From positions 1-46,760 of the forward strand of contig CAWDLW010000045.1 in assembly GCA_963803145.1 (NCBI GenBank): 46,760 nucleotides of DNA. The letters run 5' to 3'. The stretch is from Methanotrichaceae archaeon. GTDB lineage: Archaea > Halobacteriota > Methanosarcinia > Methanotrichales > Methanotrichaceae. The stretch's first letter is position 1. Every line of letters starts with the position of its first letter. The translations under genes and the position numbers were made by a program. Below are positions 1 to 46,760 of the stretch, piece after piece. The notes under the pieces are model-generated. The model made no database searches. It had not been told where the DNA came from and saw only the letters and a program-made list of their open reading frames with translations.

Positions 1-12
1 ATAGCATATAAC

Positions 13-228
13 ATGGAAATTTGGCAGATAATATTGATATGCATATTACTACTACCAATATTTTTTATCGCCAACTATATCATCGTCAGGAAGATGGCTG
101 CCGAGAGAAGGTCACGTGATGAGAGGATAGAGCGCGCTGTGGCAGAAAGTGTCGCCAGGAGTTTCGCCCAAAAGGGCCCTGCTAAGTTTAGTTCCTGGCC
201 AAAATACAACGCCAAGAGAAGACGCTGA
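13..228 (+). CDS. Small hypothetical membrane protein
   Basis: 71 aa ORF with one hydrophobic N-terminal helix and a basic tail; no recognised family. Confidence 0.55.
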   Translation: MEIWQIILICILLLPIFFIANYIIVRKMAAERRSRDERIERAVAESVARSFAQKGPAKFSSWPKYNAKRRR

Positions 229-244
229 AGATGGATCTGATCAG

Positions 245-1450
245 CTAAAATTCAAGGAGAGATTTCTGGCCTTCAGGTCTTTCTCCCGATAGATTCTCCG
301 GCAGCAAAATCTCCCCATACTTTCCGCCCCCTCCCGGCTTGACTACTACTTTTCCAGATCTGAATGCTTCAATTGCATGAATTATCTTCGGCTCCGCCTT
401 CAGCTCCGTTAGATCGGCAGAAACCAAGACATCAATCTCAGTCCTGCCATCGACCAGATCCTTCCAGCGCTTCTGTACACCGGCAGTATAAGGGCTTTTG
501 TTGCCTATCGCCTTGGCTATGATCTCAGCCAGGGGTACCAGATGCAGGTAAGGCGGCCGATGAGGCGGATGCACAGGCTCAGGATAGTCTGCAAGGGATT
601 CAACCCTATCCCTGACACCCAGCTTGATGATGCCGCCGCAGACTGTGCATTTCCCTCGGAGTTCCTTCATCTGTTCTGCGCTGTACTGAGTATAGCAGCT
701 CGTGCATGCAGTTCGGTTGTACTTGCCCTCCTCAGGGTAAAATCCGACATTGAGTGTAGGATGGCGCCCAGCATGATGATCTATGGCCATTTTGATATCG
801 CTAAAGCTCATGTTCTTTAGTTCCATCTGGTTGAACTCTCTAGCAAGTTTATTCGAACGGGGAGAATGGGCGTCGGAATTGGACATGAACATCTTGCTGC
901 TGAGCTCTGCGATCCTATCTGCATAATCGGTGTCTGCGCTGAGGCCAAGCTCCAAGTAATGAATGCTGTCAGCATGCTCACCATAGCAATCAGGCATGGA
1001 TTTATAATGCGCATAAATCCCCGTCCACGGTGTAAAGGCGTGGCTCGGCCCTATCATGCAGCCTGCGTCTATTACATTATCTGCAATCTCCGCGCCCTCC
1101 ATGTGGACCTTCGGTCTGCCATCCGTCTCAAGAGTGGATGATTTTGGGGAAAAGCGATCCCTCAGCTCCTCTGCCTTAGTTACATCAGGAACGAGTATCA
1201 GATGATGGACCCTATGGGCATCCTCGACCTCCACAGTCAGAACGAAATAAGTATCTTCCAGCTTGAATAGACCATCGCTGGATGGCAGCTTCTTGATCTC
1301 ATCAAGCCATTTTGGAAATAAGCAATCTCCTGTGCCCACGATCTTCACGCCTTTCAGCGCGGCCTCCCTTGCGATTTCCGGGAGATCCATATCCTTAGAA
1401 ACGGCAGCTGAATACTTGGAATGGATGTGAAGGTCCAGGTTGACTTTCAT
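245..1450 (-). CDS. PHP-superfamily phosphoesterase with Zn ribbon (TIGR00375 / endonuclease Q family)
   Basis: DLHIHSKYS, SNSDAHS, PEEGKY, CTSC...CTVC and PGGGGKYG motifs. Start placed at MKVNLDLH; the ORF extends to 1471. Confidence 0.85.
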   Translation of the reverse strand: MKVNLDLHIHSKYSAAVSKDMDLPEIAREAALKGVKIVGTGDCLFPKWLDEIKKLPSSDGLFKLEDTYFVLTVEVEDAHRVHHLILVPDVTKAEELRDRFSPKSSTLETDGRPKVHMEGAEIADNVIDAGCMIGPSHAFTPWTGIYAHYKSMPDCYGEHADSIHYLELGLSADTDYADRIAELSSKMFMSNSDAHSPRSNKLAREFNQMELKNMSFSDIKMAIDHHAGRHPTLNVGFYPEEGKYNRTACTSCYTQYSAEQMKELRGKCTVCGGIIKLGVRDRVESLADYPEPVHPPHRPPYLHLVPLAEIIAKAIGNKSPYTAGVQKRWKDLVDGRTEIDVLVSADLTELKAEPKIIHAIEAFRSGKVVVKPGGGGKYGEILLPENLSGERPEGQKSLLEF

Positions 1451-1511
1451 CTCTAAAATATTGTCGCCCATCAGGATAAACCCTTTATGCTTCAGCAGCG
1501 GATCACCTTAT

Positions 1512-2279
1512 GTGCAAGACCGTTTGAAGGGCATTTTGAATGATTATGCCTGTGGCAAGGCTACACTTGATGCGGCGTTAGAAAAGCTCAAGCTCTTAAG
1601 CTTTAGGCCAGTAGGCGATATAGCCAAGCTGGATATCGGCCGATCTGACCGCATCGGCATACCCGAGGCCATATTGGCAGAGGGCAAGGATAAAAAAGAT
1701 CTTGTGAAGATATCCCTGGCACATTTGGAGGAGACTGGAGGCGTCATTGTTACTCGCGTCTCGCCCGAGCAGCTTCAGGCCTTTTTGGATGCGCGTCTCC
1801 CGGAAGGCGCAGTCCTTGATCACAATCCTCGTGCCAGAACAGTTGTGCTCAGGCTTGGCGAGAGAAAGCCAAAGCATGGCAAGGTGGGAGTTCTGGCGGC
1901 AGGCACAGCTGATATCCCTGTGGCGGAGGAGGCCAGGGTAGCAGCAGAGGAGATGGGCTGCGAAGTCATATACGAGTACGATGTAGGCGTGGCAGGAATA
2001 CACAGGCTCTTTCCGAGCATTGAACGAATGAGGGATGCGGATGCCTTCGTCGTAGCAGCAGGTCGAGAAGGAACTCTTCCTGCTGTCGTTGCAGGGCTTG
2101 TGAATGCGCCTGTGATCGGGCTGCCTGTATCGACAGGTTATGGCATCGGCGGAGGAGGTATCGCAGCCCTTCTATCCATGCTTCAGTCATGTTCTATCCT
2201 TACGGTCGTCAATATCGATGCGGGGTTTGTAGCTGGAGCCTATGCAGCCAAAATAGCCATGCAAAGCTCAAAAAGCTAA
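1512..2279 (+). CDS. larB: Nickel-pincer cofactor biosynthesis protein LarB (PurE-like)
   Basis: GIPEAILAEGK, AGTADIPVAEEA, DVGVAGIHRL, AGREGTLPAVVAGL, PVSTGYG, VVNIDAG motifs. GTG start at 1512 chosen because the longer ORF overlaps the divergent gene. Confidence 0.9.
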   Translation: MQDRLKGILNDYACGKATLDAALEKLKLLSFRPVGDIAKLDIGRSDRIGIPEAILAEGKDKKDLVKISLAHLEETGGVIVTRVSPEQLQAFLDARLPEGAVLDHNPRARTVVLRLGERKPKHGKVGVLAAGTADIPVAEEARVAAEEMGCEVIYEYDVGVAGIHRLFPSIERMRDADAFVVAAGREGTLPAVVAGLVNAPVIGLPVSTGYGIGGGGIAALLSMLQSCSILTVVNIDAGFVAGAYAAKIAMQSSKS

Positions 2280-2375
2280 TACGCGAAAGGAGCTAATACG
2301 CAAGAACCGTTTTATGCAAAAACAGTTCTAAATTCCTTCCAGAAAAGTATTTATAGAATCAAAAGGGTGATGATC

Positions 2376-2430
2376 GTGAGCGGGTACACTCATCTTTTTT
2401 ACTAACCCCCACTCCCCTACCCGCTCAAAA
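2376..2430 (+). ncRNA. Candidate small RNA hairpin with C/U-rich loop
   Basis: Perfect 10 bp stem TGAGCGGGTA (2377-2386) / TACCCGCTCA (2418-2427) around a 31 nt pyrimidine-rich loop, about 26 nt after GAAAAGTATTTATA (BRE/TATA). Confidence 0.5.
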
Positions 2431-2524
2431 CTTAATGAAAGCATGCTTTCCTTGAACTTTGGGTTTCTCCTTGTCCTAAAACGGCCTTCTTGTTCGTGCA
2501 GAATTGGCTTTTAGATTTGTTGAT

Positions 2525-2628
2525 AAAATAATCTCGTGGGAGATCCAGAGCGAGGGTCGAACCACTCCTGGATGATCCTCGCCCGGTGCTTAATGGACGC
2601 ATGGAATAACAGGCTTATTCCAGTGCAC
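2525..2628 (-). ncRNA. Candidate structured non-coding RNA
   Basis: Three consecutive hairpins directly downstream of a minus-strand promoter at 2626-2666; no credible ORF. Strand not certain. Confidence 0.4.
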
Positions 2629-2666
2629 TTTACTTTAAACAAGTTAATTTTACTTAAGGGTTTCGG
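2626..2666 (-). promoter_or_regulatory. BRE/TATA promoter with conserved operator-like motif (class 2)
   Basis: 33/41 nt identical, ungapped, to 6456-6496 upstream of the wHTH regulator. Confidence 0.6.
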
Positions 2667-2837
2667 TATCATTGCTTGGTTATATAATCGAAGGAACTTT
2701 TTTTGCCTTCTTAGCTCCTGGCTACACATCAAAATCGAAGACTAACAGGCGAGTTCTACTGACGTTAATATTGGAAATATATTTAATGCGTATGGGATTG
2801 GAAAGGTCATCCTTCGAGAACATTTCAAGACCTCCTG

Positions 2838-3833
2838 TTATAAAAATTTAAAATTTATCGGAGGCATTTTGTCTCCTATCAAGGCCACTATCCCGTTGGC
2901 AGTCCATTCATAGGCCATGCCTTGGCTATCCTTCTTCCACCAGAAGGAGCCGTCTTTACTCTGCAGGCTCAATAGATGGCTGACTGGATCGGCTAGGCCT
3001 ATCCGCCATTCGCACGGATTTTGGTCCACTGCATTGATGGCCAGGATTGCCCAGCCGTCAGTGGCTGCATTGCTTCCCATCGAGGAAAAGCCACCATCTG
3101 CATTTTGCTCCGATTTCAGATAGTGCAGAGCATTCTGAATCGGCTCTGAGGTGTTATTCTCTCCGGCAGCCATCAGAGCGCAGATTACTATGCCTGTGGT
3201 GTCAGCATCTTGTCCGTCGGGGCCCCCGTTCCAGGACCATCCTCCCGACTGAGTCTGAACGCTCCTCAGGTATTCCATAGCCTTTGCAATCTGCTCACAG
3301 CGAGATTCATTTGAGGCAACTAGCCCCATAATCACCCAGGGGTCGTCCCAGATGTAATTATCTTTTCCAATCTCGCCAGATGATTTCGAGTAGCTTTTAA
3401 GAATATCCACGTAATTTCGGCCACTCACGTTGTGAGGATCGACACCTGCCGCAGCCAATGTAACTACAAATCTCCCTGTCTGAGCTTCGGCGTTGGATAG
3501 ATTGGCCAAGAGGTCCTGGTTGGCCAGCAGATATTTCAGAGGATTTCCGTACTTCAGGCTGGAAATGTCCTTTTTCAGAGCAACCATGGCAGTGATAGCT
3601 TGACAAGTTGGAACCAGTTCGCTCTCCGCTCCAGGGTTCGAACCAAAGCCACCATCTTCATTCTGACAGGTAAGAAGAAAATTCGCTGCAGATTCCACAG
3701 AAGGGCTATCTACGGACAAGGGATACACGCTCATGTCCTGAGCAGCAATGCCCAAATCGCAAATGAGTGCAACGAGCATTATCAGGGCCATGTTTAGCTT
3801 AACATGTTGATTTAGTCTTCTCAAGATATTCAC
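2838..3833 (-). CDS. Secreted prenyltransferase/squalene-cyclase repeat (alpha-barrel) protein
   Basis: Signal peptide; repeated QW-like motifs QNEDGGF, QTQSGGW, QNADGGF, QSKDGSF. Confidence 0.8.
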   Translation of the reverse strand: MNILRRLNQHVKLNMALIMLVALICDLGIAAQDMSVYPLSVDSPSVESAANFLLTCQNEDGGFGSNPGAESELVPTCQAITAMVALKKDISSLKYGNPLKYLLANQDLLANLSNAEAQTGRFVVTLAAAGVDPHNVSGRNYVDILKSYSKSSGEIGKDNYIWDDPWVIMGLVASNESRCEQIAKAMEYLRSVQTQSGGWSWNGGPDGQDADTTGIVICALMAAGENNTSEPIQNALHYLKSEQNADGGFSSMGSNAATDGWAILAINAVDQNPCEWRIGLADPVSHLLSLQSKDGSFWWKKDSQGMAYEWTANGIVALIGDKMPPINFKFL

Positions 3834-3950
3834 CTCTCCTACAATTTGAAATTTAATTTATCCTTTGACTAAGATAAAAAAAACGAAAAGATTTTTGCAA
3901 TTTCTTGCAAAAGATATCCTCCTCATCTGGCCTCCTTTGGGCTGGAGCAA

Positions 3951-5306
3951 TCAAACGCCTCCTCTACATAATGGACAACTTCCATCCGTAGTGTCCGTAT
4001 CTGTCTCTCCTTCACTGCAGCATGGAAGCCAAGCGTCTGAGTAGGTTGTGTTCGAATAATTTTCATGCGGTCTAGTTTCGTTGACGGCAGGTACCACACC
4101 CCTCATCGATATCTGGAAGTCGCCAATGAAAGTATCAAGAAATTCCTCACTCACGATTCCGCTCTTTTTATTGCCCTGAAGGTAAGCATTTTTATCTTGC
4201 GTGAGAGATTGCAGCTCGGCAGATCCATGAAAATCTGATTCTAGTGAGAAGTTAATCTTTCCGCTGTTGTTGTATAAGTTCTGCCTCTTTAGGTAGTCCA
4301 GATTGCTGTATTTCTCATCGAAGAAAGCACCCTTGTTATAATTCTTCTGGGAAGTAGAATCTTCATACTTGGAAGCGTAATTTAGCGGTCTGGAATAAGC
4401 CTGTGCTTTAGTGGGCCCATATCTCATTTCGGTCGATTCGGCCATGTCTATCCCGCTGGGCCTCATTCTCACTGTCTTTTCTGAGCTATAGCTGCCGGAG
4501 CCTTGTTGATAGAGGTCTGTTGAACGCGCCGGCAAAGCGCCTCCAAAATTGTTCTCAAAATGACTTCGACATGATGAGAAGCCTACTCCGGATACTGATG
4601 AGCTTTCGTCGTATTTTATATTTCCTTTTGCTTTTTTTCCACTTATTCCTTGGATCGAGCAGATGTAAGGTCCTCCTACTCCACATTGAATGTAAGGAGG
4701 ACTGCTGAAATAATAGCTGGCCACGCAGCCGGATTTTGTTGCTGCAACGCAGAAGAATGCATCTAGATCGAGGGTCATCTCAGGAGTGTATCCATTGCCA
4801 TCAGTTTCGACTGAATTGTTACCTACATCCACTTCGGCGCCAGTTGATGGAGCTGCTGGTGTGAACCCGTACCCATCCTGCTCCATCACCCTGACCCTGA
4901 ACTCCCCATCTTTTTCAACGTGGTCGGGCACATCCGCCAGGAAGAGGTACTTGGCTGCGCCTGAGGCTGAATTGGGTCCTAAGAAAATGAGGTGGTCTCC
5001 ATCGGAAACCTGGTAGCCACTCACTCCTAAAGGCGAGGGAGCACCGTTTACCATAAATGAAGGTCCCCAATCTCCTCCGCAGCCCGCGATGCTCGTCAGA
5101 TAGTAGCCATATGAACTGTCGAAGCCTGTGTAGGATACGCCGCTGGCTTTTATGGCATCCAAAGCGGTAGGACTGGCGCCGCCGACTGAGACACCGTTGT
5201 CGTATACAGGGTCGCCGTTGCAAAAAACGGTAATCTGCACATCTACTGCATTTGAAATCTGAATTGATATTAATAATATTAATAGAGCTAATCTAGCTTT
5301 GGCCAT
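3951..5306 (-). CDS. Secreted protein with N-terminal DUF4430 (transcobalamin beta-domain-like) and C-terminal WLPCC-type domain
   Basis: Signal peptide; TALDAI...YGYYLTSIAG...FMVNG...GVSGYQVSDGDHL matches the DUF4430 pattern; Cys-rich tail. Confidence 0.7.
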   Translation of the reverse strand: MAKARLALLILLISIQISNAVDVQITVFCNGDPVYDNGVSVGGASPTALDAIKASGVSYTGFDSSYGYYLTSIAGCGGDWGPSFMVNGAPSPLGVSGYQVSDGDHLIFLGPNSASGAAKYLFLADVPDHVEKDGEFRVRVMEQDGYGFTPAAPSTGAEVDVGNNSVETDGNGYTPEMTLDLDAFFCVAATKSGCVASYYFSSPPYIQCGVGGPYICSIQGISGKKAKGNIKYDESSSVSGVGFSSCRSHFENNFGGALPARSTDLYQQGSGSYSSEKTVRMRPSGIDMAESTEMRYGPTKAQAYSRPLNYASKYEDSTSQKNYNKGAFFDEKYSNLDYLKRQNLYNNSGKINFSLESDFHGSAELQSLTQDKNAYLQGNKKSGIVSEEFLDTFIGDFQISMRGVVPAVNETRPHENYSNTTYSDAWLPCCSEGETDTDTTDGSCPLCRGGV

Positions 5307-5559
5307 ACCATTTCATCCCTCCTAATTCAACTTAATTTTAGTTAACACAAATTTTGTTGAACAAGGTAAATTGTTTTTACTTAAACTTTTTGGTGTTGGA
5401 ACATATGTGCCACATCAATCGACTAAAATTTTCATATTGAAGTTTAAAATTCAGATTATCGGAGAAAAAAGGTATTTTCAGGATTCTCCATGCTATCAAT
5501 TATATAAAATAAAGATAGAAAACCCACAGATCGCATGAATATTAGCTATGAAAGGCATC

Positions 5560-6348
5560 TTAAACCATGGTAAGATCGACTATCTCGTACTTCAATTCTT
5601 CCGATTCCAAGCGATCTAGAATTGTGGGAATCTGTTCATCAACACTGACGAGCACTGAGCTAATCCCGTGGTAAGCGGCCTCCACAGCAGACTCCTTGGC
5701 CCCGAAGATTACATCCGGCTCCTTGCCTGCTTTTCTCAGAGCTATCAAGGCCTCAATTCCCATACAGCCGATCATTTTATTCCCGGATAGAAGGCTTGCC
5801 AAGGCATTCAGATTCACCTTGCGAGAGCCGCCCAACTGAACTCGTGGAACCTTGGCGATCGTGATCTTTCCTCCATCCAAGTCGATCAGGCCCTTGAGGT
5901 CAGATATTCCCACGTCCTCGTCCGCAGACGCGTTGGAGATTGTTATGCTGCTCGCATCTATGCCTTCCTTCTTATTGGCATAGAGGAGTCCGGCGCGCAT
6001 CTCCAGGGATATTCGCTCGCCTTCAGCGAGGTCAATTTCCGCCAAAGCAGTCCAGACAGGGACATGGCTGATAACCTCCTCCATGACCACTTTGGCATAT
6101 CGTTTTATCTCAGCAGCACTTTCCAGTAGCCATTCCACACCTTCCTTGGTAATGCTGTATCGCATACGTCCGTCTGTAGTAACCAGGCCTTCTGCCACCA
6201 GCTCTTTGATGTACTCCGATATGGCCTGCGGGGTCAAGTCCAGACTGTCTGCCACCTCTTTCTGGCGCAGATTGGGCTGATGAGCGGCTATTTCTACGAG
6301 GATCTGAAACCGAGAGCTGTCTCGTTTACTCTGGAGTATGTTAATCAT
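5560..6348 (-). CDS. Winged-HTH transcriptional regulator (COG1497-like, MarR-type N-terminus)
   Basis: LRQKEVADSLDLTPQAISEYIKELVAEGLV HTH followed by about 180 aa C-terminal region. Confidence 0.85.
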   Translation of the reverse strand: MINILQSKRDSSRFQILVEIAAHQPNLRQKEVADSLDLTPQAISEYIKELVAEGLVTTDGRMRYSITKEGVEWLLESAAEIKRYAKVVMEEVISHVPVWTALAEIDLAEGERISLEMRAGLLYANKKEGIDASSITISNASADEDVGISDLKGLIDLDGGKITIAKVPRVQLGGSRKVNLNALASLLSGNKMIGCMGIEALIALRKAGKEPDVIFGAKESAVEAAYHGISSVLVSVDEQIPTILDRLESEELKYEIVDLTMV

Positions 6349-6455
6349 CAGGACACCTCATCTCGATTGAGTTATCCATTCTGCAGCGCCAACTCGGTAA
6401 CTTCTGACTCTTGGGGGTGCCCGAATTGGTTGCGCTCCCTCACACAAATTCATCA

Positions 6456-6496
6456 AATTTTACTTAAAACAAATTAACTTTACTTAAGCTTTCCGG
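6456..6496 (-). promoter_or_regulatory. Promoter of wHTH regulator with class 2 motif
   Basis: CCGGAAAGCTTAAGTAAAGTTAATTTGTTTTAAGTAAAATT on the minus strand; repeated TTAAGTAAA 20 nt apart. Confidence 0.6.
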
Positions 6497-6579
6497 CTAA
6501 CAAATTTATAAATTTTATTCGTAATGCTATTAAAAAATAATAGTATCGAACTCTTAACTCGCGGATCTTAGGCTATATG

Positions 6580-8424
6580 CTAGAGTTCGTTTTCCAGAGC
6601 ATAATCATTCATCGAGAAGACATCTCTGGCATAATCGGCTCTGCTGAGCAGATTAAGTAAATGGATGTCGATCTTGTACTGCATCATGTCGAGGGTGCGC
6701 TGCAAGGTGAACATACCCTTATATAATGGTCCTGGCGGACTGAATGAGGCGATTTCCAGGTACATTTCGTTCACTGCTTTCTTATTTTCCTGCGTAGGGT
6801 TTGCAAGGTAGCAAGCTTGCAAGCTCTTATACCGATGGAAAAGTCCAGCATACTTGACCGCGCAGGGTATATCAACTTCCTTGATCTCCTTCTCGATATA
6901 CCTAATGGCAGACAGAAGGTCAGGGAATTTCATCGTTGTCCAGTTCGATTCGCCAACTTTATGAGATTCCGGAGGCAGGTTCTCCGCACAGCTAAAAAAC
7001 TGATCTATCATCATCTGGCTGCGAACAATCCACTGCAAAGCCAGAGCATTGTTGCCAAGGAGCGATTTGAGAGCGTTCAGCCTAATATATTCATGCTCAA
7101 ACTCATGGCAACAGCGAGCGATCTCTCTCATCTGATTGGAAAGAGCTTGAGAATACGTTAGCATTGTTTTATCATACCATAGACCTAAAGGATCTGATCT
7201 GTCTCCCGCACCCAGGCTGACAATGGCACGGCACATCCTCTCGCAGTTCTCCAGGATTGGCATGGCCAATGTGGCAGTTCGCAAAATGGCCAAAATCCGT
7301 TCTTCAGCGATTGCAGCTGGAGGGTTTTGGCTATAAACAGTTTCGATCATGGAATGCTTGGGTTTAGAGGCGACATAGTAGAGAGCTTGGGCGTACATCC
7401 TGTGGCAGGAGTCAGACCACTCCGGGTGGGGGCCGAAGAGGACTACCTTCCCTGATCCAAAGTCGGAAGACACAATGGCAGCGCTTCCCCAGATTTCCTT
7501 AACTCTGTCACACGGCACCTGATTTATGGGGGCTCTGTATCTGGCCAGTACAGTCACGGAACCGCCGATACCGAACATGCTCGGGCCGCCGAAGTAGTCG
7601 ATTTGGACCATCGGGCCGAAATGATGACACGAAGCCTCTCGTCCGTATCCGAACATTACCGGATGTCTTGGATTTTCAATCCCCAGGTAAAGCGGCCCTA
7701 TTAAGGTCCTCCATTCCCAGTCGCCGGTTGCAGTATCTCTGGGCATGAACCACTCGGCATGATAGGATGCGTCCACAAGATTTAGACGCGGGTGCGGGTT
7801 TCCGATCAGGGCTTCGGTGGCGCCTGCACATACTCCCACATACCCTCCGCCCTTCCAAATGAAGTCGCGGATGTTCTTTATCCCTATGGCAGCGTCATCC
7901 TCAGAGGCGAAAGATGAGAAATGCATTGAGCCTCCAGGCATCACGAAGACGTTGGACTGAGCCAGAATGCTGCCGGAATCGCTCTCATTCTTCAACAGTT
8001 CTTCGGCTTTGGCCAGAGCTACCTTGAAGCCCATGCTACGGAAAGCAATGAAGTGCATCAGAGCGTTGTCATAGGTGATGGAGTCGTAGAAGAGAGAGAT
8101 GCGCGGAAGAACCAGCGCTTTTGACTTTACCCGAACCTGCTCGACGGTCTTGTCGATGCAAAATACACCATCCTGTTTTCCCTCTTGCTCCAGCCAGGAC
8201 ATGATAACATCACAAGATATGCTTCGTTTGATATGGAAAGGGTGCTGTATGAAAAAAGTACCAGCAGGATAGCTCCGGTCCCCAGCTTGGAACTCTTCCA
8301 GCGCCCATTGTACAGGCACCCCCTCCTCCAGGAGCTTGTTTATGAGACGAATGGCTGCTTTATCATTCCTGTCCATTCGGTCCGTATTTCCTTTGTCCAG
8401 TACAATAAGGTATGATATTCGCAT
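6580..8424 (-). CDS. BPL_N / class I glutamine amidotransferase-like domain protein
   Basis: VMPGG, GGGYVGVCAGA nucleophile elbow and GPHPE (Cys-His-Glu triad); helical C-terminal half of unknown function. Confidence 0.7.
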   Translation of the reverse strand: MRISYLIVLDKGNTDRMDRNDKAAIRLINKLLEEGVPVQWALEEFQAGDRSYPAGTFFIQHPFHIKRSISCDVIMSWLEQEGKQDGVFCIDKTVEQVRVKSKALVLPRISLFYDSITYDNALMHFIAFRSMGFKVALAKAEELLKNESDSGSILAQSNVFVMPGGSMHFSSFASEDDAAIGIKNIRDFIWKGGGYVGVCAGATEALIGNPHPRLNLVDASYHAEWFMPRDTATGDWEWRTLIGPLYLGIENPRHPVMFGYGREASCHHFGPMVQIDYFGGPSMFGIGGSVTVLARYRAPINQVPCDRVKEIWGSAAIVSSDFGSGKVVLFGPHPEWSDSCHRMYAQALYYVASKPKHSMIETVYSQNPPAAIAEERILAILRTATLAMPILENCERMCRAIVSLGAGDRSDPLGLWYDKTMLTYSQALSNQMREIARCCHEFEHEYIRLNALKSLLGNNALALQWIVRSQMMIDQFFSCAENLPPESHKVGESNWTTMKFPDLLSAIRYIEKEIKEVDIPCAVKYAGLFHRYKSLQACYLANPTQENKKAVNEMYLEIASFSPPGPLYKGMFTLQRTLDMMQYKIDIHLLNLLSRADYARDVFSMNDYALENEL

Positions 8425-8556
8425 AAGCTATCGTGCACCTTTCCCAAGATGCAGAAGCTGAGGCTGATAAAGATGATGCTCTCTTTCTTACCAAAAGCTT
8501 TAAATCAATTTCACTTGTTTTTAGTCCAAAATACTTTAATAGACCGAGGTAGGAAA

Positions 8557-9471
8557 TTGAGGTTGAAATCGATAGCGTTACTCCTGGCCATAATGCTGCT
8601 TTTCTTTGCTGTAGCTGGCGCAGAAGAGATTAAGCCAATAACTATTACCGACGATATCGGGAGGATTGTCAATGTCACAAATGCCCCGGAGAGAATAATC
8701 TCGCTATCTCCTTCAAATACAGAGATACTCTTTGCTCTCGACCTGGGGAACCGCGTTGTAGGTGTAACGAAGTATTGCAATTACCCGGCAGAGGTAGAGA
8801 GTCTCAAGGATAGCGGAAAAATCGCGGTTATCGGGGGATATATTGATCCGGATTTGGAGAAGATACTCTCGTTACATCCGGACCTGGTCTTGGCCAGTGA
8901 TGTTAATATCAACGATACCGTTCCTGCGCTGGAGAAGGCAGGCATCCCAACTTTCGTCGTCAAGTCGAATAACCTTTCTGGAATTCTTACATCCATAAAA
9001 AAGGTCGGCAAAATCAGCGGAAAGGAGGCAGAGGCCTTCACTTTGACCAGTCAAATGGAATCGAGAATTAAAGCAGTATCGGACAAGGTTGGTCAACTTC
9101 AGAAGAAGAAGGTTCTCTATATCGTCTGGCACGATCCTGTCACGACTGTTGGGGTAGGAACCTTCGAGGACGAGATCATCGGGAGGGCAGGAGGAATGAA
9201 CATATTTCATGATCTATCTGGGTATCCTCAGGTAGATCCGGAAGCAATAGCAGTTCGAAACCCTGAGGTAATCATCGCCTGCACTGGCATGGGTGAGGGG
9301 ACGGATAAGCCTTTCCTCTGGGCTAAAACAGATCGCAGCCTAAATCAGACGGACGCCCGGCATAACAATCGAATATACCAGGCCGATGGGGATATCATAA
9401 CCCGTGCCGGTCCAAGGATAGTCGATGGCTTGGAGATGTTCGCTCGATTTATTCACCCAGAGGCATTCTGA
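8557..9471 (+). CDS. btuF: Cobalamin/iron-chelate ABC substrate-binding protein (BtuF-like)
   Basis: ITDDIGR, PERIISLSPSNTEILFAL, VVGVTKYCNYP, RAGPRIVDGLE. TTG start after GAGGT inferred; ORF open from 8449. Confidence 0.8.
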   Translation: MRLKSIALLLAIMLLFFAVAGAEEIKPITITDDIGRIVNVTNAPERIISLSPSNTEILFALDLGNRVVGVTKYCNYPAEVESLKDSGKIAVIGGYIDPDLEKILSLHPDLVLASDVNINDTVPALEKAGIPTFVVKSNNLSGILTSIKKVGKISGKEAEAFTLTSQMESRIKAVSDKVGQLQKKKVLYIVWHDPVTTVGVGTFEDEIIGRAGGMNIFHDLSGYPQVDPEAIAVRNPEVIIACTGMGEGTDKPFLWAKTDRSLNQTDARHNNRIYQADGDIITRAGPRIVDGLEMFARFIHPEAF

Positions 9472-9479
9472 AACCATTC

Positions 9480-10532
9480 ATGAAGACCGAGCTTCAGGAT
9501 GAATATCAGAAATTCATAGCCAGGAAGGCGCTCTTCTTCCTGATCATGATATTGGGGATAATTGTCTTGGCTGGAGTGGCTGTCAGCCTAGGCTCGGCAA
9601 ATATCCGCATTGAAGATGTTTATTCCGCCATTCTGGCCAGGTTCTTTCCTGGGTATTTCCATACAACAGCGTTTACAGATATGATCGTTTGGGACCTGCG
9701 GCTTCATAGAATTCTAATGAGCATAGTTGCAGGCATGGGGCTGGCGGTTGCAGGGGCTGTGATGCAGGGAATCCTGAAGAATCCCCTGGCAAGCCCTTTT
9801 ACCCTGGGAATCTCGTCTGCCGCCAGCTTCGGAGCCTCATTAGCCATCATACTGGGCGCAGGTTTCGTTGGCGGGCAGTGGCTCGTCATCGGGAATGCCT
9901 TTATTTTCACACTTCTGGCCTCTCTTGCAGTTTATGGCCTGTCCAAGTACAAGGGAGTAACACCTGAGACCATGATCCTGGCGGGAATCGCTATCATGTA
10001 TCTCTTCTCGGCCTTGACATCCTTTCTGCAGTACGTTGGCAAATCGGATCAGGTTCACGAAGTTGTCTTCTGGATGATGGGCAGCCTTGGTCGATCATCC
10101 TGGGAGAAGGTGGAGATAGTCGCAGCCGTTCTTATTATCTGTTTCCCCTATCTCATCATCAGGTCATGGGATCTCAATGCCCTCGGAGCTGGCGATGAGA
10201 CCGCCGAAAGCCTGGGCGTGAATGTGGAGTGGACAAGAGTGATATATACTATGCTGGCATCGCTCATAACTGCCAGCATAATTTGCTTCACTGGAACGAT
10301 TGGCTTCATAGACCTGGTCGCACCCCATATAACCAGGATGGCCATAGGCGGAGATCACAGGTTCCTTCTGCCGGGTTCAGCATTGGTGGGCGGGCTGCTT
10401 CTCCTGGGTTCAGATACGCTTGCTAGGGTTCTATTAGCACCGGTGATATTGCCAGTGGGCATTATGACATCTTTTCTTGGTGTTCCGTTCTTCGTATATC
10501 TCTTCCTGCGAAGGAGGAAGGAGTATTGGTAA
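9480..10532 (+). CDS. btuC: FecCD/BtuC-family ABC permease
   Basis: QGILKNPLASPFTLGISSAA, GDETAESLGV, FTGTIGF, ILPVGIMTSFLGVPFF. Confidence 0.9.
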   Translation: MKTELQDEYQKFIARKALFFLIMILGIIVLAGVAVSLGSANIRIEDVYSAILARFFPGYFHTTAFTDMIVWDLRLHRILMSIVAGMGLAVAGAVMQGILKNPLASPFTLGISSAASFGASLAIILGAGFVGGQWLVIGNAFIFTLLASLAVYGLSKYKGVTPETMILAGIAIMYLFSALTSFLQYVGKSDQVHEVVFWMMGSLGRSSWEKVEIVAAVLIICFPYLIIRSWDLNALGAGDETAESLGVNVEWTRVIYTMLASLITASIICFTGTIGFIDLVAPHITRMAIGGDHRFLLPGSALVGGLLLLGSDTLARVLLAPVILPVGIMTSFLGVPFFVYLFLRRRKEYW

Positions 10533-11305
10533 ACATCGCCATCAAAGGCCTCTCTTTTGGCTACAGCGGCTCCAAGATTCTTGATGGCCTCGATCTGGTG
10601 GTCGAGGATTCTCAGGTGCTGGGGCTGGTCGGCCCAAACGGCTCGGGAAAGACCACCCTGATAAAATGCATCGACAGGATACTCAAGCCAAAAGGAAGCA
10701 TACTTCTCGATGGCCGGGAGATGGAGAACATGAGCAGGCAGGAGGTAGCCAGATGCGTCGGCTATGTCCCCCAGTCCGGCGCTCCTCCCCAGATCGCTAC
10801 AGTTTTTGATGCTATTCTAATGGGAAGAATGCCCCATATGGGCTGGCGAATCTCTCCTGAAGATATAGACATTGTGGCTGAGATGATAGAGCTTCTGCAC
10901 CTGGAGGATCTCGCAATGAGAGATTTCAGCGATCTTTCAGGAGGCCAGAAGCAGAAAGTTCTGATAGCCAGGGCTCTTTGTCAGGAGCCAGAGATCCTGC
11001 TACTGGATGAGCCCACCTCAAACCTGGATATGAAACACCAGCTTGAGGTCATGGAGATCATAGCCTATCTGGTCAAGAAGAAGAATGTCTCAGTGGTCAT
11101 GGCGTTACATGATCTGAATTTAGCCGCCAGGTTTGTTGATAAGATGGTAATCCTCAAGGGCGGCAAAATCTATGCAGCAGGAGAACCTTCCGATCTTCTG
11201 AACGCCAAAAACATCCGAGAGGTCTATGGGGTCGAGGCCATAGTGATGGATTACCTTGGAAGACCTTATATCATTCCTTTAAAATCACTTACTAAAAGAT
11301 CATAG
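10526..11305 (+). CDS. btuD: FecE/BtuD-family ABC ATPase
   Basis: GPNGSGKTT, LSGGQKQ, LLLDEPT, ALHDLNLA. Confidence 0.9.
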   Translation: MVNIAIKGLSFGYSGSKILDGLDLVVEDSQVLGLVGPNGSGKTTLIKCIDRILKPKGSILLDGREMENMSRQEVARCVGYVPQSGAPPQIATVFDAILMGRMPHMGWRISPEDIDIVAEMIELLHLEDLAMRDFSDLSGGQKQKVLIARALCQEPEILLLDEPTSNLDMKHQLEVMEIIAYLVKKKNVSVVMALHDLNLAARFVDKMVILKGGKIYAAGEPSDLLNAKNIREVYGVEAIVMDYLGRPYIIPLKSLTKRS

Positions 11306-12548
11306 ATAAGCACAGGAAAAAGAGGAAGGCAACAGGTTTTAGCCCCTGGTTTTTCTCTCGATCGCTGAATGCATAGACCTTGTCGCCACCTATACTGAAA
11401 ATCGTGCTGCCCGCTATGGCTGGAGAAGATCCTCCGCCAGAATAGCTCCATACAAGTTCACCTGTTGTGGCATTGAGGGCGCATAATCCGACATATTCAG
11501 AGTTGTTCAGTTTACCGGCGAACACCAGACCGTCTGCATAAGCAGGAGAGCACCTCCAGTCGCCTATTTTTTCATTAGGTGATGTTTTCCAGATCAACTT
11601 TCCAGTGATGGCGTCGAAGCAATAAGTGGACAGATTGCTGAATCCATCGACTCCTCCACAGATGTAGACTTTGCCTTGTGCCAGGGCTGGAGTGGCGTCC
11701 GTCCTTTCAATCTTCGCTTTCCAGAGCACCGATCCGTTTTGCAGCGATAGGGCCAGGATGTCTCCATCTCCCTCGAAATTAAATGTGGTCATATAAACCA
11801 CGCCTTTGGAGATGGCAGCTGATCCGCAAGGCGAGTTTTCGGTGCTGAGGTTCCAGATCTCAGAGTCGTTCTCCAGATGAACACAGTATATCTTGCCACC
11901 CTCGCCCCATTCCCAGCCTCCGAATACTGCTTTGCCCTCAGATATGGCTGGAGTGGACTGGGCGTCGCCCATCACGGTGAAGTTCCAGAGTTCCCTTCCA
12001 GTAGATTCGTTAAGGCAGTAATAATGATGACCGTCCCAATCGCTGACCATTACCTTGCCATCGCTCACTACAGGGCTGCCATCCACAGCGCCCCTTCCTG
12101 TTCGAGGTGTGAAGTTCCAAAGCTCTTTTCCATCCTCGGCGCTGAGGCAAACCGTCTTGAAAGCCGACAGAAACACCTTTCCGTCATCATAGACAGGCGT
12201 GAAACCCAGGACGTTGCAAGTATCAGGTGTGGCCTCGAAGGATGAGTTCCACAGGACCTTTCCTGAACTCTGGTTCATGCAGACAAGGTGATTTATGCAG
12301 TTCACGAAGACCTTGCCCTCGGCCACGGATACCGAGGATCCGGGTTGAGCGCTGATGTTCTCGCTGATCCAGACCGTCTGGTTGTCCTTGGGGACTGATA
12401 AAGCCAAGCTTCCTGTGTGCGGTGGGTCTAAGTGGAATTGCGGCCCGCCTTCATATTCCATGCTGTACACGGGCTGGATGAGGGCTGCCATCAGAATAAC
12501 AGCCAACAGCATCAGCCCCCTTAATTCGATTGGATTTTCGATACTCAT
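11292..12548 (-). CDS. Secreted PQQ-like (BamB-type) beta-propeller protein
   Basis: Signal peptide; repeated S[ST]P...G.V and G.ELW motifs; hydrophobic C-terminus. Confidence 0.8.
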   Translation of the reverse strand: MSIENPIELRGLMLLAVILMAALIQPVYSMEYEGGPQFHLDPPHTGSLALSVPKDNQTVWISENISAQPGSSVSVAEGKVFVNCINHLVCMNQSSGKVLWNSSFEATPDTCNVLGFTPVYDDGKVFLSAFKTVCLSAEDGKELWNFTPRTGRGAVDGSPVVSDGKVMVSDWDGHHYYCLNESTGRELWNFTVMGDAQSTPAISEGKAVFGGWEWGEGGKIYCVHLENDSEIWNLSTENSPCGSAAISKGVVYMTTFNFEGDGDILALSLQNGSVLWKAKIERTDATPALAQGKVYICGGVDGFSNLSTYCFDAITGKLIWKTSPNEKIGDWRCSPAYADGLVFAGKLNNSEYVGLCALNATTGELVWSYSGGGSSPAIAGSTIFSIGGDKVYAFSDREKNQGLKPVAFLFFLCLSMIF

Positions 12549-12598
12549 GGATCTAAACCTCTTTCTTAATCAATATTGCAGAATGATCGCGCCTTTTG

Positions 12599-13867
12599 CT
12601 ATGACCGGAAAGGAGCCTCGCCGAGGCAGTAGAGCTTCCCGCCCTCAGTTCCGAAATATATGAGCCCATCGGAGATGGCCACTCCTCCCAGGATGTATCC
12701 ATCGTCCGGAGGGTTGGATTCCCACATCAAGAGCCCCTTGTCTCCAGCATCCTCCAGACAGTATACTGATCCGTTTACTCGGGCAGTGGTGAAACAGATT
12801 CGAACCCTGTCTCCATTCAAAGAGAGAGCCGGAGAAGCCTTGACTCCTGCATCCAGAGGATAGGACCAGATCTCTTTTCCACTGGAGTCATCCAGGCAGA
12901 TAATTTCTCCAGGGTGGCCATGCTCTCCTGCGCCCAGATAGACCCTGCCTTTGAAGACCACGGGCGTGGAAGTGCTGAAACCTACGAGCGAACTCCAGCC
13001 ACGGTTCTCGAACAGTCCAGATTTCGTGTCAAAGCCAATCTTCCAGGCGTATCCTATACAGGGTGAAGACTCTGAGGTTGTGTAGACATAGTCATCATGG
13101 AATGAGGCAGAGGCACGGATGCGGCCTGAGTCTGCCTTGGCAAAAGAGAGGCGAGAGCGGTTATTCAAGTTCAGCTTGTCCGCCACTTTGCCAATCCTTC
13201 GATCTACGCTAAGAAGAACTCCGTCGTTCTCGCCAAAGATCAGGTAGTCGCCTGCGACACAGGCACCACACCACTGATATCCTGTGGTGTTTCTGGTAAT
13301 ATTCCAGATTTCATCTCCATCTTCGTCGAAGCAAAAATATCGTTTTTGGGATTTGCCGTAGGCACTGCCCTCGCCAAGATAGATCAGTCCCTCTGAACAG
13401 GTCAAAGGTCCCTCAAATCTCTTGTTCGTCAGGCTTCGGCTCCATAGCTTCCGGCCGTTTGATGCATTGAAGGCTGCCAGGACTCCCGAATCAGTGGCGG
13501 CAAAGATCTTATCACCGTTGCAGGTCGGAGTTGAAGTCTGCAATGTCCAGCCATTTATCTGAGACCGCCATCTCATCTCTCCGGTCTTCTTATCCATTGC
13601 AGATAGAGAGCCATTATCGGTCAGAGCATAAACCAGGCCTGAAGATATGATAGGAGTCGCTGAAACGCTATAGAGATCTGCAGACCATTTTATCTGAGGT
13701 ATCAGCAGAACCTCATCGGTACAAAGTCCGGAATGAGTCTCGTCTCTCTGGAACTGAGGCCAGTCTGTTCCTTCTCCAGAGGATGCAAGCAGCAAGATCG
13801 CGAAGGAGAAACCGAATAGGTTCCACATAAAGCTTTTCAAAACGGTCCTATCTGCCCTCCTACCCAT
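12599..13867 (-). CDS. Secreted PQQ-like beta-propeller protein
   Basis: DWPQFQRD start of propeller, repeated G..W motifs; ATG at 13867 after GAGGG. Confidence 0.8.
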   Translation of the reverse strand: MGRRADRTVLKSFMWNLFGFSFAILLLASSGEGTDWPQFQRDETHSGLCTDEVLLIPQIKWSADLYSVSATPIISSGLVYALTDNGSLSAMDKKTGEMRWRSQINGWTLQTSTPTCNGDKIFAATDSGVLAAFNASNGRKLWSRSLTNKRFEGPLTCSEGLIYLGEGSAYGKSQKRYFCFDEDGDEIWNITRNTTGYQWCGACVAGDYLIFGENDGVLLSVDRRIGKVADKLNLNNRSRLSFAKADSGRIRASASFHDDYVYTTSESSPCIGYAWKIGFDTKSGLFENRGWSSLVGFSTSTPVVFKGRVYLGAGEHGHPGEIICLDDSSGKEIWSYPLDAGVKASPALSLNGDRVRICFTTARVNGSVYCLEDAGDKGLLMWESNPPDDGYILGGVAISDGLIYFGTEGGKLYCLGEAPFRS

Positions 13868-14065
13868 GCTCTTTCCCTCTAAATAAAGCAAATTTGATTT
13901 AAGGTAAATTTAGTTGAATTTAAGTGTTTCGATTGGTCCATCACCTCTCTGGAGTGCCTCATGAACCCTCCTATCGCATAACGAAACATTTTTTAAGCTA
14001 AAGCCAGCTGGGTTGATTAAATACGTTTTCAGGTGGGCTTCAATAATTTTGCGAGGAAGAGTCAA

Positions 14066-15796
14066 ATGGTTTCGAATTTTAGTGGCGACATTAATAAGGT
14101 GCCCTATGAAGAACTGAAGATCGCCCTTATTCACGCCTCTATTTTCTGGAAGGAAAAAGATAAAAATATCGCCAAATTATTAGCCATGAATAAGGAAGCG
14201 GCCCAAAAAGGTTCCCAAATCATCGTAAATACTGAGCTTGCCACCACCGGCTATGCCTTTGAGAGCAGAAAGGAAATTGCTCCAATGGCCGAGAGCATTC
14301 CCGGGCCCACAACGGAGGCATTCGGTCGGATTGCAAAAGAGCATGGCTGCTACATCTGCATCGGCATGCCCGAGCGCGATTCCAAAACCGGCATATTCTA
14401 CAATTCTGCAGCATTGCTCGGGCCGACAGGAAGCGTTGTGGCCAGATATCGTAAGCTATCTCCTGCCTTCAGGGAAAATCTATGGGCAGCAAAGGGCAAT
14501 CTCCCAGTTCCTGTAGTCCAGACCGAGTTTGGAGCCCTGAGTTTTGTGATTTGTGCCGATGCGTACTTCTACAGGCCAGCAAGGATTGCAGCTCTGCAAG
14601 GGGCGAGGCTTCTGATGGTCCCTGCCAACTGGCCTCCGGAGCACCACAATCCAGAAAATTTTTGGCGAGCCAGAGCCTTTGAAAACAGCATGTATATCCT
14701 GGCCTGCAACCGGACGGGTAGGGACAAGATTATGGACTGCAATCGTGCACAATCCTATATCATAGATCCCCAGGGAGAAGCGGTAGTTCGGATCAGCTCT
14801 CCAGACGATACTATCATCTACGGCGCTTTGCCCTTGAGCGGCATCATATCGCAAAATACTTTGAGCGGTAGGCGGCCCCAATGCTATGGAAATATATCGT
14901 TAGATCCATACTCTCACATCAATATCGAGTTCTTGCTCGGTTTGCCGGAAGCAGCCGAATTTACAGCCGCAACACTGCAGTTCAGCTCCAAACCCCTGGA
15001 TGTTGAAGCCAATGCGAAGAAAGCGCTTCAGCTTATAGACGAATCTGTGGCCAAAGTAGCCGAAGATGAGCAGGTGATCAATCTTATTGTATTGCCTGAG
15101 CTTTTCACATCTGGGACAATTGCCAATTCAGAGGAGGCAAAGATGTGCTCGGAGGAGATTCCTGGGAGTACAACGGATCTCATTGCTGAAAAAGCGCGGG
15201 AAAAGGATCTCTTCATAGTCCTGGGCATGGCTGAGATGGATGAACAGGGATTCTATAATGCCTCAGTTCTGATTGGTCCTAATGGCATCGTGGGCAAATA
15301 CAGAAAAGTTCATCTCTCATCAAATGACTGGAGATGGGCCATACCTGGGAAGGGCGGTTTTGCGACCTTTGACCTTCCGTTCGCCAGAATTGGCATGCTC
15401 ATCGGTCACGATCTGATGTTCCCGGAAGCTTCCGATTCTCTGGCAAAGCTAGGCGCTGACCTCCTTTGTGTGTCTGCTCTCTGGAGCGATGACAATTCTC
15501 ATTTTATTTGGGAGGCAAGGCTCGGGGAGCAAATGCATCTGGCCATTGCCAATCAATGGGGGAACTGCGGAAGGCTCCATGCTCTCGGAGAAAGCTTGCT
15601 ATGCAATTACTCCCGGTATCCTGAAAAGATCACCCGTTTGTTATCACCATCCGAAGGAGACGCGATCAATATTCTGAAATTTAATACAAGGGATTCTCGA
15701 GAAAAGAGGTTCATGGAGAATATCGATTATGGAGTGCTTCTTGATTTAACAAATTCAGATCCTAGTGGAGATGGCCGACCATTGCCCTTAGCTTAA
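14066..15796 (+). CDS. Carbon-nitrogen hydrolase (nitrilase superfamily) with two tandem domains
   Basis: Domain 1 has E-K-C (TELA, YRKL, ICAD); domain 2 has LPEL and YRKVHL but IGHD at the nucleophile site. ATG 14066 after GAGGA. Confidence 0.85.
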   Translation: MVSNFSGDINKVPYEELKIALIHASIFWKEKDKNIAKLLAMNKEAAQKGSQIIVNTELATTGYAFESRKEIAPMAESIPGPTTEAFGRIAKEHGCYICIGMPERDSKTGIFYNSAALLGPTGSVVARYRKLSPAFRENLWAAKGNLPVPVVQTEFGALSFVICADAYFYRPARIAALQGARLLMVPANWPPEHHNPENFWRARAFENSMYILACNRTGRDKIMDCNRAQSYIIDPQGEAVVRISSPDDTIIYGALPLSGIISQNTLSGRRPQCYGNISLDPYSHINIEFLLGLPEAAEFTAATLQFSSKPLDVEANAKKALQLIDESVAKVAEDEQVINLIVLPELFTSGTIANSEEAKMCSEEIPGSTTDLIAEKAREKDLFIVLGMAEMDEQGFYNASVLIGPNGIVGKYRKVHLSSNDWRWAIPGKGGFATFDLPFARIGMLIGHDLMFPEASDSLAKLGADLLCVSALWSDDNSHFIWEARLGEQMHLAIANQWGNCGRLHALGESLLCNYSRYPEKITRLLSPSEGDAINILKFNTRDSREKRFMENIDYGVLLDLTNSDPSGDGRPLPLA

Positions 15797-15797
15797 A

Positions 15798-16073
15798 CCC
15801 ACATCCCGCAGGTGCAACTTCCAAAACCTAGTATTTTTCCTGATAACGATTTTCTGAAAAATCACATAGAAGCGATCACTTAATCTTGAGCTAGAATTAT
15901 ATTCTCTAATAATTATAACATCAATTTCTCTTTAGACGTATTGACCTGCTTGGACCTCATTTTAATTGCTTATATTTATTTTAACCATAAACGCGTTCAT
16001 AATTAAATCCTAAATCCCAATTTGTAAAACTGAAAAATTCAGAATTCTTAATGACCTACCTGCGGGATGTGGG
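15798..16073. mobile_element. MITE, probably IS1634-derived
   Basis: Perfect 16 bp terminal inverted repeats CCCACATCCCGCAGGT / ACCTGCGGGATGTGGG, 6 bp direct repeat CTTAAA at 15792-15797 and 16074-16079, AT-rich non-coding interior. Family assignment is inference. Confidence 0.85.
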
Positions 16074-16192
16074 CTTAAAGAATCCTTGCCCAAATTAAGA
16101 GAAATTTATCAAATGAGCTTTTCCTTGATCAAGTTTATCTGTTGAAAATTATAAATAGTACTGTTGGATTATTATCCGTAAAGATGAGAGCC

Positions 16193-16378
16193 ATGTTGGA
16201 CAAATTTGTATCCGAGCATCTCTATGGCAAGACTATAGAGGCATATTTCGGCACTGGAAAAGCGGACAGGATCAAAGGCAAAGTTGTGGGGAGCGCCGAT
16301 GGCGTTCTGGTTCTTGAGAATGATGGAAGAAGAGACTACATAAACGTGGATAACGTTCTCGCAGTCTGGGAGGTATGA
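16193..16378 (+). CDS. Small conserved methanogen-type protein (Sm/SH3-like fold)
   Basis: 61 aa from MLDKF; beta-rich pattern GKVVGSADGVLVLE...YINVDNVLAVW. Confidence 0.6.
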   Translation: MLDKFVSEHLYGKTIEAYFGTGKADRIKGKVVGSADGVLVLENDGRRDYINVDNVLAVWEV

Positions 16379-16401
16379 TATCCAAGTGGTTTTCAGAGTT
16401 G

Positions 16402-16791
16402 TTAAAGATAACAGCAGCTTAGCGCATTGTCGAGATCCTCTCTCTTTACAGGCTTGCATATATATTCGTCCATTCCCGTCTGAATACACGCCTCTCGATC
16501 GCCTTTTTTGTCGCATCCGGTTATCGCGATAATCTTTGTGCTTTGATCATGCCTTTGCTGGCGGATAACTCTGGTTGCCTCCAGGCTGTCCATCTCAGGC
16601 ATCTGTATGTCCATCAGAATCACGTCGTAAGACCGGCTTTCTAAGACATGAAGAACCTCAAGCCCATTATTCGCAAATTCTGCGCGGAGGCCCATGTACT
16701 TCAGAAATCTCATCATCAGCTCCTGGTCGCAGAGGTTGTCTTCTGCAACCAATATTCGCAAGGTGTCACATGATTCTTTCTTTGTAATCAT
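16402..16791 (-). CDS. Stand-alone response regulator receiver (CheY-like)
   Basis: ILVAEDN, ILMDIQMPEMD, IIAIT, YICKPV. Confidence 0.85.
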   Translation of the reverse strand: MITKKESCDTLRILVAEDNLCDQELMMRFLKYMGLRAEFANNGLEVLHVLESRSYDVILMDIQMPEMDSLEATRVIRQQRHDQSTKIIAITGCDKKGDREACIQTGMDEYICKPVKREDLDNALSCCYL

Positions 16792-16813
16792 TTTAAGACC
16801 TCTGATTTCAGGT

Positions 16814-17854
16814 TCATAAATGCAAGTGGAGGGGCATGTCTCCGTGTGCATGCACACCTGTAATGTGATGCTCCTCACCTGAAGCTACAAGAGGATCGAC
16901 AGGGATAGTGGTTCCTGATAGGTAACTCAGGTGATGCATAAGCTGGTGCTGCACCTCTTTGGCGATTTCATGCCCATCCTCCACAGAGATATCATCGGAT
17001 ACGGTCAGGTTAATCTCAGCATGGATCTGGTGCCCCAGCCATCTCACTCGAACATTGGTGATCCCCCTTACACCTTCAACATGGCTTGCGGCCTCCATGA
17101 TTTCATCAACCACCTCAGGCTCGACTCCATCGATAAGGCGACAGAATACCACCTTTGCAGAGTTCCAGGCAATGCAGAGGATGACTACTGTGATGATAAT
17201 ACCGATGAGAGGGTCCATCCAGGAATAACCCATCCAGACTCCAATTGCACCAAAGAAGACCGCCAGGCTTGCCAAGCCGTCCACTCTGGCATGACAGCCA
17301 TCAGCCACCAGAGCAGCACTGTTGATCTCATTTCCTACACGACAGCGATAAACGGCCATTGCTTCGTTACCTAAGAAGCCGATAAGAGCTGCCAGGGCCA
17401 CTTCAAACAGGTGACTTACCGCCTGAGGATGAAATAGCCTATCAATGGATTCGTAGCCGGTGATGATGACGCTTATTAGGATGATCAGCACGATGGCCAA
17501 ACCCGCCAGATCTTCGATTCTACCATAGCCGTAAGTGAACTGCTTGCTTGACTTGCGATGGGCCAGAGAAAAGGCAATCCAGAGAGGAATAGCAGTAGCG
17601 ACATGGCCGAAATTATGGATCGTTTCTGCAAGAAGAGCGACACTTCCCGAGTATGAAGTTACCGCCATCTGAATCAGGGCCGTTGCCAGCAGCACAGCTA
17701 ATGACCATTTGATGGTCGTGATCCCTTTTCGGGTAGCCAGCAGGGAGGGATCTACAACCCCGTGAACATGATGATGACCGCAATGGCTCTCATGACTGTG
17801 CATGTGTTCATCATGCAAGTGTTCCTTGTCATGAGCGTGTTCTTCGTGAGCCAT
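16814..17854 (-). CDS. Cation diffusion facilitator (CDF) transporter with His-rich termini
   Basis: SGSVALLAE, FTYGYGRIE, SAALVADGCH, DPLIG; His-rich N-terminus. Confidence 0.9.
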   Translation of the reverse strand: MAHEEHAHDKEHLHDEHMHSHESHCGHHHVHGVVDPSLLATRKGITTIKWSLAVLLATALIQMAVTSYSGSVALLAETIHNFGHVATAIPLWIAFSLAHRKSSKQFTYGYGRIEDLAGLAIVLIILISVIITGYESIDRLFHPQAVSHLFEVALAALIGFLGNEAMAVYRCRVGNEINSAALVADGCHARVDGLASLAVFFGAIGVWMGYSWMDPLIGIIITVVILCIAWNSAKVVFCRLIDGVEPEVVDEIMEAASHVEGVRGITNVRVRWLGHQIHAEINLTVSDDISVEDGHEIAKEVQHQLMHHLSYLSGTTIPVDPLVASGEEHHITGVHAHGDMPLHLHL

Positions 17855-19095
17855 TACTGAGTCGCCTCTATCGGCTTTGTGGAATCCTTTTGGCTCAATA
17901 TCTTCCGCCTGTCTGAGTTCACGCTAGATTCAGCAGGAGAATAGAGCTTGACCACTTCTATCTTAGCTCCGGACTCTTCGCAATAGGCCCGAATCCTTTT
18001 AACGGAGTGGTCTACCATTCCGCCGGAGGTCATTATCAGTGAGGCCTTGCCCGTCAGAGCCTTGAGGATGCACTTATCTATGACGCCGTAGGTAAAGTCT
18101 AAGTGTATCCCGACTTGCTCCGCCAGCATCTTGGCGTTCGTCCCCATGGCGCCAGTATAACTTACGTGTGACTCATCAAGAATGCTCTTAATTTCTTCTG
18201 GGCCTACCTTATCCACGTTGCAGATGTGGATTGTACCTAAGGCCCCTCTGGATATCGTCCCTTGGTTTCTGGACTCCACAAGATCGGTAAGCTCTAGGAC
18301 ATTTCTGGGTGGATTAGAATCTCTCAACAAACCTCGTCCGACAAGTTCTTTGTAGAGGTCTACCACAATTGGCAGCTTCAGCCTGGCTCTCTTGATCAGC
18401 TCCGCGTCTCCGAAAACCTCCTGTCCGGTGCCTCGGTGGAGCACTCCGCCATTCTCCATCAGGATAACCTCGTCGGCCCAGCGATACGCCAGCTCTACAT
18501 CATGTGTGGAGATGATCACAGTCTTCCCTCCACAGTTAAGCTCGTCCAGCATATCCATAATTTCTTCAGAGCTGGCCGGGTCGAGGTTAGAGGTTGGCTC
18601 GTCCAGGATAATCACCTCGGGCTCCATGGCCAGAATGCCAGCTATGGCTACTCTCTTCTTCTCGCCGCCGCTGAGGTGGTGAGGTGGACGCCGATCGTAG
18701 CCTGAGAGGCCAACGTAGGCAAGGGCATAACCTACATACCTCTTCACTTTCTCATCAGGAAATCCCAGGTTCACCGGACCGAAGGCCACGTCCTGGTAAA
18801 CTGTAGGTGCGAAGATCTGATCGTCTGAGTTCTGGAAGACCATACCAACCTTGCGCCTTATTTCCCTGAGGGAGGCGGAATCATACCGCAAATCTTGGTC
18901 GTGAAAGAGAACTTCTCCAGAAGTAGGCCGGAGGATGCCATTAAACATGAGCATGAGTGTGGATTTGCCTGCCCCGTTAGGCCCCACAAGGGCAACTTTG
19001 CGGCCTTCCTCTAACGATATGCTAACATCTTTCAGGGCTTCTATTCCATCTCCATATGAATAGCCAACATTTCTGGTTTCAATGATGAATGTCAT
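17854..19095 (-). CDS. cbiO: Cobalt ECF transporter ATPase CbiO with C-terminal extension
   Basis: GPNGAGKST, VFQNSDDQIF, HLSGGEKKRVAIAG, STHD; about 130 extra residues. Confidence 0.9.
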   Translation of the reverse strand: MTFIIETRNVGYSYGDGIEALKDVSISLEEGRKVALVGPNGAGKSTLMLMFNGILRPTSGEVLFHDQDLRYDSASLREIRRKVGMVFQNSDDQIFAPTVYQDVAFGPVNLGFPDEKVKRYVGYALAYVGLSGYDRRPPHHLSGGEKKRVAIAGILAMEPEVIILDEPTSNLDPASSEEIMDMLDELNCGGKTVIISTHDVELAYRWADEVILMENGGVLHRGTGQEVFGDAELIKRARLKLPIVVDLYKELVGRGLLRDSNPPRNVLELTDLVESRNQGTISRGALGTIHICNVDKVGPEEIKSILDESHVSYTGAMGTNAKMLAEQVGIHLDFTYGVIDKCILKALTGKASLIMTSGGMVDHSVKRIRAYCEESGAKIEVVKLYSPAESSVNSDRRKILSQKDSTKPIEATQ

Positions 19096-19101
19096 ATATC
19101 C

Positions 19102-19884
19102 TCACAGCAGTTGGAAGTCTTTGGTTAAAAAAGCAATAACTGCAACAAAGACCATATATCCCATCACGGCAAAGATCGCTCTCGGCTCCGCCTTATTAAC
19201 ATATTCTGTAAGACTGAGCTTGCCATCGTAACACCTGGCATCCATGGCCACGATTAGCCTCTCGCCCTGCTCCCATGCCCTCAAAAATAGAACGCTCGAA
19301 AGCATGGCGTGGGAGTTCAGAGTGTTTTTAACTCCTGCATCTCCTAATCGCATCACCTGGGCATTGTGGATCACAGCGGCTTGGTCTATAAAGACGAAAA
19401 TGTACCTGTACATCAGCATGGAAAGATCGACCAGGAAGTCCGGCAGACCCAGGGACTTCAGCACTGAGAAGATCTCTATCATGGGTGTGGTCAGGGCTAT
19501 GAAGAATAAGGAGCACATGCCCCCAAAGGTCCTGGCGATCAAGAGCAGAGCCAGGTTGGCTCCGTCTTCTCTGATGCCCAAGCTGATGCCAAAGATATTA
19601 AAGGCAAATAATTGATCGCCTCCGCCATGCATGAAGGCCACAACAGCTGCGCTCAGCAGAGCGAAGGATAAGGGTATTAGCAGCAGTGTGGAGTAAAAGC
19701 GCACTGGAATTTTTGCTAATCTAACAGTTATGAAACTCATGGTAACGGCTATGAATAGAGGCGCTATCGGCGTGACTGAGGAGATGCAAAGGAGCATGGC
19801 TCCGAGGCCGAGCAGCAGCTTTAGCCTCGGACTCGTGTTTCTCAGAGCGTTGGAATGAGCGTAGTCATCTAGCAGGTCGTGCAT
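19102..19884 (-). CDS. cbiQ: Cobalt ECF transporter T component CbiQ
   Basis: LTTPM, MYRYIFV, AQVMRLG, AMDARCY; operon position. Confidence 0.9.
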   Translation of the reverse strand: MHDLLDDYAHSNALRNTSPRLKLLLGLGAMLLCISSVTPIAPLFIAVTMSFITVRLAKIPVRFYSTLLLIPLSFALLSAAVVAFMHGGGDQLFAFNIFGISLGIREDGANLALLLIARTFGGMCSLFFIALTTPMIEIFSVLKSLGLPDFLVDLSMLMYRYIFVFIDQAAVIHNAQVMRLGDAGVKNTLNSHAMLSSVLFLRAWEQGERLIVAMDARCYDGKLSLTEYVNKAEPRAIFAVMGYMVFVAVIAFLTKDFQLL

Positions 19885-20203
19885 CCAAATTTCCTTCTTG
19901 TCTTTCCTCGGGAGGTGTCGCAGCTTTAGCTTTCGACATGCACCGGTAGTAACCCAGGAAATAGCCGATGATGATTGCGCCGAAGGCAGCCTGCAAGGCG
20001 AAAAGCAAGCTCTCTATCTCAGGGCTGGGCGGCGTCCATACACTATTGAACCAGGGGTGGTACGACCCATGGGTCAGGTCATTTATGACATTTGCTGGCT
20101 GATCATCTGCACCTCCCCACTCGTGGTTTCCGGTTGAACTGGTATATGCAAAGGCTGCGATGAATATCACGATAATCCCAAGAGTTATGTACTCGAGCTT
20201 CAT
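19865..20203 (-). CDS. cbiN: Cobalt transport protein CbiN
   Basis: WGGADD, YHPWF, EIESLLFALQAAFGAIIIGYFLG. Confidence 0.92.
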   Translation of the reverse strand: MKLEYITLGIIVIFIAAFAYTSSTGNHEWGGADDQPANVINDLTHGSYHPWFNSVWTPPSPEIESLLFALQAAFGAIIIGYFLGYYRCMSKAKAATPPEERQEGNLDARPAR

Positions 20204-20895
20204 GTGGAAGCCTCCTGTAGCTTTTTAATAATGCTTGGAGATGCCACGTTGAGCTTTAACAGGACGTCACCCCTGAGCTGGACGATGTACTTGAACATGA
20301 GCGCACTTACAGCTCCTTCAACAATGGCCAGTGGGACCTGTGTTATGGCAAAGACGCCCAGGAATGCCTCGAAAGATGCCAGCACTCCTCCAGATGAGGC
20401 TGGGAAGGCCAGCGCAAGCTCGATGGATGTAACGATATATGTGAACCAATCTGCGAATAACGCCGCTAGAAATACAGCGAGGTACATATTCACATTTTGT
20501 TTCATGCACGCTTTATAAACCAGATAGCCCACGATTGGTCCGACTATGCCCATGGAGAATGTGTTTGCTCCCAATGTAGTTAGGCCACCATGCGCGAGGA
20601 ATAGTGCCTGAAAAATCAGGACTATGATTGATAGAACTGAAGTAATCCACGGCCCGAAGAGTATCGCACCGATGCCGGTACCCGTAGGATGGGAGCAGCT
20701 TCCTGTGACTGAGGGCATCTTCAGGGAGGATAGGACGAAAATGAAGGCGCCGGAGACGGCAAGCAAAGGCAAAAGGTCACGATTCTCTTTGATCATTAAG
20801 TTCATTTTGTAAGCTCCATAAGCAACTACTGGCAGCGCGAGTATGTACCAAAACACGCACCAGTACAAAGGCAAGAAACCCTCCATTATGTGCAT
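20200..20895 (-). CDS. cbiM: Cobalt ECF transporter S component CbiM
   Basis: MHIMEGFLP N-terminus (Co-type), GSCSHPTG, LAHGGLTTLGAN. Confidence 0.95.
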   Translation of the reverse strand: MHIMEGFLPLYWCVFWYILALPVVAYGAYKMNLMIKENRDLLPLLAVSGAFIFVLSSLKMPSVTGSCSHPTGTGIGAILFGPWITSVLSIIVLIFQALFLAHGGLTTLGANTFSMGIVGPIVGYLVYKACMKQNVNMYLAVFLAALFADWFTYIVTSIELALAFPASSGGVLASFEAFLGVFAITQVPLAIVEGAVSALMFKYIVQLRGDVLLKLNVASPSIIKKLQEAST

Positions 20896-21081
20896 ATTAA
20901 CACCAAATGAGAGAAGGAAGGATGTTATATAAAGTTTACTTGCGTAAAGTCCAATATAGTTTAATTACTTTCTTATCTTGCTTGATACAAATGGATTTCA
21001 GTTATCTCGGCAACAGACATATCTTGAAAATCCTGAATTTGCTGAGCCGGTGATCTAACCCCTGACCCCCCGTAATTTGCG

Positions 21082-21816
21082 TTACACACTAATCCTTTTT
21101 AGAACAACCATACATCCCAAGGAGAATGCTATTAAGAAACAGATGATGGCAAATAAAGATCCCAAAGGAACGGGTTGATCCAATGCAGCGGCTCTTAAGC
21201 AGATGCTTGAGTGAGTTAAAGGGAGTATATAAAGGGCCAACTTTAAAACAGTCGGAATCTGGCTCAGGGAAAAGAAGGTGCCTCCGAGGAAAGTCATTGG
21301 CAACAGTATCACGCTGCTGAAGGTAGCCAAATCCTGGTGGGACTTGGCAAGAAGAGCGGCCAAAACTCCCAGGAAAGAAAAGACCAGACACGTTAGTAAT
21401 AGTATTAATAGGAACATAATTCCTACATGGAATTTAGGGGCTATGATGAGGGCAGTCAAAATGAATGCTAAGGAGCTTACTAGACCGCGCATCACACCTA
21501 TCAGTGCCTTTCCGAGCAGTAGAGAAGGCAGGCCAATGGGTGCCATAAGGCATTCGTCGAAACTTCTGAAGTAGAGCCTATCGACGTTTAGGCGAGTTCC
21601 TGCGCCATTGAAACTCGTATTCATAGCAGTTAGGGCTATGATGCCTGGTATCACGAACTCCAGATAGCTCGTTCCATTGACGCTCATTCCTCTGCCCAGC
21701 CCCCAGCCAAATGCTACAAGGTAGAGGATTGGGCTGATTAGCGTAGTGATGAGATACCTGCCCGGCCTGCGCTTCAACACCATCAGATCTGACCAGATGA
21801 TCGTATAGGCGTCTAT
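21082..21816 (-). CDS. ABC-2 type exporter permease
   Basis: YLEFVIPGIIA, LPMTFLGGTFF, LPLTH. Start uncertain: the expected position carries ATA. Confidence 0.8.
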   Translation of the reverse strand: MDAYTIIWSDLMVLKRRPGRYLITTLISPILYLVAFGWGLGRGMSVNGTSYLEFVIPGIIALTAMNTSFNGAGTRLNVDRLYFRSFDECLMAPIGLPSLLLGKALIGVMRGLVSSLAFILTALIIAPKFHVGIMFLLILLLTCLVFSFLGVLAALLAKSHQDLATFSSVILLPMTFLGGTFFSLSQIPTVLKLALYILPLTHSSICLRAAALDQPVPLGSLFAIICFLIAFSLGCMVVLKRISV

Positions 21817-21817
21817 G

Positions 21818-22669
21818 CTACCCTTCCAGAACCTTCTGACCTGTGATCTCAACAAATACGTCCTCCAGGTTGGACTCTCGCATAACGATTTTTTCTCGAT
21901 TGGGCAATCTTTGAACATATTCAGCAGCTTCCTTCTTAGCTGGGAAATACTTGTATTGTGTGCTGTTGCCGTTTCCACAGGTCTCGACAGTGACTAGGCC
22001 CAGCTTTTGACGCAGCTCAAGAGGTGTACCAAGAGCTATCAGCTTGCCGTGATGAATTATTCCTACCCGATTGCATAAAGCCTCAGCCTCCTCGATATAG
22101 TGTGTTGTCAGAAACACAGTTGAGCCGTCGGAGTTCATCCTCCTAATAAGATCCCATACCTTTCTTCTGGTTTGAGCATCCAAGCCGACAGTTGGCTCAT
22201 CAAGTATGAGTAGCCTGGGTCGATGTATCAGTGCACGTGCGATCATGGTTCGCCTCTTCAGGCCGCCAGATAGATCATCTATGAGCTTATTCGCGTGTTC
22301 ACTCAACTCGACATATTCCAGCAGTTCTTCTATGCGTTTTTCTCGTTCATCCTGGGAAATATGATGAAGTCTAGCATGCAGCTCAAGGTTTTCCCTTACC
22401 GATAAGTCCTTGTTAAGGCTCATATGCTGCTGAACTATCCCGAACTCTGCCTTGGCCTTTACAGGCTCCTGGACAATGTCGAAGCCATTTATGAAGGCAC
22501 GTCCCGATGTAGGCTTTGTCAGAGTAGTAAGTATGCGAATTGTCGTTGTCTTTCCAGCGCCGTTAGGTCCGAGGAATCCGAAGAGTTCTCCCTTTTCCAC
22601 TTTGAGATCTAGACCGGCTATAACAGTATTTCCGTTGTAATCCTTGGTCAAATCACGTATCTCAATCAT
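21818..22669 (-). CDS. ABC exporter ATPase (DrrA-like)
   Basis: GPNGAGKTT, LSGGLKRR, DEPTVGLD, TTHYIEEAE. Confidence 0.9.
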   Translation of the reverse strand: MIEIRDLTKDYNGNTVIAGLDLKVEKGELFGFLGPNGAGKTTTIRILTTLTKPTSGRAFINGFDIVQEPVKAKAEFGIVQQHMSLNKDLSVRENLELHARLHHISQDEREKRIEELLEYVELSEHANKLIDDLSGGLKRRTMIARALIHRPRLLILDEPTVGLDAQTRRKVWDLIRRMNSDGSTVFLTTHYIEEAEALCNRVGIIHHGKLIALGTPLELRQKLGLVTVETCGNGNSTQYKYFPAKKEAAEYVQRLPNREKIVMRESNLEDVFVEITGQKVLEG

Positions 22670-24691
22670 TCAGGCGTTCCTTTCGAAAAGAAGCTGCTGC
22701 TCTTTATTCACTATGCCGTATAACGCCTCAGGATTGAGGCTGGATATGGGATAATATCGACCGCCGGTGTCATCAGCGATATTTCTACAGTAGCCTAGCC
22801 TCATATCCATGAAGGATGACTCTACAATCTCTGTATCAATTACAATTGTTTGTACGCCGGACTGTCGAGCCCTCTCTGAGATCTCCTTCAGTTCCTCCTT
22901 TATGCTTCCCCCCAAGGCTACGTTGGCTCTGCCATCAGATATGAGAACCATCATGGGCTTGACCTCCGCATCCTTCTTCATTTCGCCCTGCAAAAGCTGC
23001 AGTCCTCGGGAAAGGCCCGCGGAAAGAGGTGTCTTTCCTCCGGTGGGAAGCTCCCTTAGCTTGTTTAATGCCAGATCGACACTGGCGCAGGGAGGCAAAA
23101 TGAGTTCGGCATCCTTTCCCCGGAAGACAACCATTCCGACTTTATCCCTCTTCTGATAGGAGTCCATCAACATGGAAAGGACAGCTCCCTTGGCGCTCTC
23201 CATCCTTCTCACAGTGCCCATTGAGCCGCTGGCATCCACTACGAACAATACAACCGCAGATGTCTTTCTAATCCTCTCTTTCTCCCGGATGTCCTGTTCA
23301 TGCACTTTGATAGCATTCACTCCCGTCCGCAGATGCTGGTAAGGGGCAGCGGCTCTGATGGTGGCATCGATGGCTATGTCCTTATTCTCTGTGGGCATCC
23401 TATGGCGCAGGTACCTTCCAGTATTGCGGAGGGCTAGGGTGTTCATTCTCCGGCCGCTAGTCTTCCTCCTATGTATCCTATCTCGCTTTCGGGGCATGTT
23501 TATTTGCCTGACATCAATCGAGTCTCCTATCTCGAAAATTTTCTCCTGTGCTTGAGCAGCTTCACCCTGGCCGGTATCCTGCTGCTGATTACTCTCTTGC
23601 GGCCTCTCCTCGTTCTTCTTCTTCTGATTCTGAGGTTGCTGGTGCGGATGCTCATGTTGATGCTGGGGCATGGACTTCTCCAGGCGCTCCTTGTTCAATG
23701 TAGGCTGCTCAAAGGGCCTGCTCCTCATCCTGTGAGCTAATGCCAGCTCCATGGCTTTTCTAATGTCTTCCTGATTTACTTCCGTCCTTCCTTCGAAAGC
23801 AGCTATGGTCTTAGCCGTCCTAGTGATCACGATCTCTGCTCTATGAGTCTTAACTCCAAGATCATTGCATGTCATAGCAATAGATCTTAGGTGGGTATCA
23901 TCCATAGCGACGGATTTGAGAATCTTCCTGGCAGCAGAAATTCGTGAACGAAGCTCCTCTTGTGAAGAAGCGAACTCTCTGGCAAATCCCTCAGCATCGA
24001 TCTCGAATTTTTCCGCCATGCGGGCTATCCTCACCCTCGAATCCACATCCTCGATTCCCTGGACGCTTACCTGCAGGCCAAATCTATCCAAAAGCTGAGG
24101 TCTCAGCTCTCCTTCCTCGGGATTCATGGTTCCAACTAGTATGAATTTCGAAGGATGCGCGACCGAGACTCCCTCGCGCTCTACTGTATTGACACCCATA
24201 GCGGCTGAGTCTAGCAGGACATCTGCCACATGGTCATCCAGGAGGTTTACCTCGTCAATATAGAGTATCCCCCGGTTGGCGGCTGCTAGAATTCCCGGCT
24301 CAAGGGCTTTGATACCTTCTTTTATGGCCCTTTCCACATTAAGAGATCCAACAACTCTGTCCTCTGTAGCTCCCAGTGGAAGATCAATTACTGGTGTCCT
24401 GTGTGTTACGACATTGATCTCTCCTTTCAGGCTGCGATCGTAGCAGATATCGCACATTTCCTCCTGGTTGTAGGGATCGCAGTTAAATGGGCAGCCATCT
24501 ACTACGGGAATATCCTCCAACAGGTCGCTTAATGCCCGGACCGAAGTGGATTTAGCCGTTCCTTTCTCGCCCCTTATTAAAACTCCGCCTATTCTTGGAT
24601 TAACGGCATTGAGAATAAGTGCATACTTCATGTCATTCTGGCCTACGATTGATGTGAATGGGACTACTCTTCTCTTAAGATGGTGCAACAA
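22670..24691 (-). CDS. ChlI/ChlD-type chelatase subunit (AAA+ plus VWA), putative cobaltochelatase partner
   Basis: [44 protein letters not shown]-rich linker, VDASGSM MIDAS, GGKTPL. Confidence 0.9.
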
Positions 24692-24724
24692 TTATCACTC
24701 TCAATGCCATGATAATATTACTTA

Positions 24725-24752
24725 GTGATATAAACTTTTGTCTTATTATCAT
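24725..24752 (-). promoter_or_regulatory. NikR-type operator overlapping the TATA box of the chelatase operon
   Basis: GTGATA-N16-TATCAT on the plus strand. Confidence 0.55.
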
Positions 24753-25028
24753 TTACTCGATTAAGGAAAACTATAGTTGGTAAATAAATCAGCAAATGCA
24801 GGCAATTGCCTCATTTGCTGTTCGCTATTATGGGGGGATGATAGCTGATATTACTTTAGGCATATATATCTTTCTAATACATGCTTTTTATATACTTATT
24901 TTTAGAATTCATGTTATCTTTACATATTAATCCTACATTACCACTTATTTTTTCATACTAAGCAAGGATTAAATATTACTTAGTTGTATCACGATCGAAC
25001 ATAGCATAAGGATCGATGAGGGATCAAT

Positions 25029-26045
25029 ATGAAACGTAATGTAGGGCTTAAAAAAAAGTTATGTGCAGCAGGTCTGCTGTTGTTCATAACTATAGGATTG
25101 TCTACGGGTCTGGTCCAGAACCTAAATCCCGTGGAATATTATTACGGATCTACTGCGTTTAAGTATACGAATAATGAGCAGGAATCTGTAGAAGGGACTG
25201 GTTATGTGATGGAAAATTCCAAGGTAAACACCAACAACCTCTCCCTCCATGAGTACATGCACGGCAGTGGGACCTTTAAAGAGGCCGATGTCTTGAACTC
25301 TCAGCAAAAAACATCTGGAAGCACTGTTCTTGGTGGCGATATCTATTATATTATAGATAGCTATGGAAAGGTGAAACAATACGACTCCGGGGCCAGCAGC
25401 GTCATATCTTACACCAAACAAAACCAGATGACTCAGGCAATTATGGGCTTCTCCTATGGAACAGGATGGTATGCATCTCATCCTGTTATCTATAACTCGC
25501 TCCTGAAGGACAAAACTGATGCCAAGAGCTATCAAGAGGGAAATGAGATGGAGCACCAGATGGAGTATGCGCGTGCTTATATCGGCGATATTGCTGTGGA
25601 CCTGAACTGTACAGCCCCTACTGAGTTAGCCAGCGGGTATGGAATGACCCACATGAAGATCAATGATGATATGAATGAGGGCACTATTCATGTATCAATG
25701 CTTCAGTCCAGGCCGATTATTGACACCGCAGCAAAACCGTACAGCATCGAAACACAAGGATTGCATAACCCGTTGATTTTGGAAGATAAAAGCTGGGTAG
25801 GCAGCTTCAAAATTCAGAAGGACATGAAGCTGGAGTTCACCAAGTCGAGGTATACCTCAGCCGCGGATTGGCTGCCCTGTACCTGTGGTGGTTTCTTCGA
25901 TATTCAGGATTACGATAAACTCATGCCTACCGCAGGGGCGCTCTTCGATTCAACTGCTCGTAATGTGTCCATTTCAACCTTTAGACCTGCATGGAATGGC
26001 ACTGTGGCTCAATTCCCTGAAAGCATTTATGGAAAAAAGCCATGA
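25029..26045 (+). CDS. Secreted hypothetical protein (WLPC family)
   Basis: Signal peptide; HGSG, YNSLLKD, WVGSFKIQKDM, DWLPC motifs shared with 39492-40469. Confidence 0.7.
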   Translation: MKRNVGLKKKLCAAGLLLFITIGLSTGLVQNLNPVEYYYGSTAFKYTNNEQESVEGTGYVMENSKVNTNNLSLHEYMHGSGTFKEADVLNSQQKTSGSTVLGGDIYYIIDSYGKVKQYDSGASSVISYTKQNQMTQAIMGFSYGTGWYASHPVIYNSLLKDKTDAKSYQEGNEMEHQMEYARAYIGDIAVDLNCTAPTELASGYGMTHMKINDDMNEGTIHVSMLQSRPIIDTAAKPYSIETQGLHNPLILEDKSWVGSFKIQKDMKLEFTKSRYTSAADWLPCTCGGFFDIQDYDKLMPTAGALFDSTARNVSISTFRPAWNGTVAQFPESIYGKKP

Positions 26046-26092
26046 GCCTCGATGATTTTTTGAGCTTCATGAAATCAAATCAGGTGATTTAA

Positions 26093-27202
26093 ATGAGATA
26101 TAAATGGCTGGAAATCTCTTCAGTCTTTCTGATCCTCTGCCTTCTTCTGGTGCCAGCAGCAATCGCCTCGGACTATCCCGTGACCCTGAACGATACGGAG
26201 GGCAGAACGGTTACTTTGCAAATGCCGGTACAGAGGATTATAGTTACGAATGGAGATGCTGCCGAGGCTGTGATCATGCTCGGCGCGGGCGATAGGATAG
26301 TGGGTGTGTCGGATACTGTGAAATCAAAGGGATACTACTTCCCCACTCTCAAAAACAAGCAATCTGTGGGCACTTTTAATTCTCTCGATTATGAGATGAT
26401 AGGAGCAATCGCCAAAGGTAATGGAGATCAAATTGTTCCGGATATTATCGTGATAGGCTACATTTATCCCGGCAAATCTTATGGAATTGATGCCATTGCC
26501 AAGAAGATGTCTCCTTTTAAGAATATAACCTGTATTGGCCTAGATTTCTACCAGCCCGAAAATATGACCGTCGAAATGGAGAAGCTGGGACGGATCTTGA
26601 ACAAAGAGATGGAGGCAAAGGATTACATAAATTGGTATAATGAAAAGACCGCGAACATACAGAAGGCCGTGAGTGGAACGACTATGCCCAAGGTTTATGT
26701 GGAATGGTCTGATAAGGGAGCTGACCTCTCTGCTATGGGACCTAAATCGGGAGCTGGTGCTATGCTCAAAGCAGCCAATTGCTTTAACATTGTCAACAAG
26801 CTCACAGATCCTTATCCAGTGATCAACTGGGAGTATGTAGTCTCGCAGAAACCGGATATAATAATCAAGCGTCAAACGACTTCATCAACTGCTACCGCTA
26901 TTGGTTGGGCTGCTGCGCCCTCCCAGGATGCCGTGGGCCTGGAGAAGTCTGTCAACGCGATCCTCAACCGAGCTGCTGCAACTAGCGTGCCTGCGGTGAA
27001 GAATAATAAGGTCTACATCTTCGACTGGGACTTCATGGCCGGGCCCGACCAGATTGTAGGACTCACATATCTGGCAAAGGTTATACATCCTACGGCAAAC
27101 CTTGATCCGGAGTCGGTTTATAAGGAGTATTTGCAGCTCTTGGGGCTAAATTGGACTGAAGGAAGGATATTCGTCTATCCAGAAATAAGTAGTGACAAAT
27201 GA
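26093..27202 (+). CDS. Metal-chelate ABC substrate-binding protein (FecB/BtuF fold)
   Basis: DTEGRTVTL..PVQRIIV, RIVGVS, WEYVVSQKPDII, VPAVKNNKVY. Confidence 0.85.
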   Translation: MRYKWLEISSVFLILCLLLVPAAIASDYPVTLNDTEGRTVTLQMPVQRIIVTNGDAAEAVIMLGAGDRIVGVSDTVKSKGYYFPTLKNKQSVGTFNSLDYEMIGAIAKGNGDQIVPDIIVIGYIYPGKSYGIDAIAKKMSPFKNITCIGLDFYQPENMTVEMEKLGRILNKEMEAKDYINWYNEKTANIQKAVSGTTMPKVYVEWSDKGADLSAMGPKSGAGAMLKAANCFNIVNKLTDPYPVINWEYVVSQKPDIIIKRQTTSSTATAIGWAAAPSQDAVGLEKSVNAILNRAAATSVPAVKNNKVYIFDWDFMAGPDQIVGLTYLAKVIHPTANLDPESVYKEYLQLLGLNWTEGRIFVYPEISSDK

Positions 27203-27468
27203 TGGGGCATTGAGCTTTTTCTCGGAGAGGTTGGCAGAGCCCTTGATGATGAGAGGATAATCTCTGCTCAGGGCATTTCTTTTTTTAAGTAATAATTAAG
27301 GTATAAGTATTACTTAATACGCCAATCTCCGAATAAAGTGGGAAGAAATAGTCTGTCAAATAGCTATATATATGCCAGATAAATTCTAAAACGCTATCAT
27401 AAAAGTGCTATACATAATTTTTATGCTACCTGGCATTTCCAAGTATTGCCGAAGACTTATATGATTTA

Positions 27469-27496
27469 GTAACACATTTACCAAAGAATTTATCAA
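27469..27496 (+). promoter_or_regulatory. NikR-type operator overlapping the TATA box of the permease-ATPase-cobN operon
   Basis: GTAACA-N16-TATCAA; same geometry as, and similar spacer to, 39151-39178. Confidence 0.6.
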
Positions 27497-27664
27497 TAAA
27501 GACATCAAATCTTCAGGCCAATCAAATTTAACGTATCTTAGGAGGAACATTGGTATGAAGAAAGGTTATCCGTGCCTCAAAAACGTTTGCAAGGAAATCA
27601 GTGATCTGCTTATTCCTATTTCCAGGGATAATCCTTTAGCTTCGACATTGTGCTGGCTGGTTCA

Positions 27665-28759
27665 ATGAATTCAGATGCCAATAGAACGATCCCCAATGCA
27701 GCGCTGAGAAAGGAAAAGATCAGCGAAGAGTACAGACGGTTTGCAGGCAGAAAGATGCTCTTCTTCTTTGCCTTGATCATTGGGATAATCTTTCTGGCGG
27801 GAGTGGCGGCTACTCTGGGCTCGGCCGATATAAGTGTCAGGGATGTTTATATCGCCATTTTGGCCAAGTTCTTTCCGGGCCAGTTCGAAAGCGACTGGTT
27901 CGCCGATACCATAGTATGGGGCCTCAGGCTTCATAGGATTCTGCTGGGTATTGTGGCTGGCGCATGTCTGTCTGTGGCCGGCGCAGCCATGCAGGGCATA
28001 CTCAAGAACCCACTGGCAAGTGAGTTCACCCTGGGGGTGTCTTCAGCGGCAGCCTTCGGAGCTGCTTTAGCTATAGTCTTGGGCGCTGGATTTGTCGGCG
28101 GCGAATATCTGATCATCGGCAATGCCTTCCTGTTTACACTGCTCGCATCATTCACAGTCTACGGCCTTGCCAAATATAAAGGAATAACCTCAGAGACCAT
28201 GATCCTGGCAGGGATCGCTATCATGTACCTCTTCTCAGCAATGACCTCATTCCTGCAGTACGTGGGAAGGTCAGATCAGGTTCAAGAGGTGGTCTTCTGG
28301 ATGATGGGCAGCCTTGGCCGTTCATCATGGGATAATGTGAGCATAGTCACGATTGTACTTATCATCTGTTGTCCGTACCTGATTCTGAAGTCCTGGGACA
28401 TCAACGCCCTTGGAGCTGGAGATGAGACAGCTAAAAGTCTGGGCGTTAATGTGGAGAGGACCAGAATTATATCAATGATGCTGGCCTCTCTCCTGACTGC
28501 CAGCGTAATATGCTTCACGGGAACTATAGGCTTCATAGGTCTAGTAGGTCCCCACATAGTCAGGATGATCATCGGAAACGATTACCGTTTTCTTCTGCCT
28601 GGTTCGGCCCTGGTCGGAGCACTGCTGCTGTTGGGTGCCGATACACTTGCAAGGACGGTGCTGGCACCGGTTATACTTCCAGTGGGCATCATGACATCTT
28701 TTCTGGGCGTCCCATTCTTCATATATCTGTTCATGCGAAGGAGGAAAGAGTTTTGGTAA
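27665..28759 (+). CDS. FecCD-family ABC permease, paralog of 9480-10532
   Basis: QGILKNPLAS, GDETAKSLGV, ILPVGIMTSFLGVPFF; ORF open from 27650. Confidence 0.9.
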   Translation: MNSDANRTIPNAALRKEKISEEYRRFAGRKMLFFFALIIGIIFLAGVAATLGSADISVRDVYIAILAKFFPGQFESDWFADTIVWGLRLHRILLGIVAGACLSVAGAAMQGILKNPLASEFTLGVSSAAAFGAALAIVLGAGFVGGEYLIIGNAFLFTLLASFTVYGLAKYKGITSETMILAGIAIMYLFSAMTSFLQYVGRSDQVQEVVFWMMGSLGRSSWDNVSIVTIVLIICCPYLILKSWDINALGAGDETAKSLGVNVERTRIISMMLASLLTASVICFTGTIGFIGLVGPHIVRMIIGNDYRFLLPGSALVGALLLLGADTLARTVLAPVILPVGIMTSFLGVPFFIYLFMRRRKEFW

Positions 28760-29541
28760 ATATCACTATCGAAGGCCTTACATTTGGCTACAACGGCTCC
28801 CGGATTCTTGAGGATCTTAATCTGATTGTAGGAAATTGCGAGGTTCTTGGCCTTGTAGGGCCGAACGGTTCGGGAAAAACCACCCTGATAAAATGTATTG
28901 ACAGAATACTCAAGCCCAAAGGCAGCGTCCTCCTCGATGGCCGGGAGACGGAGAACATGAGCAGACAGGAGATAGCAAGATGCTTCGGCTATGTTCCCCA
29001 GTCCGGCGCTCCTCCCCTGGCAACTACGGTCTTTGATACTATTCTGATGGGAAGAAGGCCCCACATGGGCTGGCGAATCTCTCCTGTAGATATAGACATT
29101 GTGGCCGAGATGATAGAGCTTCTGCACCTAGACGATCTGGCAATGAGGGATTTCAGTGATCTTTCGGGAGGCCAGAAGCAGAAGGTTCTGATAGCCAGGG
29201 CTCTTTGTCAGGAGCCGAAGGTACTTCTGCTGGACGAGCCCACCTCAAACCTGGACATGAAACACCAGCTAGAGGTCATGGAGATCATCACCTCTCTAGT
29301 CAAGAAGAAGAATGTCTCAGCGGTCATGGCCATTCACGACCTCAATTTAGCCGCCAGGTTCGTGGACAAGTTGGCCATACTTAAAGGCGGCAAGATCTAC
29401 GCTGCCGGAACGCCGAAAGACCTGATAAGCACTGAGAACATCCGGGACGTCTACGGTGTCGAGGCCCTGGTAATGAACAACCTAGACCGGCCATACGTCA
29501 TTCCCCTCAGATCTCTAATCGGAGGCATGGCATGCGATTAG
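28753..29541 (+). CDS. FecE-family ABC ATPase, paralog of 10526-11305
   Basis: GPNGSGKTT, LSGGQKQ, DEPT; TTG start by analogy with the paralog. Confidence 0.9.
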   Translation: MVNITIEGLTFGYNGSRILEDLNLIVGNCEVLGLVGPNGSGKTTLIKCIDRILKPKGSVLLDGRETENMSRQEIARCFGYVPQSGAPPLATTVFDTILMGRRPHMGWRISPVDIDIVAEMIELLHLDDLAMRDFSDLSGGQKQKVLIARALCQEPKVLLLDEPTSNLDMKHQLEVMEIITSLVKKKNVSAVMAIHDLNLAARFVDKLAILKGGKIYAAGTPKDLISTENIRDVYGVEALVMNNLDRPYVIPLRSLIGGMACD

Positions 29542-32500
29542 GAGCCCTAACCTGGAGCAGCGATATGGCTCTGCTCATTGAGGCGTCCAATGATCTGGAT
29601 ATAGATCTGTATATCAGATCTGTACAGGATCTTGAGCAGGTCGGAGGGTTGGATAACTGCCTGAATGCGTTGGAAAATGTTGAGGCCATCCTCATTCACC
29701 CCACACAACAGGAGGAGTACTTCCAGCAGATCAGCGATAGGTTCGGAGGGTGGCTTCCGATAATCTCCTTCGGACATGATCAGGCTCTCTGGTCTTTCTC
29801 CAATGTTTCGGCTAGGATAGTGGCGACGATCAATGCTTACGTCGTCTACGGCGGCTTGGAGAACACTCGAAATTTGTTAAGGTATCTGGGAAAGGAGGTT
29901 CTGGGCCAGGACTATGAATACGAGCCGCCGAAGGAAATATTGTGGCAGGGGCTTTACCATCCCGATGCTCCAGAGGCTTTCCAGGCCGTGGAGGACTACC
30001 TGGCATGGTATAAGCCGGATCATGATCAAAGCATAGGAATTCTCTTCTTTAGGACATACTGGGCAAACGGGGATCTGGACATAGTGAACTCCTTGATCCG
30101 GGATCTGGAGACGGACTTCAACGTCATACCTGCCTTCTGTTTTGGCATGGGCGACAAGGAGCTGGGAGCAAAGTCGAGCGGCGAGGTTGTGATTGAGTAT
30201 TTCAAAGGAAGGGTGGATGCCATCATCAACCTCCAATCCCTGTTCCATGCGGGCTCTGTTGAAAGATCCGTCCAGGCTCTGAAGAAGCTGGATGTCCCAG
30301 TATTTCATCCTCTGACCATCTATCATAGATCAGAGGCCGAATGGCTGGAGGACATCCATGGCATGGGCGGCTATGACGTAGGATGGTCGGTGGCTATGCC
30401 CGAGTTCGAGGGCCTGATCGAGCCCATCATCGCTGGGGCTGCAGTCAAAGATCAGATCTGTGGATCTGAGTGTGAGCGCCATACAGGCATAAATGAAAGG
30501 ATGAATAAGATCGCCCGAAGGGTCAGAAGCTGGATGGCCCTAAGGAAAAAGCCTGTATCCGAGCGCAAGGTAGCCTTCATACTGCATAACAATCCTTGTG
30601 CATCTGTGGAGGCAACTGTGGGTGCCGGTGCCCATCTGGATACCTTAGAGAGCGTCGCCCGAATAATGAAGAGCATGGCCTCGGCCGGATACAACATTGA
30701 GAATATTCCTGCAAGCGGGAAGGATCTCATCGCCAATATATTAGACCACAAGGCCATATCGGAGTTCAGATGGACTCCGATCGAAGAGATAGTGAGCAAA
30801 GGCGGAGCGCTCGCCATGGTGTCCAGGAGTGATTACCAGACATGGTTCGATACCCTGTCGCAGCAGGCCCGAGACAGGATCTGCAATTCCTGGGGCAATC
30901 CGCCTGGCGAGGAAAAGGATGGCGTTCCTCCGGCCATGGTTTATCAGGATAAAATAGTGATCACAGGAGTCAGATATGGAAATGTCCTGGTCTGCGTCCA
31001 GCCCAAGAGAGGCTGCGCCGGGGCCAGATGCGACGGCCAGGTATGCAAGATCCTTCACGATCCTGAGGTTCCTCCAACCCATCAGTATCTTGCAACCTAC
31101 AAATACATAGAGCGCGACTTCGGGGCTGATATTCTGGTACATGTGGGCACCCACGGCAACCTGGAGTTCCTTCCAGGCAAATCCCTGGCGCTGTCTCAGG
31201 ATTGTTATCCCGACATAGCCATAGGAGACCTTCCACATCTGTACATCTACAACTCCGATAACCCACCGGAGGGGACGATCGCTAAGAGAAGGAGCTATGC
31301 AGTCCTTGTGGATCACATGCAGACGGTCATGACAGAGTCAGGGCTGTACGGCGACCTCAAAGAACTCGAGGACAAGATTGCCGAGTACAATCGCACCAAG
31401 GCATCGGATAAAGGACGGGCGCATGTCCTGGAGCACATCATCTTGGATTTGCTCAGGAAAGCCAAATTAAACGAGGATCTGAGCTTGGACAATGTGTCGA
31501 TCAAGGAATCTTCGTTCGATGATATTTTAGAGATTGCTCATAGTAAGATCTCCGAGATTTACAATACACAAATTCCTGAAGGCATGCATATCTTCGGCGA
31601 GGTGCCACAGGGCGAAAAGAGAACTGAGCTTATAAACTCCATTCTCAGGTATGATTCGGAGATGAGACGGCTGGTGGCCGGGTTGATGGGTACGGATCTG
31701 TCGGAATGTAAAGACATGGCGGACCTGGATATACTATCTAAGAAGCTTATATCTGCGTTCTTGGAAGGAATGGACCCATCTGAGGCTGCAAAGATGGTCT
31801 TTGGAGCCCGTCTCATAAAAATAGATAATGATGCCCTCAAAGCTATGAGGGATAAGGTAATTGACCTATCCGACAGGATCGAGGCTTCTGATGAGATTGG
31901 TTCCCTGCTCCACGGCTTTGATGGCGGATTTATAGGGCCGGGGCCATCCGGACTGATAACACGGGGAAAGCCTGAGGTTTTGCCCACAGGCAGGAATTTT
32001 TACTCGCTGGACCCATCAAATATTCCCACGGAGGCTGCCTGGAGAGTGGGACAAAAGCTAGCTGATAGCCTTATCAACAAGTACCGTGATGAGAAAGGCC
32101 GCTTGCCTGAGAATGTGGCCATGTTCTGGATGGCTAACGATATCATGTGGGCGGATGGGGAGCAGCTAGCCCAGATGATGTATCTCATAGGGGCGGAACC
32201 TCAGTGGAAAGGCGGAAAGGTTCGGGGATTCCGGATCATCCCCCTGGAAGAGATGGGAAGGCCTAGAATCGATATCACTGTGAGAGTCAGCGGAATCACC
32301 AGGGATTGCTTCCTCAACTGCATAGAGTACCTGGATGAGGCCATACGAGCAATCTCAAGCCTGGATGAGCCGGAGGATATGAACTATCTGAGGAAGCACT
32401 CCTTAGAGAGCGGAGAGCAGGCAAGGATATTTGCAAGCTTGCCGGGAACTTATGGAAACGGCGTCAACCTGGCGGTCTATGCCTCGGCCTGGAAGGAGGA

Positions 32501-33239
32501 GAAGGATCTATCGGATATATTCCTTCAGTGGAACAGCTATGCCTATGGGAAGGGCGTCTTTGGCCAAGAATCCAAAAGCGCTATGATCGGCCAGCTCAAA
32601 AGCGTGGATGTCACATTCAACAAGACGGTGACGGATGAGTATGATCTCTTTGGGTGCTGCTGCTACTTTGGGACTCATGGCGGCCTGACCAGTGCAGCCC
32701 GAGAATTATCTGGTCACGAGGTGGCCATCTATTACGGAGACACAAGGGATAGGGATAATGTAGGGATAAGGACACTGGCGGAAGAAGTCCGGAGAGTAGT
32801 GCGGACAAAGCTTCTCAATCCCAAGTGGATTGAGGGAATGAAGCAGCATGGCTACAAAGGCGCCAGCGATATCTCCAAGAGAGTTGGCCGGGTCTATGGA
32901 TGGGAGGCCACTACTAGCGAGGTGGATGACTGGATCTTCGATGACATAGCTAAGACTTTTATCCTTGATGAGGAGAACAGGAAATTTTTCGAAGAGAACA
33001 ACCCTTGGGCGATGGAGGAGATGGGAAGAAGGCTGCTTGAGGCCAACCAGCGGGGGCTATGGAAGGCAGACAAAGAGGTTCTTGAAGCCCTTAAGTCTGC
33101 TTATCTTGAGATCGAGGGCTGGATGGAGGAGAAGATAGGAGAGACGGGTGGCAGCTTCCAGGGCGGAGCGATAGATGTTGTAACTTTGAATGAGGCTAAG
33201 AGGTGGCGAGAGAATTTATCGAAGACCGACAAATCATGA
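29532..33239 (+). CDS. cobN: CobN/ChlH-family chelatase large subunit
   Basis: PEFEG, HVGTHGNLEFLPGK, LPTGRNFY, GRPRID, NPKWIEGMKQHGYKGA; 1235 aa. Confidence 0.93.
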   Translation: MRLGALTWSSDMALLIEASNDLDIDLYIRSVQDLEQVGGLDNCLNALENVEAILIHPTQQEEYFQQISDRFGGWLPIISFGHDQALWSFSNVSARIVATINAYVVYGGLENTRNLLRYLGKEVLGQDYEYEPPKEILWQGLYHPDAPEAFQAVEDYLAWYKPDHDQSIGILFFRTYWANGDLDIVNSLIRDLETDFNVIPAFCFGMGDKELGAKSSGEVVIEYFKGRVDAIINLQSLFHAGSVERSVQALKKLDVPVFHPLTIYHRSEAEWLEDIHGMGGYDVGWSVAMPEFEGLIEPIIAGAAVKDQICGSECERHTGINERMNKIARRVRSWMALRKKPVSERKVAFILHNNPCASVEATVGAGAHLDTLESVARIMKSMASAGYNIENIPASGKDLIANILDHKAISEFRWTPIEEIVSKGGALAMVSRSDYQTWFDTLSQQARDRICNSWGNPPGEEKDGVPPAMVYQDKIVITGVRYGNVLVCVQPKRGCAGARCDGQVCKILHDPEVPPTHQYLATYKYIERDFGADILVHVGTHGNLEFLPGKSLALSQDCYPDIAIGDLPHLYIYNSDNPPEGTIAKRRSYAVLVDHMQTVMTESGLYGDLKELEDKIAEYNRTKASDKGRAHVLEHIILDLLRKAKLNEDLSLDNVSIKESSFDDILEIAHSKISEIYNTQIPEGMHIFGEVPQGEKRTELINSILRYDSEMRRLVAGLMGTDLSECKDMADLDILSKKLISAFLEGMDPSEAAKMVFGARLIKIDNDALKAMRDKVIDLSDRIEASDEIGSLLHGFDGGFIGPGPSGLITRGKPEVLPTGRNFYSLDPSNIPTEAAWRVGQKLADSLINKYRDEKGRLPENVAMFWMANDIMWADGEQLAQMMYLIGAEPQWKGGKVRGFRIIPLEEMGRPRIDITVRVSGITRDCFLNCIEYLDEAIRAISSLDEPEDMNYLRKHSLESGEQARIFASLPGTYGNGVNLAVYASAWKEEKDLSDIFLQWNSYAYGKGVFGQESKSAMIGQLKSVDVTFNKTVTDEYDLFGCCCYFGTHGGLTSAARELSGHEVAIYYGDTRDRDNVGIRTLAEEVRRVVRTKLLNPKWIEGMKQHGYKGASDISKRVGRVYGWEATTSEVDDWIFDDIAKTFILDEENRKFFEENNPWAMEEMGRRLLEANQRGLWKADKEVLEALKSAYLEIEGWMEEKIGETGGSFQGGAIDVVTLNEAKRWRENLSKTDKS

Positions 33240-33399
33240 GTCATTTTGTATAAGGATGGCTGGGCAGTCCGGAAAACCTATTTTTACTCCAAAATTTTAA
33301 TTTTCATCACTGATAAAGCGGGTGTTTGCTTTCTGAATGACAATGAAGACAATTGAAAATGAGTTATGTCTGCTCCATTCCTCAGAATGTTTTGTTTTA

Positions 33400-33564
33400 G
33401 AGTAAAAGCATAAGAGGTGCGCCCTGACCAGGTCGCCAGAACCCAGGGCGACCCATGGCATTAGGCCAGGGCACATTGTTCATCCTAATCCAGCCACTTA
33501 TGGCTGTGAGCGCTGTAGATTTGGCCGGTCTAGGTAAAGGAGGTCATGAGGCCACTCGCTCACA
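33400..33564 (-). ncRNA. Candidate NikR-regulated anti-SD sRNA, copy A
   Basis: Stem TGTGAGCG/CGCTCACA enclosing CCTCCTTTACCT, followed by two more hairpins and a short T-tract; no ORF downstream. 3' end approximate. Confidence 0.7.
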
Positions 33565-33585
33565 ATGAGAGGATTCTCATACTTA

Positions 33586-33613
33586 GTATTAAATATTTCG
33601 ATAATAGTGTTAC
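33586..33613 (-). promoter_or_regulatory. NikR-type operator and TATA of sRNA copy A
   Basis: Minus strand GTAACA-N16-TAATAC overlapping TTTAATA. Confidence 0.7.
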
Positions 33614-33779
33614 TAACCGTCGTCTGATATCAATTACTATTTTGTTCTACCTTGAGATCATTCAGGACGAACGGCAACCGAGATGATAGCGTGCATGTAG
33701 AGAAGCTGGCCGAAAAAATGTTTGACATGGACGACTCGGAGCTTTTCAGCGCTGACTTAAGTTAACCAGGTGAGGGTCA

Positions 33780-33926
33780 TTGAGCCTTATAGATCTGAAG
33801 GAGATCTACACGGCATATGAGTGCGGTGACAAGCCCGTTATAAGGGCCCTATCCTTAAGCGTGGATAAAGGCGAACATCTTGTTATCGGCGGCCCAAACA
33901 GCGTCGGGAAGGCGACACTACTGTAG
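33780..33926 (+). pseudogene. Remnant N-terminus of a metal ABC transporter ATPase
   Basis: Manual translation MSLIDLKEIYTAYECGDKPVIRALSLSVDKGEHLVIGGPNSVGKATLL*; decayed Walker A; AGGTGA RBS upstream. Confidence 0.7.
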
Positions 33927-34041
33927 TCGATAACTAATAAATGATACGCAAAGAATTCCTTATAACAAAAAATCCGAAAAATATTAACTGATATTGAACG
34001 ATAATAGATAGTAAATATATAAACATCCATTATATTGTCGA

Positions 34042-34069
34042 GTAGCACAATTTTCGAAAGATTTATTAC
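34042..34069 (+). promoter_or_regulatory. NikR-type operator and TATA of sRNA copy B
   Basis: GTAGCA-N16-TATTAC overlapping TTTATTA. Confidence 0.7.
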
Positions 34070-34086
34070 TTAATGGGATTAATTCC

Positions 34087-34260
34087 GGCATGTGAGCGAT
34101 AAATCATGTAGGCCTCCTTTACCTCCATAAGATATAGCGCTCACTTGTCATTAAAACACTGAGGAAGATGAGTACCCTAACGTGAAATGTCTGCCCAAGC
34201 ACATTGGGCTTCAGCATTCGTGAACTCTGCAGGGGGACTCATCATCTTAAGTTCTTCAGG
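34087..34260 (+). ncRNA. Candidate NikR-regulated anti-SD sRNA, copy B
   Basis: Stem GTGAGCG (34092-34098) / CGCTCAC (34138-34144) enclosing GGCCTCCTTTACCTCC; second long hairpin 34159-34259. Ends approximate. Confidence 0.7.
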
Positions 34261-35114
34261 AGTCCCGTTACCCAATCAGAAGATAGAAGATAAAACCACA
34301 AGATTACGAAGTCTTGAACATATGAGGATTTGGATGCATATGCATCCGCAAGATTACAAGCCAGGAAGTTTCATATTGGTAAATCAATCCGAAGAACGTT
34401 GAGGGATGCCTATTAGACTCAAATATATCCTTATTTTGGTAGCTCTAACTGCGCTATGCATCTCCGCTTTTGGAAAGGAGTACACCCCAGATTATTGGTT
34501 ACAAAAAGGCGACCAATTTTTTAATAAGGGCTCTTATGACCTGGCCATCGATTGTTATAATAAATCAATCGAGCTTGATTCAAAGAACATATCCGCCTGG
34601 ATAAAGAAAGGCTCTACTCTTATCAATTTAGATAAAAACATCGAGGCCATACAAGCATATGATGCCGCTATTCAACTAAATCCTAAAATTCCGGAAGCAT
34701 GGCATGGAAAGGGCATGGCTCTTGCTAACCTAGGAAAATACAACGAATCCCTTAAAGCTTTAGACAAAGCCGTTGAGCTAAATCCAAAACCCATCGATGG
34801 TTGGTATAGCAAAGGTCTGGTTCTTGCAGGTCTTGGAAAATACAATGAAGCTGTAAACGCATATGATATGGTTATAAGTCAAGATCCAAAATCCATTAAT
34901 GGCTGGTACAACAAAGGATTGGTTCTTGCTAACTTGGGCAAATACAACGAGTCCATTAAGACTTTTGATCAGGCCATTGAATTAGATGTGAAATTCGCTC
35001 CGGCATGGTATAGCAAAGGCATGGTTCTCGCTAGCCTGGGAAGATATAACGAGTCTATTAACGCATTTAATAAGGCCATTGAAATAAATCCTATAGATGA
35101 ATCCTCTTGGACTA

Positions 35115-36197
35115 TAGTTAATCCACGTAATTTTTACCTCATAGATACCCTTAAATAATTAATATACGATATAGCCGTTCATGGGCAGGAAACCTGTAAT
35201 TGTAAGACATATCTCGAAGGTAGAATTAGATCAATTGTATAAAGATGAGAGAAACATAAGAATTAAAGAACGGCTACTAGCGATAATACATTTATACGAA
35301 GGAAAGAATGTATATATAGTAGCTGATATTCTTAAACGAAGTGAAAAGACAATAAAGAATTGGCTAAGCGATTGGAACAAACAAGGATATGATGGATTGA
35401 TACCACAGAATAGAAACGGCAAAGAACCAATGATATCTTTTGATGAATGGGATAAAATTATCGAAGAGATTGAGGACAAAGGAATGACTATAAAAGAGGT
35501 AATAAAATATGCAAAAGATACAAGAGGCGTAGAATATTCGTATAAAGGTGGTTGGAAGATTTTAAGATCAATAAAGAAAGTCAAATATGGTAAACCATAT
35601 ATTAGAAATAATAAGAGGCCTGTTAATGCAGAAAGTTTTCTAAAAAAAGGATAGATTCAGTAATAACAACAGTCAAAGAACCTATTATTGGATTCCTTGA
35701 TGAAAGCTCTTTGCAACAGCGACCTAATACACGCAGGGTTTTAAACACCCATATGCTAAATTATCAACCTGGAAAAGTTAGGTCTAGAACTGTTTTTGGG
35801 TTCATTGCATTGAATGGAAATGATGAAGTTATGGTCTCTCACTCATCCAAGAAAGAAGATTTAATGATCTTCGCCCAAAAATTGAGAAGTAACAATATTA
35901 TGAGACCAATATGTATTGTCCTAGATAATGCTAGAATACATCTAGCTAAGAAGTTTAGGGCATTAGCCCACGAACTTGATATCCATTTAATATATAACGT
36001 GCCATATTCCCCTGATTTAAATCCTATAGAGTTCGGTTGGAAGGATTTTAAAAGAGAGATATCAAAATATACTGATTTTGATGAAGCTATTGAGGATGCC
36101 CAAGATTGCGCTTTACAAATATTTTATTCCAATAAAGATGGATACTCTAAGTCTTGGATAAAGCAGTTTATAAGGTAAAAAGTTGGGAGAATGACTA
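35115..36197 (+). mobile_element. IS630-family insertion sequence
   Basis: TA duplication (35113-35114, 36198-36199), imperfect inverted repeats TAGTTAATCCACGTAATTTTTACCT / AGGTAAAAAGTTGGGAGAATGACTA, AT-rich. Confidence 0.92.
35181..36178 (+). CDS. IS630 transposase, two ORFs joined by -1 frameshift
   Basis: HTH ORF 35181-35654; slippery AAAAAAAG at 35642-35649; -1 frame gives FLDES, VLDNARIH, YSPDLNPIE (DDE). Confidence 0.88.
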
Positions 36198-37121
36198 TAA
36201 TAAAGGCGAATCACTCTATGCGATCGGTAAATATAACGAGTCCATTAAAGCATTCAACAAAGCTCTCGAAATAGAATCGAATGAAGCCAATACATGGGAC
36301 GACCTCGGCCACGCCCTAAGAATGTCAGGCAGATATGAGGACTCCCTTAATGCTTACAACAAGACAATTGAACTAGATCCTAAAAATAGCAATGCCTGGA
36401 ATGCGAAAGGCCTAATCCTCGCTAATCTGAGCAGGTATAACGAGTCTTCAAAGTGTTTCTATAGGGCGAGCGAGATAAATCCGCAGGAGTGGAGATTCTG
36501 GTACAACAATGGTCTTGTTCTCGTTAAAGCGAATAATCAGAGTGGCGTCGTCAATGCCTTTGATAAGGCAGCCAAGCTGAATCCTAAATGCGACGCTTGC
36601 TGGAATAATGAAGGCCTATCCTTAGCTAAACAAGGATTATACGATATGGCCATACAGGCATATGATGAAGCTATAAAAATAAACAGCCGATATTCGGATG
36701 CCTGGAACAACAAAGGCATTGCCCTAATACAATCCGATGAAGATTTTAATGGGTCAATCACATGCTTCAACAAAGCCATCGAGATAAATCCAAAAAGTGT
36801 AGAGGCCTGGGTCAATAAAAGCAACGCACTTAAAGCACTTGGCCGAAATGACGAAGCGGATGTTGCCTATTCCAATGCTAAAGAGCTGGGATATCCAGGA
36901 TAGCTTCGACTGCATCAAAGCTGCCTGCAATTAAGCTATGGCAAACCGGAAGAATGGCCGTGTGTCCGTTTGACCGAAGATCGAGGGTTGTAGCTCGTTA
37001 GCATGAAAGTCAACGAATTCACTTAGCAAAATAAAGTCAACCATTATAAGATTCTACAAATTCAGTTTATTTCAATAAAGTTTATTACTAAGTAACATCA
37101 TAATGAAGATCGCGATATAAT

Positions 37122-37544
37122 ATGGAACAAGAACTCACGAGAATCGGCGTTTCATTGCCAGAGAATCTGCTTGCGAATTTCGACAAGATAATTCTTCAGC
37201 GAGGCTACTCCTCACGTTCAGAGGGTATCAGAGATGCCATCAGAAACTATATAGTCACATATGAATGGATGAGCGATGTCCAAGGGGAACGTGTGGGCGT
37301 GATAACGATTGTCTATTCTCATTCGCAGCGCGGGCTGTTGGAAAACCTTACTGAAATTCAACATGAATTCGGCAGCACAATTCAGTCCAGCATGCACATT
37401 CATTTGGATCATGATAACTGTCTTGAGGTCATTGTTCTTAGAGGCGAGGGCCAGGACGTGAAAACAGCTGCAGAGAGAATGATGGCCTTGAAGGGCGTAA
37501 AGCATGTTAAGCTCACCACAACTTCGCTTGGAAAAGAACTCTAG
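37122..37544 (+). CDS. nikR: Nickel-responsive transcriptional regulator NikR
   Basis: RIGVSLP ribbon, [31 protein letters not shown] nickel site. Confidence 0.97.
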
Positions 37545-37855
37545 ACGTGTTCTCTTGCCGTAAAGCCCTCTGGACATAGGGGTTCATCCGTTTTGTCTTC
37601 GAATATTATTATCTCTTCGATTCGAAGCCCTTGGTTGGGCTTTGCTCATATACGAAGGAACTGATCTCCTTCTACATATGCCGATCGCCGGAAGCTCCTC
37701 CTTGGCGGTTGTACTATCCAAGATCAATAAGTCCTCTAAGTCCCTTCTAACCATAGGCGATATCCAATCGGAAAAAAAGAAGAATATTGAATTATTAGCT
37801 GCTATTGAAGCGCTTCGTTCGGTTATTGTCGGAAGTGATGAATAAAAAATATGTA

Positions 37856-38176
37856 CTAGTTTTTGGTGACTTTCTTGCCCACGAAGTAAAGAACGCCACC
37901 GCATACTATAACGCCAATCGCTGCTGAAAGAATGTAGGCTGTTGCTGACAATGTTCTCGAATCGCTATTTTCGCCGCCTGGAAATGCATAATCTGGCAGA
38001 GGTGCATTCCAAAGCCCTGAGAGCTTCTCCAGGCCATGGGGCACAAAGCCAACCTTATTCTTGATATCCTCCGATCCCCATTCGCCGAAGGTTTCACCGA
38101 CAGCTAGCAGGCCGAGAGGCGTTAAAATTATTAGCAATGCCATCCCAATAGCGAAGTTTCTTACCATTTTATCCAT
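37856..38176 (-). CDS. PDGLE-domain protein (NikN-like)
   Basis: LTPLGLLA.GETFGEWG, GLEKL, APLPDY; coupled to the upstream cbiM/nikM gene. Confidence 0.85.
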   Translation of the reverse strand: MDKMVRNFAIGMALLIILTPLGLLAVGETFGEWGSEDIKNKVGFVPHGLEKLSGLWNAPLPDYAFPGGENSDSRTLSATAYILSAAIGVIVCGGVLYFVGKKVTKN

Positions 38177-38904
38177 TATCTCACCTCAGGCAGTTGAAGC
38201 AAATTGGTCTTTTTCTTCGGGAATGTGGATTCTTCAACCTGCAGAATGGATGTATCTGTCTTCTGAATATATGCGAAGATCAGTGCAGTTACCAATGCCT
38301 CAAGGATGCTGAATCCCAGAGCATGCTCCAGAACCATTGTCGGCATAGTTACATTCAGGCCATAGGGCATATAGAGTGGGATACCATTGACGTCATGCTG
38401 AAGAATAGGCTGTATTCCTAATTCAAAGCCAGCAAAACCAGCAGCAATTGTAAGGGATACCCAGCCAGCAACGGCTGAGGCAAGTACTCTTCTCGATGAA
38501 GCTATGTCTGTGCTGCCGCTGAGAAACTTGTAGACATAATAGCCAACAAAGGGGATTACCACTCCCATATTGAAACAGTTGGCAGCAATAGCGGTTATTC
38601 CTCCATCTCCGAACACAAGCGCTTGCATCACCAAAGCAACTGACATGGCTATTACTGCTGTCCAAGGCCCAAGAACAATGCCAATTATTGCACCTCCAAC
38701 AGCATGGCCTGTGCTGCCTCCAGGAATCGGCATATTGAACATCATTATCACGAAGGAGAATGCAGATGCCAGGGCTAAGAGTGGAACCTGCTTGGACTTC
38801 AGCTCTGTGCCCAGCTTTTTTCCGGCATAATACCAGATAGGGATCATTATGATCCACATTGCTATGTAAGTGTATGGCCCTAGATAGCCATCAGGAATAT
38901 GCAT
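38176..38904 (-). CDS. nikM: Ni/Co ECF S component (NikM-type CbiM family)
   Basis: MHIPDGYL N-terminus (Ni-type), GGSTGHAVG, FGDGGITA. Confidence 0.85.
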   Translation of the reverse strand: MHIPDGYLGPYTYIAMWIIMIPIWYYAGKKLGTELKSKQVPLLALASAFSFVIMMFNMPIPGGSTGHAVGGAIIGIVLGPWTAVIAMSVALVMQALVFGDGGITAIAANCFNMGVVIPFVGYYVYKFLSGSTDIASSRRVLASAVAGWVSLTIAAGFAGFELGIQPILQHDVNGIPLYMPYGLNVTMPTMVLEHALGFSILEALVTALIFAYIQKTDTSILQVEESTFPKKKTNLLQLPEVR

Positions 38905-39150
38905 TATTTCACCAGGATATTGAGTACTCATTTAGTTATAAAAGGATATCGAATGGACATATCAAGTAAGAAATTTACGCGCTTTTTTGCTAAATACACA
39001 GGATATTTAATTAGTGGATCCGATCTAAATAAGCACAAATAAAAAAAGAATCAAAAGAAATAACATTAATTAGATATTCTTGCTACTAAATCTGTGTCGA
39101 TAACGGCCATATTATGCGAAGGAGACACTGACTCATATTAGTATGCTTTC

Positions 39151-39178
39151 GTAACACTTTATCCAAAGTGTTTATTAC
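39151..39178 (+). promoter_or_regulatory. NikR-type operator and TATA of sRNA copy C
   Basis: GTAACA-N16-TATTAC overlapping TTTATTA. Confidence 0.7.
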
Positions 39179-39200
39179 TAAGTGAGATAATGCTTTTGTG

Positions 39201-39335
39201 GTGAGTGAGGTGTTATCCAAATGCGGCCTCCTCTACCTGCATTTAGGCAGGTAACGGCTCACAACTCTAAGTCTGATGTATGGCATCAGTAGTATGCCAT
39301 GAGGCTCTCCGGTGGTTGGGAATTCCCTAGCACCA
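39201..39335 (+). ncRNA. Candidate NikR-regulated anti-SD sRNA, copy C
   Basis: GTGAGT/GCTCAC, GTTATC/GGTAAC and AAATGC/GCATTT stems around GGCCTCCTCTACCT; further hairpins 39280-39300 and 39311-39334. Confidence 0.7.
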
Positions 39336-39491
39336 AATGATTATTCAAAATGAACTTGTAGTTTAACATCTGTTTTATTACAAAATTCTTGAATAGTATG
39401 CTCTTAATATGACTTTTTTCATGATTTAGAGGATATCTTAAAATAATATGACAAATAAGTCGTACTATAGCATACGATATTCGAGGAGGGA

Positions 39492-40469
39492 ATGATTCTG
39501 AGAAAGGCCGTTTTTGCGCTGCTGGCTCTCTTTGCCCTTATTTGCATGGCAGTCGCAGAACAAGCAGATGATAATGCAGCGTATAACAATCCAACATCTA
39601 TAGAAGAAAAAAATCTAATTTTCCATTTAGACCAAAAGGTGAGCGGAATAGGCTTCTTTTCGACATACAAATACTCCATAATGCCTGACGTTCTTGGCAC
39701 TGAAGGACGCCTATTCAATGGCGTCGAAGCCAAGAACCAAGCACATGGAAGCGGCAAAATCGACACAGATTCGATGATGTATGCAGAAAGTTCGTACAAG
39801 AATACAACTTGGATCGATGGAACATTAGACGAAGATGGCGAGATTATTCAAAATAAAGAAGAATCAACCAGTGTCGTCCAAGTGAAGGAAGATGGTAAAA
39901 TGACCTACGGTCCGATGGCTATGGATATAGGCTCACGATACTATAATCTTCATCCCGTATCTTTCAATTCTCTGCTCAAGGAGGATTCTTGGATAAAGAA
40001 TCGTGATGGTTTGAATTCTCTTTATCACAGGGTTGATAATGCCCACGGACTGAACATAGCACTTGATGCACAATCCGATAACACCAATAACACAATGAAT
40101 GTGGACGAGGATTTAATCAATGGCCGTGTACACTTCGGAGCGCTTCAACTGACTGGAATTCCCGTGGACGAAGTGCCGGAGGAAAGTGATTTTGAGGAAT
40201 CTCCAGTCCTCGGCTTAGCGATGAAGGCATGGCAGAAGCCCTCAATAGAACTAGACGAGGACTATGTAGGGTCGTTTCATATCAGGAAGAATATGACATT
40301 ATACACGTATTCAGAAGAGAAAGAAAAGGAAGAGGACTGGTTGCCCTGCTGTTCAGATGGTTGGGATGACATGCGAGACTACGATAAGATTGGCTATGGT
40401 AAGAGCACAAAGGGTGTTTTTGATTGCACCTGCTTTGATGTGCCGAGACGAGCGCAATTTCCGAGATAA
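39492..40469 (+). CDS. Secreted acidic hypothetical protein (WLPCC family)
   Basis: Signal peptide; HGSG, FNSLLKE, YVGSFHIRKNM, DWLPCC, FDCTC. Confidence 0.7.
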   Translation: MILRKAVFALLALFALICMAVAEQADDNAAYNNPTSIEEKNLIFHLDQKVSGIGFFSTYKYSIMPDVLGTEGRLFNGVEAKNQAHGSGKIDTDSMMYAESSYKNTTWIDGTLDEDGEIIQNKEESTSVVQVKEDGKMTYGPMAMDIGSRYYNLHPVSFNSLLKEDSWIKNRDGLNSLYHRVDNAHGLNIALDAQSDNTNNTMNVDEDLINGRVHFGALQLTGIPVDEVPEESDFEESPVLGLAMKAWQKPSIELDEDYVGSFHIRKNMTLYTYSEEKEKEEDWLPCCSDGWDDMRDYDKIGYGKSTKGVFDCTCFDVPRRAQFPR

Positions 40470-40703
40470 TATGTGGAATCCTGAATGATTTTCCCTAATC
40501 AACAATTTTCCGATTGATTCATAGCCTTGCACAGCCCTCAAGAGTTTGCTAGAAGGCATTTCCGCCAATAGATATCCTGTTCAGCAAAGGCAGTGGACTC
40601 ATTGCATCATTCAATTGAACACCTGCCGCAGCTCCACTGCTTCTATTATTTTCATCCCGCCCAGCAAGGCGTTAAATAGACTGTGATTGTAGAATAAACC
40701 GCC

Positions 40704-41936
40704 TTGAACAGAGTCTTCACAGTTACAGAGCTTAACGAGCGGATAAGGGACCGCCTGGAGACCGATGTGAGGCTGCATGATCTCTGGGCAAAGGGAGAGC
40801 TATCCAATGTCACGAACCACCGCTCAGGCCATAGGTACTTCACAATAAAGGATAGGGGATCTCAGCTATCCTGCGTGCTCTTTAGGAATCAGGGCGTCCG
40901 ACTTGGCTTTGAGCTAAAGAATGGCCTAAACGTGCTCGTTTTCGGAGATATCGATGTTTACAGCGCCAGGGGACAGGTCCAGCTAATCGCTCGCGGCATC
41001 AGGCTTGATTCTGGCCTGGGCCTCCGGCATATTGAGTTCGATGCTATTAAGAACAAGCTGGCGGCAGAGGGACTTTTTTCCTTGGATCGAAAGAGAAGCT
41101 TACCCAGATATCCCACACGAATCGGCATTGTGACATCGCTTGATGGGGCGGCGCTTAGGGACGTAATCAAGACAATTGGCCATTATCCTGCCAGGATCAT
41201 GCTATCGCCGGCACAGGTACAGGGCGATGACGCCCCGGAAAGCATAGCATGTGCAATACGGTCTCTGCAGGGCAGGGTGGAAGTAGTAATAGTTTGCAGA
41301 GGCGGGGGTTCCATTGAAGATCTCTGGGCATTCAACTCTGAGATCGTTGCACGAGCCATATTTGATTGCGACTCGCCCGTCATTTCTGCAATAGGTCATG
41401 AGACCGATTTTACGATAGCCGATTTTGTGGCAGATGTTAGAGCGGCTACGCCAACAGCTGCCGCAGAGATGGCCGTGCCAGATCCTACAGAGATTAAGAT
41501 AACTCTGGCCCAGATCGAAACACGGATGGCCAGAGCACTGTGGTCGTGCCTTGAGATCAGACAGGATCGGCTGGACTACCTCAATCGAAGCGTATCTGCC
41601 AAAAGAATGTACTCATCGATTGGCATAGAGCGCAGAAGCGTTGACCGCTTGCGGGAAAGGCTCCTCTCGGCAGAAACATCAAGGCTTGAGCTTCTCCGGA
41701 AAAGGCTGGAGCTGGCAGAAGGCCGCCTGGCGGCAGTCAGTCCTCTGGCAACGCTATCCAGAGGCTATGCGCTTGCGAGGTCTGAGAAAGGTAACCTTGT
41801 CACCAGGGCAGAGGATGTTGCCACTGATGATGTGATTGAAATAATACTGTCGGAGGGACGGCTGATATGCAGGGTGCTCGAAAAGAAGGAGGGGATTTCG
41901 AATGGGTCAAATAGGTCAAATGGCCTTGAAGAATGA
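40704..41936 (+). CDS. xseA: Exodeoxyribonuclease VII large subunit
   Basis: GELSN, SGHRYF, GAALRD, RGGGSIEDLWAFN, SAIGHETD, TPTAAAE, LSRGYA. Confidence 0.95.
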   Translation: MNRVFTVTELNERIRDRLETDVRLHDLWAKGELSNVTNHRSGHRYFTIKDRGSQLSCVLFRNQGVRLGFELKNGLNVLVFGDIDVYSARGQVQLIARGIRLDSGLGLRHIEFDAIKNKLAAEGLFSLDRKRSLPRYPTRIGIVTSLDGAALRDVIKTIGHYPARIMLSPAQVQGDDAPESIACAIRSLQGRVEVVIVCRGGGSIEDLWAFNSEIVARAIFDCDSPVISAIGHETDFTIADFVADVRAATPTAAAEMAVPDPTEIKITLAQIETRMARALWSCLEIRQDRLDYLNRSVSAKRMYSSIGIERRSVDRLRERLLSAETSRLELLRKRLELAEGRLAAVSPLATLSRGYALARSEKGNLVTRAEDVATDDVIEIILSEGRLICRVLEKKEGISNGSNRSNGLEE

Positions 41937-42138
41937 TCTGAACCTAGAAGATGCTCTGAATGACCTTGAGCAGATTGTGTCAGATCTTGAGGATGGAAAG
42001 CTAACGCTTGAGGAAAGCCTTGAGCTCTTCGAGAAGGGTGTCCGGCTGGTCAGGCTATGTAGTTCAAAGCTCGATACTGCTGAGCAGAGGATAGAGAGCC
42101 TGACTGGAGAGGTGCCTGAGGATCTGGCAGGGCGATAA
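41902..42138 (+). CDS. xseB: Exodeoxyribonuclease VII small subunit
   Basis: LEQIVSDLEDGKLTLEESLELFEKG...C...L..AE. Confidence 0.93.
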   Translation: MGQIGQMALKNDLNLEDALNDLEQIVSDLEDGKLTLEESLELFEKGVRLVRLCSSKLDTAEQRIESLTGEVPEDLAGR

Positions 42139-42203
42139 AGCTATATACAATGTATCTTTCTATACATCATAGTAAGAATTGATACATTAATGATGGTGAT
42201 CCT

Positions 42204-43427
42204 TTGTCGCTCCAGGTTGTAGATCCTTTGATAATTCCATCTGAAGATCCCAAATATAGGGCTACGAAGTTTGGTAGATATGGCGGCTGCTTTGTTCCTG
42301 AAACGCTGATCAAGCCATTATCTGATCTTGCTTGTGAATATGAGCGTTTGAGCATGAGCCAAGAGTTCAGGAGAGAGCTTAATGGGCTCTTAGAGAACTT
42401 CGCAGGCAGGCCGACGCCGCTTTATTTTGCGAGAAACTTGAGCAGTAAATTAGGGCGAAAGGTCTACCTGAAAAGGGAGGATCTTGTTCACGGCGGTGCT
42501 CATAAGCTCAACAACACCTTAGGCCAGGCGTTGGTAGCAAAGCACATGGGCAAGACCAGGCTCATCGCAGAGACTGGCGCTGGCCAGCACGGCGTGGCCA
42601 CTGCCATTGTTGGCGCTAACATCGGCTTCGAGACGCAGGTATACATGGGCGAGGTGGATATCGAGCGCCAGAGGATGAACGTTTACAGGATGGAGCTTCT
42701 GGGAGCTAAAGTGATTCCTGTCAAATCCGGCTCAAGAACCCTCAAGGATGCCATAAACGAGGCGATGAGGGATTGGGCAGCGAGCTTTGAGAACACTCAC
42801 TACTTGCTAGGCACAGCGGCAGGCCCGCATCCTTTCCCGTCGATGGTCAGGGACTTTCAAAGCATAATCGGAAAAGAGGCTCGCGAACAGATTCTTCAGC
42901 AGGAAGGAAGGCTGCCTGATTCAATAGTCGCCTGTGTTGGCGGAGGAAGCAATGCGATGGGGATTTTTGCTCCCTTCCTGAAGGATGATGTAAAACTCGT
43001 GGCAGTCGAGGCTGGGGGACGAGGGCTAACGTTAGGGAAGAAAATTGCTGATAACGGTGCCTCGCTAGGCTGTGGAACTGATGGCATACTTCATGGCGCT
43101 CTAACCAAAATTCTGCAGGACCCATACGGCCAGATACTTGAGTCCTATTCAGTCGCTGCAGGCCTTGATTATCCAGGTGTCGGCCCTGAGCTGGCATACC
43201 TGGCAGAGAAGGGCCGCGTAATCCCGAAGATGGCAGATGATAAAACGGCGATAAAAGGGTTCAAGGCGCTCTCAAGGCTCGAAGGAATAATACCAGCTCT
43301 CGAATCGGCCCATGCAGTTGGCTATGTCTTGAACGAGCCTGATGATCTGGGCGAGATAGTAGTGATAAACATCTCAGGCAGAGGCGATAAGGATCTGACA
43401 ACGGTGATGGATTATGAAAATCTCTGA
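42204..43427 (+). CDS. trpB: Tryptophan synthase beta chain
   Basis: [48 protein letters not shown]. Confidence 0.97.
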
Positions 43428-44205
43428 GGCATTTTTAAATAAGCCCCTGCTGATAGTCTACATCTGCGCAGGAGATCCGAGCCCGGAGGCTACGCCTGAT
43501 CTTGTGAGAAGGCTCGCCAATGCAGGCGCCGACATAATTGAGCTTGGCCTTCCGCACTCCGACCCTATAGCCGACGGCCCGACCATCCAGGCTGCAGCCC
43601 AGAGGGCGATTGAGGCGGGGATGAACACGGACGTCTACTTCGAGACTGCGGTCAGGGCCGATGTGGATATTCCAAAGATTTTCATGGGCTATTACAACAT
43701 GGTCTATGCCCGTGGTCCGGAGAGGTTTGCAGCGGACTGTGCCGGAAGCGGAATTTCGGGAATGATAGTTCCAGATCTTCCGCCTGAGGAGGCAGGGCCT
43801 CTGATGCAGGCGTGTAAGAAACATAATGTTGATCTGATCTTTTTGGCAGCGCCGAATACTCCTCAGGAGCGTCTGGAAATGCTTTCCCGCCGAACATCAG
43901 GCTTCCTCTATCTCGTTTCCAGAACAGGGGTCACTGGAGCAAGGAGCGATATCCTTGCAGACACACGGCGGCTGATAGAGCGCGCACAGGGCGCGTATGG
44001 GGATATACCAAAAGCGGTGGGCTTCGGAATATCCACGCCTGAGCAGGCAGAGGAGGTCATTCGCGCGGGAGCTGATGCAGCAATCGTAGGCTCTGTCTGC
44101 GTTGATCTGATTGCCAGGGGCGAGATCGAGAGACTTGAGAAGCTTGTCAGAGATATGAAGGCAGCTGTTAGGGCCGCAAGCTCCAAGAACCTCCTGGCCC
44201 AATAA
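43414..44205 (+). CDS. trpA: Tryptophan synthase alpha chain
   Basis: [36 protein letters not shown]. Confidence 0.97.
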
Positions 44206-44211
44206 TATCTT

Positions 44212-44850
44212 ATGGAAGATCTTGGCAAAGAAGATCACACTGATCACACTAAATTTACCAGGCGAACGGTAACCGACCTCAAAGGCGGCTGCAATGTCAC
44301 AATCGTCGCCTTCGGTGACTCGATCACTGCAGGCTACGCCGTTCGCCATGGCTTCACAGTCTTTTGGAAGGAGATGCTTCAGAAGAAATATCCGGATGCC
44401 GGGATAAAGCTGATCAACTCGGGGGATTCTGGAAACACTACCATCGATGGCCTGGCCAGGCTCGATTGGGATGTGCTCGCCTATGAGCCGGATCTTGTGA
44501 CTATAAACTTCGGTATAAACGATGCTGCCCTCGGCATTAATCTGGAGGAGTTCCAATTAAACTTACGGCAAATGATTATGCGCATCAGGGCAGGTCCTGG
44601 AAGCGAGATATTGCTGCTATCGTCTCAGCCGCTTGAGTCTCCTGGATTTGATAATATGATACTGAAATATTACGATGCCATAAAAGAGGTGGCTAAGGCT
44701 GAGGATGTGGGGTTCGTGGATGTCTACGCCGCCTGGATGGAGCGCGTGAACAAGGGAACGCCTTTGGGATCGTTTATATTGGATGGGCTGGACCATCCGA
44801 ATGAGGAGGGGTATAAAGTAATTGCAGAGGCGGTAATGAGGTTCTTTTGA
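44212..44850 (+). CDS. SGNH/GDSL hydrolase
   Basis: FGDSITAG, NSGDSG, FGIND, DHPNEEG blocks. Confidence 0.9.
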   Translation: MEDLGKEDHTDHTKFTRRTVTDLKGGCNVTIVAFGDSITAGYAVRHGFTVFWKEMLQKKYPDAGIKLINSGDSGNTTIDGLARLDWDVLAYEPDLVTINFGINDAALGINLEEFQLNLRQMIMRIRAGPGSEILLLSSQPLESPGFDNMILKYYDAIKEVAKAEDVGFVDVYAAWMERVNKGTPLGSFILDGLDHPNEEGYKVIAEAVMRFF

Positions 44851-44892
44851 GAATGGTATTAATTCCTAACCTATCCACCATTCAGGCTAATC

Positions 44893-45579
44893 TTAGGCGT
44901 TTCCAGTATAGCCGCACATTCCAACCCGAGGAGAGTTGACCACAGGCAGGAGCATATCCTCTCCACACTCGTGCTCTTTTGCGCACTCATTGCAAACCCA
45001 ACCAGTGCCCTCGCAGATACACTGACAGCAGACGGCTGTAGCTTGTTTGCCACACTCACATCTGATATCTGGCGGATCGTTTCTTGCCAGAATCCTTACG
45101 GCCTTATCCTGCGCAAAGCCCTCTCTTGCAGAGACAAATTTAAGCGAAAGCTCAGTTGAGGTTCCGAAGTCGTAGATGTGCTCGAACTTCATCCCGGGAG
45201 CAATTACCTTTCCAAGGGCGACTTTCATGCTCCTATCGCCGGGATCCACTTTTTCTGAAATGAATGTGCGGCCTCCTATCTCGAAGCTGCTTAGATGCCC
45301 ACAGCACTCGAGCCAGGTCTGACGCAGAAATTTATCCAGATCCTTCAATGTTGCATTCTCAGGAATCTCAATGTGCATCCAGTACATCGGACTATACCGG
45401 CCATCTACCTGCAGATGGATGATCGTCCCTATGGCACTGCCTTTGGCTGCGCCCTTGGCTGCAGACTCCTCGTTTTCTTTAGACCTGGCTTTGCAGGCCT
45501 TCAAATGCCTGGCCATCGCCGACTTGGCAAAGGAGCTTTCACAGAAGCAGCAGGTTCCCTTCGAACTTTCTCTGGTCAT
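44893..45579 (-). CDS. pRiA4b ORF-3-like protein with Zn-binding Cys motifs
   Basis: TLKDLD.FLR..WLECCGHLSSF, YDFG, VNSPRVGMCGY; terminal CxxC clusters. Confidence 0.7.
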   Translation of the reverse strand: MTRESSKGTCCFCESSFAKSAMARHLKACKARSKENEESAAKGAAKGSAIGTIIHLQVDGRYSPMYWMHIEIPENATLKDLDKFLRQTWLECCGHLSSFEIGGRTFISEKVDPGDRSMKVALGKVIAPGMKFEHIYDFGTSTELSLKFVSAREGFAQDKAVRILARNDPPDIRCECGKQATAVCCQCICEGTGWVCNECAKEHECGEDMLLPVVNSPRVGMCGYTGNA

Positions 45580-45852
45580 TGAGATCTTTACGATAGGAGA
45601 ATTAACCTATAAAGATATTAGGCTGTTCGAATTGATGAGGGCTATTATTGAATTAGACTGCTCTTTGCCAGTTTCATTGGCGTTTGTGGTAGACGTTGAT
45701 GTAAACTAAAAGTCTACACTTTCTTCTGGGGCTAATACTAGCGGCCTTATGGCGTACTCAATCGCCGTGCGGGCTGCCCCTAACCCCTCTTCGGGGGAAT
45801 GTTCTGGAAAACATATGCTGTAAGGTTAAATAAGATGGGATTAGCTCATCCC

Positions 45853-46414
45853 CTATCGTAGAGCCTCCAGTGCCTTAGTTAAAGCCACCAGATCGCCTTC
45901 AAGCTTCTCTTTGAGGATGGCCATCGATGATGCCTCACCAAGAACCTTTATCAAGCCCTTTGAAATGGCCGTGAAACCGAATATAATTATAGCTGCCTCA
46001 GATGTAAGCACAACCACATCGGTATTCTCCCATCCTAGATGCAGACCTTCCGACCATTCGCCATAGCGATGTGCCCTTACTAGGAGGCCGTTCTCATAAA
46101 GAATCAGCTTGTACTCGCTAAAAAAGCCCAAACTCCCTTCAAGCTGTATCCTTTCCTCTCTGGCTAGAATAATAATCTCACGGCGGTAATGCTGCTCGCA
46201 GTCTTCACTCAGCAGAGGCACCAGGGGCGTGACCTTTTCCAGGATCGCTTTCAGGACGGCCGCCTCTCTCCAGGGTTTCCTCTTTTAGATTAGTAATCTT
46301 AGAGGCCAGAGGCTGAAGCTCATCTAGTGCTGTGCGCAGCTCTGATAACATGCTTGTGGTTACTGAATCGGTCGCTATCAGAACAGCGTTTTCGGAATGG
46401 TTTGGGGCGGCCAT
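45853..46414 (-). pseudogene. Hypothetical gene split by a frameshift
   Basis: ORFs 46205-46414 and 45853-46221 join into TLE-REAAVLKAILEKVTPLVPLLSED if a GA unit is restored at 46264-46270. Confidence 0.55.
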
Positions 46415-46630
46415 TTAGATCGCCTCTGATTCTGTGATCTCCTGAGAGGAGCCTCGGACAGAGCCTTTGCAGCAATCGCAGCTCATTATGGCGACTTCGA
46501 AGGGAAATTTCAAGTTAAAGACGTGCATAGCCTCGGAGAAATCACCCGCATCCAGGCCAATGTTATTCATCTTTTCAGCCGCTTCCTGGATGCTCAAGAG
46601 TTTTCTGCCGATATGAACCATGCAGCACAT
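46415..46630 (-). CDS. Small hypothetical protein
   Basis: 71 aa ORF abutting the next start codon; AGGAG upstream; Cys-rich. Confidence 0.5.
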   Translation of the reverse strand: MCCMVHIGRKLLSIQEAAEKMNNIGLDAGDFSEAMHVFNLKFPFEVAIMSCDCCKGSVRGSSQEITESEAI

Positions 46631-46760
46631 TTACAAGACTCCTACTAAGTTATAGTATATTTTACTATATTAAGCTTTTCTAAGCTAAATCACATTAAAT
46701 CATACGACATTAGTCGAAAGACTAATAAACCCAAACGCAAGATATTATGATATGCGTGCG

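Follow-up and report, generated by a model that had tools for sequence, protein, structure and literature searches.

Predicted small RNA genes sharing a promoter motif with nikR in Methanotrichaceae, and their possible role in nickel sparing

Three intergenic elements near nikR in a Methanotrichaceae genome (copies A, B and C) appear to be paralogous genes for small non-coding RNAs, members of an RNA family that is confined to Methanotrichaceae among the genomes searched. They share a TATA-proximal promoter motif with nikR, and the 12-nt core of their hairpin loop complements the ribosome-binding site (RBS) of mcrB without a mismatch, a complementarity that is a new finding here. We put the probability that these are nickel-saving sRNAs, taken as a whole, at roughly 0.5. 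The original prediction of such a system, made from the window (the whole 46,760-nt stretch of DNA analysed), is partly supported: every computational check that it had proposed and that was run favoured it, except for exposure of the copy C loop and for the extended mcrB match in three genera.

Architecture of the three elements

The elements and their parts are as follows. Transcript starts are deduced from promoter geometry and ends from the point where conservation breaks off.

33613-33395, minus: copy A element
33586..33613, minus: copy A promoter, inverted repeat GTAACA-N16-TAATAC (33613..33586), putative NikR operator
33395..33563, minus: copy A predicted sRNA, ~170 nt (folds; conservation in a same-genus orthologue ending at ~33395)
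34042-34255, plus: copy B element
34042..34069, plus: copy B promoter, GTAGCA-N16-TATTAC over the TATA box
34092..34255, plus: copy B predicted sRNA, ~165 nt (folds; orthologue alignment)
39151-39346, plus: copy C element
39151..39178, plus: copy C promoter, GTAACA-N16-TATTAC over the TATA box
39201..39346, plus: copy C predicted sRNA, ~145 nt (folds; four-way alignment)

All three have GTARCA-N16-TAWTAC over the TATA box, which in copy A (TTTAATAC) is the right arm of the inverted repeat. The box end is separated from GTGAG by 22 nt in each, so that GTGAG (33563, minus; 34092, plus; 39201, plus) starts 23 nt past the last box base and 30 nt past the first T of TTTAWTAC. There follows a GTGAGYG...GCTCAC hairpin enclosing CCTCCTYTACCT, with loops CCTCCTTTACCT in A (33563..33506) and B (34092..34144) and CCTCCTCTACCT in C (39201..39262). 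These boxes, spacings, stems and loops had all been described beforehand, and pattern searches of window and genome recovered every one of them in place. In the window, where 0.01 matches are expected for the box pattern and 0.01 for the loop 12-mer, each has three; for the box pattern, 0 of 100 shuffles reached three. Across the genome (4,132,845 bases) the stem-plus-loop pattern occurs at A, B and C only, and the box pattern at one further site (four matches in all), C15:422198, which lacks the remaining features.

Copy A is predicted to fold into the 5' hairpin (loop CCUCCUUUACCU) and two more hairpins, one small and one large and GC-rich, and to end in a CUUUUAC tail. In copy B the apical loop CCUCCUUUA is closed by AGG/CCU and a long hairpin, AAGAUGAGUACCC...GGGGGACUCAUCAUCUU, comes after; its orthologue alignment is conserved to ~34250 and diverges beyond. 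In copy C the 5' hairpin with CCUCCUCUACCU precedes two hairpins and a U-rich end, and when four sequences from three genera are aligned the hairpins persist despite sequence change, with a T-rich stretch at the end. The 3' parts had been called unrelated, which is correct among A, B and C, but each is kept in an orthologue from a same-genus genome, and the 3' hairpin of copy A is also found in copies from two other genera. The loop had been described as exposed in all three copies; predicted unpaired probabilities agree for A (0.71) and B (0.82) but not clearly for C (0.30), where an upstream GAGG is able to pair with it.

A family of RNAs in Methanotrichaceae

A first covariance model (R1) found matches in 33 of 36 same-family genomes. 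A second (R2, E<=0.01, membership of Methanotrichaceae judged by record titles) found them in 94 of 104 other Methanotrichaceae genomes, at 1-7 copies each and in 15 of 16 genera. Of the four other families of the class, three gave no match to R2 in their 73 genomes (f3 0/67, f4 0/4, f5 0/2) and the fourth (f2) gave one weak match among three genomes. The element is present in 11 of 80 named loci listed, all 11 labelled Methanotrichaceae, Methanothrix, Methanosaeta or Methanosarcinales. Four near-complete Methanotrichaceae genomes lack the RNA. The family is absent from Rfam, a comparison that the original prediction had proposed.

The closing stem covaries. As counted in the model-fitted alignment, 87.1% of its cells are paired (61.7% in shuffles; 30-52% in slid controls) and 76 show two-sided changes, against 19.8 in shuffles, none of 500 of which reached 76. 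G-U pairs agree with reading on the strand of the element. This stem is widespread in the family, but one genus lacks it. The loop motif has a mean unpaired probability of 0.61, versus 0.38 elsewhere in the RNA (39 copies). Among the genomes searched, these RNAs are thus a conserved family with covariation, limited to one methanogen family.

Genomic context and the promoter motif

The neighbouring features are:

29532..33239, plus: cobN-type chelatase subunit, on which copy A converges (Pfam, NCBIfam, synteny)
37081..37098, plus: nikR promoter TTTATTACTAAGTAACAT, 41 nt 5' of the nikR ATG, with the TATA-proximal motif of A, B and C
37122..37544, plus: nikR (Pfam ribbon-helix-helix and NikR C-terminal nickel-binding domains; NCBIfam nickel-responsive regulator, 220.5 bits, cut-off 111)
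37856..38176, minus: PDGLE-domain partner of cbiM/nikM (Pfam, NCBIfam)
38176..38931, minus: cbiM/nikM-type S component (Pfam, NCBIfam), probably starting at the MHIPDG methionine, residue 10
39431..39446, plus: conserved, promoter-like TATA-like block GGATATCTTAAAATAA of the next ORF
39492..40469, plus: ORF for a secreted Cys-rich protein, 3' of copy C in a conserved arrangement in three genera; no match in Pfam or NCBIfam

The cobN-copy A arrangement is identical in a same-genus genome, and the copy C promoter lies 220 nt from the divergent cbiM. Family-wide, nickel or metal genes (CbiM, CbiQ, NikA-like, NikB/C-like, NikD/E-like, FecCD, Peripla_BP_2, CobN, NikR, LarA) occur within 5 kb of 28 of 48 copies; only 3.0% of the genome that carries A, B and C is that close to one. 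In Methanothermobacter, homologues of NikR and CobN are made only under nickel limitation (PMC12350162).

The TATA-proximal pattern TTTAWTACYWADT has seven sites in the genome, namely A, B, C, the nikR promoter and three others. TTAWTACTA stands at about -41 in 29 of 29 nikR upstream regions read in the family, and NikR itself is 75-94% identical across it. At N16, an average of 4.16 of the 6 positions of the left hexamer agree with the reverse complement of TATTAC (at least 4 in 34 of 44 copies; 0.9-3.0 in slid controls); the hexamer is moderately conserved (G 25/44, T 40/44, A 31/44). A 16-nt promoter pattern finds, in one complete genome, just the nikR promoter and three elements (four matches; control 0); a looser version in five genomes does not separate from its reversed control (16 against 15 matches). 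The nikR promoters have no clear left arm at N16, and the cbiM promoter beside copy C has no such palindrome. Archaeal NikR sites were reportedly predicted by Rodionov in 2006. The proposed tie to NikR is strengthened by the motif before nikR and by the nickel-transport neighbourhoods; it is from motif sharing only that we infer a NikR operator.

mcrB as predicted target

The target word foreseen for the loop, AGGUAAAGGAGG, proved to be the RBS of mcrB, whose product was confirmed as McrB. Among 5411 ORF starts mcrB alone offers 12 contiguous complementary bases (next best, 10), and it ranks first in pairing energy with the conserved core (-20.7 kcal/mol, versus -17.6 for the second). With copy-specific 19-nt loops mcrB ranks 5 for A and 30 for B; copy C matches over 6 nt only (rank 353). 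In 33 of the 39 genomes in which it was readable (15 genera), the mcrB site has the very same sequence. Nine occurrences of the 12-mer in five complete genomes comprise five mcrB sites, two sRNA antisense sites and two others (reversed control, 3). In 12 of 20 genomes the organism's own mcrB leader is complementary to at least 11 bases of some copy, yet a match of at least 10 nt is found in only 20 of 43 copies, and it is short in g8 (6-7 nt), g13 (5 nt), g5 (8 nt) and one g10 genome (7 nt). A second complementarity, weaker and variable between lineages, is that to the cdhA site, which takes rank 16 with copy B and rank 20 with copy C among the 5411 starts; its matches of 9-12 nt are found exactly in g5 and g8, genera whose mcrB match is short. 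The organism's own 16S rRNA ends in ...GGAUCACCUCCUAA. For any anti-Shine-Dalgarno (anti-SD) loop there are many SD sites to pair with.

Alternative explanations

Are the elements separate genes, or 5' leaders of nickel-related mRNAs whose anti-SD hairpin acts in cis on the RBS of the downstream gene or on mRNA stability? A co-directional ORF of at least 150 aa is the first downstream feature of 28 of 51 copies (at 17-1445 nt), so some may have a leader role. Such ORFs include a LarA-type nickel-pincer racemase, a CobB/CfbB-type amidase, FeoB and cdhA; the secreted protein keeps its place after copy C, a NikA-like gene has the same promoter type directly 5', and GAGGAGG before ORF 39492 is complementary to the copy C loop. 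Yet that ORF has its own TATA-like block ~45 nt upstream of its start, the loop stays constant while downstream genes vary between copies, and the promoter copies nearest to ORFs lack the loop motif. Four of the 51 copies have no ORF within 1.5 kb and 19 converge on their neighbour, 12 of these loop-bearing; copy A has no downstream ORF and, like its orthologue, points towards the end of cobN. Because orthologues conserve the promoter and 145-190 nt and diverge after that, and because the 12 loop-bearing copies face converging genes, separate sRNA genes look likelier, and we regard the cis-acting explanation as unlikely. We judge it very improbable that we are dealing with a mobile or selfish repeat or with a gene for a small protein. 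An IS630-type transposase does lie 1 kb from copy B, and the copy A RNA overlaps an ORF of 59 codons, but that ORF is not retained in the orthologue, the opposite strand has no conserved peptide, and synteny around the copies is conserved; with three copies in the genome and neither terminal inverted repeats nor target duplications seen, the elements do not behave as the mobile repeat that the original prediction had named as its refutation.

If the sRNAs are real, they may still answer to another regulator, or to none, the motif being a plain strong promoter and expression independent of nickel and NikR. The right arm of the palindrome is after all the TATA box, the CGAAA before it resembles an ordinary BRE, and to the modest left arm, missing at N16 from nikR promoters, are added 20 of 48 copies with none of the tested metal genes inside 5 kb. 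We give this only a small chance, however, with four of a mere seven motif sites in 4.1 Mb being A, B, C and nikR, the motif preceding nikR in every genome read, a ~19-fold excess of nickel/metal transport neighbours, the N16 spacing of the E. coli operator, AT-rich pentamers like the H. pylori consensus, and a NikR uniform enough to be consistent with a fixed operator. A similarly low standing is assigned to general anti-SD RNAs with many or other targets (cdhA, acs, others) or another titrating role, the mcrB match merely reflecting a strong extended SD. CCUCCU is the 16S rRNA tail, UAAAGGAGG is found at ~20 ORF starts, the cdhA matches would fit, and one genome has a copy between mcrBDGA and cdhA. 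Moreover G002, the only one of the four RNA-less genomes whose mcrB leader was read, retains the mcrB site, whose conservation is thus independent of the RNA. On the other hand the conserved loop runs 7 nt past the SD core (UUUACCU), this extension matches mcrB alone of the 5411 starts, apart from such sites the 12-mer is as frequent in the five complete genomes as chance predicts, and 12 of 20 genomes have the mcrB match.

Relation to known systems

The E. coli NikR operator, which the original prediction also cited, is GTATGA-N16-TCATAC. Like the putative operator here it has inverted hexamers GTA...A exactly 16 bp apart over the core promoter, and the regulator, a tetramer of the ribbon-helix-helix class, is encoded in the locus; the hexamer here, however, is GTAAYA, and the right arm is an archaeal TATA box followed by TAA-GTAAGA. 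In enterobacteria, metal-loaded Fur silences the sRNA RyhB, which on starvation cuts synthesis of metal-rich proteins, working with Hfq and RNase E and mostly through target degradation. The logic proposed here is the same; the metal, the regulator family and the domain of life differ.

In H. pylori, NikR binds TRTTA-N15-TAWTA and acts as the repressor of three ncRNAs (PMC5385501). NikS (HPnc4160/IsoB) and Nrr1/Nrr2 are, as may be the case here, sRNAs under nickel-NikR repression, and the half-sites, AT-rich pentamers two helical turns apart, resemble the present boxes. NikS, however, is bacterial, without sequence or structure likeness to this archaeal family; it is one gene with a phase-variable T tract acting on virulence and outer-membrane genes, whereas here there are 1-7 paralogues, the predicted target is the main nickel consumer and the putative operator lies over an archaeal TATA box. 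Methanosarcina mazei sRNA41, according to a review, represses translation of the acetyl-CoA decarbonylase/synthase (cdh) mRNAs through an anti-RBS (PMC5867862). Like loop 2 of sRNA154 it is portrayed as an archaeal intergenic RNA with an RBS-masking sequence, as proposed here, and cdhA is our second predicted target; its signal is nitrogen, where we would expect nickel. Promoter, structure and main target (predicted here to be mcrB) differ, and the present model found nothing in the 67 genomes searched of f3, the sister family.

A possible nickel-sparing circuit

In the nickel-sparing explanation that we prefer, the TATA box of each gene is the right arm of GTAAYA-N16-TATTAC, with the geometry of the E. 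coli NikR operator. Nickel-loaded NikR would sit on the TATA-proximal part common to the nikR promoter and shut the promoter, and therefore nickel shortage would cause the RNAs to be made. Their 5' hairpin would expose G(G/A)CCUCCUUUACCU, containing the anti-SD word of the 16S rRNA 3' end, and the 12-nt core would pair with the RBS of mcrB, first gene of the mcrBDGA operon encoding the F430-nickel enzyme methyl-coenzyme M reductase. Such pairing would block the 30S subunit and would therefore lower synthesis of the largest nickel sink of the cell; cdhA, for the nickel CO dehydrogenase/acetyl-CoA synthase, may be a weaker second target, favoured by copy C and in some lineages. If this is true, it suggests a way in which a methanogen spares nickel when the metal is scarce, acting on its nickel-dependent methane-forming enzyme.

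Three copies of an element around nikR

The original prediction placed three related intergenic elements around nikR and read them as NikR-boxed small RNAs with an exposed anti-Shine-Dalgarno (anti-SD) loop; all three were found exactly where it put them. The elements and the genes beside them are as follows.

Elements and neighbouring genes in the window
29532-33239, cobN-type chelatase gene, on whose end copy A converges
33613-33395, minus strand, element copy A
34042-34255, plus strand, element copy B
34406-36903, TPR-repeat gene with signal peptide, in halves 34406-35158 and 36154-36903
35181-35654, HTH ORF between the TPR halves
35711-36178, DDE_3 ORF between the TPR halves
37122-37544, plus strand, nikR
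38931-37856, minus strand, cbiM/nikM-type gene and PDGLE partner, divergent from copy C
39151-39346, plus strand, element copy C
39492-40469, secreted protein with Cys-rich C-terminus, without Pfam or NCBIfam family

The cobN-type gene is the last of a run with Peripla_BP_2, FecCD and ABC ATPase genes; the opposite strand carries a ChlI/ChlD-type chelatase gene. Copy B stands upstream of the TPR gene, which appears to be split by an IS630-type transposase element.

Each copy carries an inverted repeat, GTARCA-N16-TAWTAC, whose right arm lies within the TATA box TTTAWTAC; a spacer of 22 bases then leads to the common sequence GTGAGYG ... CCTCCTYTACCT ... GCTCAC. Both the box pattern and the loop 12-mer occur three times in the window, against 0.01 expected for each from dinucleotide shuffles. 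With their flanks the copies share 68% mean column identity over a 272-column alignment. When the whole assembly (4,132,845 bases, 51 contigs, 45% G+C) was searched, the stem-plus-loop pattern was confined to the positions of A, B and C, and the elements are therefore not a dispersed repeat. This assembly is rated 6.77% contaminated, so that genome-wide counts may include foreign contigs. A comparison with Rfam had been proposed with the original prediction: cmscan of 31000-42000 at E<=10 against the Rfam families, including riboswitches and known archaeal sRNAs, returned three chance-level matches, none of them on A, B or C. Small ORFs on the opposite strand behind AGGTAAAGGAGG were considered as well and rejected, since no frame is conserved.

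Distribution of the family

A covariance model built from the three window copies (R1) gave significant matches in 33 of 36 genomes of the Methanotrichaceae, and in two sister families only matches with E>0.3. With a second model built from 32 hits (R2, E<=0.01), the search outlined in the original prediction did find a family: the element is present in 94 of 104 other Methanotrichaceae genomes and in 15 of the 16 genera, with one to seven copies per genome. It is absent even at E<=10 from four near-complete genomes of the family. In a class-wide sample scanned with R2 at E<=0.001, matches were obtained in 69 of 74 Methanotrichaceae genomes (f1), in one of three genomes of family f2 (E = 7e-4), and in none of the 67, four and two genomes of families f3, f4 and f5, respectively.

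A loose pattern, TTTATTAC-N35-65-CCTCCTTTACC, was also run over 596 Gb of public genomes and matched at least 120 stretches, a scan that carries no information on distribution outside the class. Most of the matches listed are chance matches in bacteria. Among the 80 named loci in that list R2 recognises just 11, each of which bears the title Methanotrichaceae, Methanothrix, Methanosaeta or Methanosarcinales archaeon, so that the taxonomic family guessed from the sequence was right.

Conserved sequence and RNA structure

Conservation across the copies is strongest in two places. One is the promoter, ..GTAAYAC..N..CGAAAAG-TTTATTAC-TAAGTAAGAT.., and the other, located some 20-30 nt from the start of the predicted transcript, is the loop word G(G/A)CCUCCUUUACC. 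The expected 5' hairpins do fold, at -15 to -22 kcal/mol, but the loop of copy C is less clearly exposed than had been described, because its CCUCC is paired with an upstream GAGG in the minimum-energy fold. Over 39 copies the predicted mean probability that the loop word is unpaired is 0.61, versus 0.38 for the rest of the hairpin; copy C, at 0.30, is the exception. In many copies it makes up an apical loop of 9 nt, CCUCCUUUA, with GG/CC as the closing pairs.

The closing stem, 7 bp long, shows covariation. In an alignment fitted to the model, from which these counts come, 87.1% of cells pair versus 61.7% in column shuffles, and 76 cells are changed on both sides versus 19.8 (none of 500 shuffles was as high); slid controls gave 30-52%. 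G-U pairs are consistent with the proposed strand. One genus lacks the closing stem and keeps the loop word, followed by a hairpin and UUUU. The 3' end of the organism's own 16S rRNA reads GGAUCACCUCCUAA and the loop therefore contains an anti-SD word, which bears out the identification of CCUCCU. The modelled structure would thus present an unpaired anti-SD stretch and is conserved, as in sRNA41-like sRNAs.

Separate genes, leaders or a repeat

Are these elements genes in their own right, leaders of the genes that follow, or something mobile? In alignments of A, B and C with their orthologs conservation ends after 145-190 nt; for copies A (about 170 nt) and B (about 165 nt) the promoter and RNA are kept in a same-genus genome, after which all similarity is lost. 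The copy-C type keeps three hairpins with changed sequence and a T-rich end across three genera. After the copy-C RNA comes a variable spacer, and beyond it a TATA-like block that is again conserved, GGATATCTTAAAATAA (39431-39446); the next ORF starts about 45 nt further on.

Downstream features were classified for the best 51 of 54 hits, taken from 40 ten-kb loci and the window, the three weakest being dropped. That some copies act as cis-acting leaders would fit the 28 of these 51 in which a co-directional ORF comes first, yet this is not so in 23, a converging ORF of at least 150 aa comes first in 19, of which 12 carry the loop word, and four have no ORF within 1.5 kb. Nor do the elements hold a constant position upstream of one orthologous gene family; downstream genes vary from copy to copy, and position is constant only in the copy-C type, whose ORF has a promoter-like block of its own. 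We accordingly regard a leader function as unlikely in general, though some copies may have one. There is no conserved ORF within the element copies, and three copies in 4.13 Mb, 68% identical and in conserved synteny, are hardly what a MITE or IS remnant would leave, which makes a mobile repeat or small-protein gene very improbable. From their sequences the elements look like separate, predicted small RNA genes.

The promoter motif and its link to NikR

In E. coli the NikR operator has 16 nucleotides between inverted hexamers, and Rodionov et al. are said to have predicted NikR sites in methanogens in 2006. Across the family the left hexamer agrees with the reverse complement of TATTAC at N16 in a mean of 4.16 of six positions. 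Four or more agree in 34 of 44 alignment rows (of 54; ten were left out because the TATA expression missed CTTATTAC variants), and slid controls gave 0.9-3.0. This geometry, two inverted half-sites about two helical turns apart, is that of a putative NikR operator. The NikR of H. pylori recognises TRTTA-N15-TAWTA and has three ncRNAs among the genes that it represses (PMC5385501; NikS reviewed in PMC8322730).

The TATA-proximal word TTTAWTACYWADT occurs seven times in the genome, of which four are at A, B, C and the nikR promoter (37081) and three are elsewhere. The form TTAWTACTA(A/T/C)(A/G)TA.. stands about 41 nt before the nikR ATG in all 29 readable family genomes (one further locus is truncated). 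Many genomes of the family have two nikR genes, and in the present one the second paralog (87% identical; G000:C17:160259-160678, locus L108) is preceded by the same promoter word, AAGCTTATTACTACGTAACAC. In one complete genome a 16-nt version of the motif matches four times, once at the nikR promoter and three times at elements. Five genomes together give 16 matches, 12 of which belong to nikR promoters (five) or elements (seven), against 15 matches for the reversed control, so that the 16-nt pattern alone is not specific.

Gene neighbourhoods point the same way. Of the 48 copies outside the window, 28 are no more than 5 kb from a gene for nickel or metal transport or related functions (CbiM, CbiQ, NikA-like, NikB/C-like, NikD/E-like, FecCD, Peripla_BP_2, CobN, NikR, LarA); by the same test only 3.0% of the organism's own genome is so close to one. 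The same promoter type, without the RNA word, occurs directly before a NikA-like gene. A motif that appears at promoters of nikR and/or nickel uptake genes is suggestive of a NikR operator. In Methanothermobacter a NikR homolog and a CobN homolog appear only under nickel limitation (PMC12350162).

mcrB as the predicted target

The conserved loop is longer than the anti-SD word. The 12 nt of its core, CCUCCUUUACCU, are perfectly complementary to AGGUAAAGGAGG, a word found at one gene start only in the organism's own genome: 9 nt before the GTG of mcrB, first gene of the mcrBDGA operon for the nickel enzyme methyl-coenzyme M reductase (MCR). The identity of McrB was confirmed with Pfam. Among ORF starts only mcrB offers 12 contiguous complementary bases, the next best offering 10. 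With one start per ORF and the conserved core, mcrB ranks first of 5411, with a duplex energy of -20.7 versus -17.6 kcal/mol for the next; with the copy-specific 19-nt loops it ranks 5 (A), 30 (B) and 353 (C). This ranking replaced an earlier one over 8219 in-frame starts with 16-nt copy-specific loops, in which mcrB fell outside the top 40 and cdhA was 8th, and which was rejected as dominated by GC-rich flank matches and internal pseudo-starts. The mcrD, mcrG and mcrA starts have no comparable match, except mcrD with copy C (-22.6 kcal/mol). The mcrB leader is not unusually structured (z = -0.37), and an activating rearrangement therefore finds no support.

Across the family the mcrB leader, CUGCUAAAAAGGUAAAGGAGGAUAAAGAAC-GUG, is nearly invariant. 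The exact 12-mer is present at mcrB in 33 of 39 readable genomes (15 genera; the stretch is masked in one further genome, G065), the exceptions being a genus that has an additional A, two variants differing by a single base, and the lone genome of a genus in which the search for the sRNA gave nothing. Five complete genomes contain the 12-mer nine times in all: at the five mcrB sites, twice antisense to the sRNAs, and at two other places; the reversed control gave three. Of the second exact 12-mer sites, one lies within a coding frame (genome G030). Another, the exact AGGTAAAGGAGG site at G073:C1:1390539 (locus L277), was missed by the model and has a weaker promoter, TTAATTAGTATTAATATC, on the opposite strand, which is perhaps a degenerate copy of the element. 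In 12 of 20 genomes (both data sets) a copy has at least 11 bases complementary to that genome's own mcrB leader, a result reached in at most one of 200 shuffles. The match is short in genera g8 (6-7 nt), g13 (5 nt) and g5 (8 nt), and in one g10 genome (7 nt). Predicted complementarity to the mcrB ribosome-binding site (RBS) is thus conserved across species, g8, g13 and g5 apart.

A second candidate is cdhA, a CO dehydrogenase/acetyl-CoA synthase gene, whose site, (A)AAGAGGAGGCCAAGAACC, is likewise kept across genomes. This site shares a 10-nt match with copy C and ranks 16 (B) and 20 (C) of the 5411 ORF starts; a match of 9 nt is reached in four of 16 genomes and one of 8 nt in nine of 16. 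In one genome (G019, locus L059, C147:1-7645) an sRNA copy is found in the gap that separates the mcrBDGA end from the cdhA start. The mcrA gene at this locus is broken into two ORFs of 289 codons, suggestive of a frameshift or of faulty assembly. In eight genomes of g8, the M. harundinacea-like genus, mcrB has one copy about 8.2 kb upstream of it. Covariation between the 5' flank of the loop (GG/GA) and the 3' flank of the cdhA site (CC/UC) was considered and rejected; it holds in g5, g8 and some of g2 and breaks down in g6, g9 and g13. The M. mazei sRNA41 masks RBSs in cdh mRNAs (PMC5867862). The likeness lies in the cdh RBS as target; pairing with cdhA is here predicted only.

Two parts of the reading have competitors. 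The promoter motif might be read by a regulator other than NikR: the nikR promoters of the 29 family genomes lack the left arm at N16, and no palindrome of this kind is present in the cbiM promoter next to copy C. The motif is nevertheless carried by nikR's own promoter in every one of those genomes, and another regulator seems improbable. In the same way the element could be a general anti-SD RNA with other targets, given cdhA matches of 9-12 nt in g5 and g8, just where the mcrB match is short; the uniqueness of the 12-base match at mcrB tells against this, and we think it a poor prospect. NikR control of RNAs directed at mcrB remains our preferred reading.

Observations on neighbouring genes

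The Cys-rich secreted protein at 39492-40469 has six matching places (paralogs) in its own genome by tblastn and follows the cbiMN-sRNA-C arrangement in three genera, making it a candidate nickel-uptake accessory. One paralog, at about 139700 of G000:C23 (locus L107), has a fourth full box, GTAATA-N16-TATTAC, about 330 nt upstream at C23:140053 (minus strand); the CCUCC hairpin is absent there. In the stretch 38904-38950 the cbiM ORF as listed begins nine codons before MHIPDG, which we take to be the usual metal-binding N-terminus of CbiM/NikM. Since no more than about 10 nt separate a conserved TATA-like CTTTTATAAC from the ATG of that listed ORF, the cbiM mRNA is probably leaderless or nearly so from the MHIPDG methionine.

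Two further stretches of the window are of note. At 27469-27496 a box-like GTAACA-N16-TATCAA lies upstream of a FecCD gene. After it come a good SD and an ORF of 37 codons whose frame differs from that of the GTG start at 27650, which may reflect a frameshift or a mis-called start. At 33780-33926, between copies A and B, a short open frame resembles an ABC ATPase N-terminus (..GPNSVGKATLL*) with an early stop; Pfam gave nothing at 48 aa, and the frame may be a gene remnant.

Proposed mechanism and significance

We propose that nickel-bound NikR would occupy GTAAYA-N16-TATTAC and the adjacent TAAGTAAGA, excluding TBP/TFB; that at low nickel the promoters of nikR, some uptake genes and the sRNAs would open; and that the sRNA loop would then pair with the site at mcrB and, for certain copies or lineages, with that at cdhA, blocking initiation and sparing nickel. 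Sequence, conservation, covariation, context and complementarity were computed, and from them we infer all three steps. The full NikR-sRNA-mcrB mechanism has about even odds; to the statement that in the Methanotrichaceae NikR-controlled paralogous sRNAs clamp the mcrB RBS, and in some lineages that of cdhA, on nickel starvation, we tentatively give a probability of about 0.4.

The components are of known kinds: NikR-repressed sRNAs in H. pylori, RBS-masking archaeal sRNAs in M. mazei, and RyhB as a metal-sparing sRNA. Full-text literature searches and Rfam gave no sign of the sRNA family, and the literature searches no account of an archaeal sRNA linked to NikR, of an sRNA directed against mcrB, or of Methanothrix/Methanosaeta sRNAs; a prediction of the promoter motif might stand in supplements or earlier work on NikR sites.

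Methanothrix is widely regarded as a major acetoclastic methane producer, MCR is the rate-setting enzyme of biological methane formation, and for methanogens, both in nature and in digesters, the supply of nickel is limiting; to our knowledge little has been reported on how the amount of MCR is controlled. The analysis defines a putative promoter/operator motif for an archaeal NikR regulon in the Methanotrichaceae. If the proposal is true, this would be the first metal-sparing riboregulation in Archaea, a counterpart there of RyhB/NikS-type control, and the first known trans-acting regulator of MCR. It would also offer a natural antisense handle on MCR expression and a concrete mechanism linking trace-metal supply to methane output in Methanothrix.
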